NCBI GenBank assembly: GCA_965217895.1
Contig: CBDCJV010000002.1
Location: 4,256,001 to 4,320,000, forward strand
Length of the DNA: 64,000 bases
Direction: 5' to 3'
From: Waterburya sp.
Lineage (GTDB): Bacteria; Cyanobacteriota; Cyanobacteriia; Cyanobacteriales; Xenococcaceae
The position numbers and the translations under genes were made by a program. The first letter of the stretch is position 1. Each line of letters opens with the position of its first letter. Positions 1-64,000 of this stretch are shown in pieces. Under the pieces are notes generated by a model that was not told the origin of the DNA, did not search any database, and saw only the letters and a list, made by a program, of their open reading frames with translations.

Positions 1-481
1 TTTTACTAAAGCTGCCGTAGATGAAAAGGCAGACGATGAAGAATGGTTGAGAGCATTAGTGATGATCGTAGCCGACAAGCCTGCTGCTTCTTGGACAGAC
101 CAGGATGTAACTCGGTTTGAGATCGAATTAGCGGATTTAGTCAGAAAGTTTCAAAATCTGGAAGCTCTACAGAAAGAAACAACTGCTAAAGGTGAAGGGT
201 TTGAAGCTCGTCGCATTACCGTGACTCATGCAGATGGGCAGGAAACTCATCGTGTAGTTTGGGTTGATAACGAGCAGGAAAAACAGGTAGAGCAGTTAGT
301 AATAGAGGTTATGAAGGTTTTGCCACAAGACCCTCAATTGCAGCAAGCTGTACTAACTAAACTTACTGAAAGAATTTTAAATGCTTCTTCAGAGTCTAAT
401 AAAGAAATAACCAAGATTTCGAGGAAGCGCAAGGTTAAAGAAACTCAAACATCAAATAAATCTGAAAAAGCAGCAAAATAA
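1..481 (+). CDS. C-terminal end of a large ATP-binding protein, SspC-like (PT modification); 5' end lies outside the window
   Basis: Frame is open from base 2 (FTKAAVDEKADDEEWLRALVMIVADKPAASWTDQDVTRF). The W..L......KP...W.D.D...F pattern resembles SspC-type C-termini, and the gene lies upstream of sspD/sspFGH-like genes. Confidence 0.6.
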   Translation, partial: FTKAAVDEKADDEEWLRALVMIVADKPAASWTDQDVTRFEIELADLVRKFQNLEALQKETTAKGEGFEARRITVTHADGQETHRVVWVDNEQEKQVEQLVIEVMKVLPQDPQLQQAVLTKLTERILNASSESNKEITKISRKRKVKETQTSNKSEKAAK

Positions 482-556
482 TTTAAAAATTATTTTAGCA
501 ACTAAGGCTTTCTTGTATAGGAAAACAATAGAGACATGTGTTAAGGAATAATACTC

Positions 557-1288
557 GTGAAAATAGACGGTTTTATTGAGATTTTAGATAGATATTTTTT
601 GGATTTTATTGGTACAGTTATTCCAGGTACTGCGTTTATAACAGAAATTTATATACTTTTAAAACAGCCACTACTGTCTAATAAAATAATAGTATCAAAC
701 AGTGGAGCAACTTGAATTTTTTGCATCATCTTAGGATATATAGTGGGACACGCATTGAGTAGTATTGGAAATTACGTAATTATTGAACTTTTAGAACACT
801 TAAAAGCTCACCAATATACTAAATGGTTATTGCCAAGGTTTATCACCCCAAAAAAGCAGCTTTTTGAAAAAATACAAAAGCGAATAGATTACAAGCAATT
901 AGTTAGTCAAGCAATAAAGTATTTTTCTATTGAAGTAGAAGCAGAAAGTGATTTTAGTTCTTGGCGAAATATAGCAATGTCTTTAGCAGAAGATAATTCC
1001 TTAGCATATCGTTTTATGTTCCTTTCTTTAATGAATTTAGGTATAGCGACTAGTATTCTGCTAACAGATTTATTGTGGATTCTACTACATCTAATAAATG
1101 GTCGTTTTGGAATTAACCTTAATTTGCTTAATTTCAATTTGGTATCATTTATTTTAATTTTTTTAGTTAGCTTGCCATTTTTGGAAAGATACTATCAATT
1201 TTATAGATATTCTATGGAAGTTCCTTTCTCTAAAGCTCTAGTAAAGCTTAAAGAGCTAGAACAAACCTCCAATGAAAGAGATACCTGA
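557..1288 (+). pseudogene. Multi-pass membrane protein gene interrupted by an in-frame TGA at 713-715
   Basis: GTG at 557 follows AAGGA and reads MKIDGFIEILDRYFLDFIGTVIPGTAF...SGAT*IFCIILGYIVGHAL, in frame with ORF 743..1288. Hydrophobic segments lie on both sides of the stop. Confidence 0.65.
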
Positions 1289-3362
1289 CGATATTATGTC
1301 TGATGTGATCGCCTGTTTTCCGCAAATAATTAAATTGTGCCGTCAGAGTAAAGTCGGCAAGATTTTACCTGATGCCTTTTACATTCATATCAGCGCGATC
1401 GCAGAACTGGACGATCTTGTCATTGCTTATGAGGCTAAAGCTAGAGAGTTACTAGGCAAGAGAGACAATGACTACAATATTCTGAAATTTGGGTTGTCAA
1501 AGCCCCAAATATCTTATTTGTCCTATCCTAAATTCGAGTCAGATCCCCATCCTCGTCTGAAATCCAGCCTAATTGTCAATCTTCAAACTAAGGATATTGT
1601 TTATCGAGATTATACGGATTCTAAAAATCCCCCCATCCTGCACAGAAAAGAAACCTTCATCTCCAAACAGCACCATCTATACGATAAATTTAGTCACCTA
1701 ACTAAGTGCGAACAAGAAATTGGGTTACTCAAGCCTGCTAAACAGATTGGATTTCTTAAACAATGGCAGCAGTTTCTCGCTCTCAACCACATTCAATTTG
1801 AGGATCACTATTTAGCTTGCGCGATCGATAAGGCTGGCAATAACAACAAACTTCTGGAAATAGATCGTCATAAAGCAGCGATTGTTCGTAACGATCTGTC
1901 CCGTCCTGTAAAACTGGCTTTTGAGGCTAATTTGCTTTCAGATAAAGTCAGTTTTTTTGATTATGGGTGCGGTCATGGAGGAGATGTTAGCAGACTTACC
2001 GATCGAGGAATTGAGAGTGCAGGATGGGACCCCCATTACTTTTCAGAACATCCATTGAATTCGGCTGATGTTGTTAACGTCGGATACGTAATCAATGTCA
2101 TTGAAAATCTTGCCGAACGCAGACAAGCCTTAATAAATGCTTGGAATTTGACTAAAAAGGTTTTAATCGTCTCGGCTCAAGTATTGGTAAGTGATGCCAG
2201 TAGAAACTGGGTTGCTTATGGTGACGGAGTAGTGACAAGTCGCAATACCTTTCAAAAATATTTTGAACAGGAAGAACTAAAGCTTTATATAGATCAAGTT
2301 TTAGAAGTAGATTCAATTCCTTCTGCTTTGGGAGTATATTTTGTTTTTCGCGATCCGATTGAGGCTGAAAAGTTTCGTTCTTCTCGTTTTCGCTCTCGTG
2401 CTAGAACTCCTAGAGTTCAGCTAAGAGTTAATTACTTTGAGGAATATAAACATTTACTTGCTCCCTTGATGGAGTTTATGACCGAACGAGGTCGTTTACC
2501 CGTTAAAGGAGAATTGGATAGTGAATCAGAGATTAAAGCCAAATTCGGTAGCCTACGTAAAGCATTTAACTTAATACTGAAGGCGACTAGTGAAGATGAA
2601 TGGTCGGCGATCGCCGAAAAAAGAAGCCAGGAATTGTTAATTTATTTGGCATTGAGTAATTTTCATAAACGCCCCAAATGCAGACAGCTATCCTCAGACG
2701 TACAAGAAGATATAAAAGCATTATTTGGCAGCTACAAACAAGTCTGTACAGAAGCTGATGCCATGCTACTAAGTTTGGGCAACTTGGAAAATATCGCACG
2801 GGCAGCAAATGAAAGTTCGATTGGGAAAAAACTAACTAACTCATTACTCATTCATATCAGTGCTTTGGAACAGCTAGACCCGTTGCTGAGACTTTATGAG
2901 GGATGCGCTAGTAGAACTATTGGACGTTTAGAAGATGTCAACGTTATCAAATTCTATACTAGTAAGCCTCAAATTTCCTATCTTCATTACCCAAATTTCG
3001 ACGACGATCCCCATCCATTTTTGAAAACCAGTATGCAAATTAGGTTACGTGACTTGCGAGTATACTATCGCGATTATGAATTACAAGGCGACACGCCTAT
3101 TTTGCATCAGAAAGATCTATTAGTTACAGAGGATTACCCTGGCTACGAAAAATTTGCTAAATTAACAGCTCAAGAAAATAATTGGGATTTATTGAGTAAC
3201 TGGCAGCAAATCAGGTCTTATGGGGGTTGGCAAGCTTGCTTAGAGGAACATTGTGCCGAGCTTAAAGGTCATCGAGTCTACTTCCAAAATGATGCCGACC
3301 CCTATAAATTAAAGATTCTAAAATCTGGAATTCAGAAAAGGCGCAAACAAAACCAAGGATGA
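1272..3362 (+). CDS. DNA phosphorothioation-associated putative methyltransferase
   Basis: Central SAM motif FDYGCGHGGD, GWDPHY and VNVGYVINVIE, flanked by two copies of a KPQISYL.YP.F..DPHP...PILH.K domain; PT-locus context. Confidence 0.85.
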   Translation: MKEIPDDIMSDVIACFPQIIKLCRQSKVGKILPDAFYIHISAIAELDDLVIAYEAKARELLGKRDNDYNILKFGLSKPQISYLSYPKFESDPHPRLKSSLIVNLQTKDIVYRDYTDSKNPPILHRKETFISKQHHLYDKFSHLTKCEQEIGLLKPAKQIGFLKQWQQFLALNHIQFEDHYLACAIDKAGNNNKLLEIDRHKAAIVRNDLSRPVKLAFEANLLSDKVSFFDYGCGHGGDVSRLTDRGIESAGWDPHYFSEHPLNSADVVNVGYVINVIENLAERRQALINAWNLTKKVLIVSAQVLVSDASRNWVAYGDGVVTSRNTFQKYFEQEELKLYIDQVLEVDSIPSALGVYFVFRDPIEAEKFRSSRFRSRARTPRVQLRVNYFEEYKHLLAPLMEFMTERGRLPVKGELDSESEIKAKFGSLRKAFNLILKATSEDEWSAIAEKRSQELLIYLALSNFHKRPKCRQLSSDVQEDIKALFGSYKQVCTEADAMLLSLGNLENIARAANESSIGKKLTNSLLIHISALEQLDPLLRLYEGCASRTIGRLEDVNVIKFYTSKPQISYLHYPNFDDDPHPFLKTSMQIRLRDLRVYYRDYELQGDTPILHQKDLLVTEDYPGYEKFAKLTAQENNWDLLSNWQQIRSYGGWQACLEEHCAELKGHRVYFQNDADPYKLKILKSGIQKRRKQNQG

Positions 3363-3523
3363 TAATATTTTTTTCTCTAGAGTAAATTTTACTTTTACTT
3401 TAGGGAACTATTTAAGTAACCCTTATAGTTGGTATTCAAAAAGCCGTTAATGCAATTGGGACAAGAGTAGTATAGTAAACATATGCTGGTATTTTGAAAT
3501 CAGACCGTTATTTATAATTGAGA

Positions 3524-4324
3524 ATGAGTGAAAAAAAAGTTAGGCATGTATTAGGACTCTCAGGAGGTAAGGACTCAACTGCCTTAGCTATTTTGCTGCA
3601 TCAAGAAATTCCTGACATGGAATACTTTTTTTGTGACACTCATAAGGAATTACCCGAAACTTACGAATATTTAGATCGTATTAAGGCTCGCTTGGGCATT
3701 AAAATCAACTACTTAAGTGAAAAAAGAGGTTTCGATCATTGGTTAGCTCTTCACGATGGTCTATTGCCCTCGCCTCAAATGCGGTGGTGTACCATCAAAA
3801 TGAAAATTAAGCCTTTTGAAGAGTTTGTGGGCAATGATGAAGCAATCAGCTATATTGGCATTCGTGCTGATGAAAATCGTGATGGCTATCTATCTACTAA
3901 ACCAAATCTAAAGCCTGTATTTCCTTTTAAGGAAAGAGGATTAGTCAAAGCAGATATTATCCGCTTACTAGAAGACAGCGGTATTGGTCTACCCGATTAC
4001 TATCGCTGGCGCAGTCGCTCGGGCTGTTTTTTTTGTTTCTTTCAGCGTAAATATGAGTGGGTAATGCTAGCCCAAGAACATCCAGATTTGTTCGCTAAAG
4101 CAATTGAATATGAGCAGAATCATGCCGATGGTCGAACCTATACCTGGACACAGGGAGAAACGTTATCGGAACTTTTAGAACGTAAGGATGAAATTATTGC
4201 TAACCATGACAAGGCAATAAACAAAACTAAAAAAGCTGCTCCTAATCGTCCTTTAGCCGAAGCTTTAGAGTCAGTTTTGGATGACGAAGATGATGGTTTG
4301 CCCTGTTTAGCTTGTCATTTATAA
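3524..4324 (+). CDS. sspD: PAPS-reductase family PT modification protein (SspD/DndC-like)
   Basis: SGGKDS PP-loop, RWCT..MK, GIRADE, RSGCFFCFFQ, C-terminal CLACHL. ATG 3524 preferred over TTG 3518. Confidence 0.8.
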   Translation: MSEKKVRHVLGLSGGKDSTALAILLHQEIPDMEYFFCDTHKELPETYEYLDRIKARLGIKINYLSEKRGFDHWLALHDGLLPSPQMRWCTIKMKIKPFEEFVGNDEAISYIGIRADENRDGYLSTKPNLKPVFPFKERGLVKADIIRLLEDSGIGLPDYYRWRSRSGCFFCFFQRKYEWVMLAQEHPDLFAKAIEYEQNHADGRTYTWTQGETLSELLERKDEIIANHDKAINKTKKAAPNRPLAEALESVLDDEDDGLPCLACHL

Positions 4325-4327
4325 CTT

Positions 4328-6187
4328 ATGAATACTTACCCTTCTTCTATTAAATCTAAATGGATTGATTTTCTCAGACATTACGGGCCAATTCCTCGCA
4401 ATGACAATATGTATGATGAGGTTATTCAACGAACCTTAAAAAGAAAAAAAGTTGACCCTATTATTTTTGATACAGAATATCTTAATGAGTTAATTGAAAA
4501 TTTTCAAGGAAGTTCGCCTAAATCAGTAATTTTAACGGGAACGGCTGGAGATGGTAAAACATTTTGTTGTCGTCAGATTTGGGAAGCATTAAACGGTCAA
4601 TCCGAAGATTGGGAAAAAGACCAAAAAGTTTATCAATTAGAAATTGGAAATAAACAACTATTCGTTGTTAAAGACCTAAGCGAATTAGAAGATCATCGTA
4701 AAACGAACTTATTAACTAAAATGGCTGACTCTATTGTTCAGCCTTCTTCTTCAGATATTTATCTAATTGCAGCTAATGATGGACAACTAATAGAAGCATG
4801 GAAAAAAGCTCAAGATACGCCTAGCGTAAAAGAAGTTCGTCAAGTTATTGAAGAGTTATTAGTTACTGATACCAAAGAAAAATCTAATTACAATTTACAT
4901 TTATATAATCTCAGTCGTTTAAGTGCTGCCAAAATTGTCCTCAAAATCCTAGATGCAGTATTAAATCATTCTGGTTGGCAGGAATGCCATCAGTGTTCTT
5001 ATTACAACCCTCCTAGCCAGAACGAAAAATGTCCTATTTGGGAAAACAAAATAAGACTTGAAGGTACAGAGAATAACAAAACGCTCCAAAGCAGATTAGT
5101 CGATCTTCTTGAATTAGCTGAACTTAATGAAATGCACCTTCCTATTCGGCAATTACTTTTGCTTATTGCCAATATTTTACTTGGTCATCCTGATGGTAAA
5201 GATAAACTTTTAAACTGTAGAAAAATTCCTGCTATTGTTGGACAAGGAACCAGTCATAATGCCAGCCTATATCGCAATATTTTTGGTGCAAATTTATCTC
5301 TTAGAAAAAGGACTTCTATCGAAGTTTTTAAAGTATTGAATTATTTTGGTATAGGAACTGAAACCAGCAATCAAATTGATAATATCCTTATTTTTGGCTC
5401 TGACGATCCTAACTTTAAAGATGACTATAACTCTTTGATTGAAACCGATACTTTTTATGGTGCATATCGTAATTTTTATTTAAAACAAAAAAGCTATCTT
5501 GAAGGAAATTACTCAGAAGATAGAAATGATTTTTTAGTAATGCTTCAATCTCAAAGGCAAAGACTATTTTTTGTTATTTCACTCGAACAAGAATTAAGCC
5601 TTGATTTCTGGAATTTAACAGTATTTCAATATGCAGGAGAATATTTAAATGATGTCTATCGAGTCTTAAAAAATAACCAACAAATTTCTCAAATTATAAT
5701 TGGACGTTTAATCAGAGGACTTAATCGTATTTTTACAGGAATGTTGGTTAAAAATCAAGATAAATTAATTATTGCAACGTCAGGAAGTTACTCTCAAGCA
5801 AGAATCAGTAAAGTTTATGAAGATGAAATATCCGTTAGAAAAAAAAGAGGTGAAGAAGTTACTATAGAACTAGAAACAAACCAAAATAAACTAAATTTAG
5901 TGGTTTATCTTTCCTCGAATCAAGAATTGTTTCCCATTAAATTAGGTCTTAATTTAACTCGCTATGAATACCTAAGTAGAGTAGCAGAAGGTACATTACC
6001 TAGCAGTTTTTCTAAAGAGTGTTATGAAGACATATTAGCTTTTAAAACTCAAGTTTTACAACAAATTGAACAAAGAAAACGTCTTGAAGGGGAAGAGGAA
6101 ATAGACTCGGAAAATTATATGTTACTTCAATTACTTGAAGTCAAAGATGAAATTGCTCATTCTGTTCAAGTAGAAATTAAGATATGA
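4328..6187 (+). CDS. sspF: P-loop NTPase, SspF/DptF-like PT-dependent restriction subunit
   Basis: Walker A GTAGDGKT, VKDLSE, IAANDGQL, YNLSR; starts 3 bp after sspD and overlaps the next gene by ATGA. Confidence 0.7.
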   Translation: MNTYPSSIKSKWIDFLRHYGPIPRNDNMYDEVIQRTLKRKKVDPIIFDTEYLNELIENFQGSSPKSVILTGTAGDGKTFCCRQIWEALNGQSEDWEKDQKVYQLEIGNKQLFVVKDLSELEDHRKTNLLTKMADSIVQPSSSDIYLIAANDGQLIEAWKKAQDTPSVKEVRQVIEELLVTDTKEKSNYNLHLYNLSRLSAAKIVLKILDAVLNHSGWQECHQCSYYNPPSQNEKCPIWENKIRLEGTENNKTLQSRLVDLLELAELNEMHLPIRQLLLLIANILLGHPDGKDKLLNCRKIPAIVGQGTSHNASLYRNIFGANLSLRKRTSIEVFKVLNYFGIGTETSNQIDNILIFGSDDPNFKDDYNSLIETDTFYGAYRNFYLKQKSYLEGNYSEDRNDFLVMLQSQRQRLFFVISLEQELSLDFWNLTVFQYAGEYLNDVYRVLKNNQQISQIIIGRLIRGLNRIFTGMLVKNQDKLIIATSGSYSQARISKVYEDEISVRKKRGEEVTIELETNQNKLNLVVYLSSNQELFPIKLGLNLTRYEYLSRVAEGTLPSSFSKECYEDILAFKTQVLQQIEQRKRLEGEEEIDSENYMLLQLLEVKDEIAHSVQVEIKI

Positions 6188-7770
6188 ATAAAAATATTTT
6201 ACCTCGTCCTCAACAAATATCAGATCAATTTGAAATGTGGGTTGATGAAGCCATTTGGGGACATCGCCTTTATGACGAACAAACACCTTGGTTAACTCTG
6301 TTAGAATTTTTGGGTATTCTTCAATCTCAAATTGAAATTGGTAAAGGATTTATAGAAGAAGAAAATCAGCTAAATTATTTAAACTATTATTATTATTCTC
6401 GTCTTTCTTTGCGTAATATATTATTTAATAATCCTTATTTGGAAGCTATTAGTGATGAATTTTTTAACGATGATGACTGTTGGCAAAAATGGGAATTATA
6501 CATGATTAAAAGTTGTGGTGGTATTAATCCTCCCGTAGACTTTAGTTATTTAAAAGAGCGGTTTTCTTCCTTTAAAGATTTTGTAAAAATTGTCCATTTT
6601 CTTCAAACTAATGCTATTGAAGGCGATAGTAATAAACGATGGACTTCTAAATTTATTTTTCCTTATGGTCCAGATTGTTTGTATTCTGATTTAAGAGTTA
6701 AAGGGACAAATTTTAGTCAAGATCGTCGTTTTTTTGCAAGAACAGGAGAATTACTCTATTTAATGCTTTGTCGCAGTGGGAAAAGAGAAGAATTAAAAAC
6801 TGCTCTTATTAACTTAAGAATTGTTGCAGAACCAGATAATAAACATCAAACTTCAAAATGGAATCATCTCGTTGTAATGTTACAACCAGAATCTGAACTT
6901 AAAAAGGATAATACAAGAAAAAGTGGTAATCCTCCCTATCTTCCATATAAAGAACTTCCTGAATATACTGCTTTAGCTGAAGATTGGCTAAATATTTTAC
7001 ATTACAACTTACCAGATTATGATGCTATTCCCTATCTAGTTACTCTAACGGGACTTCATCTAGTTATTTACTTATTAAAAAGGGCAAAAGCTGTTTTAGA
7101 AATTGCTGAATCTCCTCAATTTGTTTTGGAAATTGTTGCTCCAAAAAAAACCGTGGTGCGTGATTTAGCTTCTAGCTCTTTTTTAGAGAATAATAACTTA
7201 TCTTACCAAGCAATAGAAAATTATATTCTAAGTATTACGACAACATTAGACTGGGAACAGTGTAAAACTTCTTCTAATGCTGTTCACGATACTTTAGAGC
7301 TTATCCAAAAAGGATTTGCTTGGAATTTAAAAAAAGCCGGTAAGATACCAGAAAATTCCTCGCCTGATGAAATTCTTAAAATATTCCGTGAAAAAGCAAT
7401 TTCTCGCCATAAGCAGCATATTGGCAACTGTCATAGTAGTTGGTCAAAAGAAATTGGACTAGCTTCTAGTAGGGGAAGTCGCAGAATTCGTTATGCTCCT
7501 ACTGATTCACTATTAAAAACCTTAGTCTTATGTACTGTACCGCATCGCTTAGAATTTCAAAATTTCCTAGCTAAATTATCAGAAACATACGGTTTTATTA
7601 TTGGAGACCGCCAAGCTACCAAATTTATTGAAACAGGGGAAGCAGATCGAGAGGCGTTTGCTAGTAATGCAGAACGTTTAGAACAGCGTCTTGCCAGTTT
7701 AGGCTTATTGAAACGACTTTCAGATGCTTGTGCCTATGTACAAAATCCTTTTGCGGTGGAGTCAGTATAA
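6184..7770 (+). CDS. sspG: SspG/DptG-like PT-dependent restriction subunit
   Basis: Coupled between the F-like and H-like genes; C-terminal L..LGLL.RLSDAC.YV motif of the DptG/SspG type. Confidence 0.7.
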   Translation: MNKNILPRPQQISDQFEMWVDEAIWGHRLYDEQTPWLTLLEFLGILQSQIEIGKGFIEEENQLNYLNYYYYSRLSLRNILFNNPYLEAISDEFFNDDDCWQKWELYMIKSCGGINPPVDFSYLKERFSSFKDFVKIVHFLQTNAIEGDSNKRWTSKFIFPYGPDCLYSDLRVKGTNFSQDRRFFARTGELLYLMLCRSGKREELKTALINLRIVAEPDNKHQTSKWNHLVVMLQPESELKKDNTRKSGNPPYLPYKELPEYTALAEDWLNILHYNLPDYDAIPYLVTLTGLHLVIYLLKRAKAVLEIAESPQFVLEIVAPKKTVVRDLASSSFLENNNLSYQAIENYILSITTTLDWEQCKTSSNAVHDTLELIQKGFAWNLKKAGKIPENSSPDEILKIFREKAISRHKQHIGNCHSSWSKEIGLASSRGSRRIRYAPTDSLLKTLVLCTVPHRLEFQNFLAKLSETYGFIIGDRQATKFIETGEADREAFASNAERLEQRLASLGLLKRLSDACAYVQNPFAVESV

Positions 7771-10700
7771 TGAAGTCTTTAAAATTAATTGGCAAAGTAA
7801 CAACACAATATCTTAAAAGCTTTAGTTCAACAGAGGAAGAAGAAACCGACGATGGTGTGGCTCGTTTTCTGTTAGATTGCCTAACCCCAGAGCAAGTTGC
7901 TGAAATCTGTCGTCAAATTCTTAAAGATCCTCATTTATCATCTCAAATTAAGATTCAAGTTCCCCGCACCCTTATTCATAATTTTGATGATTTAACTACA
8001 GAAATCATGACCGATGAGCGAACGGTTCATTTACGTCATGCCTCTTGTGACAAACCTATTTTATTGCTTGCTAATACTAATGACGACCAAGGACAATCTT
8101 TACAAGACATTACCTGTATTGGCGCAAGTGAACTAAAAGCTGAAAATGATATCTGGGTTGAAGTTGCTAGTCGAGATATACCCTTATCAGAGGAACAGAT
8201 TAAGTATTGGCAAAAAGCTTTAAAAGGATTACAGGCTGCTATAAATTTGAGCTTAGATAATCTCGCTCAGTATATTGTTGATACTCATTCCAGAATTGAA
8301 AATGAAAGTGAACCAATTATTAACGCATTGGGATGGGCTTTGCCATCTCTAAAAATTCCCCGTGATTCTAGTTATTTTGAAGCTATCCCTGAAAACAAAC
8401 GAGGTCATTATCAGCGTTGGCAAAGTCTTTTTCAACAAGCAATTTCCAAGCGAGGGTGTTACTTAATAAAGCAAATGCCTAATCTCAAACCTATAGAAGA
8501 AAAAGAGCTAGAAAATGCTTTTACCAAAGCCAAAGAGCAGATTCCAAAAATAGCCCATTCAACTATTGATGAGTTTATTCATAGTCCTTCTGGTTGGCAT
8601 CAACAAGCATCTAATCTGGCTCAATTTGAATGGGAAAGAGATAATATTGATTCTATCTTTATTGGATTAAAACCTCCCAAAACAGATTTAGCTTCTTTAA
8701 CTATTCAACTTTTTGAAGATGAATATCCTGATACTTTAACAGAGGCTGAAGAACAATATTTAAAAGCCCTTAAAAAGCGTTCTGCTACTAAAAATCCCAA
8801 TGAAGATGACGAAAAATTTTATGAAAATTATCGACAATCTTTAGAACAAAACCCAAAATTAAAAGCTAAATGGGATAAATTTGTTTATGGACAACCAGTT
8901 GAATGTTATGATTTTCTTATTGGATTAATACAAGCTTTTGAAAGACTATATGCTCAATCTGAATCTAAAGAAGGACAACAAACATTAATTATCAAAACCC
9001 AAAAAGGTGTTCGTAAAAGTAAATGGCTTGAAGAACTTAATGTAGAAGTTGGTCTTTACTTTTGTACGAGATATAGAGGGATTGAAAAACTTACCTCGCC
9101 AGAAATTGAATGGGAAACCCATTGGTTATTCAAGTACGACGAGCTATTAGAAGAAAACCAAAAACGACAGCAAAAATATAAGGAAAGTAAATCTGTTAGT
9201 AAAGCAGCCACAGAAATCAAATTCTATGTCGAGCTTCACTCTTCATCTTCAGATAATCCTAAAATTCAATTAATTTGGAAATGTAACCCGAATGCTATCG
9301 GACTAGAACTTCGTCAAGACTTAGAAAGACTTACTGATTCGGCTAAATCAGCCTTTATTCAATCTCAAATAGCACGGGAATTAGTTAGTAAAAAAGGTCG
9401 TCTTCAAGGAATATCTTTAAATGATGTTGGAACGTTAATGGCTGCTTTTGGACAAGATAGAGGTTCTTTAATTCCTAAATATGAGCCGAAACTTGACCTA
9501 GCTAAAACCTTTCCTAAAAAGATTAAAAACGCAGTTGAAGAAAAACGCTTGTCCTCAGAAGCTGCCGAACAAATTAATAATCTTTGGCATAAATTTACCG
9601 CAATATATCAAAAAGCCCTAAAAAGTTGGCTCAGCGAAGAAGGAATTTATAGTAAAAAGTTCTTAGAACAAGGTCAAGCCTACCAAGAATTATTAGAAAC
9701 ACTTTTAAACAATGCTTGTGGAGATCGAAACCGAATTGAACTTTATCAACCTTTACTCAATTTAGGATGTATTCAAGTAGAAAGAGGAAATTCTGCTGCT
9801 ATTATTGCTCCTTGGCATCCTTTAAGACTAGTATCCATAGCTGTTAAGGCTCGTCAAATATCAGGATTGCTCAAATATATTCTCCGTACCGAACAAGTTG
9901 AATTTGGGGATTCTCGTCTTTTCTTTTCCGATTTGACCACAGAATTAGCTCATCCTTACTATCCCGAAGTTGCTGTAGGATATCAAGGTTCTCAACCGAT
10001 TCTTTTATCTTTATCTGATTCAGTTAATGATTATAGTTTATTAGAACAACCAACTTGGGCAGTAAAAAATCAAATTACTAATGAAGACCCCACTGAAGCA
10101 GCTTCCAAATTAATTAAATTAGTACAACGATATTTAGAATTACTTCCCCATGAAAAAACTAATTTAAGTTTAGTTCTTTATCAATGTGATTCTATTAAAC
10201 TACCCCAAGCAGTTGTTAATCAATTAGCTAAATTACAAGAAAATCAAGAAGAATCACGTTGTCATATTATTTTGCGACATCGAGAATCAGAAAAACTTAG
10301 TCGTTTATACGAACAAATGATTGAAAGTTCTGATGCAGATCCAGATACTTTTATTGCCAGTGAAGCTTCACAAGATTTTATGGCAAAACTTCGGATCAGT
10401 GTTATTTCTGACTCAAGTTCAATTAATAATAGCAGCGAAGGAAAATCTGCCGATCTTGTTTTCCTACAAGATGTTATCTCTAGAAATGCTCAGGTAGTTT
10501 GGCAAGCTTCACCGATTGAAAAAACAACTCCCCATTTATTAGATCATGTACCACCAAGATGGGCAAGAAAACGCCCTGTTGCTAAAGATGAATTAAAATC
10601 AACGGTTTATTTGGTTTGTCCTAGTCAACCACAAGAATCTAAAAATTATTTAGATGCAATTTATAGTGTGATTGAAGGACAAGAGCTATCTCCTGAAAAA

Positions 10701-13082
10701 TATTTCCTTCCTGCACGACAAATTTCTTTTCAAAATGATACTATCAAAACTGTATTTGAAGAAGTCCATCGTCTGGGAGAATGGGTTGTTAATTATGATG
10801 ATTTATTAGAAAGACGACAACTTGTCAATCAAGGAGTACAAGTTATTCGTTATCAACAACATCGTACTGATGAGCGCAATCTATTAGTTTCTTCTCAAGT
10901 TCCTTTGAATTTATTACAAGTCCTAATTAAACGGCGATTAGAATCATTAAATTTAAATCTTGACGAGCAAGAATTAAAAGATTTATCTCAACGTTTTCTT
11001 GATGAAGCCAATGAATTATCGGGAGATATTGTTCTTAGAGCAGCTAAATGCGGTCATTTTGTAAGCGAACTAATTGGTGTAGTTTTGAGTAAATCTTTAA
11101 TTAGATCAGAACTAAATCATAGTGATGCTTTAGGATGGTATTTTTTAGATGATTATGCTACATGGTTAGGGCAAAAAGAAGGACAAATTGCTGATATTTT
11201 AGCAATCAGCCCTCAAATAATAGATGAGAAGCCTGTTTTAAAAATTATTATTTCAGAAGCTAAATATGTTATTGCTTCTGGTATAGCTGATGCTAGAAAA
11301 AAATCACAAAAACAGCTACGAGATACTGTACAGCGTATTGCTAATGCTCTTTTTATTACTCCAGGCCGTTTAGATCGTGACTTATGGTTATCTCGTTTAG
11401 GTGATTTAATGCTAGAAGGCATTGAATTTAGTTCTCAATCTTCTATTTCTCTCGAACAATGGCGTGAAGAAATCCGTTATGGTCAAATTGAGATTGATTT
11501 ATCGGGTTACTCTCATGTTTTTGTTTCTGGACCTAATGATACCTCTGTTACCAGCGAACAAATTGTTATTCCTAAAGTAGAACGATGTTTTCAAGAAATT
11601 TTTAGTCGTGGAGATGTAAGACAATTAATTCTGGCTTATTACTCTGGAAAATCATTATTAACTGTTCGGGAAAAATTAGGAGATGAAAAACCTTGGGCTA
11701 TTTCAAAGCCTCAATTTCCAGCCGAGCGAGTTATTTGGACTGACACTATTACAGAGGAAATAAAAGCAACTGACACTGAACAAGAATTAACTTCAAAACA
11801 ACCAAAACAAACCAATAATTCTTCTAGTCCTGATGAATCTAATCGAGCTTTGCCAACTACAACAATATCAGAGCAACAATCTGTTATTCAACCAACAAGC
11901 AATGAATGGACAAGTCTAACTTTAAGTACTTGGCTCAATCATAATTCTACCTCCTCTACCGATAAAACAGAAGAAGAGCAATGGCTCAATGATGTTGTTA
12001 ATTCTCTTCGTCAAGCCTTATTAAGCTACGATCTTCAAGCCAAAGTTTTAGAAAAAAGATTAACTCCTAATGCAGCTTTAATTCAATTTCAAGGCTCAGA
12101 TCGTCTCAATATTTCTGATATCGAACGTCGTCGTTCTTCATTATTAACAACTCATGGTTTAAATGTAATTAATATCTCTGGACAACCAGGTAAAATTGTT
12201 ATTTCTGTTGCTCGTCCTCAACGTCAAGTTATTTCTCTGCAAGAAGTATGGCAGAAACGTAAACTCAATCGTTCAAATACAGATATTAATCTTAGTTTTG
12301 TGATTGGAATTAGAGAACTTGATGGAGAAATACTATACCTAAACCTAGGAAGTGAATTTGAAAAGTTGCAAAGTCATGCACCTCATACTTTAATTGCTGG
12401 AACAACTGGAAGTGGTAAATCTGTTCTGTTAACAAATCTGTTAATTGATGCTTGCGCCACTAACAGTCCAGACAAGCTGAAAATATATCTTATTGATGCT
12501 AAACAAGGGATAGATTATTCTGCCTTAAAAAAACTTCCCCATCTTCAAAAAGGAATTATTGTCGAGCGAGAGCATGCAATAAATATTCTGGAAGAAGTTG
12601 TGGAGGAAATGGAGCAAAGATATTTTAAATTTAGCCAAGCAAATGCTAAGAATCTATTTGTCTATAATCAAAAAGTTTCCCCAGAAAAACAACTACCTGT
12701 TTTATTAGTTGTTCATGATGAATTTGCTGACTGGATGTTAATTGATGAATATAAAGATGCTGTTTCTTCTGCTGTGCAAAGATTGGGAGTTAAAGCAAGA
12801 GCAGCTGGAATTCATTTGATTTTTGCAGCTCAACGTCCTGATAATCAAGTGTTTCCCATGCAACTAAGAGATAATCTAGGTAATCGTTTAATTTTGAAAG
12901 TTGAAAGTGTAGGAACGTCAGAATTTTCTTTGGGACAAAAAGGAGCAGAAAATCTTTTAGGAAAAGGCCACTTGGTTGCAAAATTATATGGAGAATCAGA
13001 CCTGATTTATGCTCAAGTTCCTTTTCTTTCTGATGATGATTTTGATTTAGTAACTAGAGCAATTCAGCAAGATTATGATTAG
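7770..13082 (+). CDS. sspH: Large protein with C-terminal FtsK/SpoIIIE ATPase, SspH/DptH-like
   Basis: PHTLIAGTTGSGKS Walker A, VVHDEFAD Walker B, ARAAGIHLIFAAQRP, GAENLLGKG; possible nuclease-like ADILAI...ISEAK. Start placed at ATG 7770 (TAATG overlap with sspG). Confidence 0.75.
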   Translation: MKSLKLIGKVTTQYLKSFSSTEEEETDDGVARFLLDCLTPEQVAEICRQILKDPHLSSQIKIQVPRTLIHNFDDLTTEIMTDERTVHLRHASCDKPILLLANTNDDQGQSLQDITCIGASELKAENDIWVEVASRDIPLSEEQIKYWQKALKGLQAAINLSLDNLAQYIVDTHSRIENESEPIINALGWALPSLKIPRDSSYFEAIPENKRGHYQRWQSLFQQAISKRGCYLIKQMPNLKPIEEKELENAFTKAKEQIPKIAHSTIDEFIHSPSGWHQQASNLAQFEWERDNIDSIFIGLKPPKTDLASLTIQLFEDEYPDTLTEAEEQYLKALKKRSATKNPNEDDEKFYENYRQSLEQNPKLKAKWDKFVYGQPVECYDFLIGLIQAFERLYAQSESKEGQQTLIIKTQKGVRKSKWLEELNVEVGLYFCTRYRGIEKLTSPEIEWETHWLFKYDELLEENQKRQQKYKESKSVSKAATEIKFYVELHSSSSDNPKIQLIWKCNPNAIGLELRQDLERLTDSAKSAFIQSQIARELVSKKGRLQGISLNDVGTLMAAFGQDRGSLIPKYEPKLDLAKTFPKKIKNAVEEKRLSSEAAEQINNLWHKFTAIYQKALKSWLSEEGIYSKKFLEQGQAYQELLETLLNNACGDRNRIELYQPLLNLGCIQVERGNSAAIIAPWHPLRLVSIAVKARQISGLLKYILRTEQVEFGDSRLFFSDLTTELAHPYYPEVAVGYQGSQPILLSLSDSVNDYSLLEQPTWAVKNQITNEDPTEAASKLIKLVQRYLELLPHEKTNLSLVLYQCDSIKLPQAVVNQLAKLQENQEESRCHIILRHRESEKLSRLYEQMIESSDADPDTFIASEASQDFMAKLRISVISDSSSINNSSEGKSADLVFLQDVISRNAQVVWQASPIEKTTPHLLDHVPPRWARKRPVAKDELKSTVYLVCPSQPQESKNYLDAIYSVIEGQELSPEKYFLPARQISFQNDTIKTVFEEVHRLGEWVVNYDDLLERRQLVNQGVQVIRYQQHRTDERNLLVSSQVPLNLLQVLIKRRLESLNLNLDEQELKDLSQRFLDEANELSGDIVLRAAKCGHFVSELIGVVLSKSLIRSELNHSDALGWYFLDDYATWLGQKEGQIADILAISPQIIDEKPVLKIIISEAKYVIASGIADARKKSQKQLRDTVQRIANALFITPGRLDRDLWLSRLGDLMLEGIEFSSQSSISLEQWREEIRYGQIEIDLSGYSHVFVSGPNDTSVTSEQIVIPKVERCFQEIFSRGDVRQLILAYYSGKSLLTVREKLGDEKPWAISKPQFPAERVIWTDTITEEIKATDTEQELTSKQPKQTNNSSSPDESNRALPTTTISEQQSVIQPTSNEWTSLTLSTWLNHNSTSSTDKTEEEQWLNDVVNSLRQALLSYDLQAKVLEKRLTPNAALIQFQGSDRLNISDIERRRSSLLTTHGLNVINISGQPGKIVISVARPQRQVISLQEVWQKRKLNRSNTDINLSFVIGIRELDGEILYLNLGSEFEKLQSHAPHTLIAGTTGSGKSVLLTNLLIDACATNSPDKLKIYLIDAKQGIDYSALKKLPHLQKGIIVEREHAINILEEVVEEMEQRYFKFSQANAKNLFVYNQKVSPEKQLPVLLVVHDEFADWMLIDEYKDAVSSAVQRLGVKARAAGIHLIFAAQRPDNQVFPMQLRDNLGNRLILKVESVGTSEFSLGQKGAENLLGKGHLVAKLYGESDLIYAQVPFLSDDDFDLVTRAIQQDYD

Positions 13083-14271
13083 AAATATGTTTGAAAAATC
13101 TAGTTTCTTATCTAAATCAATTTACCTTGATTATCATTCTACTACTCCTGTAGACCCTAGAGTAGCAGACCGAATGCTATATTATATGACTACTGCATTT
13201 GGTAATGCTAGCAGTACAGACCATATCTACGGCGATGAAGCAGCAAAAGCTGTATCTGAGGCACGTCGTCAAGTTGCTGAATTAGTCGGTGCATCAGAAA
13301 GAGAAGTGATTTTCACCTCTGGGGCAACAGAAAGTATTAACTTAGCTATTCAAGGAACGGTATTCAAGCACATTGATAACAAGAGTAAACCTCGCATTGC
13401 TTTCTCCCTACTCGAACACAAAGCAGTACTAGATACCTGTCAGGCGATCGCCAAAAAAGGATTAGCAGATATTGTTAGTCTTCGAGTTGATTCCCAAGGC
13501 AGACTAGACCTAAAGTATCTAGAACAAGTCTGTAAGCAGGGATTATCTCTGCTGTGTGTTATGGCTGCCAATAATGAAATCGGTAATATTTATCCAGTTC
13601 AAGAAATTGGTAACATAGCTCAAAAATATGAGATTTCTTTTCTTTGTGATGCTTCTCAGGCAGTAGGAAAAATACCAATTGATTTTGAACAATGGGGAAT
13701 TACTTATCTAGCCATCTCTGGTCACAAATTTTATGCACCCAAAGGAGTAGGCGCATTAGTGGTTAGAAAAGGACATCAACTAGAACCAATTATTTTTGGT
13801 GGCGGTCATCAAAAAGGAATGCGTTCTGGAACGCTTAATGTCCCTGGCATTGTTGGTTTAGGGGAAGCCTGTAAGTTAAGGCAATTAGAGATGATAGAAG
13901 ATGAAAAAGCGATCGCCCTACTGCGAGACAAATTGCAGAATTTGCTTCAAGAAAAAATTCCCAACTTAATAGTAAACGGCGATCTAGACTCTCGACTAGC
14001 AGGCAACCTGCATATTTCTATCCCAGGCATACCGAATAGTCCCATTATTGCTAGAATCCGCCATTGCCTCGCTATTTCGACTGGTTCCGCCTGTTCTTCT
14101 GGGGTTGCAGCACCCTCTCATGTTTTGCGTGCTATGAACTTATCTGAAGAATTAATCGAAGGTTCACTAAGAATAGGATTAGGCAAGTTCACCACTAACC
14201 GAGAGATAGAAAAATCAGTCAAAATTCTTTCTGATGCAGTCGAACAAGTTTTTCAAGCAATGCACATTTAA
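13075..14271 (+). CDS. Cysteine desulfurase (DndA/SspA/IscS-like sulfur donor)
   Basis: YLDYHSTTP, FTSGATES, SGHKFYAPKG (PLP lysine), STGSACSS (catalytic Cys); overlaps the sspH stop. Confidence 0.92.
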   Translation: MIRNMFEKSSFLSKSIYLDYHSTTPVDPRVADRMLYYMTTAFGNASSTDHIYGDEAAKAVSEARRQVAELVGASEREVIFTSGATESINLAIQGTVFKHIDNKSKPRIAFSLLEHKAVLDTCQAIAKKGLADIVSLRVDSQGRLDLKYLEQVCKQGLSLLCVMAANNEIGNIYPVQEIGNIAQKYEISFLCDASQAVGKIPIDFEQWGITYLAISGHKFYAPKGVGALVVRKGHQLEPIIFGGGHQKGMRSGTLNVPGIVGLGEACKLRQLEMIEDEKAIALLRDKLQNLLQEKIPNLIVNGDLDSRLAGNLHISIPGIPNSPIIARIRHCLAISTGSACSSGVAAPSHVLRAMNLSEELIEGSLRIGLGKFTTNREIEKSVKILSDAVEQVFQAMHI

Positions 14272-14405
14272 GTGTAAAAGAAAATAATAATGATTCTAGA
14301 GTAAGTTTACATTAACCACACACTGAAATGGTAGAAAATCGGTAGACAAAGTTATTCTCAACAAGCAAAAAGCAATATATAAAAAGCATTGAACAATCAT
14401 ATATA

Positions 14406-14451
14406 CACTTTGGGGTAGTGGGGGTCATGGGTTCAAATCCCGTCGCTCCGA
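14406..14451 (+). tRNA. 3' fragment of tRNA-Pro(GGG) serving as att site; not a complete tRNA
   Basis: CACT-TTGGGGT-AGTGG (anticodon GGG), GGGTC, T-arm ATGGG-TTCAAAT-CCCGT, acceptor 3' strand CGCTCCG-A. No D-arm or 5' acceptor strand upstream. Confidence 0.88.
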
Positions 14452-14495
14452 TACAATTCAAACCTTCTCTGAGAGAGGGCTTAACCGTTGTTAAT

Positions 14496-14592
14496 TGTGC
14501 ATTAACAAATTATTTGTCATCAGTAACAGATTACTGTCGTTTTAACATATTGAGTGTCATCGATAACAATTTGTTTGGTGACAAACAAATTT
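14496..14592 (+). mobile_element. Left end of a type V-K CAST (Tn7-like) transposon
   Basis: TGTGCATTAACAAATTATTTGTCATCAGTAACAGATTACTGTCGTTTTAACATATTGAGTGTCA: TGT terminus plus three TAACA-N-TGTC(A/G) TnsB-type repeats (14502-14519, 14523-14539, 14542-14559); 62 bp downstream of GTT at 14431-14433. Confidence 0.82.
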
Positions 14593-14628
14593 AAACCCTC
14601 ACAACTTAAATATTGAATATTATAGTTG

Positions 14629-14680
14629 CGGAGCGACGAGATTTGCTTTCATTCATTTTGAGGTGCGGATTGAATAAAAA
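14629..14680 (-). CRISPR. Delocalised tRNA-homing crRNA unit: degenerate repeat ending TGAAAG plus a 17-nt spacer
   Basis: Minus strand reads ...CTCAAAATGAATGAAAG-CAAATCTCGTCGCTCCG. The spacer (14629-14645) matches 14434-14450 CAAATCCCGTCGCTCCG at 16/17, directly after a GTT PAM. Single unit, no array. Confidence 0.82.
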
Positions 14681-14785
14681 TGATTAAGCGTTTTTTTTAT
14701 TATACAAAGCGATCGCCATATCTTGAGCTTTTAGGGATAAAATCTTGCTTATTCGGTTTTATATTTAATTCTGCCTACCTACTTA

Positions 14786-14830
14786 TTTAGCAATCCTAAA
14801 TCGGAAAACCAATAATTTAGAATTGCTGTA
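14786..14830. repeat. Short inverted-repeat (MITE-like) remnant
   Basis: TAGCAATCCTAAAT...ATTTAGAATTGCTG imperfect inverted repeat, preceded by CCTACCTACTTA, which resembles the end of the 35010-35113 element. Confidence 0.5.
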
Positions 14831-14870
14831 CCTATTTTTTCCTTCACTCTAAACTTGTCTTTTTGTCACT

Positions 14871-17084
14871 TTACAATAATTTATCTAGCGTGATTGGTAA
14901 ATCTCGTACTCGCTTACCAGTGGCATGATGAACTGCATTGGCAATGGCTGCTGCTACTCCAACTATCGCTATTTCGCCGATTCCCCTAGCACCGAGAGGA
15001 TTGGCATGATAATCTGGTTCACCGCAGAAGATCGCTTCAATTTCGGGAATGTCGGCATTGACTGGTACAAGATATTCTCCTAAGTTAGCGTTGACATAGT
15101 TACCATAACGCGAATCAAGATAAGTATGCTCCTGTAGTGCCATGCCGATACCGCCAACAACTCCACCAATGGTTTGAGACTTGGCTGTTTTAGGGTTAAT
15201 AATGCGTCCCACATCTACAGCAGAAACTACCCGCGCTACGTTAATATCTCCTAGTAGTTCATCAACCCGCACCTCCACAAAAGTAGCCCCAAAAGAGTGC
15301 ATTGAAAATTTTTCTTTTTCCGAACCTGGTTCTGATGTCGCCTCGGCTTCAATAGATTCCTGGTTAGCTTGGGCAAGAATTTCAGCATAGCTTAAGCTTT
15401 GGGATAAGTTTTGCCGATCGAATATTTTTCCATCTTCAGCTTTTAAGTCGTCTTGTTTAGTTCTAGCCAGAGGAGAATCTATCTGTTTAGCTAATGCTAA
15501 AGCCTGCGATCGCGCTTTTTTACAAGCAGCTTGAACCGCCGAACCGACTGAAGCTACTGTCATCGAACCACCGTGAGCAGGGGCAAAAGGAAAATTAGAA
15601 TCGCCTAGCTCGAAAGAAATGCGATCACTTGGTATACCTAAAGCATCTGAGGCAATTATGGTCATTGTGGTATACGTTCCAGGACCCATATCAGAAGCAG
15701 CACTTTGTACCACCGCCGTACCATTCCTTAAAATACGGGCTTTAGCAGTAGCTGGTCTGCGTACCATTGGGTAGGTGGAAGTTGCCATACCGTAACCGAT
15801 TAGAATGCCGTTTTCTTGTTGCGATCGCGGTTGAGGATTGCGTTGATTCCAGCCAAATGCTGATGCACCCTGCTCATAGCATTCTCTTAAGGCTTTTGAC
15901 GACCAGGGTAAATTAGATTCTGGGTCTTGTTCGGCATAATTAATCTGTCTCAACTCAAGGGGATCGATTCCCAATTCGTAAGCCAATTCATCTAGTGCCG
16001 ACTCCAAAGCATAAACTCCCTGTGCCTCTCCTGGCGCACGCATAAAGGTAGGTGCAGAAATATCTAGCTTTGCCAGTCTGTATTTAGTCTGCGCGTTAGG
16101 ACAGGCATACAAAAAACGAGAAGCATTAAGTACGTTTTCGGTGTAGGTTTCAAACTGTGCCACCTCACCTGTCGCTTCATGAATAATCGAAGTTAAAGTA
16201 CCATCTTTATTAGCTCCCAAAGCAACGCGCTGAGTTGTATAAGGACGATGCCCCGTCATGCTAAACATCTGCTTGCGAGATAAAACCAGTTTGACAGGAC
16301 GATTAACAACTTTGGCAGCAATTGGCGCGATCGTAGTTTGCTGCCAGATACGTCCCGCACAGCCAAAAGCCCCGCCGACAAAAGGCGAAACGACTTCAAC
16401 ATTGTCTTGGGGAATGCCAAATACTGAACCTAAATGCTGTTGAACGCTTTTAACCCACTGAGTTTTGTCATAAATTTTCAACTTGTCCCCCGACCAGACA
16501 GCAATAGTTGCATGAGGTTCGATGGGATTATGATGCTCTGTGGGGACTGTATAATTAGCATCAATACTAACTTCAGCATTAGATAAGGCAGATTCTGGAT
16601 TACCGCGAGACTTGTCTGCTTCACTTTCGGGTATGGTCACTTGACCGTTTGCTTTGGCTTTATGTACACTGACGCTGTGTTGCTGTTTTTGATACTCAAC
16701 TCGAATTAAAGAAGCAGCTTGTTCGGCTTGTTCTAGAGTTTCGGCAACCGTAACAGCTACTGGTTGCCCATAAAAATAAATGCTATCCGTATAGAGAGTG
16801 TGGGGATACTCTCCCGATGGTGCGGTGGTAATTTTCTGTTCTGGCGGAATTGGCCTAAATGGCAGCTTAGGGGCATTTTGATAAGTAATAATCGCAATTA
16901 CTCCTGGTACTGCCTGAGCCTTTCGGGTATCGATGTTAGCAATACGTCCTTTGGCAACTGTACTAGTAGTTATAACTCCATGAGTTACATTTTCAACAGG
17001 AAATTCAGCAGCGTATTTCGCACCGCCCGTAACTTTAAGCTTTCCCGTGACTCGTTTTTTAGCCTGACCGATAATTTGATTCAT
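14871..17084 (-). CDS. paoC: Xanthine dehydrogenase-family molybdopterin-binding subunit (PaoC/YagR-like)
   Basis: KVTGGAKYAAE, HNPIEPHA, VGGAFG, MRAPGE, GARGIGEI, C-terminal RVRDLPITLDKLL. Confidence 0.88.
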   Translation of the reverse strand: MNQIIGQAKKRVTGKLKVTGGAKYAAEFPVENVTHGVITTSTVAKGRIANIDTRKAQAVPGVIAIITYQNAPKLPFRPIPPEQKITTAPSGEYPHTLYTDSIYFYGQPVAVTVAETLEQAEQAASLIRVEYQKQQHSVSVHKAKANGQVTIPESEADKSRGNPESALSNAEVSIDANYTVPTEHHNPIEPHATIAVWSGDKLKIYDKTQWVKSVQQHLGSVFGIPQDNVEVVSPFVGGAFGCAGRIWQQTTIAPIAAKVVNRPVKLVLSRKQMFSMTGHRPYTTQRVALGANKDGTLTSIIHEATGEVAQFETYTENVLNASRFLYACPNAQTKYRLAKLDISAPTFMRAPGEAQGVYALESALDELAYELGIDPLELRQINYAEQDPESNLPWSSKALRECYEQGASAFGWNQRNPQPRSQQENGILIGYGMATSTYPMVRRPATAKARILRNGTAVVQSAASDMGPGTYTTMTIIASDALGIPSDRISFELGDSNFPFAPAHGGSMTVASVGSAVQAACKKARSQALALAKQIDSPLARTKQDDLKAEDGKIFDRQNLSQSLSYAEILAQANQESIEAEATSEPGSEKEKFSMHSFGATFVEVRVDELLGDINVARVVSAVDVGRIINPKTAKSQTIGGVVGGIGMALQEHTYLDSRYGNYVNANLGEYLVPVNADIPEIEAIFCGEPDYHANPLGARGIGEIAIVGVAAAIANAVHHATGKRVRDLPITLDKLL

Positions 17085-17094
17085 GATTTATAAT

Positions 17095-18084
17095 TTATGC
17101 TACTCTTGCTGCAACCGTAGATAATGCTCTAACGATCGCTCGTTTTCCTAGTTCGACCTTAAAGGCGTTGTGTTCGTAAGTTTTGGCTTTTGCTAAAGCT
17201 GCTGCTGCGGCTTTGGTAAAAGTTGCTTCGTTGGGCTGCTTGCCTACCAGTATTTGTTCGGCTTCGCTGGCGCGCCAGGGTTTGTGTGCCACACCTCCCA
17301 TAGCCACCCTCGCATCTTGAATAATATTGTCTTGAATATTCAAAGCAGCAGCTACAGAAACTAAAGCAAAAGCATAGGAATTGCGATCGCGCACCTTTAA
17401 ATAATAAGATTTATTAGTCCAATCAGCAGCAGGTAAATCTACTGCCGTAATTAGTTCCCCTGGCTGTAGTTCAGTTTCAATTTCTGGAGTATCTCCTGGT
17501 AAACGATGAAATTCAGTAAGGGGAATTTCTCTTTTTCCATTACTTCCTTGTACTTGCACTACAGCATCCAAAGCTGCTAATGCCACGCACATATCAGAAG
17601 GATTAGTAGCAATACACTGTTGACTCGTTCCCAAGATGGCATGAATGCGATTAAAACCTTCAATAGCTGCACAACCCGAACCAGGTTCGCGTTTGTTACA
17701 GGGCATGGAAGTATCGGTAAAGTAATAACAGCGAGTCCGCTGCATCAAGTTTCCACCGACGGTTGCCATATTCCTAAGCTGCGGTGACGCACCAGCTAAA
17801 AAAGCTTGAGATAAAACGGGATAGCGTTGGCGAATTAAAGGATGATTAGCAGTATCGCTATTACGTGCCATCGAACCAATTCTAACTCCCCCGTCTGATA
17901 ATTCCTCTATTTTGGCTAAAGACAAGCGAGTGACATCAACTAAATGGTCTGGCTGTTCAACACCATCTTTCATCAAATCTATTAAATTTGTGCCACCACC
18001 AAGAAACTTTGCCTGTTCAATGCTATTAATTACCGATACCGCTTCCTCTGTGCTGCTAGCGCGAGTATAATCAAAAGTTTTCAT
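17095..18084 (-). CDS. paoB: FAD-binding subunit (PaoB/YagS-like)
   Basis: GGGTNLIDLMK, GASPQLRNMATVGGNL, RCYYF...CNKR.PGSGC 4Fe-4S insert, KVRDRNSYAFAL. Confidence 0.9.
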   Translation of the reverse strand: MKTFDYTRASSTEEAVSVINSIEQAKFLGGGTNLIDLMKDGVEQPDHLVDVTRLSLAKIEELSDGGVRIGSMARNSDTANHPLIRQRYPVLSQAFLAGASPQLRNMATVGGNLMQRTRCYYFTDTSMPCNKREPGSGCAAIEGFNRIHAILGTSQQCIATNPSDMCVALAALDAVVQVQGSNGKREIPLTEFHRLPGDTPEIETELQPGELITAVDLPAADWTNKSYYLKVRDRNSYAFALVSVAAALNIQDNIIQDARVAMGGVAHKPWRASEAEQILVGKQPNEATFTKAAAAALAKAKTYEHNAFKVELGKRAIVRALSTVAARVA

Positions 18085-18139
18085 ATTATTAGCTCTCTCA
18101 AAGTCCTATTCGGTAATTAGCTCTATTTACTTTCTACTT

Positions 18140-18208
18140 TCTTGGTGCGCGTACATGCGGCTAAAGCCTTTGTCTTGCGCCTGACGGCGACGCGGGGTCG
18201 CACCGCTT
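18140..18208 (+). repeat. 69-bp GC-rich small dispersed repeat, copy 1
   Basis: Identical to 37275-37343; GGTGCG/CGCACC inverted ends. Confidence 0.9.
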
Positions 18209-18222
18209 TTTACTTTAAAAAC

Positions 18223-18870
18223 TTACGCCTGTTCATAAACTTCTCTAACCGAGGCAACGATACCAGGATAAGCACCACAACGGCAGAGATTACCACTCAT
18301 CCGTTCTTTTATTTCAGCATCGGTTAATTCAATAGGTGCTTCGATGTTGCTAATATCGGCGGTGACTATACTTGCTTCTCCTGCTGCGACTTCATCTAAC
18401 ATTGCCACAGCAGAACAAATTTGACCAGAGGTACAATAACCACATTGAAAACCATCGTTATTGATAAATGCTGTTTGTATTGAGCTTAACTCCTCACCAT
18501 TAGCTATGCCTTCGATGGTAGTAATTTCTACATCCTGATACTGAACCGCCAAAGCCAAACAAGAATTAATGCGTACCCCATCAGCTAATACCGTACAAGC
18601 ACCACATTGACCGTGATTGCAGCCTTTTTTTGTTCCTGTTAGTCCAGCTCTTTCCCGCAGTACATCGAGTAAAGTTACGCGAGGTTCGATATTGACGGTT
18701 TGTTGAACACCATTGATCTTAAAAGAAACTTCCGCCCCTTTGGTAGTTAGGGTAGGCGATGGTGATGTAGGTTGCGACCTAGCAGTTTTGAACCAGTCTC
18801 CAATCACAGTAAATATTGTACTGAGAAACATGAATTGACCGAAACGCCGTCTTTTGAATCTAATTTTCAT
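18223..18870 (-). CDS. paoA: 2Fe-2S subunit (PaoA/YagT-like) with twin-arginine leader
   Basis: GTKKGCNHGQCGACT, QCGYCTSG, GNLCRCGAY; N-terminal KRRRFGQF. Confidence 0.88.
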   Translation of the reverse strand: MKIRFKRRRFGQFMFLSTIFTVIGDWFKTARSQPTSPSPTLTTKGAEVSFKINGVQQTVNIEPRVTLLDVLRERAGLTGTKKGCNHGQCGACTVLADGVRINSCLALAVQYQDVEITTIEGIANGEELSSIQTAFINNDGFQCGYCTSGQICSAVAMLDEVAAGEASIVTADISNIEAPIELTDAEIKERMSGNLCRCGAYPGIVASVREVYEQA

Positions 18871-18875
18871 TATGT

Positions 18876-21461
18876 TTACTCATCATTTTTTGCTTCCAAC
18901 TTAGCCAAACGACTAGTCAAATCTAGATTAGCTTGCTTGAGCCGATCGACCTCTTGCCGCAACTCCTTCACCGCCTTGTCTGCACCCAAGTTTTTCTGAA
19001 CTTTAGTTACGGCCTCTTCTGCACGACGACGCACTCTACCATCGGCAGTTTGTTCTGCCAACCCATTGAGAATATTTATAGCTTGGGCGGTTTGCATTTG
19101 CCCCAAAGCACCAACGACTGCCACCTGAGTTAAGAAAAAAGACTCTCCTGCGATCGCTTCTAGCTGTTCTAAAATTTCTCCCAATTTCTCAGGAGTTTGA
19201 CCAGTAGATATCTCTCCTAAGCAGCGAATGGCGGTAAGCCTTAGAGCCTGGGGAGTATTTGGCTTAGTATATTCTAAGATAATATCCACTGCATCAGCAG
19301 AAGTTTTCATTTTGCTCAAGCCTGAAATTGCACCACCACGCACAACTTCATTCCAACCAGCACGCTGTTCTAAGATAGTTTTGAGTAAAGCGATCGCCTC
19401 TGGCTGTTTTGCCTTGAGATTTCCCCCTACCATACCGCCCAAACTACGGGCAGCAGCAGCCTCGTTGTAGTAGCTAGGATCTCCTTGCTGGAGAGAATCG
19501 GCAATAACTTGATAGCTAGCAGCATTTTTAAAGTTACTCAATGCCGTAATCACTGCCCGACGCACTCTGGCATCTTCATCTTTTAAGCCAGACTGCAAAG
19601 CATCCATTGCTTGATTGAGCTTGATTTTACCCAGCTTTTTGGCTACTTCTACCCGTACTCCCCAAAAGCGATCGCTCTTTAAAGATTCGGCTAAGGCTTT
19701 AACTGTTTCCAATCCACCTTTTTTAGCTAAAGCAGCAGCAGCATAGATACGGGAAATAGGATCGGGGTCGTGTTTTAGCTGTTTTTTAAGTTGGGCAACG
19801 GGATACTGTAAGGTAACTGTTTTGAGAAAGTTATTGCCCACGTCAAAGCTAATAAAATCAGGCTTACTTTCTAGGGGGAAATAAAAGCTTTGTTCTGCCT
19901 GATAGGTACGAAGGGAAAAGGTTTTGAATTCTGGAATATCAGATTTTTCAGCTACATAGCCAAAGGCTACGGGAATCTTGAGATCGAATAACTCTTTACT
20001 CTCACTATCTTTCTGCGCCTGTTTTTGAGTAACGGTCAACTTAGCCAAATTACTATCGCCATCCCAAGCATAAGCTACCTGATAATCGGGATGACCACCA
20101 CGAAAAACGTACTGATCGAACAAGAACATTAGGTTATAACCAGTGGCTTTATCGATCGCCCGCAGTAAATCTACTGTCTCAACTGTCTGGTGAGCATTAT
20201 CCTGGACAAAGGTTTGAATTGCCTTGTCAAATAGCTCATCTCCTAAAATTGCCCGAATCATGTGATAGACACAAGCACCCTTTTCATAAAGATGGCGGTC
20301 ATATAGTTCAATTGCTTCACGGTAAACATTCGTCACAATTGGACGGCGGTAACGAGTACTATCTTCATTGATATAGGTACGGGCTTCATTTAACAGATAA
20401 TAAGCAGCATCATCTTTACCATATTCCTCTTCTGTCCAAAACACCTCCGCATAGGAAGCCATCCCCTCTTTAATCCAGGCGTGTGACCAGTGTTTGATTA
20501 CTACCAAATCTCCAAACCACTGATGCGCTAGCTCGTGTAGCACTAAACTTTCAGTTCTCATGTTATCAGTTGCTGCTCGTTCATCTAACAAACAACGATC
20601 TGTTAATAAGGTAGTAGAAGTATTTTCCATCCCGCCAAAGATAAAGTCATCTACACACACCTGGGCATATTTAGGATAGGGATAGTCATAGCCATATTTG
20701 CGGGACAAAAACTCCACCATCCGAGGAGTTTTACCCATGCTGCGTTTACCGTCTGCTTCTCTTCCTTTTTCTACATAGTAGGTAATCGGTTTGCCTTTCC
20801 ATTCATCAGCAATCTCGGCAAAATCTCCCACCGCCAAAGTCATGAGGTAAGTAGGATGTACCTGCTGCTGTGACCAATGGTAGATCTCGCTATCTTCCGC
20901 TTTTTCAGTATTAATCAATTGCCCGTTAGAAATTGCCTTAAATCCTGCTGGTACTTGGACTCGAATTTCCGAAGTGGCTAATTGCCCAGGATAATCAAAG
21001 CAGGGAAACCAGAAGCGAGAATCTTCATCCTCTCCTTGTGTCCAAACCTGAGTCGGTTTATCAGGATAATATTCTGTAGGCGCAATAAAATATAGCCCTC
21101 GTTGGGGACGATCTACCGAATAGGCGATCGCTACGGCGAGCGCTTCTGTTGTAGTGGCTTGCTGTAAATGAATCTCAATTTGTGACCCATCGTAATCAAA
21201 ATTCTGACTAATACCATCAACTAATACGGATTCAATGGTTAAATCCACTGCATCCATCGTCAGTTGCTGAATACCTGGACGTACGGGAATAATAGTAGTA
21301 GTGCAAGTTCCTTGGAAACTTTGATTAGGGATATCGAGAATTAAATCAAGAAATATATGATCTACCTGTCCTGGGCGGTCTGGGTTGTAGTGAGGTTTCG
21401 CCCCTGGAAGCTCAAAAGATTTGCGTTGATTTTCTTCAGCATCGAAATAAAAATGAGACAT
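18876..21461 (-). CDS. pepN: M1 aminopeptidase N with HEAT-like repeats
   Basis: GGMEN, HELAHQWFG...E zinc motif, YEKGA, C-terminal HEAT repeats. Confidence 0.92.
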   Translation of the reverse strand: MSHFYFDAEENQRKSFELPGAKPHYNPDRPGQVDHIFLDLILDIPNQSFQGTCTTTIIPVRPGIQQLTMDAVDLTIESVLVDGISQNFDYDGSQIEIHLQQATTTEALAVAIAYSVDRPQRGLYFIAPTEYYPDKPTQVWTQGEDEDSRFWFPCFDYPGQLATSEIRVQVPAGFKAISNGQLINTEKAEDSEIYHWSQQQVHPTYLMTLAVGDFAEIADEWKGKPITYYVEKGREADGKRSMGKTPRMVEFLSRKYGYDYPYPKYAQVCVDDFIFGGMENTSTTLLTDRCLLDERAATDNMRTESLVLHELAHQWFGDLVVIKHWSHAWIKEGMASYAEVFWTEEEYGKDDAAYYLLNEARTYINEDSTRYRRPIVTNVYREAIELYDRHLYEKGACVYHMIRAILGDELFDKAIQTFVQDNAHQTVETVDLLRAIDKATGYNLMFLFDQYVFRGGHPDYQVAYAWDGDSNLAKLTVTQKQAQKDSESKELFDLKIPVAFGYVAEKSDIPEFKTFSLRTYQAEQSFYFPLESKPDFISFDVGNNFLKTVTLQYPVAQLKKQLKHDPDPISRIYAAAALAKKGGLETVKALAESLKSDRFWGVRVEVAKKLGKIKLNQAMDALQSGLKDEDARVRRAVITALSNFKNAASYQVIADSLQQGDPSYYNEAAAARSLGGMVGGNLKAKQPEAIALLKTILEQRAGWNEVVRGGAISGLSKMKTSADAVDIILEYTKPNTPQALRLTAIRCLGEISTGQTPEKLGEILEQLEAIAGESFFLTQVAVVGALGQMQTAQAINILNGLAEQTADGRVRRRAEEAVTKVQKNLGADKAVKELRQEVDRLKQANLDLTSRLAKLEAKNDE

Positions 21462-21641
21462 GGATTATCTGAATAATTGCAGTATACCTTTATAGATTAG
21501 GGTATCTAATTCAGCGAAATTTTACTTAAGATTTATTTTTGACTATCAAGATCAAAACTGACTAATTTTTAAAAGCAATATTTTAAAAGCGATCGATACT
21601 TTAACTGATTTAATTGCGATCAAAATCAAGCTAATACTCGA

Positions 21642-21986
21642 TCAATTCTCAAATTTGCCCATTTTTCCTAACCGTATCGTCATCAGTTCAACATCGGTAA
21701 TTGCCTTATGTTCTCCTTGGCGAGTATTGGCTGGTGTAATCCAAAATGTTCCCATACTGTAGCGTTGTCCACTAGTTTCAATTTCTCCTTTTAAAACATA
21801 AACATATTCGTCACAAGGATGAGTATGAAAGGGAATTATTGTACCTGCTTTCATCCGTAATCGATGAATTGAACCATGTTCTGTAGGTTCAGCTAAAGGT
21901 AAAAACTGTGTTCCTGGAAACTGTTCCAAATCTTGCCATAGTTCCTGGTCTGTCTGGATAAAAATTTGCGAGGTCATATTCAACAA
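21642..21986 (-). CDS. Cupin-domain protein (ChrR-like)
   Basis: PFHTHPCDEYVYVLKG and GTFW.TP...GEH cupin motifs. Confidence 0.8.
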   Translation of the reverse strand: MLNMTSQIFIQTDQELWQDLEQFPGTQFLPLAEPTEHGSIHRLRMKAGTIIPFHTHPCDEYVYVLKGEIETSGQRYSMGTFWITPANTRQGEHKAITDVELMTIRLGKMGKFEN

Positions 21987-22048
21987 TTGACAATGAACAA
22001 TTATCCATTGATAAAATATACGTTTTGATTTAATATTTTAACTGAGAA

Positions 22049-22065
22049 AGTGAATAATATTCACT
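22049..22065. promoter_or_regulatory. Probable TetR operator
   Basis: Perfect inverted repeat AGTGAATA-A-TATTCACT between the divergent cupin and TetR genes. Confidence 0.65.
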
Positions 22066-22229
22066 CGAATACTATAATCATAGAAAAAGCCGATATTGTC
22101 AAGCTAGGGGCAGAAAAGACAATGATTTACTTACCGCTAATTTACATTCATAAAAAGCTTTTGGTTTTTTGTTGAGAGTATGGCGATCGCTTTTAGGCTG
22201 TACATCAATAACATTTGACAGTTTGAACT

Positions 22230-22838
22230 ATGAACCAAACATCTAAACCTAGATATAATGTGGCGCAAAGATATACTGCTCTATTAGATGCGGGAGAAAT
22301 ATTATTTTGTCAGGGATACGATCGAGCACAGCCCAAGCTGATAGCAGAAAAAGCAAATGTATCTGTTGGTTTGTTTTATCGACATTTTAAAAATAAAAGA
22401 GAAATGCTGACAGAAATTATGGTGAAGCATTTAGACAAGCTGCATCGGCAAATTGCTAAAGCATTAGAACAAAACCTAGAGGTAGAAGCAGCACTAAATC
22501 TGGTTTTGCTACAGACTCTGCACTATTTTCATCAGCATCAGCAGATTATCAAACTTTTTTTCCTGCAAATTGGCTACGGAGATTTTGCCGCTACTACTAA
22601 ACTTAGCCAAGCTAGACAAACTTACCGAAGTTTTTTAAGCAATATTATTCAAGCAGGAATTGAACAAAAGATTTTTTTAGATTCTGAATTACTCGATATT
22701 GAACTAGCTATAAATAGTATTATCGGCACAATTAACTGGTCTATTTATGATTGTTTGGTAGTTAAAAATAAACCTTTAGAACCTGAAATATTTATCAAGA
22801 AGCTGTTACCTCATCTACTTAGAAGTCTACAAAGATAA
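22230..22838 (+). CDS. TetR/AcrR family regulator
   Basis: IAEKANVSVGLFYRHFKNK helix-turn-helix. Confidence 0.9.
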   Translation: MNQTSKPRYNVAQRYTALLDAGEILFCQGYDRAQPKLIAEKANVSVGLFYRHFKNKREMLTEIMVKHLDKLHRQIAKALEQNLEVEAALNLVLLQTLHYFHQHQQIIKLFFLQIGYGDFAATTKLSQARQTYRSFLSNIIQAGIEQKIFLDSELLDIELAINSIIGTINWSIYDCLVVKNKPLEPEIFIKKLLPHLLRSLQR

Positions 22839-22853
22839 TATCTTTTAAATAAA

Positions 22854-24263
22854 ATGAATCAGATTTTTAGCTCTAAAAGTTGGGGTTATTTGTTATTAGC
22901 TGCTAGCCTATTTTGTATCTTTATCGCTACTTTGTCTCCTTTTGAGTTGGTTACTCCAGAGGGGTTTTCTGTGAGTTATATTATTGAAAAATTTAATTTT
23001 GGCAGCAGTCTCAAAGACTATTGGCAAAATATTCTGTTATTTATTCCTCTAGGAATTAGCTTATTTATAATTACCGCTAACAAACACCGCAATATCTGGT
23101 TAATTCTAATTGTTTGCTGTTTAGTTAGTGCCGTAATATCTACGGCGATAGAGTTGACTCAGCTATTTCTCCCCACCCGTGTATCTAACCTAACTGATAT
23201 TATTTTTAACACCTGTGGTGGATGTGTAGGAGGAATTATATATCTTTGGCGTAAGAATATTATTCAGTTTTTTGCTGGCATTCTAACTGGTAATCGTCAT
23301 AAACTTAGTTTAAAGTCTTTACTTACGGCGATCGCCATTTATTGTTCCATTGTTATTTTAGCAATCTGGGTCTTATTAAACAGCATCAACTTATTAAATT
23401 GGGATGATGATTATTATTTAGCAATTGGAAACGAGGTTACAGGCGATCGCCCTTGGCATGGTTCTATAAATAGCGTGTATATTTGCGATCGCGCTTTAAA
23501 TCAGTCAGAAGTGATTCAGGCTTTTGAAGATCGCAATAGTTTTCTGTCTCCACTGTCTAGTTTAATCACATCTTTTTCTTTTACAGATCTGCAAGAATAT
23601 TATCAAGATAAAAATCAAAATACTCCAGACTTAAAATTATCTAAATCTCCTCAAGCTGAAATTAAAGGAGATAAAAATAAGCAGACAGAAGATAATATAA
23701 TATATCAAAATCTGGGAATTTTATTAAATAAGAATCAGTGGCTAAAAACAAAAGACAGTGCAGTTTTCTTAAATAAAAGACTCAAGCAAACTAATGAATT
23801 TAGTTTTTTCCTGACGGTTGCCTCCAGAGATCTTCAGCAAACTGGGCCAGCTAGGATTATTTCTCTAGCCGATAGCACAATTGCTCAAAATATCATAATT
23901 GGTCAATCAGAAAAAAACTTAAGCTTACGGCTGCGAACTCCGACAACAGGAAGCAGCGCGAATCAACCTCATTTTGTAGTTCCCAATGTTTTTGATAACT
24001 ATGGTTTTCATCAAATATTGGTTACTTTTGCTGATAAGAAACTATCTGCTTATATTGATTATCCTAAAAATTTATACTCTTTTAAATTTGATGTTTATAA
24101 TAGTTCCTTGAGCTACTTACCATGGAATAGGCCAGGATGGAATATTAATTTGGCAGAATTTAATAACTTAAAATATAAGCTAGGTTTTTGCATAGTTGTC
24201 TTTTCACCATTAGCTATTTTAATTTATTATCTAATATCTCTACAGTTAGGACAGTTGAGGTAG
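22854..24263 (+). CDS. VanZ-family membrane protein with a large soluble (LamG-like) domain
   Basis: NILLFIPLG, IELTQLFLPTRVSNLTDIIFNTCG VanZ motifs; GNEVTGDRPW and GPARIIS region. Confidence 0.75.
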   Translation: MNQIFSSKSWGYLLLAASLFCIFIATLSPFELVTPEGFSVSYIIEKFNFGSSLKDYWQNILLFIPLGISLFIITANKHRNIWLILIVCCLVSAVISTAIELTQLFLPTRVSNLTDIIFNTCGGCVGGIIYLWRKNIIQFFAGILTGNRHKLSLKSLLTAIAIYCSIVILAIWVLLNSINLLNWDDDYYLAIGNEVTGDRPWHGSINSVYICDRALNQSEVIQAFEDRNSFLSPLSSLITSFSFTDLQEYYQDKNQNTPDLKLSKSPQAEIKGDKNKQTEDNIIYQNLGILLNKNQWLKTKDSAVFLNKRLKQTNEFSFFLTVASRDLQQTGPARIISLADSTIAQNIIIGQSEKNLSLRLRTPTTGSSANQPHFVVPNVFDNYGFHQILVTFADKKLSAYIDYPKNLYSFKFDVYNSSLSYLPWNRPGWNINLAEFNNLKYKLGFCIVVFSPLAILIYYLISLQLGQLR

Positions 24264-24393
24264 TAGTCCGTCAAAATTGTTCTGAGGAGTAATTGGGGTA
24301 GTGAGGTAGTGGGGTAATACTTCTTCATCTCCTCTATTCATCCATCTGCAATACCTACAATACTTCCATCAATTTAAAGTTGATAGGCTAGTA
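24261..24393. repeat. MITE-like element with imperfect TIRs
   Basis: TAGTAGTCCGTCAAAATT... versus ...AATTTAAAGTTGATAGGCTAGTA, with internal GGGGTAGT-like repeats. Confidence 0.55.
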
Positions 24394-24558
24394 GTTTTAG
24401 TCAAGATTTAAGACAAAGAAATATTACTAAGTGTAAAAAAATACGGGTTTTTCAACACATCTTGGCAGATTGTAGGTACAACCATTAGTGTTCCCGATAG
24501 TGTGACTGTCAACTAGTATAAAAATACTATCTATCTTACCAAGTCAAAACTGTAGTTC

Positions 24559-27500
24559 ATGGTTCACATAAAGCGCATCGAACTGTCTCACTTTAAATCT
24601 TTTGGTGGTATAACTAAAGTACCCATACTACCTGGTTTTACGGTAGTCTCTGGACCAAATGGTTCAGGAAAGTCCAATATCCTAGATGCGCTGCTATTTT
24701 GCTTGGGTTTAGCTAGTTCTAAGGGGATGCGTGCCGATCGCCTGCCCGATTTAGTTAATAATAAACATATTGGTAGTGGCAAGGCAGCAGAAGCAGTTGT
24801 TTCTGTAACCTTTGACTTGAGTGATTTAGGTGACTTAGAAGATGTGGTGACAACGGTAACCAATGTCCATGATTTGATACCTATTGACTCTTCACAAGAG
24901 TTAGCAGCAATAGGAGATAGTGATAATAATATCGGCAATAGTAATGGTAGTGGTCATGTAGAAGAGTCAGAAGAAACAGTCGCTACAGTAGATGAAGGCG
25001 ATAAAAAAATTGTCGCGATCGCCAACGGGAATAGTCTGGAGTGGAAGGTAACGCGCAGGCTAAGAGTGGCAAAAAAAGGCAACTACACTTCTACGTTTTA
25101 TGTGAACGGTGAAGTTGCCACCGCCACAGACGTTCATGAACAGCTACAAAAACTAAGAGTTTATCCCGAAGGCTATAACGTAGTGTTGCAGGGTGACGTT
25201 ACTAGCATCATTACGATGAACTCTAAAGAAAGACGAGAAATTATTGATGAGTTGGCGGGTGTAGCAGCTTTTGATCGCAAGATTCAGCAAACGCGGAAAA
25301 CCCTGGATAAGGTACAGGAAAGAGAAGAAAAGTGTCATATAATTGCTCAAGAATTGATTGCCAACCGCGATCGCCTGGCAGCAGATCGAGTAAAAGCGGA
25401 AAAGTACCGTAAGCTTAAAGAAAAGGTACAGGAAAAGAAAAATCAAGAAAAAGTTTTAGTATGGCGATCGCTTACTCAACAGCAAGAGGAGTTACAGTTA
25501 AAGTTAACAGGAGGAGAAACTGAGACGGTACAGTTAACGCAAAGCATTGCCAAGCTAGATATCGAGGTAAAAGAACACAGCGAAAAGTTAGAAGTTCTTA
25601 ATGCCCAGGTAAAAGCCTTGGGAGAGGATGAACAGCTATCGGTAGCATCAGATCTGGCTACTCAAAAAGCCAAACAGCATCAGCTAAAGCAAAAGCAAGA
25701 AGAGTTAACCAATACAAGCCAGCAAAAAAGATTGGCGTTGGTGCAAACGCAACAAAACCTAGAACAGTATCAGCTAGAAATCAAACAGCTTGAACAAGAA
25801 AAAAGCAAGCTAGAAAGCGAGACTATTCCTTATTTAACTCAAGAGGCTGTAGCAGCCAGAGAAATAGTTACCCAGAGTAAGGAAAATGCCAATGCGATCG
25901 CCGAAGCCTCCGAAGCTTGGGTACAAGAACAAGCGACTATTACCCGTCAAGCATCAGCTATTCAAGATGTTCTTAATCCTCAACGTACTGAACAAGCCAG
26001 AATTAGCGAGAGATTTAACCAGTTAGATAGCACTATCACTGAGCAAGCTGAGTCTTTAGAGGCGGTTGAAGCAGAATTAAAAGGCAAACAAATAGAATAT
26101 AATTCCCTATCTAGTCAGGTAACAAAAGAACAAGGTCATGTACAGAGAATTGCTCAACAGTTAACCGAAGCAGAAAGCGATCGCGCTTTGCAACAAGAAA
26201 CCCAACAGCGTCTTTTAATTGAGCAACGAGAGAAACAACGGGAGTTAGACAAGCTAGAAGCTACCACCCAAGCACAACAAGAAGTTCAGGGTACTTTTGC
26301 CAGCAAGATTATCTTGAACTCTAATTTAGCGGGGGTTGAGGGGTTAGTTGTGCAGTTAGGACAGGTGGAACAGCGTTACCGCTTGGCGTTAGAAACCGCA
26401 GCGGGAGGAAGATTAGGCTTTATTGTCGTCGAAAGCGATCGCGTGGCTGCACAGGGTATTGAGCTATTAAAAAGAGAACGGGGAGGTAGAGCAACATTTT
26501 TACCTTTAAATAAAATCCAAGCACCACGCTTGGGCAACATTGCCACCATGCGTTTTGGTCGAGGTTTTGTTGATTTAGCGGTTAATTTAGTTAATTGTGA
26601 CTCTCGCTATGATGAAATCTTTGCCTATGTGTTTGGCGGTACTATTGTCTTTGATACCCTTGATAATGCTCGTTCGAGCTTGGGTAAACATCGCATTGTT
26701 ACCTTAGAAGGAGAAATCTTGGAAGTCAGTGGGGCGATGACTGGAGGAAGTAAATCTAGCCGTTCTAGTTTGCATTTTGGTGGTGCTGCAAACCGTGAAT
26801 CAGGACAAGTAGAAGCACTAAAAGAGCGTTTGGCAGAAATAGAGCGCATCTTATCTAGCTATGACCAAAGAATAGCAAATCAGATTGCACAAATCAAGGA
26901 TTTGGCAGAAGAATTAACTGAGGCAAGACAGCTAGGTAGAGATAATAAAATGCTATCCGAACAGCTAGAGAAGGAAATTAAGCGTCTTACTGGACAAAAA
27001 GAACTATTAATTAATCAGCTAAACAATAATCGCCAGGAAAGAGCAACAATTCAATCTCGCCTGGAAATATTAAACGCAGCTATTGCCGAACAGGAAATCA
27101 AGTTACAAGCTTTACAACAACAGCTACAAGACTTAGAAGAATCTCATTCTCAAAGTGAATGGCAACAGGTACAGGCAATAATTAACAGTCAAGAAGAACA
27201 GCTACAGCAACAAGAACTAAATTTAAGACAGGCAGAAAGACAACTATTAGATTTAAGCAATAAATATCAACGCCTGAGTGAAAAAATCTCGGAAGCAGAA
27301 CAATACAATGAACAATTAAACAATGAACAATTATCAATTAGCAATCAACAATTAACAATTAACAATCAGCTAATAGAAATAGAAGTAAAAATAACCGAAA
27401 CCGAAACACAATTAGAACAACTAACAGCAAAACTAGGAGAAACAAAACAAGAACGCGATCGCACCGAAAACAATCTACAGGAGTCACGAGATCGCCATCA

Positions 27501-28335
27501 AAAACAAGTCTGGAAACTAGAAAAACTTCAGTCATCTCAGCAAGAAAGGCAAGCCACCTTACAAACTCTCCAGCAACAAATAGCTGAACAAGAGTTAGAA
27601 CTTCCCGATCCTATTCCTGAAATTTCACAGTTAGTAAATGAAGACGGTACTAAAGCAGGAGAATTAATTACCTTTGCCAATCTCCACGAACACGTTGAAC
27701 AACTTCAAAAGCAAATTCGTAATGGAGAAAAACGTCTTGAGGCAATGGAACCCGTCAATATGTTGGCGTTAGAAGAATACGAAAAAACCGAAGCTAGACT
27801 ACAAGAACTTTCTTATAAGTTAGATACTATTGAAGCAGAAAGAACAGAACTCCTGCTAAGAGTCGAGAAATTTACCACCTTACGTTTACGAGCGTTTAAA
27901 GAATCTTATGATGCGGTAAACGAAAACTTTCAAAAGATTTATGCCGAACTTTCTGATGGTGATGGACACCTACAGCTAGAAGATGAAAATGATCCCTTCA
28001 ACGGCGGTTTAAATCTAGTTGCTCACCCCAAAGGCAAAGCAGTACAAAAACTAAGTTCTATGTCTGGAGGCGAGAAATCTTTAACAGCACTCGGCTTTAT
28101 CTTTTCTCTCCAAAAATATCGCCCTTCCCCTTTTTATGCCTTTGATGAGGTAGATATGTTCCTCGATGGTGCAAACGTCGAAAAACTATCCCGCATGGTC
28201 AAAAAACAAGCACAGTCGGCACAATTTATTGTTGTAAGTCTACGTCGCCCAATGATTGAAGCTTCCGAAAGAACTATCGGCGTTACCCAAGCTAGAGGCG
28301 CACATACTCAGGTATTAGGAATTAAAATGAAGTAG
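24559..28335 (+). CDS. smc: Chromosome segregation protein SMC
   Basis: GPNGSGKSN, coiled coils, hinge GRATFLPL...GAMTGG, MSGGEKS, FDEVD. Confidence 0.97.
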   Translation: MVHIKRIELSHFKSFGGITKVPILPGFTVVSGPNGSGKSNILDALLFCLGLASSKGMRADRLPDLVNNKHIGSGKAAEAVVSVTFDLSDLGDLEDVVTTVTNVHDLIPIDSSQELAAIGDSDNNIGNSNGSGHVEESEETVATVDEGDKKIVAIANGNSLEWKVTRRLRVAKKGNYTSTFYVNGEVATATDVHEQLQKLRVYPEGYNVVLQGDVTSIITMNSKERREIIDELAGVAAFDRKIQQTRKTLDKVQEREEKCHIIAQELIANRDRLAADRVKAEKYRKLKEKVQEKKNQEKVLVWRSLTQQQEELQLKLTGGETETVQLTQSIAKLDIEVKEHSEKLEVLNAQVKALGEDEQLSVASDLATQKAKQHQLKQKQEELTNTSQQKRLALVQTQQNLEQYQLEIKQLEQEKSKLESETIPYLTQEAVAAREIVTQSKENANAIAEASEAWVQEQATITRQASAIQDVLNPQRTEQARISERFNQLDSTITEQAESLEAVEAELKGKQIEYNSLSSQVTKEQGHVQRIAQQLTEAESDRALQQETQQRLLIEQREKQRELDKLEATTQAQQEVQGTFASKIILNSNLAGVEGLVVQLGQVEQRYRLALETAAGGRLGFIVVESDRVAAQGIELLKRERGGRATFLPLNKIQAPRLGNIATMRFGRGFVDLAVNLVNCDSRYDEIFAYVFGGTIVFDTLDNARSSLGKHRIVTLEGEILEVSGAMTGGSKSSRSSLHFGGAANRESGQVEALKERLAEIERILSSYDQRIANQIAQIKDLAEELTEARQLGRDNKMLSEQLEKEIKRLTGQKELLINQLNNNRQERATIQSRLEILNAAIAEQEIKLQALQQQLQDLEESHSQSEWQQVQAIINSQEEQLQQQELNLRQAERQLLDLSNKYQRLSEKISEAEQYNEQLNNEQLSISNQQLTINNQLIEIEVKITETETQLEQLTAKLGETKQERDRTENNLQESRDRHQKQVWKLEKLQSSQQERQATLQTLQQQIAEQELELPDPIPEISQLVNEDGTKAGELITFANLHEHVEQLQKQIRNGEKRLEAMEPVNMLALEEYEKTEARLQELSYKLDTIEAERTELLLRVEKFTTLRLRAFKESYDAVNENFQKIYAELSDGDGHLQLEDENDPFNGGLNLVAHPKGKAVQKLSSMSGGEKSLTALGFIFSLQKYRPSPFYAFDEVDMFLDGANVEKLSRMVKKQAQSAQFIVVSLRRPMIEASERTIGVTQARGAHTQVLGIKMK
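27305..27368 (+). repeat. Heptamer STRR tract inside smc
   Basis: About 9 units of ACAATTA/ACAATGA/ACAATCA encoding NEQLNNEQLSISNQQLTINNQ. Confidence 0.7.
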
Positions 28336-28340
28336 TTTTT

Positions 28341-28507
28341 AGTTTCGCCTACAGCCCCTTGGAAACCCTTCCACCGCAACTGTCTCACCGCAGGCGCACT
28401 TCCGCATCTAAACGTAAAGGAATTCTCACCAAGACGGCTTAAAGCTCAAGGCTTAGAGCTTAGAACTATCTTAACTAATCAATTGTCTTAACCCGAACTG
28501 AGGTTAA
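28341..28507. repeat. Cluster of GC-rich small dispersed repeats and short tandem repeats
   Basis: GC-rich block GGAAACCCTTCCACCGCAACTGTCTCACCGCAGGCGCAC, GCTTA(A/G)A heptamers, and TTAACCCGAACTGAGGTTAA with inverted ends. Confidence 0.45.
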
Positions 28508-28583
28508 ATTATTAATTATTTAATAAAAAAAGCAAATTTTACGCCTACAATAGCGCACATAGATACTGTTCGCTTTTTTTCTA

Positions 28584-29570
28584 ATGCTGAACTTTCAAAT
28601 CCAGTCCGATAGTGATATACCAGCCTCCAAACAATTATTTGCTCAAATTCAATTTGCGATCGCTTCTGGACAATATCCCCCAGGACATCGCTTACCCAGT
28701 ACTAGGCAACTAGCTATGATTACGGGACTGCACCGCAACACAATCAGCAAAGTCTATCAACAGCTAGAAGAAAATGGATTGGTAGCATCAATAGCTGGTT
28801 CGGGAATCTATGTCAAAATTCACGAACGAGAAAATATTAATCATTCAGATTCTCCTATAGTTAATTCGGTTAATGCCATCAAAGATAATCTAGATCGGAT
28901 TTTAGAATTGGGCTGTAGCATTGAGCAAGTTAAAGAATTATTCCTAGAAGAAATAGACTGGCGCATTAGCTGTTGCGATCGCGTAATTGTTACCGTTCCT
29001 AAAAGAGACATCAGCGCAGGGGAAATTATGCAGCAAGAATTATGCAATTCTTTCTCTATGGAGATTGAATTGATTGAGTTAGAAAAATTACCCCAAATCT
29101 TAGAAAAAATTAATTTTGGGACGCTGGTGACAAATCGATATTTTATTCAAGAGGTTTTAGCCATTGTTCCTCCTAACTCTTTTCGCGTAATTCCTGTTGA
29201 TATTTATGATTACAAAAAAGAATTAGAAATGATTAAGGCTCTTCCTTCTCAAGCTTGTTTGGGCATTGTTAGCCTTAGTGAAGGTACTCTCGATATTGCC
29301 TCAAGTATCGTTAATAGTCAGCGAGGAGATGATTTACTAGTATTGACTGCTTCAATTGGCGATCGCGATCGCTTGAAGGCGGTTATTCGTGCTGCTCATA
29401 CGGTGATAGCTGGCTACACTAGCTATGATGCAGTCAAAGCAGAAATTATCGCCATGCGAGAGGATCTAATTCGGATTCCTGAAGTTATCCGTACTGATAG
29501 CTACATTAGCGAAAAGTCGATTAATTTATTGAAACGAGAATTGGGACTAGGCAATAGACAATTTATTTAA
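28584..29570 (+). CDS. plmA: GntR-family regulator, PlmA subfamily
   Basis: IQ..SDIPASKQL..QIQFAIAS..YPPGHRLPSTRQLA..TGLHRNT. Confidence 0.85.
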   Translation: MLNFQIQSDSDIPASKQLFAQIQFAIASGQYPPGHRLPSTRQLAMITGLHRNTISKVYQQLEENGLVASIAGSGIYVKIHERENINHSDSPIVNSVNAIKDNLDRILELGCSIEQVKELFLEEIDWRISCCDRVIVTVPKRDISAGEIMQQELCNSFSMEIELIELEKLPQILEKINFGTLVTNRYFIQEVLAIVPPNSFRVIPVDIYDYKKELEMIKALPSQACLGIVSLSEGTLDIASSIVNSQRGDDLLVLTASIGDRDRLKAVIRAAHTVIAGYTSYDAVKAEIIAMREDLIRIPEVIRTDSYISEKSINLLKRELGLGNRQFI

Positions 29571-29633
29571 CTGATGTTACGCACGTTCTCGATCGCTGAA
29601 GGCTGGTCAAAGGGGAAGGGGTAAGGGGAAAAG

Positions 29634-29764
29634 TATAGTCGTTTTAAATAGCAACCAGATTATCTTTGAAAAAAGTAGCAAGTAGCAAGTAGCAAGTAGC
29701 AAGTAATATTTAACCTTACAATCAATACAAAACTACCATAAGGAAATTAATTGGAATGACTATA
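29634..29764. repeat. MITE-like element carrying an AGTAGCA STRR tract
   Basis: Ends TATAGTCGTTTTAAAT / ATTGGAATGACTATA; internal (AGTAGCA)4 at about 29674-29705. Confidence 0.55.
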
Positions 29765-29824
29765 ATTCGAGCATTTCCTTGATATGAGCTATAGAGATAA
29801 TTTGCATAAACTATCAAATTTTTG

Positions 29825-29853
29825 TTGACTAATATTTCAATTAGTACTATATT
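29825..29853 (+). promoter_or_regulatory. Sigma70-type promoter with palindromic spacer
   Basis: TTGACT-17 bp-TATATT; ACTAAT-N6-ATTAGT inverted repeat overlapping the spacer. Confidence 0.55.
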
Positions 29854-29892
29854 ACTAACAGGGTTGGCAATTCCTATCATACGACTTTAATT

Positions 29893-29922
29893 AAGGGAAC
29901 AGGCTCTAAAGTTCCCTTTTTT
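29893..29922 (+). terminator. Intrinsic terminator
   Basis: AAGGGAAC-10 nt-GTTCCCTT followed by a T run. Confidence 0.65.
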
Positions 29923-30096
29923 ATTTTTTAAATTAATCAAACAACAATGGTTCGGACAAAATTTAATTATTAACGAAATAACAGCTATCGAAGCCCTTTT
30001 TGAGTTGAAGATAATCAACGGTAAATTGGGCTTGTCAACTGCTCTAACTGTTCTAACTGCTTAACTGTCCTAACTGTTGAAACAAGTCAGCGGTGG

Positions 30097-30657
30097 TTAT
30101 CTAACTGTTTCTGCACGACAATCTCTTAACCAAAGTTGAACTCCTTGACCAATAATGCCATTGGTAGTTTCTTTAGGAGGTGCTGGAGGGGTATTTGCTT
30201 GAGAATTGCCAAAACGAGAAAACATCATTACCATACGCCAACCACTATCAGTTTGAGTTAAAAATAGCCAATGGTAAGTTTGAATAGTAGTGATTTCATT
30301 ATTGTTATATTGCCTTTCGGCAACTGTAAAAAAGACTTGTTTGGGTTGGTTCTCGTTAAGAGGATTGTATTGAATACGAGGTAATTTTAAAGGTTCAAAC
30401 TCAACTCGATCGGCGGTAATAACATAGTTTCTAATTCCTGCTTCTTTATTCAGGCGTTGAGTTCGTTGGATTACTCGATTGCTGTAGTCTGGTAAATCTT
30501 TGAGTAATAAAGAGGTTAACTGATTAAGATCGTTAGGACAGCTAAAATTATCCTTTGAAGAACCAGCATTTTGGCTATGGGCTGGCGCGATCGGCACAAT
30601 CAATATAATTATCGCCAAGATACTTAACCGCCAGAATCTTAAAAAATTTACCTTCAC
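30097..30657 (-). CDS. Exported hypothetical protein
   Basis: Signal peptide; CP.DL..L...LLKDLPDYSNRVIQR and WLRDC motifs; 13 bp downstream of tyrS. Confidence 0.7.
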   Translation of the reverse strand: MKVNFLRFWRLSILAIIILIVPIAPAHSQNAGSSKDNFSCPNDLNQLTSLLLKDLPDYSNRVIQRTQRLNKEAGIRNYVITADRVEFEPLKLPRIQYNPLNENQPKQVFFTVAERQYNNNEITTIQTYHWLFLTQTDSGWRMVMMFSRFGNSQANTPPAPPKETTNGIIGQGVQLWLRDCRAETVR

Positions 30658-30670
30658 GCTTGATTGTTGC

Positions 30671-31894
30671 TTAGGAAACTAAGCGAATAAACTTTTTTTT
30701 GCCTACTTGTAACACTTTTCCTGCCAGATCATCGGCGGTTTCAAAGGTAAGATTGATATCGCCAAGGCGATCGCCTTCTAAACGAACAGCACCACCCTGT
30801 ATCTGTCTTCTTCCTTCCCCACTGCTTTTGCATAAGCCACTAGCACCTAAAACATAAAACAATTTAGCAGGAAACTCTACTTGAGACAGAGAATATTCAG
30901 GAATATCCCCACCTGCGGTATTTCCCTGAAGTACAATCTGTTCGGCGGTTTGCTTAGCTTGTAAGGCAGCATCTTGTCCATGAAATTGCGAAGTAACGGC
31001 GATCGCCAATTGCTTTTGAGCCTGCCTAGGGTTACCAGGTAATTCTGCCAAATCAGTATCGGTTAAAAGTTCAAAATAATCTTTAAGCAGATCATCAGGA
31101 GTTTTTTCTAGCTTAGAATACATCGATAGGGCATCTTCTTGCAGTCCTACATAGTTACCCAGAGATTTTGACATTTTTTGTACCCCGTCTGTGCCTAAGA
31201 GGATAGGCAGCAGCAAACCAAACTGAGTTTTTTTACCAAAATGCCTTTGCAAATCCCGTCCTACCGCAATATTAAACTTTTGGTCTGTTCCACCTAATTC
31301 CACATCAGCTTCTACGGCTACAGAATCATAACCCTGCATCAAAGGATATAAAAACTCATGGAGAAAAATAGGTTTTTCTTGGCTGTAGCGTTCTGCAAAA
31401 CCTTCTTTGGCTAGCATTTGTCCCACGGTCATAGTTGCCAGCAATTCCTGTATCTGAGCCAAATCCAGTTTACTAAGCCATTCGGAATTATAGCGAATTT
31501 CCAATCGTCCTGGGGTATCAAAATCTAAAATAGGACGTAGCTGATCTAAATAGCTTTGAGCGTTGGCTTTTACCTGTTCTGGGGTCAATTGACGGCGTAC
31601 ATCAGACTTGCCCGTAGGATCGCCAATCTGAGCGGTAAAGTCGCCAATAATAACCACTGCCGTATGTCCTGCATTTTGAAAAGCGCGCAGCTTACGGAAG
31701 GGAATACTATGACCCAAATGAATATCCGTGCCTGTAGGATCGATACCTAGCTTAACCCTCAATGGCTCAGAACTTTGGGCAAGGCGTTGGCTTAAATTTT
31801 CAGCTCGATCGTCTGAATCTTGACGATCTGGAAAGATTTCGCTTGTACCTCTAAATAGCCAATCTAAGTTTTTGCTTGAATCCGAAGAAGACAT
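30671..31894 (-). CDS. tyrS: Tyrosine--tRNA ligase
   Basis: [30 protein letters not shown]-terminal S4 domain. Confidence 0.97.
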
Positions 31895-32092
31895 GACCGA
31901 TTACCCGTCTGACAGTGTTTGGTTTGAGTTTGCAGTGAGATTAGATTATTAACCTTATCAAACTATCTGTCCTAAAATCTAGAAACAAGCCCTTTCAAGG
32001 TGTCTGTTTTTGGGTCTTATTTTGGGATAGAATTTTAGTAGCAAAAAGGTGAGGCTTCTTTTTAGTGTCCAACTCACCTTAACAACTGATTT

Positions 32093-32569
32093 ATGAAGAC
32101 TCTGCCTACTAAACATATTTCACGAGTCAATAAACTGCGTCGTCTTAGTAAGGTGATGGATAATGCGATCGCCATACCTGGAACAAAAATTCGCTTTGGC
32201 TTAGATCCGATTCTGGGCTTGCTGCCTGGGGGCGGAGACACCGTAACTGGAGGAATATCTGCTTATATTGTGGTAGAGGCTGCGAGGATGGGTTTACCTC
32301 CAGAAGTTTTATATAAGATGGTGGGTAATATTTTGTTAGATTCTTTTGCAGGAACTATTCCAGTGTTGGGAGATATATTTGATGTCGGCTGGAAATCTAA
32401 TGTAAAGAATATTGAGCTTTTAGAAAAACATTTAGAAATTGCTGAAGATAGTAAAAGCAATACTTTATTTATTATTGGTTTAATTATTTTACTGACAATA
32501 ATTATTTTGGGATTTGCAGCTATTACCGTCTTTACAGTGGGTTGGCTGTGGAATTTGATTAATAATTAA
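32093..32569 (+). CDS. DUF4112-domain membrane protein
   Basis: MDNAIAIPGT.IRFGLDPILGLLPGGGD...GDIFDVGWKSN.KN. Confidence 0.85.
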   Translation: MKTLPTKHISRVNKLRRLSKVMDNAIAIPGTKIRFGLDPILGLLPGGGDTVTGGISAYIVVEAARMGLPPEVLYKMVGNILLDSFAGTIPVLGDIFDVGWKSNVKNIELLEKHLEIAEDSKSNTLFIIGLIILLTIIILGFAAITVFTVGWLWNLINN

Positions 32570-32625
32570 TCTTAAATATTGAACAATTATTAAAGATTAA
32601 TACTTACTTGCTAATTATCTAAATC

Positions 32626-33546
32626 ATGGATATTACTGCTGCATTACCTACTTTTATTGTCACTCTGCGAGAAGGATTTGAAGCTGCACTGGTAGTCGGT
32701 ATTGTGATGGCTTGTCTAAAAAAGGCAGAGCAAACGCAACTTTATCGCTGGGTTTATCTGGGTATTCTAGGCGGGATTATCGCTAGTGTTGCCCTTGGCT
32801 TTTTGCTAGCAGGATTGATATCTGGTGTTGAGACTGCCGATGGCATATACGCACCCGTTGTCAAGGAACTACTGGAGGGAATTTTTGGAGTAGTGGCGAT
32901 CGCCATGCTCAGTTGGATGCTAATCTGGATGACTAAACAGGCTAAATCTCTTAAAGGAGAGGTAGAAGGAGCAATCAACACGGCATTAAGCAACGATGGC
33001 GCAGGGAAAGCCGTATTTCTCTTGATTTTTATTGCTGTGGTGCGCGAAGGCTTTGAAACGGTTTTATTTGTCCTGGCAAAATTTCAGCAAGATTGGTCTC
33101 TTCCTGCCCTTGGTGCGATCGCGGGTTTGACTCTGGCTACTATTATGGGCATAGGACTATTTTCCCTAGGCGTGCGAATTAATATTCGTCTATTCTTTCA
33201 GGTAATGGGAATATTTTTACTGCTAATTGTAGGTGGATTAGTCATGGGTGTGCTTAAGCATTTTGATGCTGCACTGGCTCTATTTTCGCAACTGTCTGTC
33301 GACAACTGGTGTATTTGGGGTAATGACTCTTGTATCTTAGGCGATCGGGTATGGGATGGCTCAAGCTTGTTACCAGATAAAGAATTTCCTGGGATTATTC
33401 TCAAAGCTTTATTTGGCTATCGACAAACGTTGTATCTCGGACAAATTATTGCCTACGTTTCTTTCCTAGCAATTACTGGCACAGCCTATTTTCAGAGCCT
33501 TGGCATTAAGTTGCCTCTAAAAAAACAACTAACCACTGACAACTAA
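32626..33546 (+). CDS. FTR1-family iron permease
   Basis: Two REGFE motifs and multiple transmembrane helices. Confidence 0.9.
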   Translation: MDITAALPTFIVTLREGFEAALVVGIVMACLKKAEQTQLYRWVYLGILGGIIASVALGFLLAGLISGVETADGIYAPVVKELLEGIFGVVAIAMLSWMLIWMTKQAKSLKGEVEGAINTALSNDGAGKAVFLLIFIAVVREGFETVLFVLAKFQQDWSLPALGAIAGLTLATIMGIGLFSLGVRINIRLFFQVMGIFLLLIVGGLVMGVLKHFDAALALFSQLSVDNWCIWGNDSCILGDRVWDGSSLLPDKEFPGIILKALFGYRQTLYLGQIIAYVSFLAITGTAYFQSLGIKLPLKKQLTTDN

Positions 33547-33614
33547 ACTGATAAATGTTTACTATCCCTTGGAAAACTAGCCTAAGTTAAGCTGCCGATG
33601 CACTTAAACTGTAT

Positions 33615-34994
33615 ATGTTTCAATCAAGCAACAAACTATCAAACTCTCTCCCCGTCTCCGTGTCCCCTCGTCTCCCAGTCAACCTCGGCAGACAAATTAA
33701 AAGCTTGACAGCTTATTTGGGACTAATTGCTATTTTGACTGGCTGCAACTCATTGCCTGCAACCTCTGTTGCCGATTCTGCTCCTAAACAAGCACAAAAG
33801 ACAATCTCTACCGAATCTTTTACCCCAAAGCCAATCAAGATTACTTTAGCTGATTTACCTCAACCTTACGCCACCAACTCAGCTAGTAAATCCCCTAACG
33901 TCATTCCCGTACCAGATAATCCTGTGTTGCAAGTTCCGCCAGGATTTGCTGTTAATGTGTTTGCCGACAATTTAAAAGACGTGCGCTGGATGACGTTAAC
34001 TCCTGATGGAGATGTATTAGCAGTGCAGTCCCGACAAGATAAAATTGTTTTGTTGCAGGACAAAAATAAAGATGGCGTAGCCGAAGTTAATCAAGTATTT
34101 GCCGATCGCAGTAACGGTTTAAATCAACCTTTGGGAATGACTTTTGCTAAAGATTCCTTTTATGTTGCCAATACAGGAGAGGTTTTACGCTTTGACTATC
34201 AACCTAGACAGCTAAAATTAGACGGTACAGGTACAGAAATTACTAAATTAACTCCAGGTGGCTACAATCAACATTGGACTCGCAATATTGTTACATCTCC
34301 TGATGGTAATAAGCTCTATATCTCTATAGGTTCGGCAACTAATGTTGAACCTGAAGAATTACCCCGTGCTTCAGTGCAGGTAATGAATTTAGATGGTTCA
34401 AATCGCTCTACCTACGCTTATGGTTTACGCAATCCCGTTGGCTTAGATTTTCAGCCAGTTACAGGCAAGCTTTATGCAGCCGTCAACGAGCGAGATTTAT
34501 TAGGAGATGACTTAGTTCCCGATTATTTTACCCAAGTTAAACAGGGTGGCTTTTATGGCTGGCCTTATGCCTATCTAAGTCCCGATTTACTCGATCCTCG
34601 CCGTATGCAGGGAAATAAGAGCGAAAAACCAGATTTAGCAGCCAAAACTATTACACCCGATGTTTTATTTCAGGCGCATTCTGCTGCTTTAGGAGTACAG
34701 TTTTATGACCAACAAAAATTCCCTGATAAATATCACAATGGAGCTTTTGTAGCTTTTCGTGGCTCATGGAATCGCGATCGCGGTACGGGATATAAGATTG
34801 TTTTTGTACCTTTTGGCAAAGACAATCAGCCTCTTGGTTACTATGAAGACTTTTTGACTGGTTTTTTAGTCGATCCTAATGCTCCTAATACCTTTGCTCG
34901 TCCCGTTGGTTTATTAGTTATGCCTGATGGCAGCTTACTTTTGGCAGAAGACGGCAACGGTCGCATTTATCGAATTAGCTATGTTGGTAAGTAA
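33615..34994 (+). CDS. Sorbosone/glucose dehydrogenase-family lipoprotein
   Basis: LTGC lipobox, HWTRN, GLRNPVG, NERD.LGDDLVPDY, GSWNR. True start may lie downstream. Confidence 0.85.
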   Translation: MFQSSNKLSNSLPVSVSPRLPVNLGRQIKSLTAYLGLIAILTGCNSLPATSVADSAPKQAQKTISTESFTPKPIKITLADLPQPYATNSASKSPNVIPVPDNPVLQVPPGFAVNVFADNLKDVRWMTLTPDGDVLAVQSRQDKIVLLQDKNKDGVAEVNQVFADRSNGLNQPLGMTFAKDSFYVANTGEVLRFDYQPRQLKLDGTGTEITKLTPGGYNQHWTRNIVTSPDGNKLYISIGSATNVEPEELPRASVQVMNLDGSNRSTYAYGLRNPVGLDFQPVTGKLYAAVNERDLLGDDLVPDYFTQVKQGGFYGWPYAYLSPDLLDPRRMQGNKSEKPDLAAKTITPDVLFQAHSAALGVQFYDQQKFPDKYHNGAFVAFRGSWNRDRGTGYKIVFVPFGKDNQPLGYYEDFLTGFLVDPNAPNTFARPVGLLVMPDGSLLLAEDGNGRIYRISYVGK

Positions 34995-35009
34995 GGTAAG
35001 ACCATTAGC

Positions 35010-35113
35010 TAAATAGATCGGTGTAATTAAATATGAAACGGTGATGACAGGTAGTGGGTAGTAGAGAAAATTTAAACTTTGACATCTTATAAATTATTTC
35101 ATCCACCTACTTA
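35010..35113. repeat. MITE-like element with imperfect TIRs
   Basis: TAAATAGATCGGTGTAATTAAATAT versus ATAAATTATTTCATCCACCTACTTA. Confidence 0.55.
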
Positions 35114-35176
35114 GCGGTTAATAGCTGTGTTTTGGGAAATATATAAAGTAGAAACAATCTTTCTATATTACCAAAC

Positions 35177-35329
35177 ATGAAAACAAAAAGAATTATCGCC
35201 ACAATATTATTTGCACTAATTTTCACATTCAGCATAATTAAACCAGTTAAAGCTGAAAAAATTAAAGACGTCAATTTACTACATGGGAAGGATAACTGGT
35301 TTGCTCACTGCTGCTACTGTACCTCATGA
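35177..35329 (+). CDS. Small 50-aa putative secreted peptide (below the ORF-track cutoff)
   Basis: MKTKRIIATILFALIFTFSIIKPVKA-EKIKDVNLLHGKDNWFAHCCYCTS*; classical signal-peptide layout. Confidence 0.5.
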   Translation: MKTKRIIATILFALIFTFSIIKPVKAEKIKDVNLLHGKDNWFAHCCYCTS

Positions 35330-35529
35330 GTATGAGCATTGCTATATTGAATAGCGTAAAAAGAAATTAGAAATATTTAGGTTGCCTACTTACTCTCAGC
35401 AGTTAAATTTAATCGAAATATTATGGCGATCGCTATGTAATTAATCCTGCCTGTAGAAAATGCGATGCCTATAAAAATCGGATACCATGTTCAAGAAGCT
35501 ATTTGCTGCTAACTTCCGCCATCTCGTGA

Positions 35530-36993
35530 ATGTTCAAGTTTACCAATAATCGCTGGAATCAATTTCGGTCAGAGATTGTTTCACCCAATCGCCAGAAAGC
35601 CTGTTTCAATCGTTGGTCAAAATTACCAATTGTTTATCGTGGTGCGGTAATTGTCGCAATTCCGATCATTTCTATCATACCAGCGATCGCAGGCTGGATT
35701 TGGTCATATCAAGCCAAAAATGAAGCTTATGTCTCGATCGATCGTACTGAAGAAGTAATTAGAAACAGCGATGTTTTGATGTTGGCATTACTAGATGCTG
35801 AAACAGGAGTTCGCGGCTATACAATTACTCAACAAGCTGAGTTTTTAGAGCCATATAACCAAGCTAGACCAGAAATTCCTGTGCAGTTGCAGCAGCTCAA
35901 AAAATTGACTCAAAACAACTCAGAACAACAGCAGCAACTACAAAAGATCGAGAAGCAAATACAAAATAAGTTAAACTTGTCTACCCAAGTCTTAGATACA
36001 GTTAAACCAGTACCAGAAGTAACAAATTCGTCACAGTTAATTAAGCTTTTGACTCAAGGTAAGACAGAAATGGATGCAATCCGCAACTCGGTAGGTATCT
36101 TTAAAGATAGAGAGTGGCAATTGCGCGATTTTCGTCAACAGCGTTTGGATAGAATTAGCAGAATTACCAACGTTTTGATAGGCATAACTATATTCAGTGG
36201 ATTAGTAGGTTATTGGCTAGCAGTCAGATTTTATTATCAATCTGAACGTAAGCTGGCTCAAAAAGCCAAAGAATTGACTAAGGCAAACCAGACTTTAGCT
36301 ATAACTAATAAACTTATTAAAGTACGTAACCAAGAATTAGATCAGTTTACCTATATAGTTTCTCACGATCTTAAAGCACCATTACGGGCAATTTCTAATT
36401 TGTCTGAATGGATTGAGGAAGACATAGAAGACAAGCTAGATGAGGATACTAGCCAGAACATGGCTTTATTGCGTAACCGTGTTCAGCGCATGAATAACTT
36501 TATTGACGGATTATTAGAGTATTCTCGCGCGGGAAGAGTTAAAAAAGAAACAAGCACAGTTAATGTCCGACAACTTTTACTTGAGATTATTGATTCAATT
36601 GCTCCTCCATCTAAGTTTACGATCAATATCGATGCTCAAATGCCAGTTTTGCAAACAGAAGCTTTGCCTTTACAACAAGTGTTTAGTAATCTCATTAGTA
36701 ATAGCATTAAACATCGTCATCGCGATGATGGCACAATTACTATTTCTGCCCAAGAAAGTCAGGAATTTTATCAGTTTTCCGTAGCAGATGACGGTATGGG
36801 AATTGCTCCCGAACATCAAGAGAAAATCTTTACTATCTTTCACACAATCGCTGTAAAAGATACCAAAGAAAACACGGGGATTGGCTTATCTATAGTCAAA
36901 AAAATTGTCAAAAATCAAGGGGGCAAAATTTGGCTAGAATCGGAGTTAAATAAGGGAAGTATTTTTTACTTTACTTGGCATAAAAGAAGTTAG
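35530..36993 (+). CDS. CHASE3-domain sensor histidine kinase
   Basis: DAETGVRGY..T....FLEPY (CHASE3), SHDLKAPLR H-box, NLISN, DDGMG, GIGL. Confidence 0.92.
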   Translation: MFKFTNNRWNQFRSEIVSPNRQKACFNRWSKLPIVYRGAVIVAIPIISIIPAIAGWIWSYQAKNEAYVSIDRTEEVIRNSDVLMLALLDAETGVRGYTITQQAEFLEPYNQARPEIPVQLQQLKKLTQNNSEQQQQLQKIEKQIQNKLNLSTQVLDTVKPVPEVTNSSQLIKLLTQGKTEMDAIRNSVGIFKDREWQLRDFRQQRLDRISRITNVLIGITIFSGLVGYWLAVRFYYQSERKLAQKAKELTKANQTLAITNKLIKVRNQELDQFTYIVSHDLKAPLRAISNLSEWIEEDIEDKLDEDTSQNMALLRNRVQRMNNFIDGLLEYSRAGRVKKETSTVNVRQLLLEIIDSIAPPSKFTINIDAQMPVLQTEALPLQQVFSNLISNSIKHRHRDDGTITISAQESQEFYQFSVADDGMGIAPEHQEKIFTIFHTIAVKDTKENTGIGLSIVKKIVKNQGGKIWLESELNKGSIFYFTWHKRS

Positions 36994-37064
36994 AGCAGTT
37001 AAACGAGCGACCCCCTAAAGGTAAAGGGTTCGACATCAAAAAACAGACCCTTGTGTCTGACTTG

Positions 37065-37096
37065 GCAAGACGAAGGCTTTAGCCGCACGTATGCGC
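37065..37096 (-). repeat. Inverted partial copy of the 69-bp dispersed repeat
   Basis: Reverse complement matches 37282-37313 at 29/32. Confidence 0.75.
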
Positions 37097-37236
37097 GAGG
37101 GAGGCAATTAAAGTAGTATTTTGTCCGATAAAATGTCTTTTTTTTGTTATTTTATTGACACTAGATTGTCATATTAACTTGGCATAATAAATATTGTTTA
37201 ATAAATTCAAAGCAATAAACTTGCAACAGCAATAGC

Positions 37237-37396
37237 TATAGCAATACGTACTTATATTAGAACATCTGCTACTGTCTTGGTGCGCGTACATGCGGCTAAA
37301 GCCTTTGTCTTGCGCCTGACGGCGACGCGGGGTCGCACCGCTTGTTACTTACGAGCAGTTCATTTTTTTGTCCTAACCAGTCAACGTACTGCGATA
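37237..37396. repeat. MITE-like element containing copy 2 of the 69-bp repeat (37275-37343)
   Basis: TIRs TATAGCAATACGT...TTAGAACA / TGTCCTAA...ACGTACTGCGATA; related uninterrupted partial copy at 40920-40988. Confidence 0.7.
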
Positions 37397-37407
37397 CTTT
37401 GATAACC

Positions 37408-37899
37408 ATGAAAAAAATAGTTTCTTATACTGCCTTTTTAATCACTCTTGTCGCTGGTAGCTTATTAGCTACACCAGCTAAAGCTAATACTATCAAGCTA
37501 GAAAAATTAGCTCAGCTCGATCGCAATTCTCCAGAATTGGCTTTAATATCTAGCCCTGGCGATCGCAATTCTTTCGATGCTGCCAACAACTTTAATTCAG
37601 CCGATAATTTTAATAAAATTATCGGTATTACTGGATTGGGATTGGGAACTGGAGCTATTGCCTATCGTTTATCTCGCGCTGGTAAACCTTCTTTGGCTAA
37701 TTCTTCATTTGATAGTAATAATAATAGTTTATTACTGGATCGAGTCAGCCCGAAATTACGCCAAAAACTACTTAGATTGGTGCATAATAAGCAAACTGCA
37801 AACCGCCTTTTAAGAGGTACAATGTTAGGCCATGCCGATCGCCCTCCTAACTGGTTGGCTGAAAAAGTTATCTACGATTTAGAACGCGATCGCGTCTAG
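37408..37899 (+). CDS. Hypothetical membrane or exported protein
   Basis: ATG 37408 gives signal peptide MKKIVSYTAFLITLVAGSLLATPAKA; C-terminal WLAEKVIYDLERDR. The ORF-track start lies within a repeat. Confidence 0.7.
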   Translation: MKKIVSYTAFLITLVAGSLLATPAKANTIKLEKLAQLDRNSPELALISSPGDRNSFDAANNFNSADNFNKIIGITGLGLGTGAIAYRLSRAGKPSLANSSFDSNNNSLLLDRVSPKLRQKLLRLVHNKQTANRLLRGTMLGHADRPPNWLAEKVIYDLERDRV

Positions 37900-38052
37900 G
37901 AAGGCGATCGCTTTGACTTACCAGAAAATACATACATGAAGTTTAAAGCTGCAACTAAAACTAACAAATATTAATCGAAATCACGTATTTCTCTGTATAG
38001 CTTAGGGCAAACAGGCGGGAACGCTATCTGTATCAGTTATTGGACTAGATAT

Positions 38053-40815
38053 ATGGTAGCTACACCCCAAAGTCTCAATGAGTTTGTTAAATATCGCTTG
38101 CAATACATTTCAGGGAAAGAACGACAAGATGCCCAGATTTTTTTAGATAGATTCTTTCAGGCTTTTGGACATAAAGGCGTAAAAGAAGTTGGCGCGGATT
38201 ATGAAATCAAAATCAAAAAGGGTAGTAAGAAAGGTAATACTGGCTTTGCCGATTTAGTCTGGAAACCCCGTGTTCTGATTGAAATGAAATCTCAAGGGGA
38301 AGATTTAGGCAAACATTATCGACAAGCTTTTAACTACTGGACAAGAATCGTTCCCAATCGTCCGCGCTACGTAATGCTGTGCAACTTCGATCAGTTTTGG
38401 ATTTACGATTTTGATAATCAAGTTGATGAACCTGTTGATATTATTGAACTTCTGAAATTACCAGAAAGGGCATCTGCTTTTGGCTTTATGGGGTTGGAAG
38501 AAAAAAATTCCATCTTCCAAAATAATCAGGTAGAGGTAACTAAAGAAACTGCCCGTAAAATGGGCGAACTATGCGAAATTCTCAAGCAAAGAGGTAAAAG
38601 AGAAGGTTTTGATACTTTAGCAGCCCAAAGATTAGTTTTGCAATGTGTCTTGGCAATGTTTGCTGAAGATCGCAGGTTACTACCGCCAGATATGTTTATC
38701 GGCTGTATTCAAGACTGTCTGGGTGGTAAAAGTTCTTATGATGTTTTGGGTGGTTTATTTCAGGAGATGAATCGCCCAGGAATTACTCCTGCGGGCAAAT
38801 ATAAGGGCGTAGACTATTTTAATGGTGGTTTGTTTGCTACAGTTTATCCGATTGAATTAACTAAACAAGAATTAAACTATCTTGATGTAGCAGCGAGAGA
38901 AAACTGGAAACAAGTTCGTCCTACAATCTTTGGTAATATTTTTGAAGGTACGGCAAATAAAAAAGAACGTCATGCTTACGGGATGCACTTCACCTCCGAA
39001 GCCGACATCATGAAAATTGTCAAACCAACCATTAGCAATTATTGGGATGCCAAAATAGATGCTGCTAATACTATTGCCGAATTGAATTCTTTACAGTTAG
39101 AACTACAAAATTATAAAGTACTCGATCCTGCCTGTGGTTCAGGAAACTTTTTATATTTGGCGTATCAAGAGTTAAAAGAAATCGAAAAATCTCTACTTGA
39201 TAAAATAGCTTCTCGTCGTCGTTCGGAAACAGATAAACAACAAGTACAGATGGGTTTAGTTACTCCGTTGCAGTTTTACGGTATGGATATAAATCCTTTT
39301 GCAGTCGAGTTAGCTAAAGTAACTTTAACTATTGCTAAAAAAGTTGCAATTGATCGCTTGAATTTAACCGAACGAGAATTGCCTCTCGATACTTTAGATA
39401 ATAATATTGTTTGTCAAGATGCTTTATTTACCGAATGGGTAAAAGCTGACGCAATTATTGGCAATCCGCCGTTTTTGGGAGGAAAAAACATTAGAAGAGA
39501 TTTGGGAGATGAATATGTAGAGCAAGTTTTTCAGCAATTCCCTAATGTTAAAGATGTCGATTTTTGTAGCTATTGGTTTCGGTTAGCACAGGACAATATA
39601 AATGAAACGGGACGAGTCGGTTTGGTTGCTACAAATTCCATTAGTCAGGGAAAAAGCCGTAAAGTAACTTTAGATTATATAACCAATGAAGGTGGACATA
39701 TCCACGAGGCGATTTCTAGTCAAGTTTGGTCTGGTGAAGCAAAGGTTCATGTGAGTATCGTTAACTGGAGTTATGAACAACCAAAGCAATATTTTTTAGA
39801 TGATAAGCAAGTTAGCTTTATTAATTCTTCTTTGCAACCGCAAATTGATGTTTCTATTGCAAAAACTTTACAGGCAAACAATAATCAATGTTTTCAAGGA
39901 GTAATTCCAAATGGAAAAGGATTTATTATAACCGAACAAAAAGCAAATCAGTGGATTAAAGATAATTCAATGAATAAGAGAGTACTAAAGTTATTTTCTA
40001 TGGGAGCTAATTTAGCTCAAAATCCTTGTGGAAAACCCGATCGCTGGATTATAGATTTTGATGATATGTCTATTGAAGAAGCTGGTGATTTTGATAAACC
40101 TTTTGATAGAGTTAAATCAACTATTCCAATAGAAAGACAAAATAATAGGAATAAAAAATTACAAGAAAATTGGTGGAAATATGAAGGAAAAAGAATAGCT
40201 ATGAGACAAGCGATCGCGCCCTTGTCTTATTATTTTACAGTACCAAGAGTTTCTAAATGGGCAATCTTTATTCCTGCACCTATCAATTGGTTGCCTGGAG
40301 ATAAATCAATAGTAGTCGCTTCAGAAGATTATTATGTTTTAGGTATTCTGATATCTAATGTTCATCGTACTTGGATGGAAGCACAAAAATCAACTTTAAA
40401 AGCAAACATTGCCTATACTCACAAAACTTGTTTTGAAACTTTTCCTTTTCCGCAGAATCCTGATGTGAATACATCGTGTAAGGGCGAACGGCCGTTCGCC
40501 CCCACGGAAAAAATCCGCAATAAAACTATCGAATTGCATCAATATCGCACCGAACAAATGGAAAAGAAACAATGGGGTATTACTAAACTTTATAACGAAT
40601 ACTTTCGTGAACCAGCCAGCAAACTTTATCAGCTACATCAACAGCTAGACAAATTAGTTATGCAGGCTTATAACTTTAAAGCGGACGATAATATTTTGGA
40701 AAAACTTTTAGAGTTAAACCTTGAATTAGCCGAAAAAGAAAATCAAGGAGAAATAGTAATTGGTGCTGAGTCTCCTTTTGTCAACGAAATTGCTAATAAA
40801 AGTACTGGAAAATAA
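38053..40815 (+). CDS. MmeI-like type IIL restriction-modification enzyme
   Basis: ADLVW...LIEMK nuclease motif, YFNGGLF, LDPACGSGNFL, GNPPFLGG, C-terminal FETFPFP. Confidence 0.88.
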   Translation: MVATPQSLNEFVKYRLQYISGKERQDAQIFLDRFFQAFGHKGVKEVGADYEIKIKKGSKKGNTGFADLVWKPRVLIEMKSQGEDLGKHYRQAFNYWTRIVPNRPRYVMLCNFDQFWIYDFDNQVDEPVDIIELLKLPERASAFGFMGLEEKNSIFQNNQVEVTKETARKMGELCEILKQRGKREGFDTLAAQRLVLQCVLAMFAEDRRLLPPDMFIGCIQDCLGGKSSYDVLGGLFQEMNRPGITPAGKYKGVDYFNGGLFATVYPIELTKQELNYLDVAARENWKQVRPTIFGNIFEGTANKKERHAYGMHFTSEADIMKIVKPTISNYWDAKIDAANTIAELNSLQLELQNYKVLDPACGSGNFLYLAYQELKEIEKSLLDKIASRRRSETDKQQVQMGLVTPLQFYGMDINPFAVELAKVTLTIAKKVAIDRLNLTERELPLDTLDNNIVCQDALFTEWVKADAIIGNPPFLGGKNIRRDLGDEYVEQVFQQFPNVKDVDFCSYWFRLAQDNINETGRVGLVATNSISQGKSRKVTLDYITNEGGHIHEAISSQVWSGEAKVHVSIVNWSYEQPKQYFLDDKQVSFINSSLQPQIDVSIAKTLQANNNQCFQGVIPNGKGFIITEQKANQWIKDNSMNKRVLKLFSMGANLAQNPCGKPDRWIIDFDDMSIEEAGDFDKPFDRVKSTIPIERQNNRNKKLQENWWKYEGKRIAMRQAIAPLSYYFTVPRVSKWAIFIPAPINWLPGDKSIVVASEDYYVLGILISNVHRTWMEAQKSTLKANIAYTHKTCFETFPFPQNPDVNTSCKGERPFAPTEKIRNKTIELHQYRTEQMEKKQWGITKLYNEYFREPASKLYQLHQQLDKLVMQAYNFKADDNILEKLLELNLELAEKENQGEIVIGAESPFVNEIANKSTGK
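40478..40505. repeat. REP-like palindrome inside the RM gene
   Basis: GTAA-GGGCGAACGGCCGTTCGCCC-CCAC with a perfect 20-bp core at 40482-40501. Confidence 0.8.
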
Positions 40816-40919
40816 TCGCCTCGCTGCAATTGAATCACAAGCAACTTTGGAAGAAATACAAGAGTTTATCGATACGACAGAGAGACAGAAAGAAAAACTC
40901 ATTATTAGCTTAGAGGATA

Positions 40920-40988
40920 TAGGACACTTGCTACTTGTTACTTATGAGCAGTTTATTTTTCTATCTTAATCAATCAATGTACTGCGAT
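40920..40988 (+). repeat. Partial MITE copy related to 37237-37396, without the 69-bp insert
   Basis: GTTACTTATGAGCAGTTTATTTTTCTATCTTAATCAATCAATGTACTGCGAT aligns with 37344-37395. Confidence 0.7.
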
Positions 40989-41022
40989 CTATAATGCGAT
41001 CGCGTCTATCACTTTGCAAAAT

Positions 41023-41619
41023 TTATTTATACAGCGCAATGGATGAGTCGGGATCGACAACTACAACCCTATCGGCAGTAATATTCCCCGCTGCTGCCCC
41101 TGCTGCTGCACCACCAAGAATTTCTCCTGCACCTGCATTACCGAATACTTCACCTAAAATAGTGCCACCTGCTGCACCGATACCTGCATCTTCGGCGATC
41201 GCACCTGCGGATGTATCGCGGGGGTCTTTAGTATCTTTAATTACGCCAGAAGAGGCATTAATGCTGTAGCTATAGCCATCGTAAGTTACAGCGTTAGCAA
41301 CATAGCGCAATCCGCCTTCGGCTGGAACGTATTTACCTACTATAGTTGCTCCTGCAGGAACAACCACGCCGTCAATTTTGCCTTTTTCTTTAGCTATTAG
41401 GTTATAGGAATAAGTTTTATTATTATTAAGATAAAGGGTTTCTTTTTGCGCGCTTTTAGCTAACAAATCAGAATTAAATTTTTGAGCAACTAGTATTTGT
41501 GACTTTTGCTGACTTAATACTTGTTGAGGATATAATGATACGCCACCAAGCATTACTGCTGCTGTTGCCATCCAGCTAGAAATTTTAAAACTATTTTTTC
41601 CTTGATTAATATTAAACAT
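41023..41619 (-). CDS. Exported protein with glycine-zipper C-terminus
   Basis: Signal peptide; DAGIGAAGGTILG...GGAAAGAAAG. Confidence 0.65.
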   Translation of the reverse strand: MFNINQGKNSFKISSWMATAAVMLGGVSLYPQQVLSQQKSQILVAQKFNSDLLAKSAQKETLYLNNNKTYSYNLIAKEKGKIDGVVVPAGATIVGKYVPAEGGLRYVANAVTYDGYSYSINASSGVIKDTKDPRDTSAGAIAEDAGIGAAGGTILGEVFGNAGAGEILGGAAAGAAAGNITADRVVVVDPDSSIALYK

Positions 41620-41732
41620 CTTTAAGTAATTTACTTTTATTTACTTTTAGGATCTTTAATTGTATTTTTTAAATACTAATAATTAATCTATAGAAAGTTA
41701 GATTTTATTGTTGTATTTGCAATTCAAAAAGG

Positions 41733-42008
41733 CTATGATTCGCTATTAGAGGAGACATCTACTTCAGCTGGTTCAGATTGATTCAAATCTTTACTGGCTT
41801 CCAATTTCGCATTCATGCTAATAGATTTCTCAATATTTTCGGCTTCTTTCTTAAATTCATTTTCAAATTCCTTGGAGGCATCCTGAAAACTACGAAGAGT
41901 TTTGGCAACGCTGCGACCAATTTCAGGTAGTTTTTTGGGTCCAAATACCAATAGAGCAACTATTGTAATTAAAGCCATTTCTGGTAAACCAATGCCAAAA
42001 ATGTTCAT
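41733..42008 (-). CDS. tatA: Twin-arginine translocase TatA/E
   Basis: FGIGLPEM...ALLVFGPKKLPEIGRS. Confidence 0.92.
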   Translation of the reverse strand: MNIFGIGLPEMALITIVALLVFGPKKLPEIGRSVAKTLRSFQDASKEFENEFKKEAENIEKSISMNAKLEASKDLNQSEPAEVDVSSNSES

Positions 42009-42129
42009 TATCTCAGACTTCCTAATAAGTTTAGTAAATTGAATATATTAGTCTGACCCTCAAAGCAAATTGAGGATCGAACTATGGTATTAGCTAATTC
42101 AATAGTTAATAAATCTGTGGCTAAATTGT

Positions 42130-42333
42130 CTATCGACTTAGAGTTCTCCAGTCAACATCAATTCCTTCTAAAATTAAAGAAGAATTATAAAGTTGCAGAA
42201 TAATTAACAAGAAAACAAGAAATAAAGCCATAAAGACTCCCATTAAGATGGTTGTTCCCCAACCAGGAGCAACTTTACCATATTCAGAATTTAAAGGTTT
42301 GAGAATATTTCCCAAACGAGTTTGCTGTGACAT
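42130..42333 (-). CDS. psbH: Photosystem II protein H
   Basis: [21 protein letters not shown]...[11 protein letters not shown]. Confidence 0.97.
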
Positions 42334-42416
42334 AGTTCACTAATTATGTAAAATCGGGTTTTTCGTAATCTTCTGTAATATTATAAAGGAAGAGTAATCA
42401 TAATTTATATATACTT

Positions 42417-42548
42417 ATGGAACCTGCAATAGTTCTTAGCATCGGTATAGGGACTGTATTAGTCGCTATTACTGGATTTTCAATTTATACAGCTTTTGGT
42501 CCACCGTCTATCGATCTAGGCGATCCTTTTGAAGATCATGAGGATTAG
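42417..42548 (+). CDS. psbN: PsbN (43 aa, not in the ORF track)
   Basis: MEPAIVLSIGIGTVLVAITGFSIYTAFGPPSIDLGDPFEDHED*, divergent from psbH. Confidence 0.95.
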   Translation: MEPAIVLSIGIGTVLVAITGFSIYTAFGPPSIDLGDPFEDHED

Positions 42549-42593
42549 TAATCTAATAACCAATGATTGATAATTTGTTAGCGTATTGCGATC

Positions 42594-42691
42594 GCAACAT
42601 ACTTGATATCAAGTATGTTGCCTTGGACTTTACAGACATTGAACATTAAAATAACTAAATTTGAAATGCGATCGCCAACTTGGCGATCGCA
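42594..42691. repeat. Two perfect inverted repeats between convergent psbN and gap2
   Basis: GCAACATACTTGAT/ATCAAGTATGTTGC (42594-42621) and TGCGATCGCCAA-C-TTGGCGATCGCA (42667-42691). Confidence 0.7.
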
Positions 42692-42759
42692 CTTTGCTCA
42701 CTAACGTCAATAATCTCGAATGGGAAGGCTGAAAGTCTGGGTTGATTACCTGCTCGCTC

Positions 42760-43773
42760 TTACATTTCTTTGGCAACTAGTTGAGCTAGGTCAACAACGC
42801 GCTGAGAATAACCCCACTCATTGTCATACCAAGCAATGACTTTAATCATGTCTCCGTCCAAGACCATAGTGAGCTGTCCATCAATGGTGGAAGAAACGTT
42901 AGTACCTTTAAAGTCAGAAGATACTAGAGGCAAGTCTGTAAAACCCAAAATGCCTTTAAGGGTTGTTTCCGAAGCTTTTTTAAGTGCATCGTTGACTTCT
43001 TCGGCAATAGTTTTCTTCTCAACCTGAGCCACCAAATCAACTACAGATACATTAGGAGTAGGTACGCGCATGGCAATACCGTTAAGCTTTCCTTTTACCT
43101 GTGGATATACAAGAGCTACGGCTTTAGCTGCACCAGTAGAGGTAGGTACAATATTTTCTGCTGCTGCTCTGGCTCTTCTAAGATCGCGGTGGCTAGCGTC
43201 AAGAATACGTTGGTCCCCCGTATAGCTGTGGGTAGTGGTCATTGCCCCTTTAATAATGCCATACTGCTCATTGATCACTTTAACAATGGGAGCTAGGCAA
43301 TTTGTAGTACAGCTTGCATTGCTAAGAATGTCAAACTCACCATGCTTGTATTGATCGTCGTTAACGCCCATCACATAGGTACCAATATCAGGACCACTAC
43401 CAGGAGCAGTAATAACTACTTTCTTTGCTCCTGCCTGTAGGTGTTTGCCAGCACCAGGGGCATCACGAAAAACACCAGTAGATTCGATCACAAGATCGAT
43501 ATCCCATTCTTTCCAAGGCAAGTTTAAGGGATTGCGATCGGAGACGCATTTAATTGTTTTGCCGTTGACGATCAAAGAGTTATTGTCATGACTAATATCC
43601 GCATCTAAAACACCCAGCATAGTGTCATACTTCAATAAGTGAGAGTTAGTTTTAGGATCGGAAGTATCGTTGATACCTACCAACTCTAGATTGGTGTCGT
43701 TTCCTCTACTTAATAGACATCTGACGAAGTTACGTCCAATACGTCCAAAACCGTTAATCGCTACTCTGACCAC
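42760..43773 (-). CDS. gap2: NAD(P)-dependent glyceraldehyde-3-phosphate dehydrogenase
   Basis: [53 protein letters not shown]. Confidence 0.95.
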
Positions 43774-44146
43774 TATTTCTTGCCCTCTAATTTTATTAGG
43801 TTAATAGATTAAAACATTCTTAATAAGACTCATCATATCGTAAAGTAAGCACAATTCAAGACCCTATTTATAAATCAGTTTGGAGGTCTATCAAGGCTAA
43901 AAAAGAGGTCAAATAGTTTGATTAACATTAAATAAATTAAGAAAATCCGACAATGTTGTCTTTAAAGTAATTAAGCTCTTGATTTTTCGGTAATTTCTCC
44001 CAATATATCTATATTGAAAAATAAATTTAATTATTTACAAGCTATTGTTTATACCTAAGTTCAAAAAAATATTGTTATCATAGCCCGTATTGTTTAAAGC
44101 GATGTCAAGTCTTAGACTACTCAACATTAGAACAATAGAGTAATCT

Positions 44147-45670
44147 GTGATTCTTGAGCAGAATTTTTGTGTTATGGCAGGAGATAAAAGGGTGACAAAA
44201 ATAGATTTAAATGGTAGACCATTTCACTTTATCGGTGTGGGTGGAATTGGAATGTCGGCTTTGGCATACATTGTTGCTCAACGCCAACTGCCAGTATCTG
44301 GTTCTGATTTGCGTTCTAGCCATATTACCGATCGCCTGGAAACTTTAGGAGTTAAAAATTTTTATGGTCACGAGGCAAGTAATATCAATTCTTTTATTTC
44401 TCCTGGTAAAGAGCCTCAACCATTACCAGTAACTGCGGGAGGACAAGCGGAAATTATTCCAGCAGTTGAGATTTTAAATAATTGTGCTAATTCTTTACCC
44501 CAGGTTATTTGTTCGACAGCGATCGCCCTTACCAATCCCGAATATCAGGCAGCAGTGAAGCTAGGCTGCCCGATTTTTCACCGCTCCGATCTTTTAGCAG
44601 CTTTAATTGGACAGTATAAAGGTATAGCGGTTTCAGGAACACACGGTAAAACTACTACCAGTAGCTTAATCGGCTATATGCTGCTAGCAAGCGGTGTCGA
44701 TCCAACCATCATTGTTGGCGGGGAGGTTGATGCTTGGGATGGTAACGCGCGCTGCGGACAGGGAGAATATTTAGTAGCTGAAGCAGACGAATCTGATGGC
44801 TCTTTAGTTAAACATCACCCTAATATCGGTGTGATTACCAATATTGAACTAGATCATCCCGATCGCTATCAAGACATTCGTGAACTAATTGACATCTTTC
44901 AGACTTTTGCGGGACAGTGTAATACTCTAATTGGCTGTATTGACGATCCAATTATTCGGGACGAATTGGCGTTGACTATTAGCTATAGTCTTGATCCTTC
45001 TACAGGCGCACACTATACAGCCAAAAACATTACCTATCATGATCGAGGAAGTAATGCCGACATTTGGGAGCGGGGAGTATATCTAGGAAAATTACAGTTA
45101 CCAATGTTAGGGGAACATAACCTTAGTAATGCCCTTGCTGCGATCGCTGTGGGCAGAAAGATAGGTTTAGAATTTGCCACTATTTCTCAGTCAATATCCA
45201 CATTTGCAGGCACAAAAAGGCGGTTTGAACATCGGGGAGAAGCTAACGGTATTACTTTTATTGATGACTATGCCCATCATCCTAGCGAAATTGACGTTAC
45301 TATAGCTGCTGGTAAGCTGAGGGTATCAGGGAACAACGATTTAAAAAGAGTGGTGGCAATTTTTCAACCCCATCGCTATAGTCGCACCAAGACTTTTTTG
45401 ACTGAGTTTGCAGCAGTTTTGAAAAACGCAGACGTGGTTGTGATCGCCGATATTTATAGTGCAGGAGAGAAAAATACCTTTGGAATTAGTGGAGAGGACT
45501 TAGCTAAAGCAATTGCACCTAACCACAGCAATGTTCACTATCATGCTGATGTTAACTCTATCGCCGACTTTTTACATCAAGAAATATTGCAGCCAGGAGA
45601 TTTAGCAATGTTCCTTGGTGCGGGTAATCTAAATCAATCAATTCCTAAGACTATTACCCTTTTTCAATGA
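44147..45670 (+). CDS. murC: UDP-N-acetylmuramate--L-alanine ligase
   Basis: GVGGIGMSALA, GTHGKTTT, EADESDG, DDYAHHP, FQPHRYSRT. Start may be 44174 or 44192. Confidence 0.96.
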   Translation: MILEQNFCVMAGDKRVTKIDLNGRPFHFIGVGGIGMSALAYIVAQRQLPVSGSDLRSSHITDRLETLGVKNFYGHEASNINSFISPGKEPQPLPVTAGGQAEIIPAVEILNNCANSLPQVICSTAIALTNPEYQAAVKLGCPIFHRSDLLAALIGQYKGIAVSGTHGKTTTSSLIGYMLLASGVDPTIIVGGEVDAWDGNARCGQGEYLVAEADESDGSLVKHHPNIGVITNIELDHPDRYQDIRELIDIFQTFAGQCNTLIGCIDDPIIRDELALTISYSLDPSTGAHYTAKNITYHDRGSNADIWERGVYLGKLQLPMLGEHNLSNALAAIAVGRKIGLEFATISQSISTFAGTKRRFEHRGEANGITFIDDYAHHPSEIDVTIAAGKLRVSGNNDLKRVVAIFQPHRYSRTKTFLTEFAAVLKNADVVVIADIYSAGEKNTFGISGEDLAKAIAPNHSNVHYHADVNSIADFLHQEILQPGDLAMFLGAGNLNQSIPKTITLFQ

Positions 45671-45694
45671 GCAATGAACAATGACCATTTGCAG

Positions 45695-45753
45695 GGTGGG
45701 CAAACTAGAAAAAGATGCTCAACAAAATATTTAAAGAACTCAATTTGCCCACC
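45695..45753. repeat. REP-like inverted repeat
   Basis: GGTGGGCAAA ... TTTGCCCACC; related GTAAGGTGGGC...CCAGCCTAC at 56561-56654. Confidence 0.55.
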
Positions 45754-45793
45754 ACGCCCAAAATAAGCTTTTTTAGCAATTAGTAACTATGAC

Positions 45794-46672
45794 ATGAACA
45801 ATCTAATCCAGTCGGGAATATCTTTGGCAAATCAGACTTCATACAAAGTTGGTGGAAATGCCCAATGGTATGCTGCACCGAGAAATTGGGCTGAACTTGA
45901 GGCTAGTTTTGAATGGTATCAGTCTCAGGATATACCCTTAACTTTGCTTGGGGCTGGTTCAAACTTACTGATTAGCGATCGCGGTATTCCTGGTTTTGTG
46001 CTTTCGACTCGCTATTTTCGTAGTTATAAATTTGACTCCCAAACAGGTTTATTAACTGCTGATGCAGGAGAGGCGATCGCTAAATTGGCTTGGAAAGCAG
46101 CGAAAAGAGGCTTGAAGGGCTTGGAGTGGGCAGTAGGTATTCCAGGTACGGTAGGCGGGGGTGTGGTGATGAATGCAGGAGCGCACACATCCTGTATGGC
46201 AGATATTTTAGTTAGTGCTACCGTCTTATCAGCCGACGGCACAATTGCCGAAGTCACACCAGCAGAACTGGCATACAGCTATCGTACATCTAATCTGCAA
46301 GGAGGCGATCGCCTTGTTGTTAAAGCGACAATGCAGCTTGAGCCTGGTTATAGTAAAGCTGAGATGATCGAGCTTTCCAACCAAAATTGGACACAGCGCA
46401 AGACAACTCAGCCTTATCATTTGCCTAGCTGTGGTAGCGTTTTCCGTAATCCTCAGCCTCATGCAGCAGCAAGGCTAATAGAACAGCTTGGCTTGAAAGG
46501 CTATAAAATTGGCGATGCTCAAATAGCTCATCGCCATGCCAACTTTTTTCTTAACTGCGGTACGGCTACCGCCAAAGATATATTTGAATTAATTCGCTAT
46601 GCTCAAGAAAAAGTAGAATATCATTGTTCAGTATCTTTAGAGCCAGAAGTTAAGCTAATTGGAGAATTTTAG
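45794..46672 (+). CDS. murB: UDP-N-acetylenolpyruvoylglucosamine reductase
   Basis: GAGSNLL, GIPGTVGG..MNAGA, PSCGSVFRNP, HANF. Confidence 0.96.
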   Translation: MNNLIQSGISLANQTSYKVGGNAQWYAAPRNWAELEASFEWYQSQDIPLTLLGAGSNLLISDRGIPGFVLSTRYFRSYKFDSQTGLLTADAGEAIAKLAWKAAKRGLKGLEWAVGIPGTVGGGVVMNAGAHTSCMADILVSATVLSADGTIAEVTPAELAYSYRTSNLQGGDRLVVKATMQLEPGYSKAEMIELSNQNWTQRKTTQPYHLPSCGSVFRNPQPHAAARLIEQLGLKGYKIGDAQIAHRHANFFLNCGTATAKDIFELIRYAQEKVEYHCSVSLEPEVKLIGEF

Positions 46673-46751
46673 ATCTCTTATTTCTAGGCTAAACTTATTG
46701 TTCTCGTTAATTTCGTAGTCACTAATATAAAAGCTAACAACTAAAATAGAT

Positions 46752-47090
46752 ATGGCAGGAAAAGGATTTGGTCCATTAGGAAAAATGAAAGAACTTGCTG
46801 ATGCTTTTAAAAAGGCGCAGGAAGTCCAAGCAGGAGCGCAACAACTCCAAAATGAATTGGAACAGCTAGAGATTGAAGGAACTAGCGAAGACGGGCTAGT
46901 TAAGGTAGTCATGAGCGGTAATCAAGAACCCCGTCGTGTCGAGATTTCCCCTGATGCTATGTCTCAGGGAGCAGAAGCTCTTTCTGCATCTGTAACAGCC
47001 GCTATGACATCTGCCTATGAACAGTCTACAGACATGATGCGCGGACGTATGGAAGAATTAACCAGCGGTTTGAATCTTCCTGGAATGTAA
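46752..47090 (+). CDS. YbaB/EbfC nucleoid-associated protein
   Basis: KKAQEVQ...LQ.EL...[16 protein letters not shown]. Confidence 0.9.
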
Positions 47091-47113
47091 TAATATTTCA
47101 ATGATCGATTATC

Positions 47114-47149
47114 AATTAGGAGTGTTTATTAAATGCTCCTAATTTTTTT
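47114..47149 (+). terminator. Intrinsic terminator
   Basis: AATTAGGAG...CTCCTAATT followed by a T run. Confidence 0.7.
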
Positions 47150-47226
47150 GTCTAGTAGTTCAACAACAGTTAAAGCATCAGAGATTTATACTAGATAAAT
47201 AGTGAATAGATAAAGAAAATAGCATC

Positions 47227-47832
47227 ATGATTCAAGCTTTACCCCAATTAGTAAGTTTTGAAGAATTTTTGCTTTGGAAGCCAGAAGGTAGAAGCTATGA
47301 ACTCCACGATGGAGTAATTACTGAAACGCACCCTACGGGAAAGCATGAAGAAATTACTGGTTTCCTGGCTACCGAATTGGCAGTGGAATACAGAAGATTA
47401 AAGCTACCTTATTTCATACCAAAAACCGTATTGGTTAAGCCCCAAGACAAACAGTCAGGCTATTCTCCTGATGTACTTGTTTTAAATCGTTCAGTTTCAA
47501 ACCAAGAAGAGTTATGGCAAAAACATTCTACGGTTTAACAATCAGAATCTATTCCTTTAATTGTTGAAGTAGTTAGCACCAACTGGCGCGATGATTACTT
47601 AACCAAGCTAAGAGATTACGAGGAAATTGGTGTTCAAGAATATTGGATTGTAGATTATCTGGCTTTAGGAGGTAGACGTTATATTGGCAATCCCAAGCAG
47701 CCGACAATTTCTATTTATCAATTAGTCGATGGAGAATATCAGGTTAACCAATTTAAAAATAGCGATCGCCTTTCTTCAGTTTTTCCTGAGTTAAAACTTA
47801 GCGCACAACAAATTTTTCAAGCATCAGATTGA
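47227..47832 (+). pseudogene. Uma2-family endonuclease with in-frame TAA at 47536-47538
   Basis: YELHDG...PDVLVL before the stop; the same frame continues IPLIVEVVSTNWRDDY..K..DYE.IGV.EYWIVD to TGA at 47830-47832. Confidence 0.85.
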
Positions 47833-47851
47833 TTTAATGTTTGAAATAAAA

Positions 47852-48367
47852 CTAATCTCTACATCCTAAGCTGTATCTAGTTTCTACTCCTGTAGTGGGG
47901 TTGACCCCTTCTGCTCTTTTACACATCTGAGATATTTGATAGCGATCTAAAATAGCGTCGGTAAAGTCAGCACCAGTAATATTTGCTCCTTCAAAGTTAG
48001 TACTAGTAGCAACCGCGTCTTTAAAAATAGCGTTGGTTAAATCAGAGTTTTCAAAAGATACACGATCCATTAAAGAACTAGTGAAGTTAGAATCTTTGAG
48101 GTTGGTATTAATAAAAATCCCTTTAGTTAAGATTGAGTTACTCACGTCTGAACCTTCAAAATTAGAACCTCTAGCATCGGCGGCAGCAAATACACCGCCG
48201 ACAAGGTTTTTGTGAGAGAAATCCTGTCTGCGTATTTCGCTGTATGTATAATTTACCGCATTGTCTTGAGCCATAGCAGGAGTAGCTTTTAATAATACCC
48301 AGATTATGGCGATCGCTATAATAACCAAGATGTTAAGTAAGTGCTGTTTTAATTGGGATAAAATCAT
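47852..48367 (-). CDS. Pentapeptide-repeat protein with signal peptide
   Basis: Pentapeptide repeats (SDLTNAIF, ANITGADFTDA) and C-terminal C.RAEGVNP.TGV.TR.SLGC. Confidence 0.88.
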   Translation of the reverse strand: MILSQLKQHLLNILVIIAIAIIWVLLKATPAMAQDNAVNYTYSEIRRQDFSHKNLVGGVFAAADARGSNFEGSDVSNSILTKGIFINTNLKDSNFTSSLMDRVSFENSDLTNAIFKDAVATSTNFEGANITGADFTDAILDRYQISQMCKRAEGVNPTTGVETRYSLGCRD

Positions 48368-48415
48368 GAATTTAAGAATAATATTTTTTTTTAAATTTAG
48401 TGTTGGTTAATACGC

Positions 48416-49756
48416 TCAATTATTCACGGAGAGATTATTCGCATCTTTGCCAATTTTGATTGTCAGTTCTTGTGACTCAGATTTAGAATTAGGCTTTAAT
48501 CTACCAAAATCTAAAACATTTTTTACATAGTTTGCTGTTCTCAAGTGACTATGATTAACAATAATTTGAGTTTGCTTCAATTTTAGCGGTATATGTTCAA
48601 CCAGATAAACATTTTTGAAATTTTGTTGACGCAGATAATTAACGACTTTCATTCCCAATTCAGGACTATTGGTAGTATTTTGGACGGCAATAGTAAAATT
48701 TAAAACTGAACTTGGTAAGCTTTTTGTAGTGCTAGTAGCCGTAGTAAAAACAGATTGCGCCTTCAGAGATTCAGAGGTACTGGGTCGATTATCGGCTGCA
48801 ACAGCTTTCTCTGGGACATATTCTGGCAGAAGACTTGTAGTAATATTTTCTGGATCTAAATCCTTGACAAAATTAGCTATGGACATTAATTCTGGTAAAG
48901 ATAGATCGGTGTCTAATCTAGGCTTAATATTGGTAACTGTTGCCTGAAAACTAGCTAAGTAAGCAGGGATATTAAGCTGTTGGCGAATAGCTTTAAAAGT
49001 ATCCTCTTGTCTACTAATTTGCTCTGCTTTATTTGAACAGTAGGCAATTCTAGAATCACAATTGTTTAAAGTCAGTTTACCACTAGCTGCAAGCTGCTGA
49101 AATACTTCAGAGGTGGCACTTAAATAATGATTTAGATTAACTCCGTCTATTAACTGAGATAATACTTGAGATACCAAGGGGACACCCCCATATCGGTAAG
49201 CATCAGCAATTGTTCCCCAACCAAATCCAGGAATTTTTACTCGACTGTCGGTAGGAATATTTATTGCCTTTGCCAACCTATGATGAGGATTAAATTGCAG
49301 CACCATAATTGCTTTAGTTTTGCCGATGGAGGTAGGAGTATTAGAAAACTTGACCATGCTGTTTGTATCAGGTTCAACCTCAATTAACAGTAGGTCGATA
49401 GGGCGACTAAGAACAGCTTGATTTAAAGATTCTGTAGGGTTAGAATTGGCTTCAATTCTTTGGGCGATTGCTTCTTGCACTACATCAATTTTAGTTAAGG
49501 CAACCCCACATCCAGCCGAAAATACTGCGGTAAAACCTATAATTCCTCCCCAAAAAAGCCCGCGTTTAAAGTAAGACCACTGGGAATGCTTTTCCCAAAA
49601 CCATAAAGGTTGATGTAATGAACTAATTTGCCTTTTATTAATTGACCGATTTGTCAATTTGGCAAACTTAATTTTGCGATCGCTAGATTCAACTGTTGCC
49701 TCATCTTGAAAATACTTTAAGTTTCTAGCTTTGTTACGAGACGATTTATTATTCAT
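48416..49756 (-). CDS. LCP (LytR-CpsA-Psr) family protein with LytR C-terminal domain, divergent
   Basis: TM anchor, INIPTDSRVKIPG.G...I..AY..GG, IAVQN.T, ELTIKIGKD. Confidence 0.75.
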   Translation of the reverse strand: MNNKSSRNKARNLKYFQDEATVESSDRKIKFAKLTNRSINKRQISSLHQPLWFWEKHSQWSYFKRGLFWGGIIGFTAVFSAGCGVALTKIDVVQEAIAQRIEANSNPTESLNQAVLSRPIDLLLIEVEPDTNSMVKFSNTPTSIGKTKAIMVLQFNPHHRLAKAINIPTDSRVKIPGFGWGTIADAYRYGGVPLVSQVLSQLIDGVNLNHYLSATSEVFQQLAASGKLTLNNCDSRIAYCSNKAEQISRQEDTFKAIRQQLNIPAYLASFQATVTNIKPRLDTDLSLPELMSIANFVKDLDPENITTSLLPEYVPEKAVAADNRPSTSESLKAQSVFTTATSTTKSLPSSVLNFTIAVQNTTNSPELGMKVVNYLRQQNFKNVYLVEHIPLKLKQTQIIVNHSHLRTANYVKNVLDFGRLKPNSKSESQELTIKIGKDANNLSVNN

Positions 49757-50178
49757 ACACTATTGTATTTTGTAAATCATGAGTTTTTCACTAATTTTGA
49801 CCAACATATTATGTCTATTAAGCAAAATATCTCTTGAATTAAGACTATTCTTAAATTAAGAGCCAATAAGCAGCGCGTGAAAGGGAAGTAGCAAATTTCC
49901 CGCCAAAAATTTGAACCCTCTAGGGAAAAGCTGCTTTATTGTAAGACAAAGTAATCTCTAACTGTAGTTAACAGTAGTTATTTGTCTGCTAATGGCGATT
50001 TAATATTTACGCTTTTTGCGTTTAGACTACAGAGAAACGAGCTAAAACTTGGTAATATTGCAATTTTATATAGTACTACTTATTAAAACCAGTTGATTCA
50101 TCCATATAGCTCCATACAAAATCAAATTATTAAGACTGCCACCTATCGTCATGCCCAGCATTCTAAAGGAAAAAATTA

Positions 50179-51240
50179 ATGGAAACTAAATTAATCCCAA
50201 TTATTTTGGCTGGCGGTAAAGGAGAACGTTTTTGGCCAGTAAGTCGTCTCAAAAGACCAAAACAATTTTTGTGCCTTGATGGTGGTAATCGAAGTTTAAT
50301 GCAGGCTACGGCAGATCGCCTTTTAAATTTGGCAGGTGGTTGGGATAACCTGTGGGTTATTACCTCAGAAATTATTGCCGAGGGAGTTAAAAAACAGCTA
50401 CCCGATCTGCCAGAGTCAAATATTTTAATTGAACCCCAAGGTAAAGACACTGCCCCAGCAGTCGCTTGGGCAACTTTAGAAGTAGCAAAAAAACATGGTG
50501 AAGATGCTATTGTTGGTTTTTTCCCTGCGGATCACTGGATTAACGATCTTGCAGCCTTTGAGGAAACTCTAGACGCAGCAGCCCAGCAAGCTGCGTCCGA
50601 GCCTTCTATTGTCACCTTGGGCATTACCCCCAATCAGCCAGCTACAGGCTATGGATACATTGAACAGGGTATAGAAAAAGGTAAATTTAATAGCTTACCT
50701 GTCTATAAAGTAAGTCGCTTTACCGAAAAACCTGACAAAACTACTGCTCAATCCTTTATTGATACTGGTAAATATAGCTGGAACAGTGGCATATTTATCT
50801 TTAAAATAGGAGTTCTTTTAGAGGAGTTAAAGAAATATTCTCCTCATCTACTAGATTTGTTGTCCAAAAAAGGCAAAGATGCTTATGCTGAACTAGACAG
50901 AGAGAGCATCGACTATGCTCTGATGGAAAAAACCCAGTTAGCCTGTGTCTTACCTGCCAATTTTGGCTGGGACGATTTGGGAGACTGGAATGGCGTTGAA
51001 CGAATCCTCAAAGGAGATCGTGACAATGTAGAGTTGGGCAATCATATTGGCAAAGATACCCAAAATACTATTATCTACGCCAGTAATCGTGATGAGGTGA
51101 TTGTGACTATTGGTGTAAAAGACGTAGTGATTGTTCGCGATGGCAATGTTACCCTCGTTGTTGATAAAGACCATACTCAAGATATTAAGGAAGTAGTAGA
51201 GTCTTTAAAAGACTCACCTCATTACAAGCATCTTCTTTAA
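50179..51240 (+). CDS. manC: Mannose-1-phosphate guanylyltransferase
   Basis: ILAGGKGERFWP.SR..RPKQFL, FTEKPD, WNSGIF, SIDYALME, WDDLGDW. Confidence 0.92.
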   Translation: METKLIPIILAGGKGERFWPVSRLKRPKQFLCLDGGNRSLMQATADRLLNLAGGWDNLWVITSEIIAEGVKKQLPDLPESNILIEPQGKDTAPAVAWATLEVAKKHGEDAIVGFFPADHWINDLAAFEETLDAAAQQAASEPSIVTLGITPNQPATGYGYIEQGIEKGKFNSLPVYKVSRFTEKPDKTTAQSFIDTGKYSWNSGIFIFKIGVLLEELKKYSPHLLDLLSKKGKDAYAELDRESIDYALMEKTQLACVLPANFGWDDLGDWNGVERILKGDRDNVELGNHIGKDTQNTIIYASNRDEVIVTIGVKDVVIVRDGNVTLVVDKDHTQDIKEVVESLKDSPHYKHLL

Positions 51241-51273
51241 AATTAGCTTTTAGCCTTTAGCTTTAAATTACTT

Positions 51274-52059
51274 ATGTTAAATACAAGAAAGGCGAGAACA
51301 ATACTTTTAGCTCACTATGCCCATATGCTCGAATATCGGGCGGAAATATTTCTCTGGGCATTGTCTAATTCTCTGCCTATTATTCTGATGGGAGTTTGGA
51401 TAGAGGCTTCCCAAAGTGGTGATTTTAGCCTTAATCCAATAGATTTCGCCAGATACTTTTTTAGTGTTTTTATCGTGCGTCAGCTAACTACTATTTGGGT
51501 TATCTGGGAGTTTGAACAAGAAATTTTAGAAGGAAGACTGTCACTAAGATTATTACAGCCCATTGACCCTGTCTGGCATCATGTCGCCAGACACCTAGCG
51601 GAAAAAATGACTCGTGTGCCTCTAATAGTTATTTTCTGTGGCTTGTTTTTTGTACTTTATCCTGATGCAGCTTGGATTCCAGAGAGCAAAAATATATTAT
51701 TGGGGATGATTGCGATCGCCTTGGCATTTATTTTGCGATTTGCGATCCAGTATACTTTTGCCATGCTGGCTTTTTGGACAGAAAGGGCTAGTGCGATTCA
51801 GCAATTTTGGTTTTTGTTTTATACATTTCTCTCTGGAACGATTGCTCCATTGGAAGTCTTTCCCGAAAGGGTTCGACAAATAGTGGAATTGACTCCTTTT
51901 CCCTACATGATCCACTTTCCCGCAGCCCTACTAGTAGGTTTGCCCGTCAATTTTGGTAGAAGCATTTTAATTATGATCGCCTGGACAACAGTGTTTATTA
52001 TTGCTAACCGTTGGCTTTGGAACAAAGGCTTAAAGCAATACTCAGGTATGGGAGCTTAA
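51274..52059 (+). CDS. ABC-2 type transporter permease
   Basis: MLEYRAE...G.LS..LLQP.DP, LSG.IAPLEVFP; multiple transmembrane segments. Confidence 0.82.
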   Translation: MLNTRKARTILLAHYAHMLEYRAEIFLWALSNSLPIILMGVWIEASQSGDFSLNPIDFARYFFSVFIVRQLTTIWVIWEFEQEILEGRLSLRLLQPIDPVWHHVARHLAEKMTRVPLIVIFCGLFFVLYPDAAWIPESKNILLGMIAIALAFILRFAIQYTFAMLAFWTERASAIQQFWFLFYTFLSGTIAPLEVFPERVRQIVELTPFPYMIHFPAALLVGLPVNFGRSILIMIAWTTVFIIANRWLWNKGLKQYSGMGA

Positions 52060-52142
52060 TTAAGGGATGAACGATGAGGAACGATACAGATGGTAAATTC
52101 TTTCCTTCGCCCTCATCCTTCATAATTTATCCTTTGGTTTAC

Positions 52143-52457
52143 CTATGCTCTAGATTCAACGCTGGATATTTGAGAACTTGAACCTCTGACAGTTTTGCTA
52201 AATAGTTCTTCTTCCATAGGTACAAACTCAATTCTGTTTAACAAGGTAGTCACAAAAGCAAATAGCAGAAAAGGCAAAGACAGCACTAAAACAATTCCCA
52301 CCGTTGCCAAGGCATAAATTTGTCTAGTACTGCTCCATAATGCCAGGGTAGTAGCCAAGCTAATAAAGATTACAATCAACCAAATGATTATTTGACCATA
52401 AATATCACCAAATTTCAAAGTACAAATCATCTTATATTTGTGTAGCTCGTTATCCAT
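52143..52457 (-). CDS. Small hypothetical membrane protein
   Basis: CTLKFGDIYGQII.WLIVIF...PFLLFAFVTTLLN; two transmembrane segments. Confidence 0.7.
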   Translation of the reverse strand: MDNELHKYKMICTLKFGDIYGQIIIWLIVIFISLATTLALWSSTRQIYALATVGIVLVLSLPFLLFAFVTTLLNRIEFVPMEEELFSKTVRGSSSQISSVESRA

Positions 52458-52724
52458 TAAAATTCTCCTAAATAATTGTTCTGTAGAATGTCTAGATTAC
52501 TTAGATTATCGCGGAGCTTTCTCTAATTGATAGAATATTCAAACATTTTTCCAATGGTTGCAATATCTGTTTACAATTATTCCTAGTCAACTAAGTACAA
52601 ATGCTTAGTTGCAATCGTAAATGACATTAACTAAATCTGTGAAAAATTTTTATTTTTGGCAGTTCAGTTCAACCTTGTAATAGGCTAAATAAAGAAACCC
52701 AGCAGCAAAAAAGATTGTGACCTC

Positions 52725-53345
52725 ATGGCAGATAACTCTATTGTCGAAGACCGCGACTACACACTAATCATTGATAAAAGTGGCAGTATGTCGACTAACG
52801 ATCGTCCAGGGGGCAAAACCCGTTGGGAATCTGCCCAAGAATCCACTCTGGCGTTGGCTAAAGAGTGTGAAAAAATTGACCCCGATGGTATTACTGTTTA
52901 TTTATTCTCTAGTCGCTTTCGTCGTTATGACAACATCACGGCTGATAAAGTAAATAAAATCTACGCTGAAAATGATCCTATGGGTCGTACTGATTTAGCC
53001 AGTGTCTTGTTAGATGCGGTCAATAATTATTTTGACCGTAAAGCAGCAGGAGAAGCTAAGGCTAACGGAGAAACTTTTATAGTTATTACTGATGGTGAGC
53101 CTAATGATTATAAAGCAGTCATGCGCGTGATTATTGAAGCTTCCCGTCAAATCGATCGAGATGAAGAAATAGGTATTTCTTTGATCCAGGTAGGTAGCGA
53201 TCGCAAGGCAACTCAATTTCTGAAGGCTTTAGACGATCAATTAGAATCTGCGGGAGCTAAATTTGATATTGTCAATACCATTACCATGGATGATATGCAG
53301 GGGATTACTTTAGCAGAGGTATTGCTTAATGCAATTACAGGCTAA
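52725..53345 (+). CDS. vWA-domain protein
   Basis: IIDKSGSM MIDAS motif, VITDGEP. Confidence 0.88.
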   Translation: MADNSIVEDRDYTLIIDKSGSMSTNDRPGGKTRWESAQESTLALAKECEKIDPDGITVYLFSSRFRRYDNITADKVNKIYAENDPMGRTDLASVLLDAVNNYFDRKAAGEAKANGETFIVITDGEPNDYKAVMRVIIEASRQIDRDEEIGISLIQVGSDRKATQFLKALDDQLESAGAKFDIVNTITMDDMQGITLAEVLLNAITG

Positions 53346-53432
53346 TTTCAATGATCGATGATCGGTTCTGAAGCCTAAAGCTTTATTTCCAAAACCTAGC
53401 ACTAATGAGAGACAAAATATTAGGATGTAAGG

Positions 53433-54632
53433 GTGGTTCAATCTTATCCCTTACATTCATTAATCGAAGGTAGCTGGTTTAAGCTAATTTGTGGAGCTAG
53501 CTATCAGCATCTGCCCGCGGTTCGTAGTCTAGCTGTGGCATATAGTTTGGCTGGTGCTGACTGTATAGATGTTGCTGCCGATCCTGCCGTAATTGCTGCT
53601 GCTATCGAAGGAATTGAAGTAGCTCAAAAATTACAACAAAAGACTCAGTTATTAGTTGAGCAAAATAATTATGATAGTCAAGCATTTTCCCTAACACCTA
53701 ACCTTTACCCCATATCCCTTAATTCAAAGGGTCATAGTGCTAAGACATTGGTTACTTCCCCTTGGCTAATGGTAAGTATTAATGATGAAGAAGATCCTCA
53801 CTTCCGTAAAGCTGAGTTTGAGGCAACTCGCTGTCCCCAGGATTGCCCTCAACCTTGTGTACAATTATGTCCAGCCGAAGCAATAGATTTGAACAAAGGA
53901 GGGATCTTAGACAGCCTTTGTTATGGCTGTGGTCGTTGTCTGCCGATTTGTCCTCAGGAATTAATTACAGCTCGTTCTCATGTCTCAAATGTTAAATCCG
54001 TTGTATCTTGGGTTCGATCGCTGAAAATAGACGCAATTGAAATTCATACCCAGGTAGGGCATTATGAATATTTCAAGAGGGTCTGGACAGATCTGGCGCC
54101 GATAGTAGGGCAACTTAAACTGTTGGCAATTAGCTGCACCGATGCCCCTGATATTTTGAATTATCTGCGATCGCTCTATGAACTAATTGCTCCTTTACCC
54201 TGTCCTTTGATTTGGCAGACTGATGGACGTTCTATGAGTGGTGATATTGGCAAGGGAACTACCCATGCTGCGATCGCTTTTGCTCAAAAAGTCTTACAGG
54301 CAAAGCTGCCTGGCTATGTTCAACTAGCAGGAGGTACTAATAACTATACGGTGGATAAGCTAAGGCAGAATAAGCTGCTGAGGCAACAAAATTCTTCTCG
54401 GTTTAAATCGGTGGCTGGAGTGGCTTATGGCAGTTATGCCCGTACAATTCTCGCTCCAATATTGAACCAACTAGAAACAAACCAACTGCCAAATATTCAA
54501 CCAAACATAATTCAATCTAATTTAAATAATAATTCAATGAATCAGCTTAACTTAAAGCTTGAACAAAATAAAGATTTACTAGAACAAGCCGTAGCTAAAG
54601 CCAGCGGGTTAGTAAACCAAATTAAACATTGA
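53433..54632 (+). CDS. ldpA: Circadian input iron-sulfur protein LdpA
   Basis: WFKLICGASYQ, DPHFRKA, CP..CP.PC...CP / CYGCGRC..CP, QLAGGTN. Confidence 0.9.
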   Translation: MVQSYPLHSLIEGSWFKLICGASYQHLPAVRSLAVAYSLAGADCIDVAADPAVIAAAIEGIEVAQKLQQKTQLLVEQNNYDSQAFSLTPNLYPISLNSKGHSAKTLVTSPWLMVSINDEEDPHFRKAEFEATRCPQDCPQPCVQLCPAEAIDLNKGGILDSLCYGCGRCLPICPQELITARSHVSNVKSVVSWVRSLKIDAIEIHTQVGHYEYFKRVWTDLAPIVGQLKLLAISCTDAPDILNYLRSLYELIAPLPCPLIWQTDGRSMSGDIGKGTTHAAIAFAQKVLQAKLPGYVQLAGGTNNYTVDKLRQNKLLRQQNSSRFKSVAGVAYGSYARTILAPILNQLETNQLPNIQPNIIQSNLNNNSMNQLNLKLEQNKDLLEQAVAKASGLVNQIKH

Positions 54633-54794
54633 ACATTGAACATTAAACATTTAGTTCGTAGTTCGTCGTTTGTGACGCGACGTAAAGAGCTAGTCCTTTA
54701 GGGTAGTAAAAGAAAATTAAAAAATAGTTTTTAGCCTTCAACTTTTTATCGTTGTCAATAATCCAACCAAATATTAACCAAATATATTTTAAAT

Positions 54795-56549
54795 ATGCAG
54801 TCAGAAATAGCTTCCCATCGAATGCAGGTTACCGATAATTTAGACAAATTACTTACTATTTTTCCCGATTCAATTCGCTCTAAGTTGGACGAGCATCTTC
54901 AACAGGATAGCGATAGTTTAATTGAGGTAGTTTTAGATTTAGGTAGACTACCAGAAGCGCGTTTTCGCGATCGCGCAATCTATCTTCGTGATGAACCCGT
55001 AACTCCAGAAGAAATACAACACTGTATTGAACGAGTAGGAATGTTTAGTAGTGATAATCGTGCGGGCATAGAACGAACCTTACACCGTATTAGTGCCATT
55101 CGTAACCGTACGGGGGATATCATTGGTTTGACCTGTCGTATTGGGCGGGCAATTTTTGGCACAATTGTCATGATTCGCGACCTAGTAGAAACAGGACAGT
55201 CAATTTTACTGTTAGGTCGTCCTGGAGTGGGTAAAACAACTGCCCTGCGGGAAATTGCCAGGGTTTTAGCTGATGACCTAGGCAAAAGAGTCGTGATCAT
55301 CGATACTTCCAATGAAATTGCTGGAGATGGAGATGTGCCTCACCCTGCTATTGGTCGCGCCCGTCGGATGCAGGTTGCTCGTCCTGAACTACAGCATCAG
55401 GTAATGATTGAAGCAGTAGAAAACCATACCCCTGAAGTAATCGTCATCGACGAAATTGGTACAGAATTGGAGGCGTTAGCAGCCAGAACTATCGCCGAAA
55501 GAGGCGTACAGCTAGTGGGGACTGCCCATGGTAATACCGTCGAAAACCTAATTAAAAACCCGACTCTTTCTGATTTGGTGGGAGGAATCCAAAGCGTTAC
55601 CCTAGGAGACGATGAGGCACGCCGTAGAAGGACACAAAAGACGGTTTTAGAACGCAAAGCACCTCCTACCTTTGCGATCGCCATAGAAATGCTAGAAAGG
55701 CAACGTTGGGTAGTCCATGACGATGTTTCTGCTACTATTGATACTCTGCTACGAGGACACGAACCGCCAGCCCAGGTCAGAACCGTAGATGACAGCGGTG
55801 AAGTTACCATCATTCACGAAGAACCAGAAACGTCTTTTCAGCCTCTGCCTGCTAGAAACAGCAGCATAGTTACGCCACTATATCCTCAAGGATTAAGAGC
55901 GTCTGGCAAAATGACTCCTCTTGCTTTTGGTAATGGAAAAGCTAAACGAGACAATGCTGATTTTGAGGGGATGATAGAACGTTCTTGGCAAACCAAAGAA
56001 GCTAACAGTCAAAAAATTCGTACCCCTGGTCCCAATGGAGAAGACTGGCCCGTTTATATCTATGCCTATGGTGTTGGTCGCTCACAACTAGATCAGGTAA
56101 TTGAAGTGCTGGATTTGCCGATTATGCTGACCAAAGATTTAGGCGAAGCGGACGCGGTGGTGGCATTGCGATCGCAAATCAAACATCATTCTAAGCTGCG
56201 TAATATTGCCCAAGATCGCCATATTCCCATTTATACGGTCAAATCTAACACCATTCCTCAAGTTACCCGCATCTTCCGTCAGATTCTCAATTTAGATGAT
56301 CCTAATGTTCCTGAACCTACCGATCTAAGATTGTTTAGCAAAGCAGGCAGTGATGACGAAATTGAGGCGTTGGAAGAAGCAAGATTAGCCGTAGAACAAA
56401 TTGTAATTCCTCAAGGGCAACCTGTAGAATTATTACCGAGATCGGCAAAAGTGCGTAAAATGCAGCACGAACTGATAGAACACTACCGCTTACAGTCCGA
56501 TAGCTTTGGAGACGAACCAAACCGCCGTCTGAGAATATATCCTGCATAG
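54795..56549 (+). CDS. Ycf45-like AAA ATPase with R3H domain
   Basis: GRPGVGKTT, VIDEIG, GTAHG, C-terminal RKMQH. Confidence 0.88.
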   Translation: MQSEIASHRMQVTDNLDKLLTIFPDSIRSKLDEHLQQDSDSLIEVVLDLGRLPEARFRDRAIYLRDEPVTPEEIQHCIERVGMFSSDNRAGIERTLHRISAIRNRTGDIIGLTCRIGRAIFGTIVMIRDLVETGQSILLLGRPGVGKTTALREIARVLADDLGKRVVIIDTSNEIAGDGDVPHPAIGRARRMQVARPELQHQVMIEAVENHTPEVIVIDEIGTELEALAARTIAERGVQLVGTAHGNTVENLIKNPTLSDLVGGIQSVTLGDDEARRRRTQKTVLERKAPPTFAIAIEMLERQRWVVHDDVSATIDTLLRGHEPPAQVRTVDDSGEVTIIHEEPETSFQPLPARNSSIVTPLYPQGLRASGKMTPLAFGNGKAKRDNADFEGMIERSWQTKEANSQKIRTPGPNGEDWPVYIYAYGVGRSQLDQVIEVLDLPIMLTKDLGEADAVVALRSQIKHHSKLRNIAQDRHIPIYTVKSNTIPQVTRIFRQILNLDDPNVPEPTDLRLFSKAGSDDEIEALEEARLAVEQIVIPQGQPVELLPRSAKVRKMQHELIEHYRLQSDSFGDEPNRRLRIYPA

Positions 56550-56715
56550 GCAACATATACGTAAGGTGGGCTTGGCAAATCAATCTTTTTATATTGCAAT
56601 TGATTAAGTTAGTGGGCAAAGAGCATATCCTGAAATGTTTTTTGTCCAGCCTACGATAAAAGCGATCGCTCTACCGCCAAAGCCTCAATATTCCAACCTT
56701 GAAAGCCATTTAAAG

Positions 56716-56740
56716 TATAATCAATAGTGTAAATTACACT
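56716..56740 (+). promoter_or_regulatory. -10 box and operator palindrome of the TA operon
   Basis: TATAAT at 56716-56721, then AGTGTAA-A-TTACACT at 56726-56740. Confidence 0.65.
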
Positions 56741-56747
56741 GTCAATT

Positions 56748-56981
56748 ATGGCTACCAAAAGTATTAACATAACTATTGACGAAGAAATCTTAAGTCAATC
56801 AGACCGTCTTGTGAAAGAAAAAAAATATGCTAATAGAAGCAGATTTATCGAGGAAGCAATTACCTTACGGCTCAAACAATTAGACGCTGAATTTATTGGC
56901 GAACAAGCCAAGCTGCTAAACAAGGATGAAGCAGAGGAATGGTTTGAGGGAGAGTTAGAATCTTGGAAAGAAGAATATTAA
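56748..56981 (+). CDS. Ribbon-helix-helix antitoxin
   Basis: SINITIDEE...NRSRFIEEAI, acidic C-terminus; overlaps the toxin gene. Confidence 0.85.
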   Translation: MATKSINITIDEEILSQSDRLVKEKKYANRSRFIEEAITLRLKQLDAEFIGEQAKLLNKDEAEEWFEGELESWKEEY

Positions 56982-57298
56982 GAGGAGGTATCTACTGGGC
57001 AAATCTAGAGCCAACCGTTGGTACAGAACAGCAAGGAACACGCCCTGTACTAATAATTAGCATCGATTCTTTTAATCAGAATAGTCAAAGTGCAATCGCT
57101 TTTGCCATTACCAGTAAAAAACCAAAGGTTAGTTATCCTTTGATTTGTGAACTACCAGAACTTTTACCCAAGAAATCTTGGGTGAAAATTTCTCAAATAC
57201 GAACCTTGAGCATTCAAAGATTAGGCAAAAAAATTGCTCAACTAGAAGAAGAAGATCTAAGTAAAATATTGGCTGGCTTTAATCGTTTGTGCAGTTAA
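56963..57298 (+). CDS. PemK/MazF family toxin
   Basis: RGGIYWANLEPTVGTEQ.GTRPVLII...FN, SQIRTLS..RL. Confidence 0.9.
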   Translation: MERRILRGGIYWANLEPTVGTEQQGTRPVLIISIDSFNQNSQSAIAFAITSKKPKVSYPLICELPELLPKKSWVKISQIRTLSIQRLGKKIAQLEEEDLSKILAGFNRLCS

Positions 57299-57403
57299 CC
57301 ATATCTAAAGTTAATAACCAAAAAACTTTTAGCTTTGAATTTATTTTCAAAGATGGATAAAATTTGATAGCCTAAGCTAATAAGCTTTGGGAACGAATAG
57401 AGC

Positions 57404-58567
<1,164 letters not shown>

Positions 58568-58612
58568 ACCGCATCCAGCTTGAAACCAGGAGTTTTTAAG
58601 TTAACTGTTCGT

Positions 58613-58639
58613 AAGTAGCAAGTAGCAAGTAGCAAGTAG
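58613..58639 (+). repeat. STRR heptamer tract (AGTAGCA)
   Basis: About 3.5 tandem units; same unit as 29674-29705. Confidence 0.8.
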
Positions 58640-58665
58640 AAATTATATTCTGCTGTTTGACCAAC

Positions 58666-58810
58666 GGTCACAGCAGGCTTCGTCCGTTTAGGGCGGAGTA
58701 ATCTGTGACTAGCTTAATCTCCGATTCAAAAACTACGGTTTTCGTTTGACAGACGGGGTTTAGAACAAATTTGCGGTCATCAATGCCTGGTGAAATCCCA
58801 GGCATAAAAA
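58666..58810 (+). other. Structured non-coding element, possible IS200/IS605 (HEARO/omega-RNA-like) remnant
   Basis: GTCACAG...CTGTGAC enclosing CTTCGTCC-GTTTA-GGGCGGAG, then TGACTAGCTTAA...ACTACG; second hairpin ATGCCTGG/CCAGGCAT. Confidence 0.4.
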
Positions 58811-59059
58811 GCCTACTTTTAAGACGAAGAAATTTAAATAACATCATGGCGATATTGTCATAAATTTCAGATTGCAAGCCTTAAATTTAGTATCGTAAGT
58901 AGCAAAATAGTTAACAACCTGAAGCTAGTCTTAAGCTTATGACCCAGGTTTGAAATGTCTTTCTAATATAATTTAATAGCAGTCAATTTACCAATATTTT
59001 ATTTATTTGGTCATAATTTTAGAGAAAGCAGAGATATAGGCTTAGAAAGGTGAATAAAA

Positions 59060-60115
59060 ATGGAAAACAACGCAATCATTCCAGAATATAGTCTAGATAG
59101 AGATTGCCAAACGCTATCTAGGCACGTCTTACAGCAGTTCTCTGATTTTAGTACTCAAGCACAGGACGTTAGCGCGATCATGAATCGCATTGCTTTAGCA
59201 GCCAAATTAGTGACTCGTCGTTTGAGTCGGGCAGGCTTGATGGCTGGGGCGTTAGGACTTACTGGAGAAACCAATGTCCAGGGAGAATCAGTTAAAAAAA
59301 TGGACATTTATGCCAATGATGTCTTTATATCTGTGTTTAAGCAAAGCGGTTTAGTTTGTCGCTTGATATCAGAAGAGATGGAGAAACCTTATTACATACC
59401 TGAAAATTGTCCCCTAGGCAGATATACGCTTTTATACGATCCCATTGATGGTTCTTCCAATGTAGATATTAATTTAAATGTAGGTTCAATTTTTTCCCTA
59501 CGCCAACAAGAAGGGGAAGATCTTGACGGCACCGCCCAAGATTTGTTACAAAACAGCGATCGCCAAATAGGAGCAGGCTATGTTTTATATGGTCCTTCTA
59601 CCGTCCTGGTTTACACCATAGGCAAAGGAGTACATTCATTTATTCTCGATCCCAGCCTAGGAGAATTTATCTTAGCCGAAGAAAACATTACGATTCCTCA
59701 GCATGGTTCAGTTTACAGCGTTAATGAGGGAAACTACTGGCAGTGGGATGAATCAATCCGAGAATACATTCGCTATGTACACCGTCATGAAGGCTACACC
59801 TCTCGCTACAGTGGTGCATTGGTCGGAGATTTTCATCGAATCTTGCTTCAAGGAGGCGTATTTCTCTATCCAGGCACGGAGAAAGATCCTCAAGGAAAGC
59901 TAAGATTATTATATGAATCTGCACCGTTGGCTTTTTTGGCTGAACAAGCAGGAGCAAAAGCCAGCACTGGCATGGAACGAATTTTAAGTATAGTGCCAGA
60001 TAAGCTACATCAACGCACTCCTTTAGTGATTGGCAGCACCGAAGATGTAGAGCTAGTAGAGTCTTTTATCCAAGATTGGGCGCGTCGCGAATCAGAAGAA
60101 CAAGCCCTAGTTTAG
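59060..60115 (+). CDS. fbp: Fructose-1,6-bisphosphatase class 1
   Basis: [35 protein letters not shown]. Confidence 0.96.
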
Positions 60116-60168
60116 TTATAAATTTACAAGTTTTAGTTGTGAAATATTAATAGGAGAATAGTTAACTT

Positions 60169-61317
60169 ATGTCTACCCAAAACCCGATTTTAGAAATTGA
60201 AAATCAATACGGTCAAAGTATCTGGATGGATAACCTTAGCCGTGACATTATTGAGTCTGGAGAATTAAAACAGTCTATTAGCGATAAAGGAATTAGAGGT
60301 ATTACTTCTAACCCCTCTATCTTTGAAAAAGCGATCGCTGGTAATAAAATCTATGACAGTGCAATTGAAGCTGGAATCAAAGCTAATAAATCAGTTCAGG
60401 AAATCTACGAAGATTTAATCTTTACTGATATTCGCAATGCCTGCGACATCTTTATGCCTGTATATGAAGAAAGTGGCGGCTTAGATGGCTACGTTAGCAT
60501 CGAAGTCCCCCCCAGTCTAGCCAAAAGTACCGATGACAGCACTATTGAAGAAGCTCGTCGCTACTACCAAGTTATTGATCGCCCTAATTTAATGATTAAG
60601 ATCCCAGGCACATCAGAGGGTTTGCCCGCAGTAGAACAGGCAATTTCTGAAGGGATGAGCATTAATGTAACTTTGCTATTTTCAGTGTCAAGCTATATTG
60701 ATACTGCCGAAGCTTATATCAAAGGGCTAGAAAAAAGAGCAGCAGCAGGAGAAGATATTAGTAAGATTTCCTCCGTTGCTAGTTTCTTCCTCAGTCGCAT
60801 TGATAGCAATATTGACGATCGCATCGATAGTAAATTAGAGTCAGCCAGTGATGATGCTAAAGCTAAGCTAGAGGCAATTAAAGGTAAAGTTGCGATCGCT
60901 AATGCCAAAATCGCCTACCAAAAATACAAAGAAATTTTTAGTGGCGAAAGATGGGAAGCATTAGCAGCTAAAGGGGCAAAGGTACAGCGTCTACTTTGGG
61001 CAAGCACCAGTACTAAAAATCCTGAATATAACGATGTAATGTATGTAGACGAGCTTGTGGGCAAAGATACCGTCAATACTTTACCTCCCAATACTATTGA
61101 TGCTTGTCTCGATCACTGTACTCCAGGCGATCGCATCGAAACTGACTTAGATGCTGCCCATAAAGTTATTGATGGCTTAAAAGATGATGCCGTTAATATT
61201 GAACTGGATGAAGTGATGGATGAATTACTAGAAGAAGGAATTGATAAATTTATCAAACCTTTTGAATCATTGATGTCATCTTTAGAAACTAAAGTTAAGC
61301 AGCTAGCAGCAGTGTAA
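60169..61317 (+). CDS. tal: Transaldolase
   Basis: GQSIWMDNLSR, GITSNPSIF, MIKIP, INVTLLFS, QRLLWAST. Confidence 0.96.
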   Translation: MSTQNPILEIENQYGQSIWMDNLSRDIIESGELKQSISDKGIRGITSNPSIFEKAIAGNKIYDSAIEAGIKANKSVQEIYEDLIFTDIRNACDIFMPVYEESGGLDGYVSIEVPPSLAKSTDDSTIEEARRYYQVIDRPNLMIKIPGTSEGLPAVEQAISEGMSINVTLLFSVSSYIDTAEAYIKGLEKRAAAGEDISKISSVASFFLSRIDSNIDDRIDSKLESASDDAKAKLEAIKGKVAIANAKIAYQKYKEIFSGERWEALAAKGAKVQRLLWASTSTKNPEYNDVMYVDELVGKDTVNTLPPNTIDACLDHCTPGDRIETDLDAAHKVIDGLKDDAVNIELDEVMDELLEEGIDKFIKPFESLMSSLETKVKQLAAV

Positions 61318-61476
61318 ATTAGGTAATAGGTAATAGGTAATAGGTTTTAATCAACTTGTTTTCTTTGCTTATTACTAACAAAAACATAATGACAAGGGAG
61401 AAAAGAACATTTTTTCCCTTGAACCTTTTCCCTATCAATACAAGTAACTTTTAAATAAAAGCCAGTAAATTTGAAT

Positions 61477-63006
61477 ATGGTTGCAATATTAGAAAATCCG
61501 TTACGAGTCGGTTTACAGCAGGAACGCACTGCCGATCCTGCAATTATTGTAATTTTTGGAGCATCAGGAGATTTAACTCAACGCAAGCTAATTCCCGCAA
61601 TTTATCAAATTAGAAGAGAACGTCGTCTCCCTCCTGAAATGACTATTGTAGGAGTTGCTAGACGAGATTGGACTCACGAATTTTTTCGTCAGCACCTTAA
61701 AGATGGAATAGAAGAATTTGGTAATGGGGTGGGCAACGAAGAACTATGGAATGACTTTTCTCAGGGCATATTCTATTGTTCTGGGAATATGGACGAGGCG
61801 GAAAGCTACGAAAAATTAAAGAGTTTTCTGGCAGAATTAGACGGAAAGAGAGGAACCAGAGGCAATAGAATCTTTTACCTTTCGGTATCACCTAATTTCT
61901 TTAAGCCAGCTTTAAAACAGTTGGGTGCAGCGGGAATGCTGGACGATTCGGTCAAAAATCGGATTGTGATTGAAAAGCCCTTTGGAAAAGATCTCAGTTC
62001 TGCTCAATCTCTGAACCGTGCGGTACAGCGAGTCTGCAAAGAAGAACAGGTTTATCGCATCGATCACTATTTAGGTAAGGAAACCGTCCAAAATATTTTA
62101 GTCTTTCGTTTTGGGAACGCTATCTTTGAACCTTTGTGGAATCGGCAATTTGTAGATCATGTTCAGATTACCGTTGCTGAAACCGTTGGCGTAGAAGAGC
62201 GTGCAGGTTATTACGAGACTTCTGGTGCATTACGAGATATGCTGCAAAATCATCTAATGCAGCTATTTGCAATTACAGCGATGGAACCTCCCAACTCTCT
62301 AGATGCCGATAGTATTCGTAATGAAAAAACTAAAGTGCTTCAGGCTACTCATATTTCTGATGCTGCCAATTTAGACCAGTCGGCAGTAAGGGCGCAATAT
62401 TCCGAAGGTTGGATGAAAGGTCAGCCTGTTAAAGGTTATCGCCAAGAAGATGGCGTAAATCCAGAATCTATCACACCAACTTTTGTGGCGTTAAAGTTAG
62501 AGATAGATAACTGGCGATGGAAAGGAGTGCCGTTTTATCTGCGGACTGGCAAACGAATGCCCAAAAAAGTTAGTGAGATTTCCATTCATTTTCGGGAAGT
62601 ACCTTTACTAATCTTTCAATCTGCGGCCCAGCAAACTAGTCCAAACGTTCTGACAATGAGGATTCAACCGAATGAAGGTATATCCCTTAAGTTTGAAGCC
62701 AAAACTCCAGGGCCAGATCTACGTACTAGAACCGTAAATATGGACTTTAGCTATGGTTCATCCTTTGGGATGGCGACGGCTGATGCTTATCATCGTCTCT
62801 TGCTTGACTGTATGTTAGGGGATCAAACTTTGTTTACCCGCGCTGATGAAGTTGAAGCAGCCTGGAATATTGTCATGCCCTTGATCAACGCTTGGGAATC
62901 TCCTAGCGATCCGAGTTTAATGCCCCAGTACGAAGCAGGAACTTGGCAGCCCAAAGAAGCGGAAATGATGCTTAATAGCGATCGCCGAAGCTGGAGAAGA
63001 CTTTAA
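61477..63006 (+). CDS. zwf: Glucose-6-phosphate dehydrogenase
   Basis: [23 protein letters not shown] at 61477. Confidence 0.97.
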
Positions 63007-63080
63007 CAGTTAATAGTGAACTGTTAATAGTGAACTGTTAGATGTTAAATGATAATTGTTAAATGATAATTGTTAAATGA
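63005..63080 (+). repeat. Tandem 14-nt repeats
   Basis: (AACTGTTAATAGTG) about 2.5 copies, then (GTTAAATGATAATT) about 2.6 copies. Confidence 0.75.
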
Positions 63081-63083
63081 AAA

Positions 63084-64000
63084 ATGGTTTCACCAATAGT
63101 ATCGTTACAAGCACCAAAAGATGTATCCATCGATGAAATTGAAGCAGAATTGCGATCGCTCTGGCAAAGTCAAGGAGGCGACGAGGATGCAGCAGCCGTC
63201 ACTAGAGCAGCAACTTTTAGCCTCATAGTTTATGAGCCAGACGGTACACAACAACTGCTGGCATCTTTAGGATTTTACACCGGTCCGATTGACGGTATTG
63301 CAGGACCAAGAACCGAAGCTGCAATCAAAGCAGCCCAAAAAGCTTATGGTATGGAAGTTACTGGTAAAACGGACGAGGCATTAATCACCAAATTACAAAC
63401 TCAGTTTACTCAAGTCAAAGCAGAAGATAAGCTAACTCTAGAAAATAAAACCGCAGCAGTTAGCTATAGCCCAGATTCTCAAGGAGCAACCGCAGATGCG
63501 ATCGCTGCATCTAATCCCTGTCGCATTATTACCCTTTGCCCGATCTTGGGAGAAGATACAGGGGTAAAAGTTCAAGTATCGGCATACTGTCCCATTAGCA
63601 AGCAAAGTAAAAATACTCTAGTTTGCTGTGAATACATTACCCTGAGTGGTACAGCAGAAGCTTTAGAAAGAATCGGCGGAATTATTGCAGCGCTGGCGAT
63701 TGCCGACTTGCCCAAGTTTGTCTGGTGGAAAGCCACGCCAACTCCCGAACATCCTTTGTTTCAGCGTTTGGTGTCTGCTAGCGACACGGTAATTTTTGAT
63801 TCTAGTAGCTTTGTTCATCCCGAAGCTGACCTAATATCCTTAGCGAAATTACTTAAGCAAGATACTGCCCTAGCGGACATCAACTGGCGTAGACTAGCTC
63901 CTTGGCAAGAATTAAGTGCTGCTGCTTTCGATCCCCCAGAAAGGCGAAAGGCAATTTATGAAGTCGATCAAGTCACAATTGATTATGAGCGAGGCAATCA
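63084..64000 (+). CDS. opcA: G6PDH assembly protein OpcA, truncated by the window end
   Basis: MVSPIVSLQAPKDVSIDEIEAELRSLW...TRAATF...NPCRII; follows zwf. Confidence 0.92.
   Translation, partial: MVSPIVSLQAPKDVSIDEIEAELRSLWQSQGGDEDAAAVTRAATFSLIVYEPDGTQQLLASLGFYTGPIDGIAGPRTEAAIKAAQKAYGMEVTGKTDEALITKLQTQFTQVKAEDKLTLENKTAAVSYSPDSQGATADAIAASNPCRIITLCPILGEDTGVKVQVSAYCPISKQSKNTLVCCEYITLSGTAEALERIGGIIAALAIADLPKFVWWKATPTPEHPLFQRLVSASDTVIFDSSSFVHPEADLISLAKLLKQDTALADINWRRLAPWQELSAAAFDPPERRKAIYEVDQVTIDYERGN

Follow-up and report, generated by a model that had tools for sequence, protein, structure and literature searches.

A decayed type V-K CAST left end beside a half tRNA-Pro gene in Waterburya, probably from a lineage with a predicted natural single-guide homing RNA

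Which element left a transposon end and a tRNA-matching spacer beside a fragment of a tRNA-Pro gene in this cyanobacterial genome, and how would that element have found its target? The window, i.e. the whole stretch of 64,000 nucleotides that was analysed, corresponds to C2:4256001-4320000 (contig CBDCJV010000002.1) of a near-complete 5.29-Mb genome of Waterburya sp. Our main reading, to which we give a probability of roughly 0.8, is that the locus preserves the left end, the homing spacer and the last 15 cas12k codons of a type V-K CAST that is likely dead and came from a lineage with a predicted natural single-guide homing RNA. The features on which this reading is built are collected in Table 1.

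Table 1. Features at and around the CAST remnant, in window positions.
Feature	Position	Strand	Basis
sspD, sspF, sspG, sspH, sspA/dndA: right part of a phosphorothioation defence island ending at attR	3518..14271	+	PADLOC
3' half of tRNA-Pro(GGG) from the anticodon arm on; attR core of the 33-kb tyrosine-integrase island	14406..14451	+	
GTT PAM	14431..14433	+	sequence
17-nt anchor protospacer CAAATCCCGTCGCTCCG	14434..14450	+	spacer match 16/17
Hairpin past the tRNA end, common to the attL side and many relatives; no CAST part	14460..14482	+	
TTAAT, expected left copy of the 5-bp TSD (putative)	14491..14495	+	sequence
Left end of a V-K CAST; terminus TGTGCA against a consensus of TGTACA, TnsB-type repeats (three to four)	14496..14592	+	
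17-nt anchor (homing) spacer against tRNA-Pro(GGG)	14629..14645	-	one mismatch, position 7
GAAAG and A/T-rich stub	14646..14660	-	presumed 3' arm of the tracrRNA-spacer hairpin of relatives
Stretch between cas12k stop and tracrRNA promoter, ending at a conserved ACCT before a -35-like hexamer	14661..14683	-	
Last 15 codons and stop of cas12k, KAQDMAIALYNKKNA then stop	14684..14731	-	
One arm of a dispersed multicopy repeat; presumed deletion junction 2	14732..14786	+	
paoC-like molybdoprotein gene, flank	14871..17084	-	Pfam MoCoBD/Ald_Xan_dh_C

An initial annotation, made from the letters alone, had proposed a GTT PAM at 14431-14433, a TGT terminus 62 nt after it and three TAACA...TGTC(A/G) repeats. 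All of these are present: TGTGCA begins at 14496, 62 nt after the PAM, TAACA recurs at 14503, 14524, 14543 and 14564 and TGTC(A/G) at 14515, 14535 and 14555, which makes three complete repeats and, beyond those proposed, a fourth degenerate one. The minus-strand spacer that it had matched to the tRNA at 16/17 was borne out as well, with a single mismatch and with GAAAG (14650-14646) directly preceding the spacer (14645-14629). Anchor units have a 17-nt spacer after GAAA(G/C), a GTN PAM and, in the available part of PMC9938897, 46-82 nt to the left end, and the unit in the window, with 16/17, GTT and 62 nt, conforms to this.

Could such a likeness arise by chance, or mark the end of a non-CRISPR element? 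The strict end motif has six occurrences in the 5.29-Mb genome, all at CAST-like ends (6/6, two of them one duplicated sequence), and in a genome scan with a left-end PWM the window end scored 35.9, outranked only by one duplicated end sequence. With up to 2 mismatches allowed, the protospacer has three matches genome-wide, namely the intact tRNA, the window fragment and the window spacer. GAAAG followed by a match of at least 14/17 was seen in 0/20,000 dinucleotide-resampled copies of the 300 nt 3' of the tRNA fragment. The rarity of the motif, the three protospacer matches and the outcome of the resampling therefore argue that the remnant is not due to chance. TGT...TGTC repeats are general to the Tn7/Tn5053 transposase family, and this genome also has a Tn7 at glmS, both of which would suit the end of a non-CRISPR Tn7/Tn5053 element. 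Against this, the evidence of spacer, PAM, spacing, cas12k tail and full V-K homologue points the same way, so that the chance and non-CRISPR readings are refuted and their remaining probability is negligible. That the window holds a real V-K CAST left-end scar, likely dead, we regard as almost certain.

The window end was compared with complete natural V-K relatives. A genome of the same genus (G006), the best DNA match among 60 relatives, carries a full element at an intact tRNA-Pro(GGG) with the same spacer and the same 62-nt spacing. This element comprises tnsB/tnsC/tniQ, a MerR regulator, an array, a tracrRNA and cas12k (NF038191; one internal stop), and AAAAG stands outside both of its ends as the TSD; it supports the earlier proposal of a CAST homing scar with its own tRNA-Pro spacer at the expected distance. 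Over 14496..14592 the left ends of the window and G006 are identical at 77/97 positions (57/66 over a shorter alignment), and a further locus, L049, aligns over the whole of 14496-14660 with 134/170 identical. The anchor spacer is identical in G006, L049 and L152. Left-end matches at E<=1e-6 occur in 67/400 other genomes of the order. It had been said that the scar would be refuted if the same end stood in relatives without a CAST; among 28 other listed tRNA-Pro(GGG) loci the end is present at one, that of G006, with its full CAST. A scan for the anchor unit gave four matches in the genome-contig collection (L047, which is the same as G006 and was counted once, L049, and two chance matches in coding DNA) and three in the metagenome-contig collection (L152, L153, which is the same as L049, and one chance match). 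In L049/L153 an IS with a short duplication sits inside the hairpin that joins a second tracrRNA to the tRNA-Pro spacer, and the distance from PAM to end is 52 nt.

Regarding the subgroup, V1 and V2 are told apart in the accessible part of PMC12416283 by a spacing of ~62 nt, a CvkR/MerR or Arc_1 regulator and tracrRNA length. The 62-nt spacing of the window together with MerR_1 and a tracr core of ~195 nt in G006 places the element in V1. Following the parts available of 10.1101/2021.02.06.429022, PMC9938897 and PMC12416283, the window shares with V1 (ShCAST/AnCAST type) the GTN PAM, the 17-nt tRNA spacer, the PAM-proximal left end and the 62 nt that are the V1 average; likewise, the intact relative has the V1 order of left end, anchor, array, tracr, cas12k and MerR regulator, and a 5-bp TSD. 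It differs from V1 as described there in that only ~240 bp are left in the window and its target is an attR half-tRNA, and in that the anchor of its lineage is no free truncated repeat but is preceded by a full second tracrRNA copy and a hairpin in cis. V2, in the same part of PMC12416283, belongs to the same subtype, but the 62 nt of the window and the MerR and ~195-nt tracr cores of its relatives show that it is not V2. The scar alone is ordinary, as decayed V-K CASTs are common (130/282 cas12k genes without a nearby tnsBCQ operon in the part seen of 10.1101/2021.02.06.429022); what matters more is the lineage.

Array, tracrRNA and cas12k had all been described as missing. This holds for the first two, as neither a CRISPR array nor a tracrRNA lies between the cas12k tail and the left end in the window, but not entirely for cas12k, of which 15 codons remain at 14684-14731. 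The stretch 14661-14732 aligns with the CAST of another relative (G017), from the cas12k stop through the tracr promoter, with 81% identity over 75 columns (E 6.7e-14). The C-terminal ends, each followed by a stop, read KARNIALALYNKKNQA in G017, LALGLYNKNKNA in G006 and KAQDMAIALYNKKNA in the window. A profile of the cas12k ends of 12 relatives placed 14658-14731 first in the genome (E 4.9e-6), above the two known cas12k ends, and the tail scores 93 and 46 against G017 and G006 and 36 against the CAST resident elsewhere in the genome. In an unrelated public run (X3), a contig matching 14697-14732 extends into cas12k-like sequence. The remnant itself has no full-length cas12k, the NF038191 matches being elsewhere in the genome, and no tnsB, tnsC or tniQ, the nearest set (C2:4504856-4507941) belonging to an element at tRNA-Phe; no tracrRNA was found near the window, where the tracr model instead matches three other places of the genome. 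On the window, Rfam gave only a weak T-arm match.

In the case of the target, the tRNA T-arm and acceptor named in the initial annotation match in sequence, but they belong to a 3' half only, which is the attR of a 33-kb island with the intact gene upstream. ARAGORN makes no tRNA call within the window because only this 3' half is present. The intact tRNA-Pro(GGG) lies at C2:4237340-4237413 and is followed by an integrase-like ORF, labelled from its sequence and position. A direct repeat of 77 columns, its copies 33,038 bp apart, links the intact tRNA side to the window fragment, and intact tRNA and integrase at one end with a 3' tRNA duplicate at the other is the pattern of a tRNA-integrated island. 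A related island in G031 has the same break point and allele pattern with different cargo, and no CAST end follows its fragment. On the direct repeat and the break point shared with the G031 island, the tRNA copy in the window is judged to be the island attR. By the usual integrase mechanism, the fragment in the window would presumably be the native 3' half of the tRNA. The spacer matches this fragment at 16/17 and the rebuilt intact tRNA at 15/17, owing to a T/C allele. Dating the CAST against the island by this allele was tried and rejected, as L049 has a T spacer beside a C-allele tRNA. One contig of another public run (X5) has an attR-like flank and then a left end. The locus is a case of a CAST end nested with an integrase island at a single tRNA, and it shows how far such an element can shrink. 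The island as a whole (window 1-14271 and C2:4237340-4256000) carries integrase, relaxase-like and helicase-like genes and the Ssp genes (SspD, F, G, H, A).

From the order of the homologous parts we infer two deletions, one at 14660/14661 and one at 14732. For the first junction we rely on the assembly and on these parts having the right order and orientation. In contigs of a public run that is probably the source sample, 14421-14661 is identical, and the records listed for that same run have no cover of 14662-14748; among the contigs listed none bridges 14661, and those of two runs (X1, X2) stop at different places, a gap in such cover being no proof of anything. No RNA run is among those listed as containing the window sequence. 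At the second junction, the dispersed repeat of 14732-14786 has 20 other matches in the genome, several of which extend to the left by the part missing in the window. This repeat also has matches in many genomes of the genus, and its longer copies look like a small inverted-repeat element. The predicted TSD letters, TTAAT, stand at 14491-14495, but a right end followed by TTAAT, sought in the whole genome by regex and PWM scans, gave none. Searching for an empty site by synteny found none, with the flanks of tRNA-Pro, pepN and paoABC differing even in the closest relatives.

Two candidates for further parts of the element were rejected. An orphan right end at C2:3483363 (minus) has the flank TTTGT and follows a tRNA-Leu fragment, and was taken as another scar and not as the partner of the window end. 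The paoABC genes were considered as cargo and found no support; orthologues of the paoC-like gene occur in G023 and G019 without a CAST end motif in the 20 kb covered. As further observations on these two places, the orphan right end is about 90 nt from the tRNA-Leu 3' fragment and the integrase of a small prophage-like element, and its copy at C2:127, where the contig begins, may reflect overlapping assembly. Beside paoC, window 14817-14882 resembles the first part of another paoA-like gene found in G023, so that a second pao cluster was apparently lost there.

A genome-wide search for cas12k and tnsB/tnsC/tniQ, as had been suggested, found a complete set in a CAST of a separate lineage. This V-K CAST at tRNA-Phe is complete (C2:4477487-4508270; L001, L004, L009), with a 691-aa Cas12k, 54-nt spacing and a tracrRNA of ~290 nt; the spacing and the long tracrRNA are V2-like, following the available part of PMC12416283. 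Its presence raises the question of whether the remnant works in trans, with the resident CAST using the spacer or the end, or with the TnsB sites giving target immunity at the att site. Intact cas12k (691 aa), tnsB, tnsC and tniQ are 207-237 kb away, and the first TnsB site of the window end is near consensus. Yet the genome scans gave no partner right end, and no minus-strand promoter match was found, which is a weak test (promoter scans of the window and of L047 gave chance-level results). Pairing of the window stub with the 3' end of the resident tracrRNA is predicted at -7.1 kcal/mol, against -20.7 kcal/mol for the resident's own anchor repeat. The resident Cas12k is 42-45% identical to the clade described below and falls outside it, with its 54-nt spacing, and the window terminus and spacer have one transition mutation each. 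Since neither a right end nor a promoter match was found, we consider it unlikely that the remnant is used in trans and would give this only a very small share of the probability.

Several observations concern this resident CAST and the other CAST parts of the genome. Its traits are V2-like though the host appears non-Nostocales, V2 having been reported as confined to Nostocales. Its cargo includes an apparent type I-D cas operon with cas1/cas2 (label from ORF sequences). Its end flanks mismatch, GCATT (C2:4477482-4477486) against ATAAG (4508266-4508270); an earlier insertion, some 67 nt from the PAM, would suit the right flank, and the element may be a hybrid of two insertions. A second decayed V-K left end lies at C2:2549182 (minus, L002) beside a 3' tRNA-Phe fragment and retains an anchor spacer, two repeats, a tracr remnant and a cas12k C-terminal fragment, in the same pattern of attR and CAST end as the window. 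The Tn7-like tnsA/tnsB/tnsC genes beside glmS are at C2:2077070-2083098.

What, then, preceded the homing spacer before the first deletion? In the G006 element the array and the left end are separated by a second tracrRNA copy, which passes without a break into a short hairpin, followed by GAAAG and the spacer. The closest homologues and about 20 further loci have a full second tracrRNA copy immediately ahead of their homing spacer. The tracr P8 hairpin lies directly before the spacer hairpin in 3/3 other tRNA-Pro(GGG) elements (G006, L049 and, partial, L152), and in 17 of the best 29 left-end homologues a tracrRNA 3' end is found 130-255 nt inside the end, the rest being canonical or degraded. 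The closest homologues of the window end, spacer and cas12k tail (G006, L049, L152, G017) are all of this fused type. The fused layout itself is absent from the window, where a 10-nt stub remains, and the position and composition of 14646..14660 fit the arms of the fused-type relatives; we infer that 14646-14660 is the stub of a fused guide. In this lineage the spacer sits at the end of a second tracrRNA copy and is no free truncated repeat-spacer, and descent of the window from a fused-guide lineage is likely, an assignment in which we have good confidence.

A tracr profile built from 9 copies recovered this layout repeatedly. The 56 near-full tracr copies were classed into 20 fused (nearby end and GAAAG) and 36 controls; loci were chosen by a tracr match together with a spacer or an end, the hairpin being no selection criterion. 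In all fused loci (20/20) the spacer has a target with a GTN PAM and no more than 2 mismatches (0-2). The linker between tracrRNA and spacer folded better than its shuffles (p<0.05) in 14/20 fused loci against 1/36 controls; the controls include four fused loci (L130, L049, L096, L148) that the end-motif rule placed there, and the lone significant control is L148. The linkers of G006 and L124 have no predicted fold alone, and four more were non-significant. When the 7 nt at one end of each of 19 distinct linkers were set against the 7 nt at the other, 87% were standard pairs, against 65+/-3% with shuffled partners (0/5000) and 35-63% when slid, with several pair types per position; this shuffle test overstates the effect, as the linkers are A/T-rich and related. 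The hairpin duplex is 7-12 bp, many loops are 3-4 nt and some reach about 25 nt. The shortest linkers are 15-17 nt, which leaves no room for a terminator and a promoter between tracr and spacer. The 5' arm of the hairpin starts at the position of anti-repeat 2 of the main copies, directly after the P8 stem-loop. In G006 the anti-repeat of the main tracr pairs with the array repeat at -12 kcal/mol. All this agrees with the pairing of tracr and crRNA at two sites given for V-K in PMC9486595 (part available).

These second copies could still be less than they appear. The window could be an ordinary V-K scar with a canonical truncated repeat-spacer whose anchor crRNA acts in trans with the main tracrRNA, and the second tracr copies could be duplication debris or a terminator-like hairpin. 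This would suit published V-K systems, in which a truncated repeat of ~12-13 nt and a 17-nt spacer lie away from the array (10.1101/2021.02.06.429022 and PMC9938897, parts available), as well as the partial tracr remnants in G017 and beside tniQ in the window's own genome and the non-fused anchors among the end homologues (L095, L118, L120). Against this, the second copies have their full length, retain both the CTTTC anti-repeat 1 and P8, and are conserved across at least 6 families and many spacers. The arm before GAAAG pairs with a partner of its own in cis, often without the G-rich consensus that the main tracr needs. At two loci (L156, L167) no full tracrRNA was found apart from the fused copy, which comes immediately behind cas12k. 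We therefore consider the ordinary-scar explanation improbable. As for the remnant beside tniQ, it comprises the 5' two-thirds of a tracrRNA (C2:4504697-4504829) just downstream of that gene, on the strand opposite the tns genes.

The grouping of the copies adds to this. Within a locus, main and fused copies are 59-78% identical, and fused copies mostly group with fused copies across hosts and tRNA targets. Since main and fused copies mostly group by type in this way, the second tracrRNA copy is judged to be old and maintained. The fused systems form one Cas12k clade of 13/19 proteins with a FastTree support of 0.925 in a midpoint-rooted tree of author-chosen loci, from which 6/25 loci with too little cas12k were left out and in which L156, although fused, is labelled otherwise by the end-motif rule. 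A phylum-wide search for the pattern of P8 and GAAAG gave 22 matches in 19/401 genomes; 15 without a tracr match were dropped, and the 7 loci with one comprise 6 of the fused type (one of them new, L195) and 1 main copy. L156 and L167 may stem from recombination between two tracr copies, and may be homing-only.

A separate doubt concerns the word single. A fused precursor might be cut in the hairpin loop to give a private two-piece tracrRNA:crRNA, in which case the dedicated homing guide would be the same and the label of a single guide wrong. V-K crRNAs are processed near the duplex by an unknown nuclease, according to the available part of PMC9486595, and loops of up to about 25 nt occur. 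Many loops, on the other hand, measure 3-4 nt and resemble the GAAA tetraloop that engineered Cas12k sgRNAs contain (PMC11906591, part available). Cutting appears to us unlikely, somewhat less so than the ordinary-scar explanation. That the lineage makes a single-molecule homing guide is likely, although we hold it a little less firmly than the descent of the window.

The following history would account for the locus. In intact relatives, the cas12k-proximal tracrRNA would pair in trans with the array crRNAs, while the second, diverged tracrRNA copy would fold on its own 3' extension to form repeat:anti-repeat duplex 2 in cis. One molecule would thus also carry GAAAG and the 17-nt tRNA spacer, and homing would need neither the array nor trans pairing. 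Cas12k with such a fused guide would have recognised the T-arm of tRNA-Pro(GGG), and TniQ/TnsC/TnsB would have placed the element so that its left end came to lie 62 nt downstream. A tyrosine-integrase island would have recombined at the anticodon loop, leaving the native 3' half-tRNA and the CAST end now 33 kb from the rebuilt tRNA; CAST insertion and island recombination may have come in either order. The deletion at 14660/14661 would have taken the array together with the two tracrRNA copies, a stretch of about 0.95 kb in G006, and the deletion at 14732, ending in the dispersed repeat, the rest of cas12k, the cargo, tnsBCQ and the right end.

Two known single guides offer a comparison. Engineered Cas12k sgRNAs consist, in the available part of PMC11906591, of the tracr 3' end, a duplex of 8-10 bp, a GAAA loop, the repeat and the spacer, and in the fused lineage the parts come in this order too, with a duplex of comparable length (7-12 bp); it differs from them in being natural, genome-encoded and, as predicted, tied to homing. 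The S. pyogenes Cas9 tracr-L (10.1101/2020.05.21.102756, part available) is likewise a genome-encoded single-molecule guide of a class 2 effector. It serves Cas9 autoregulation, in the part of that source available, and is a long form of the only tracrRNA, whereas here a duplicated tracrRNA, Cas12k and transposon homing would be involved.

Regarding earlier descriptions, our literature search found no duplicated or fused tracrRNA described in V-K; Saito 2021, the primary V-K homing paper, Strecker 2019 and bioRxiv supplements were outside this search. A single tracrRNA upstream of the array, with the truncated repeat-spacer standing apart, is the arrangement given in the available parts of PMC9938897, PMC12416283, PMC9486595, PMC11406308, 10.1101/2021.08.16.456562, PMC11906591, PMC11656645, PMC10293859, PMC10761935, PMC10734277 and 10.1101/2023.03.03.530964. 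The supplements of PMC11906591, in the parts available, make no mention of terms for a duplicated or fused guide. Dataset 3 of PMC12416283, as far as available, has one tracrRNA column, and its row 5 has a tracrRNA 37 nt from the anchor spacer and no array, such a locus thus being catalogued without remark; neither tRNA-Pro protospacer allele appears in the cell text listed. The fusion may have been described earlier in Saito 2021, Strecker 2019 or bioRxiv supplements, and this is the main risk to novelty.

The widest form of our proposal is that in a clade of cyanobacterial V-K CASTs the tracrRNA was duplicated and one of the copies became joined to the homing spacer, giving a natural Cas12k sgRNA that was retargeted to many tRNAs (Pro, Leu, Arg, Asn, Val, Ser, Thr and others). 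At the level of the scaffold, homing would thereby be kept apart from array-guided jumping, some members having only this guide, with the window as the stub of one and the arrangement not yet in print; taken as a whole, we would put this proposal at even odds. A dedicated fused tracrRNA copy would be a concrete and directly testable answer for one clade. A fused guide also raises the question of how a new 17-nt spacer enters such a gene. In addition, about 20 naturally evolved Cas12k sgRNA scaffolds are predicted, some with 3-nt loops, for CAST engineering. As a last observation, the cargo of the intact G006 CAST includes two very large Tc-toxin-complex-like genes with SpvB/TcdB_mid/RHS and TcA domains (Pfam; L041:850-16080).
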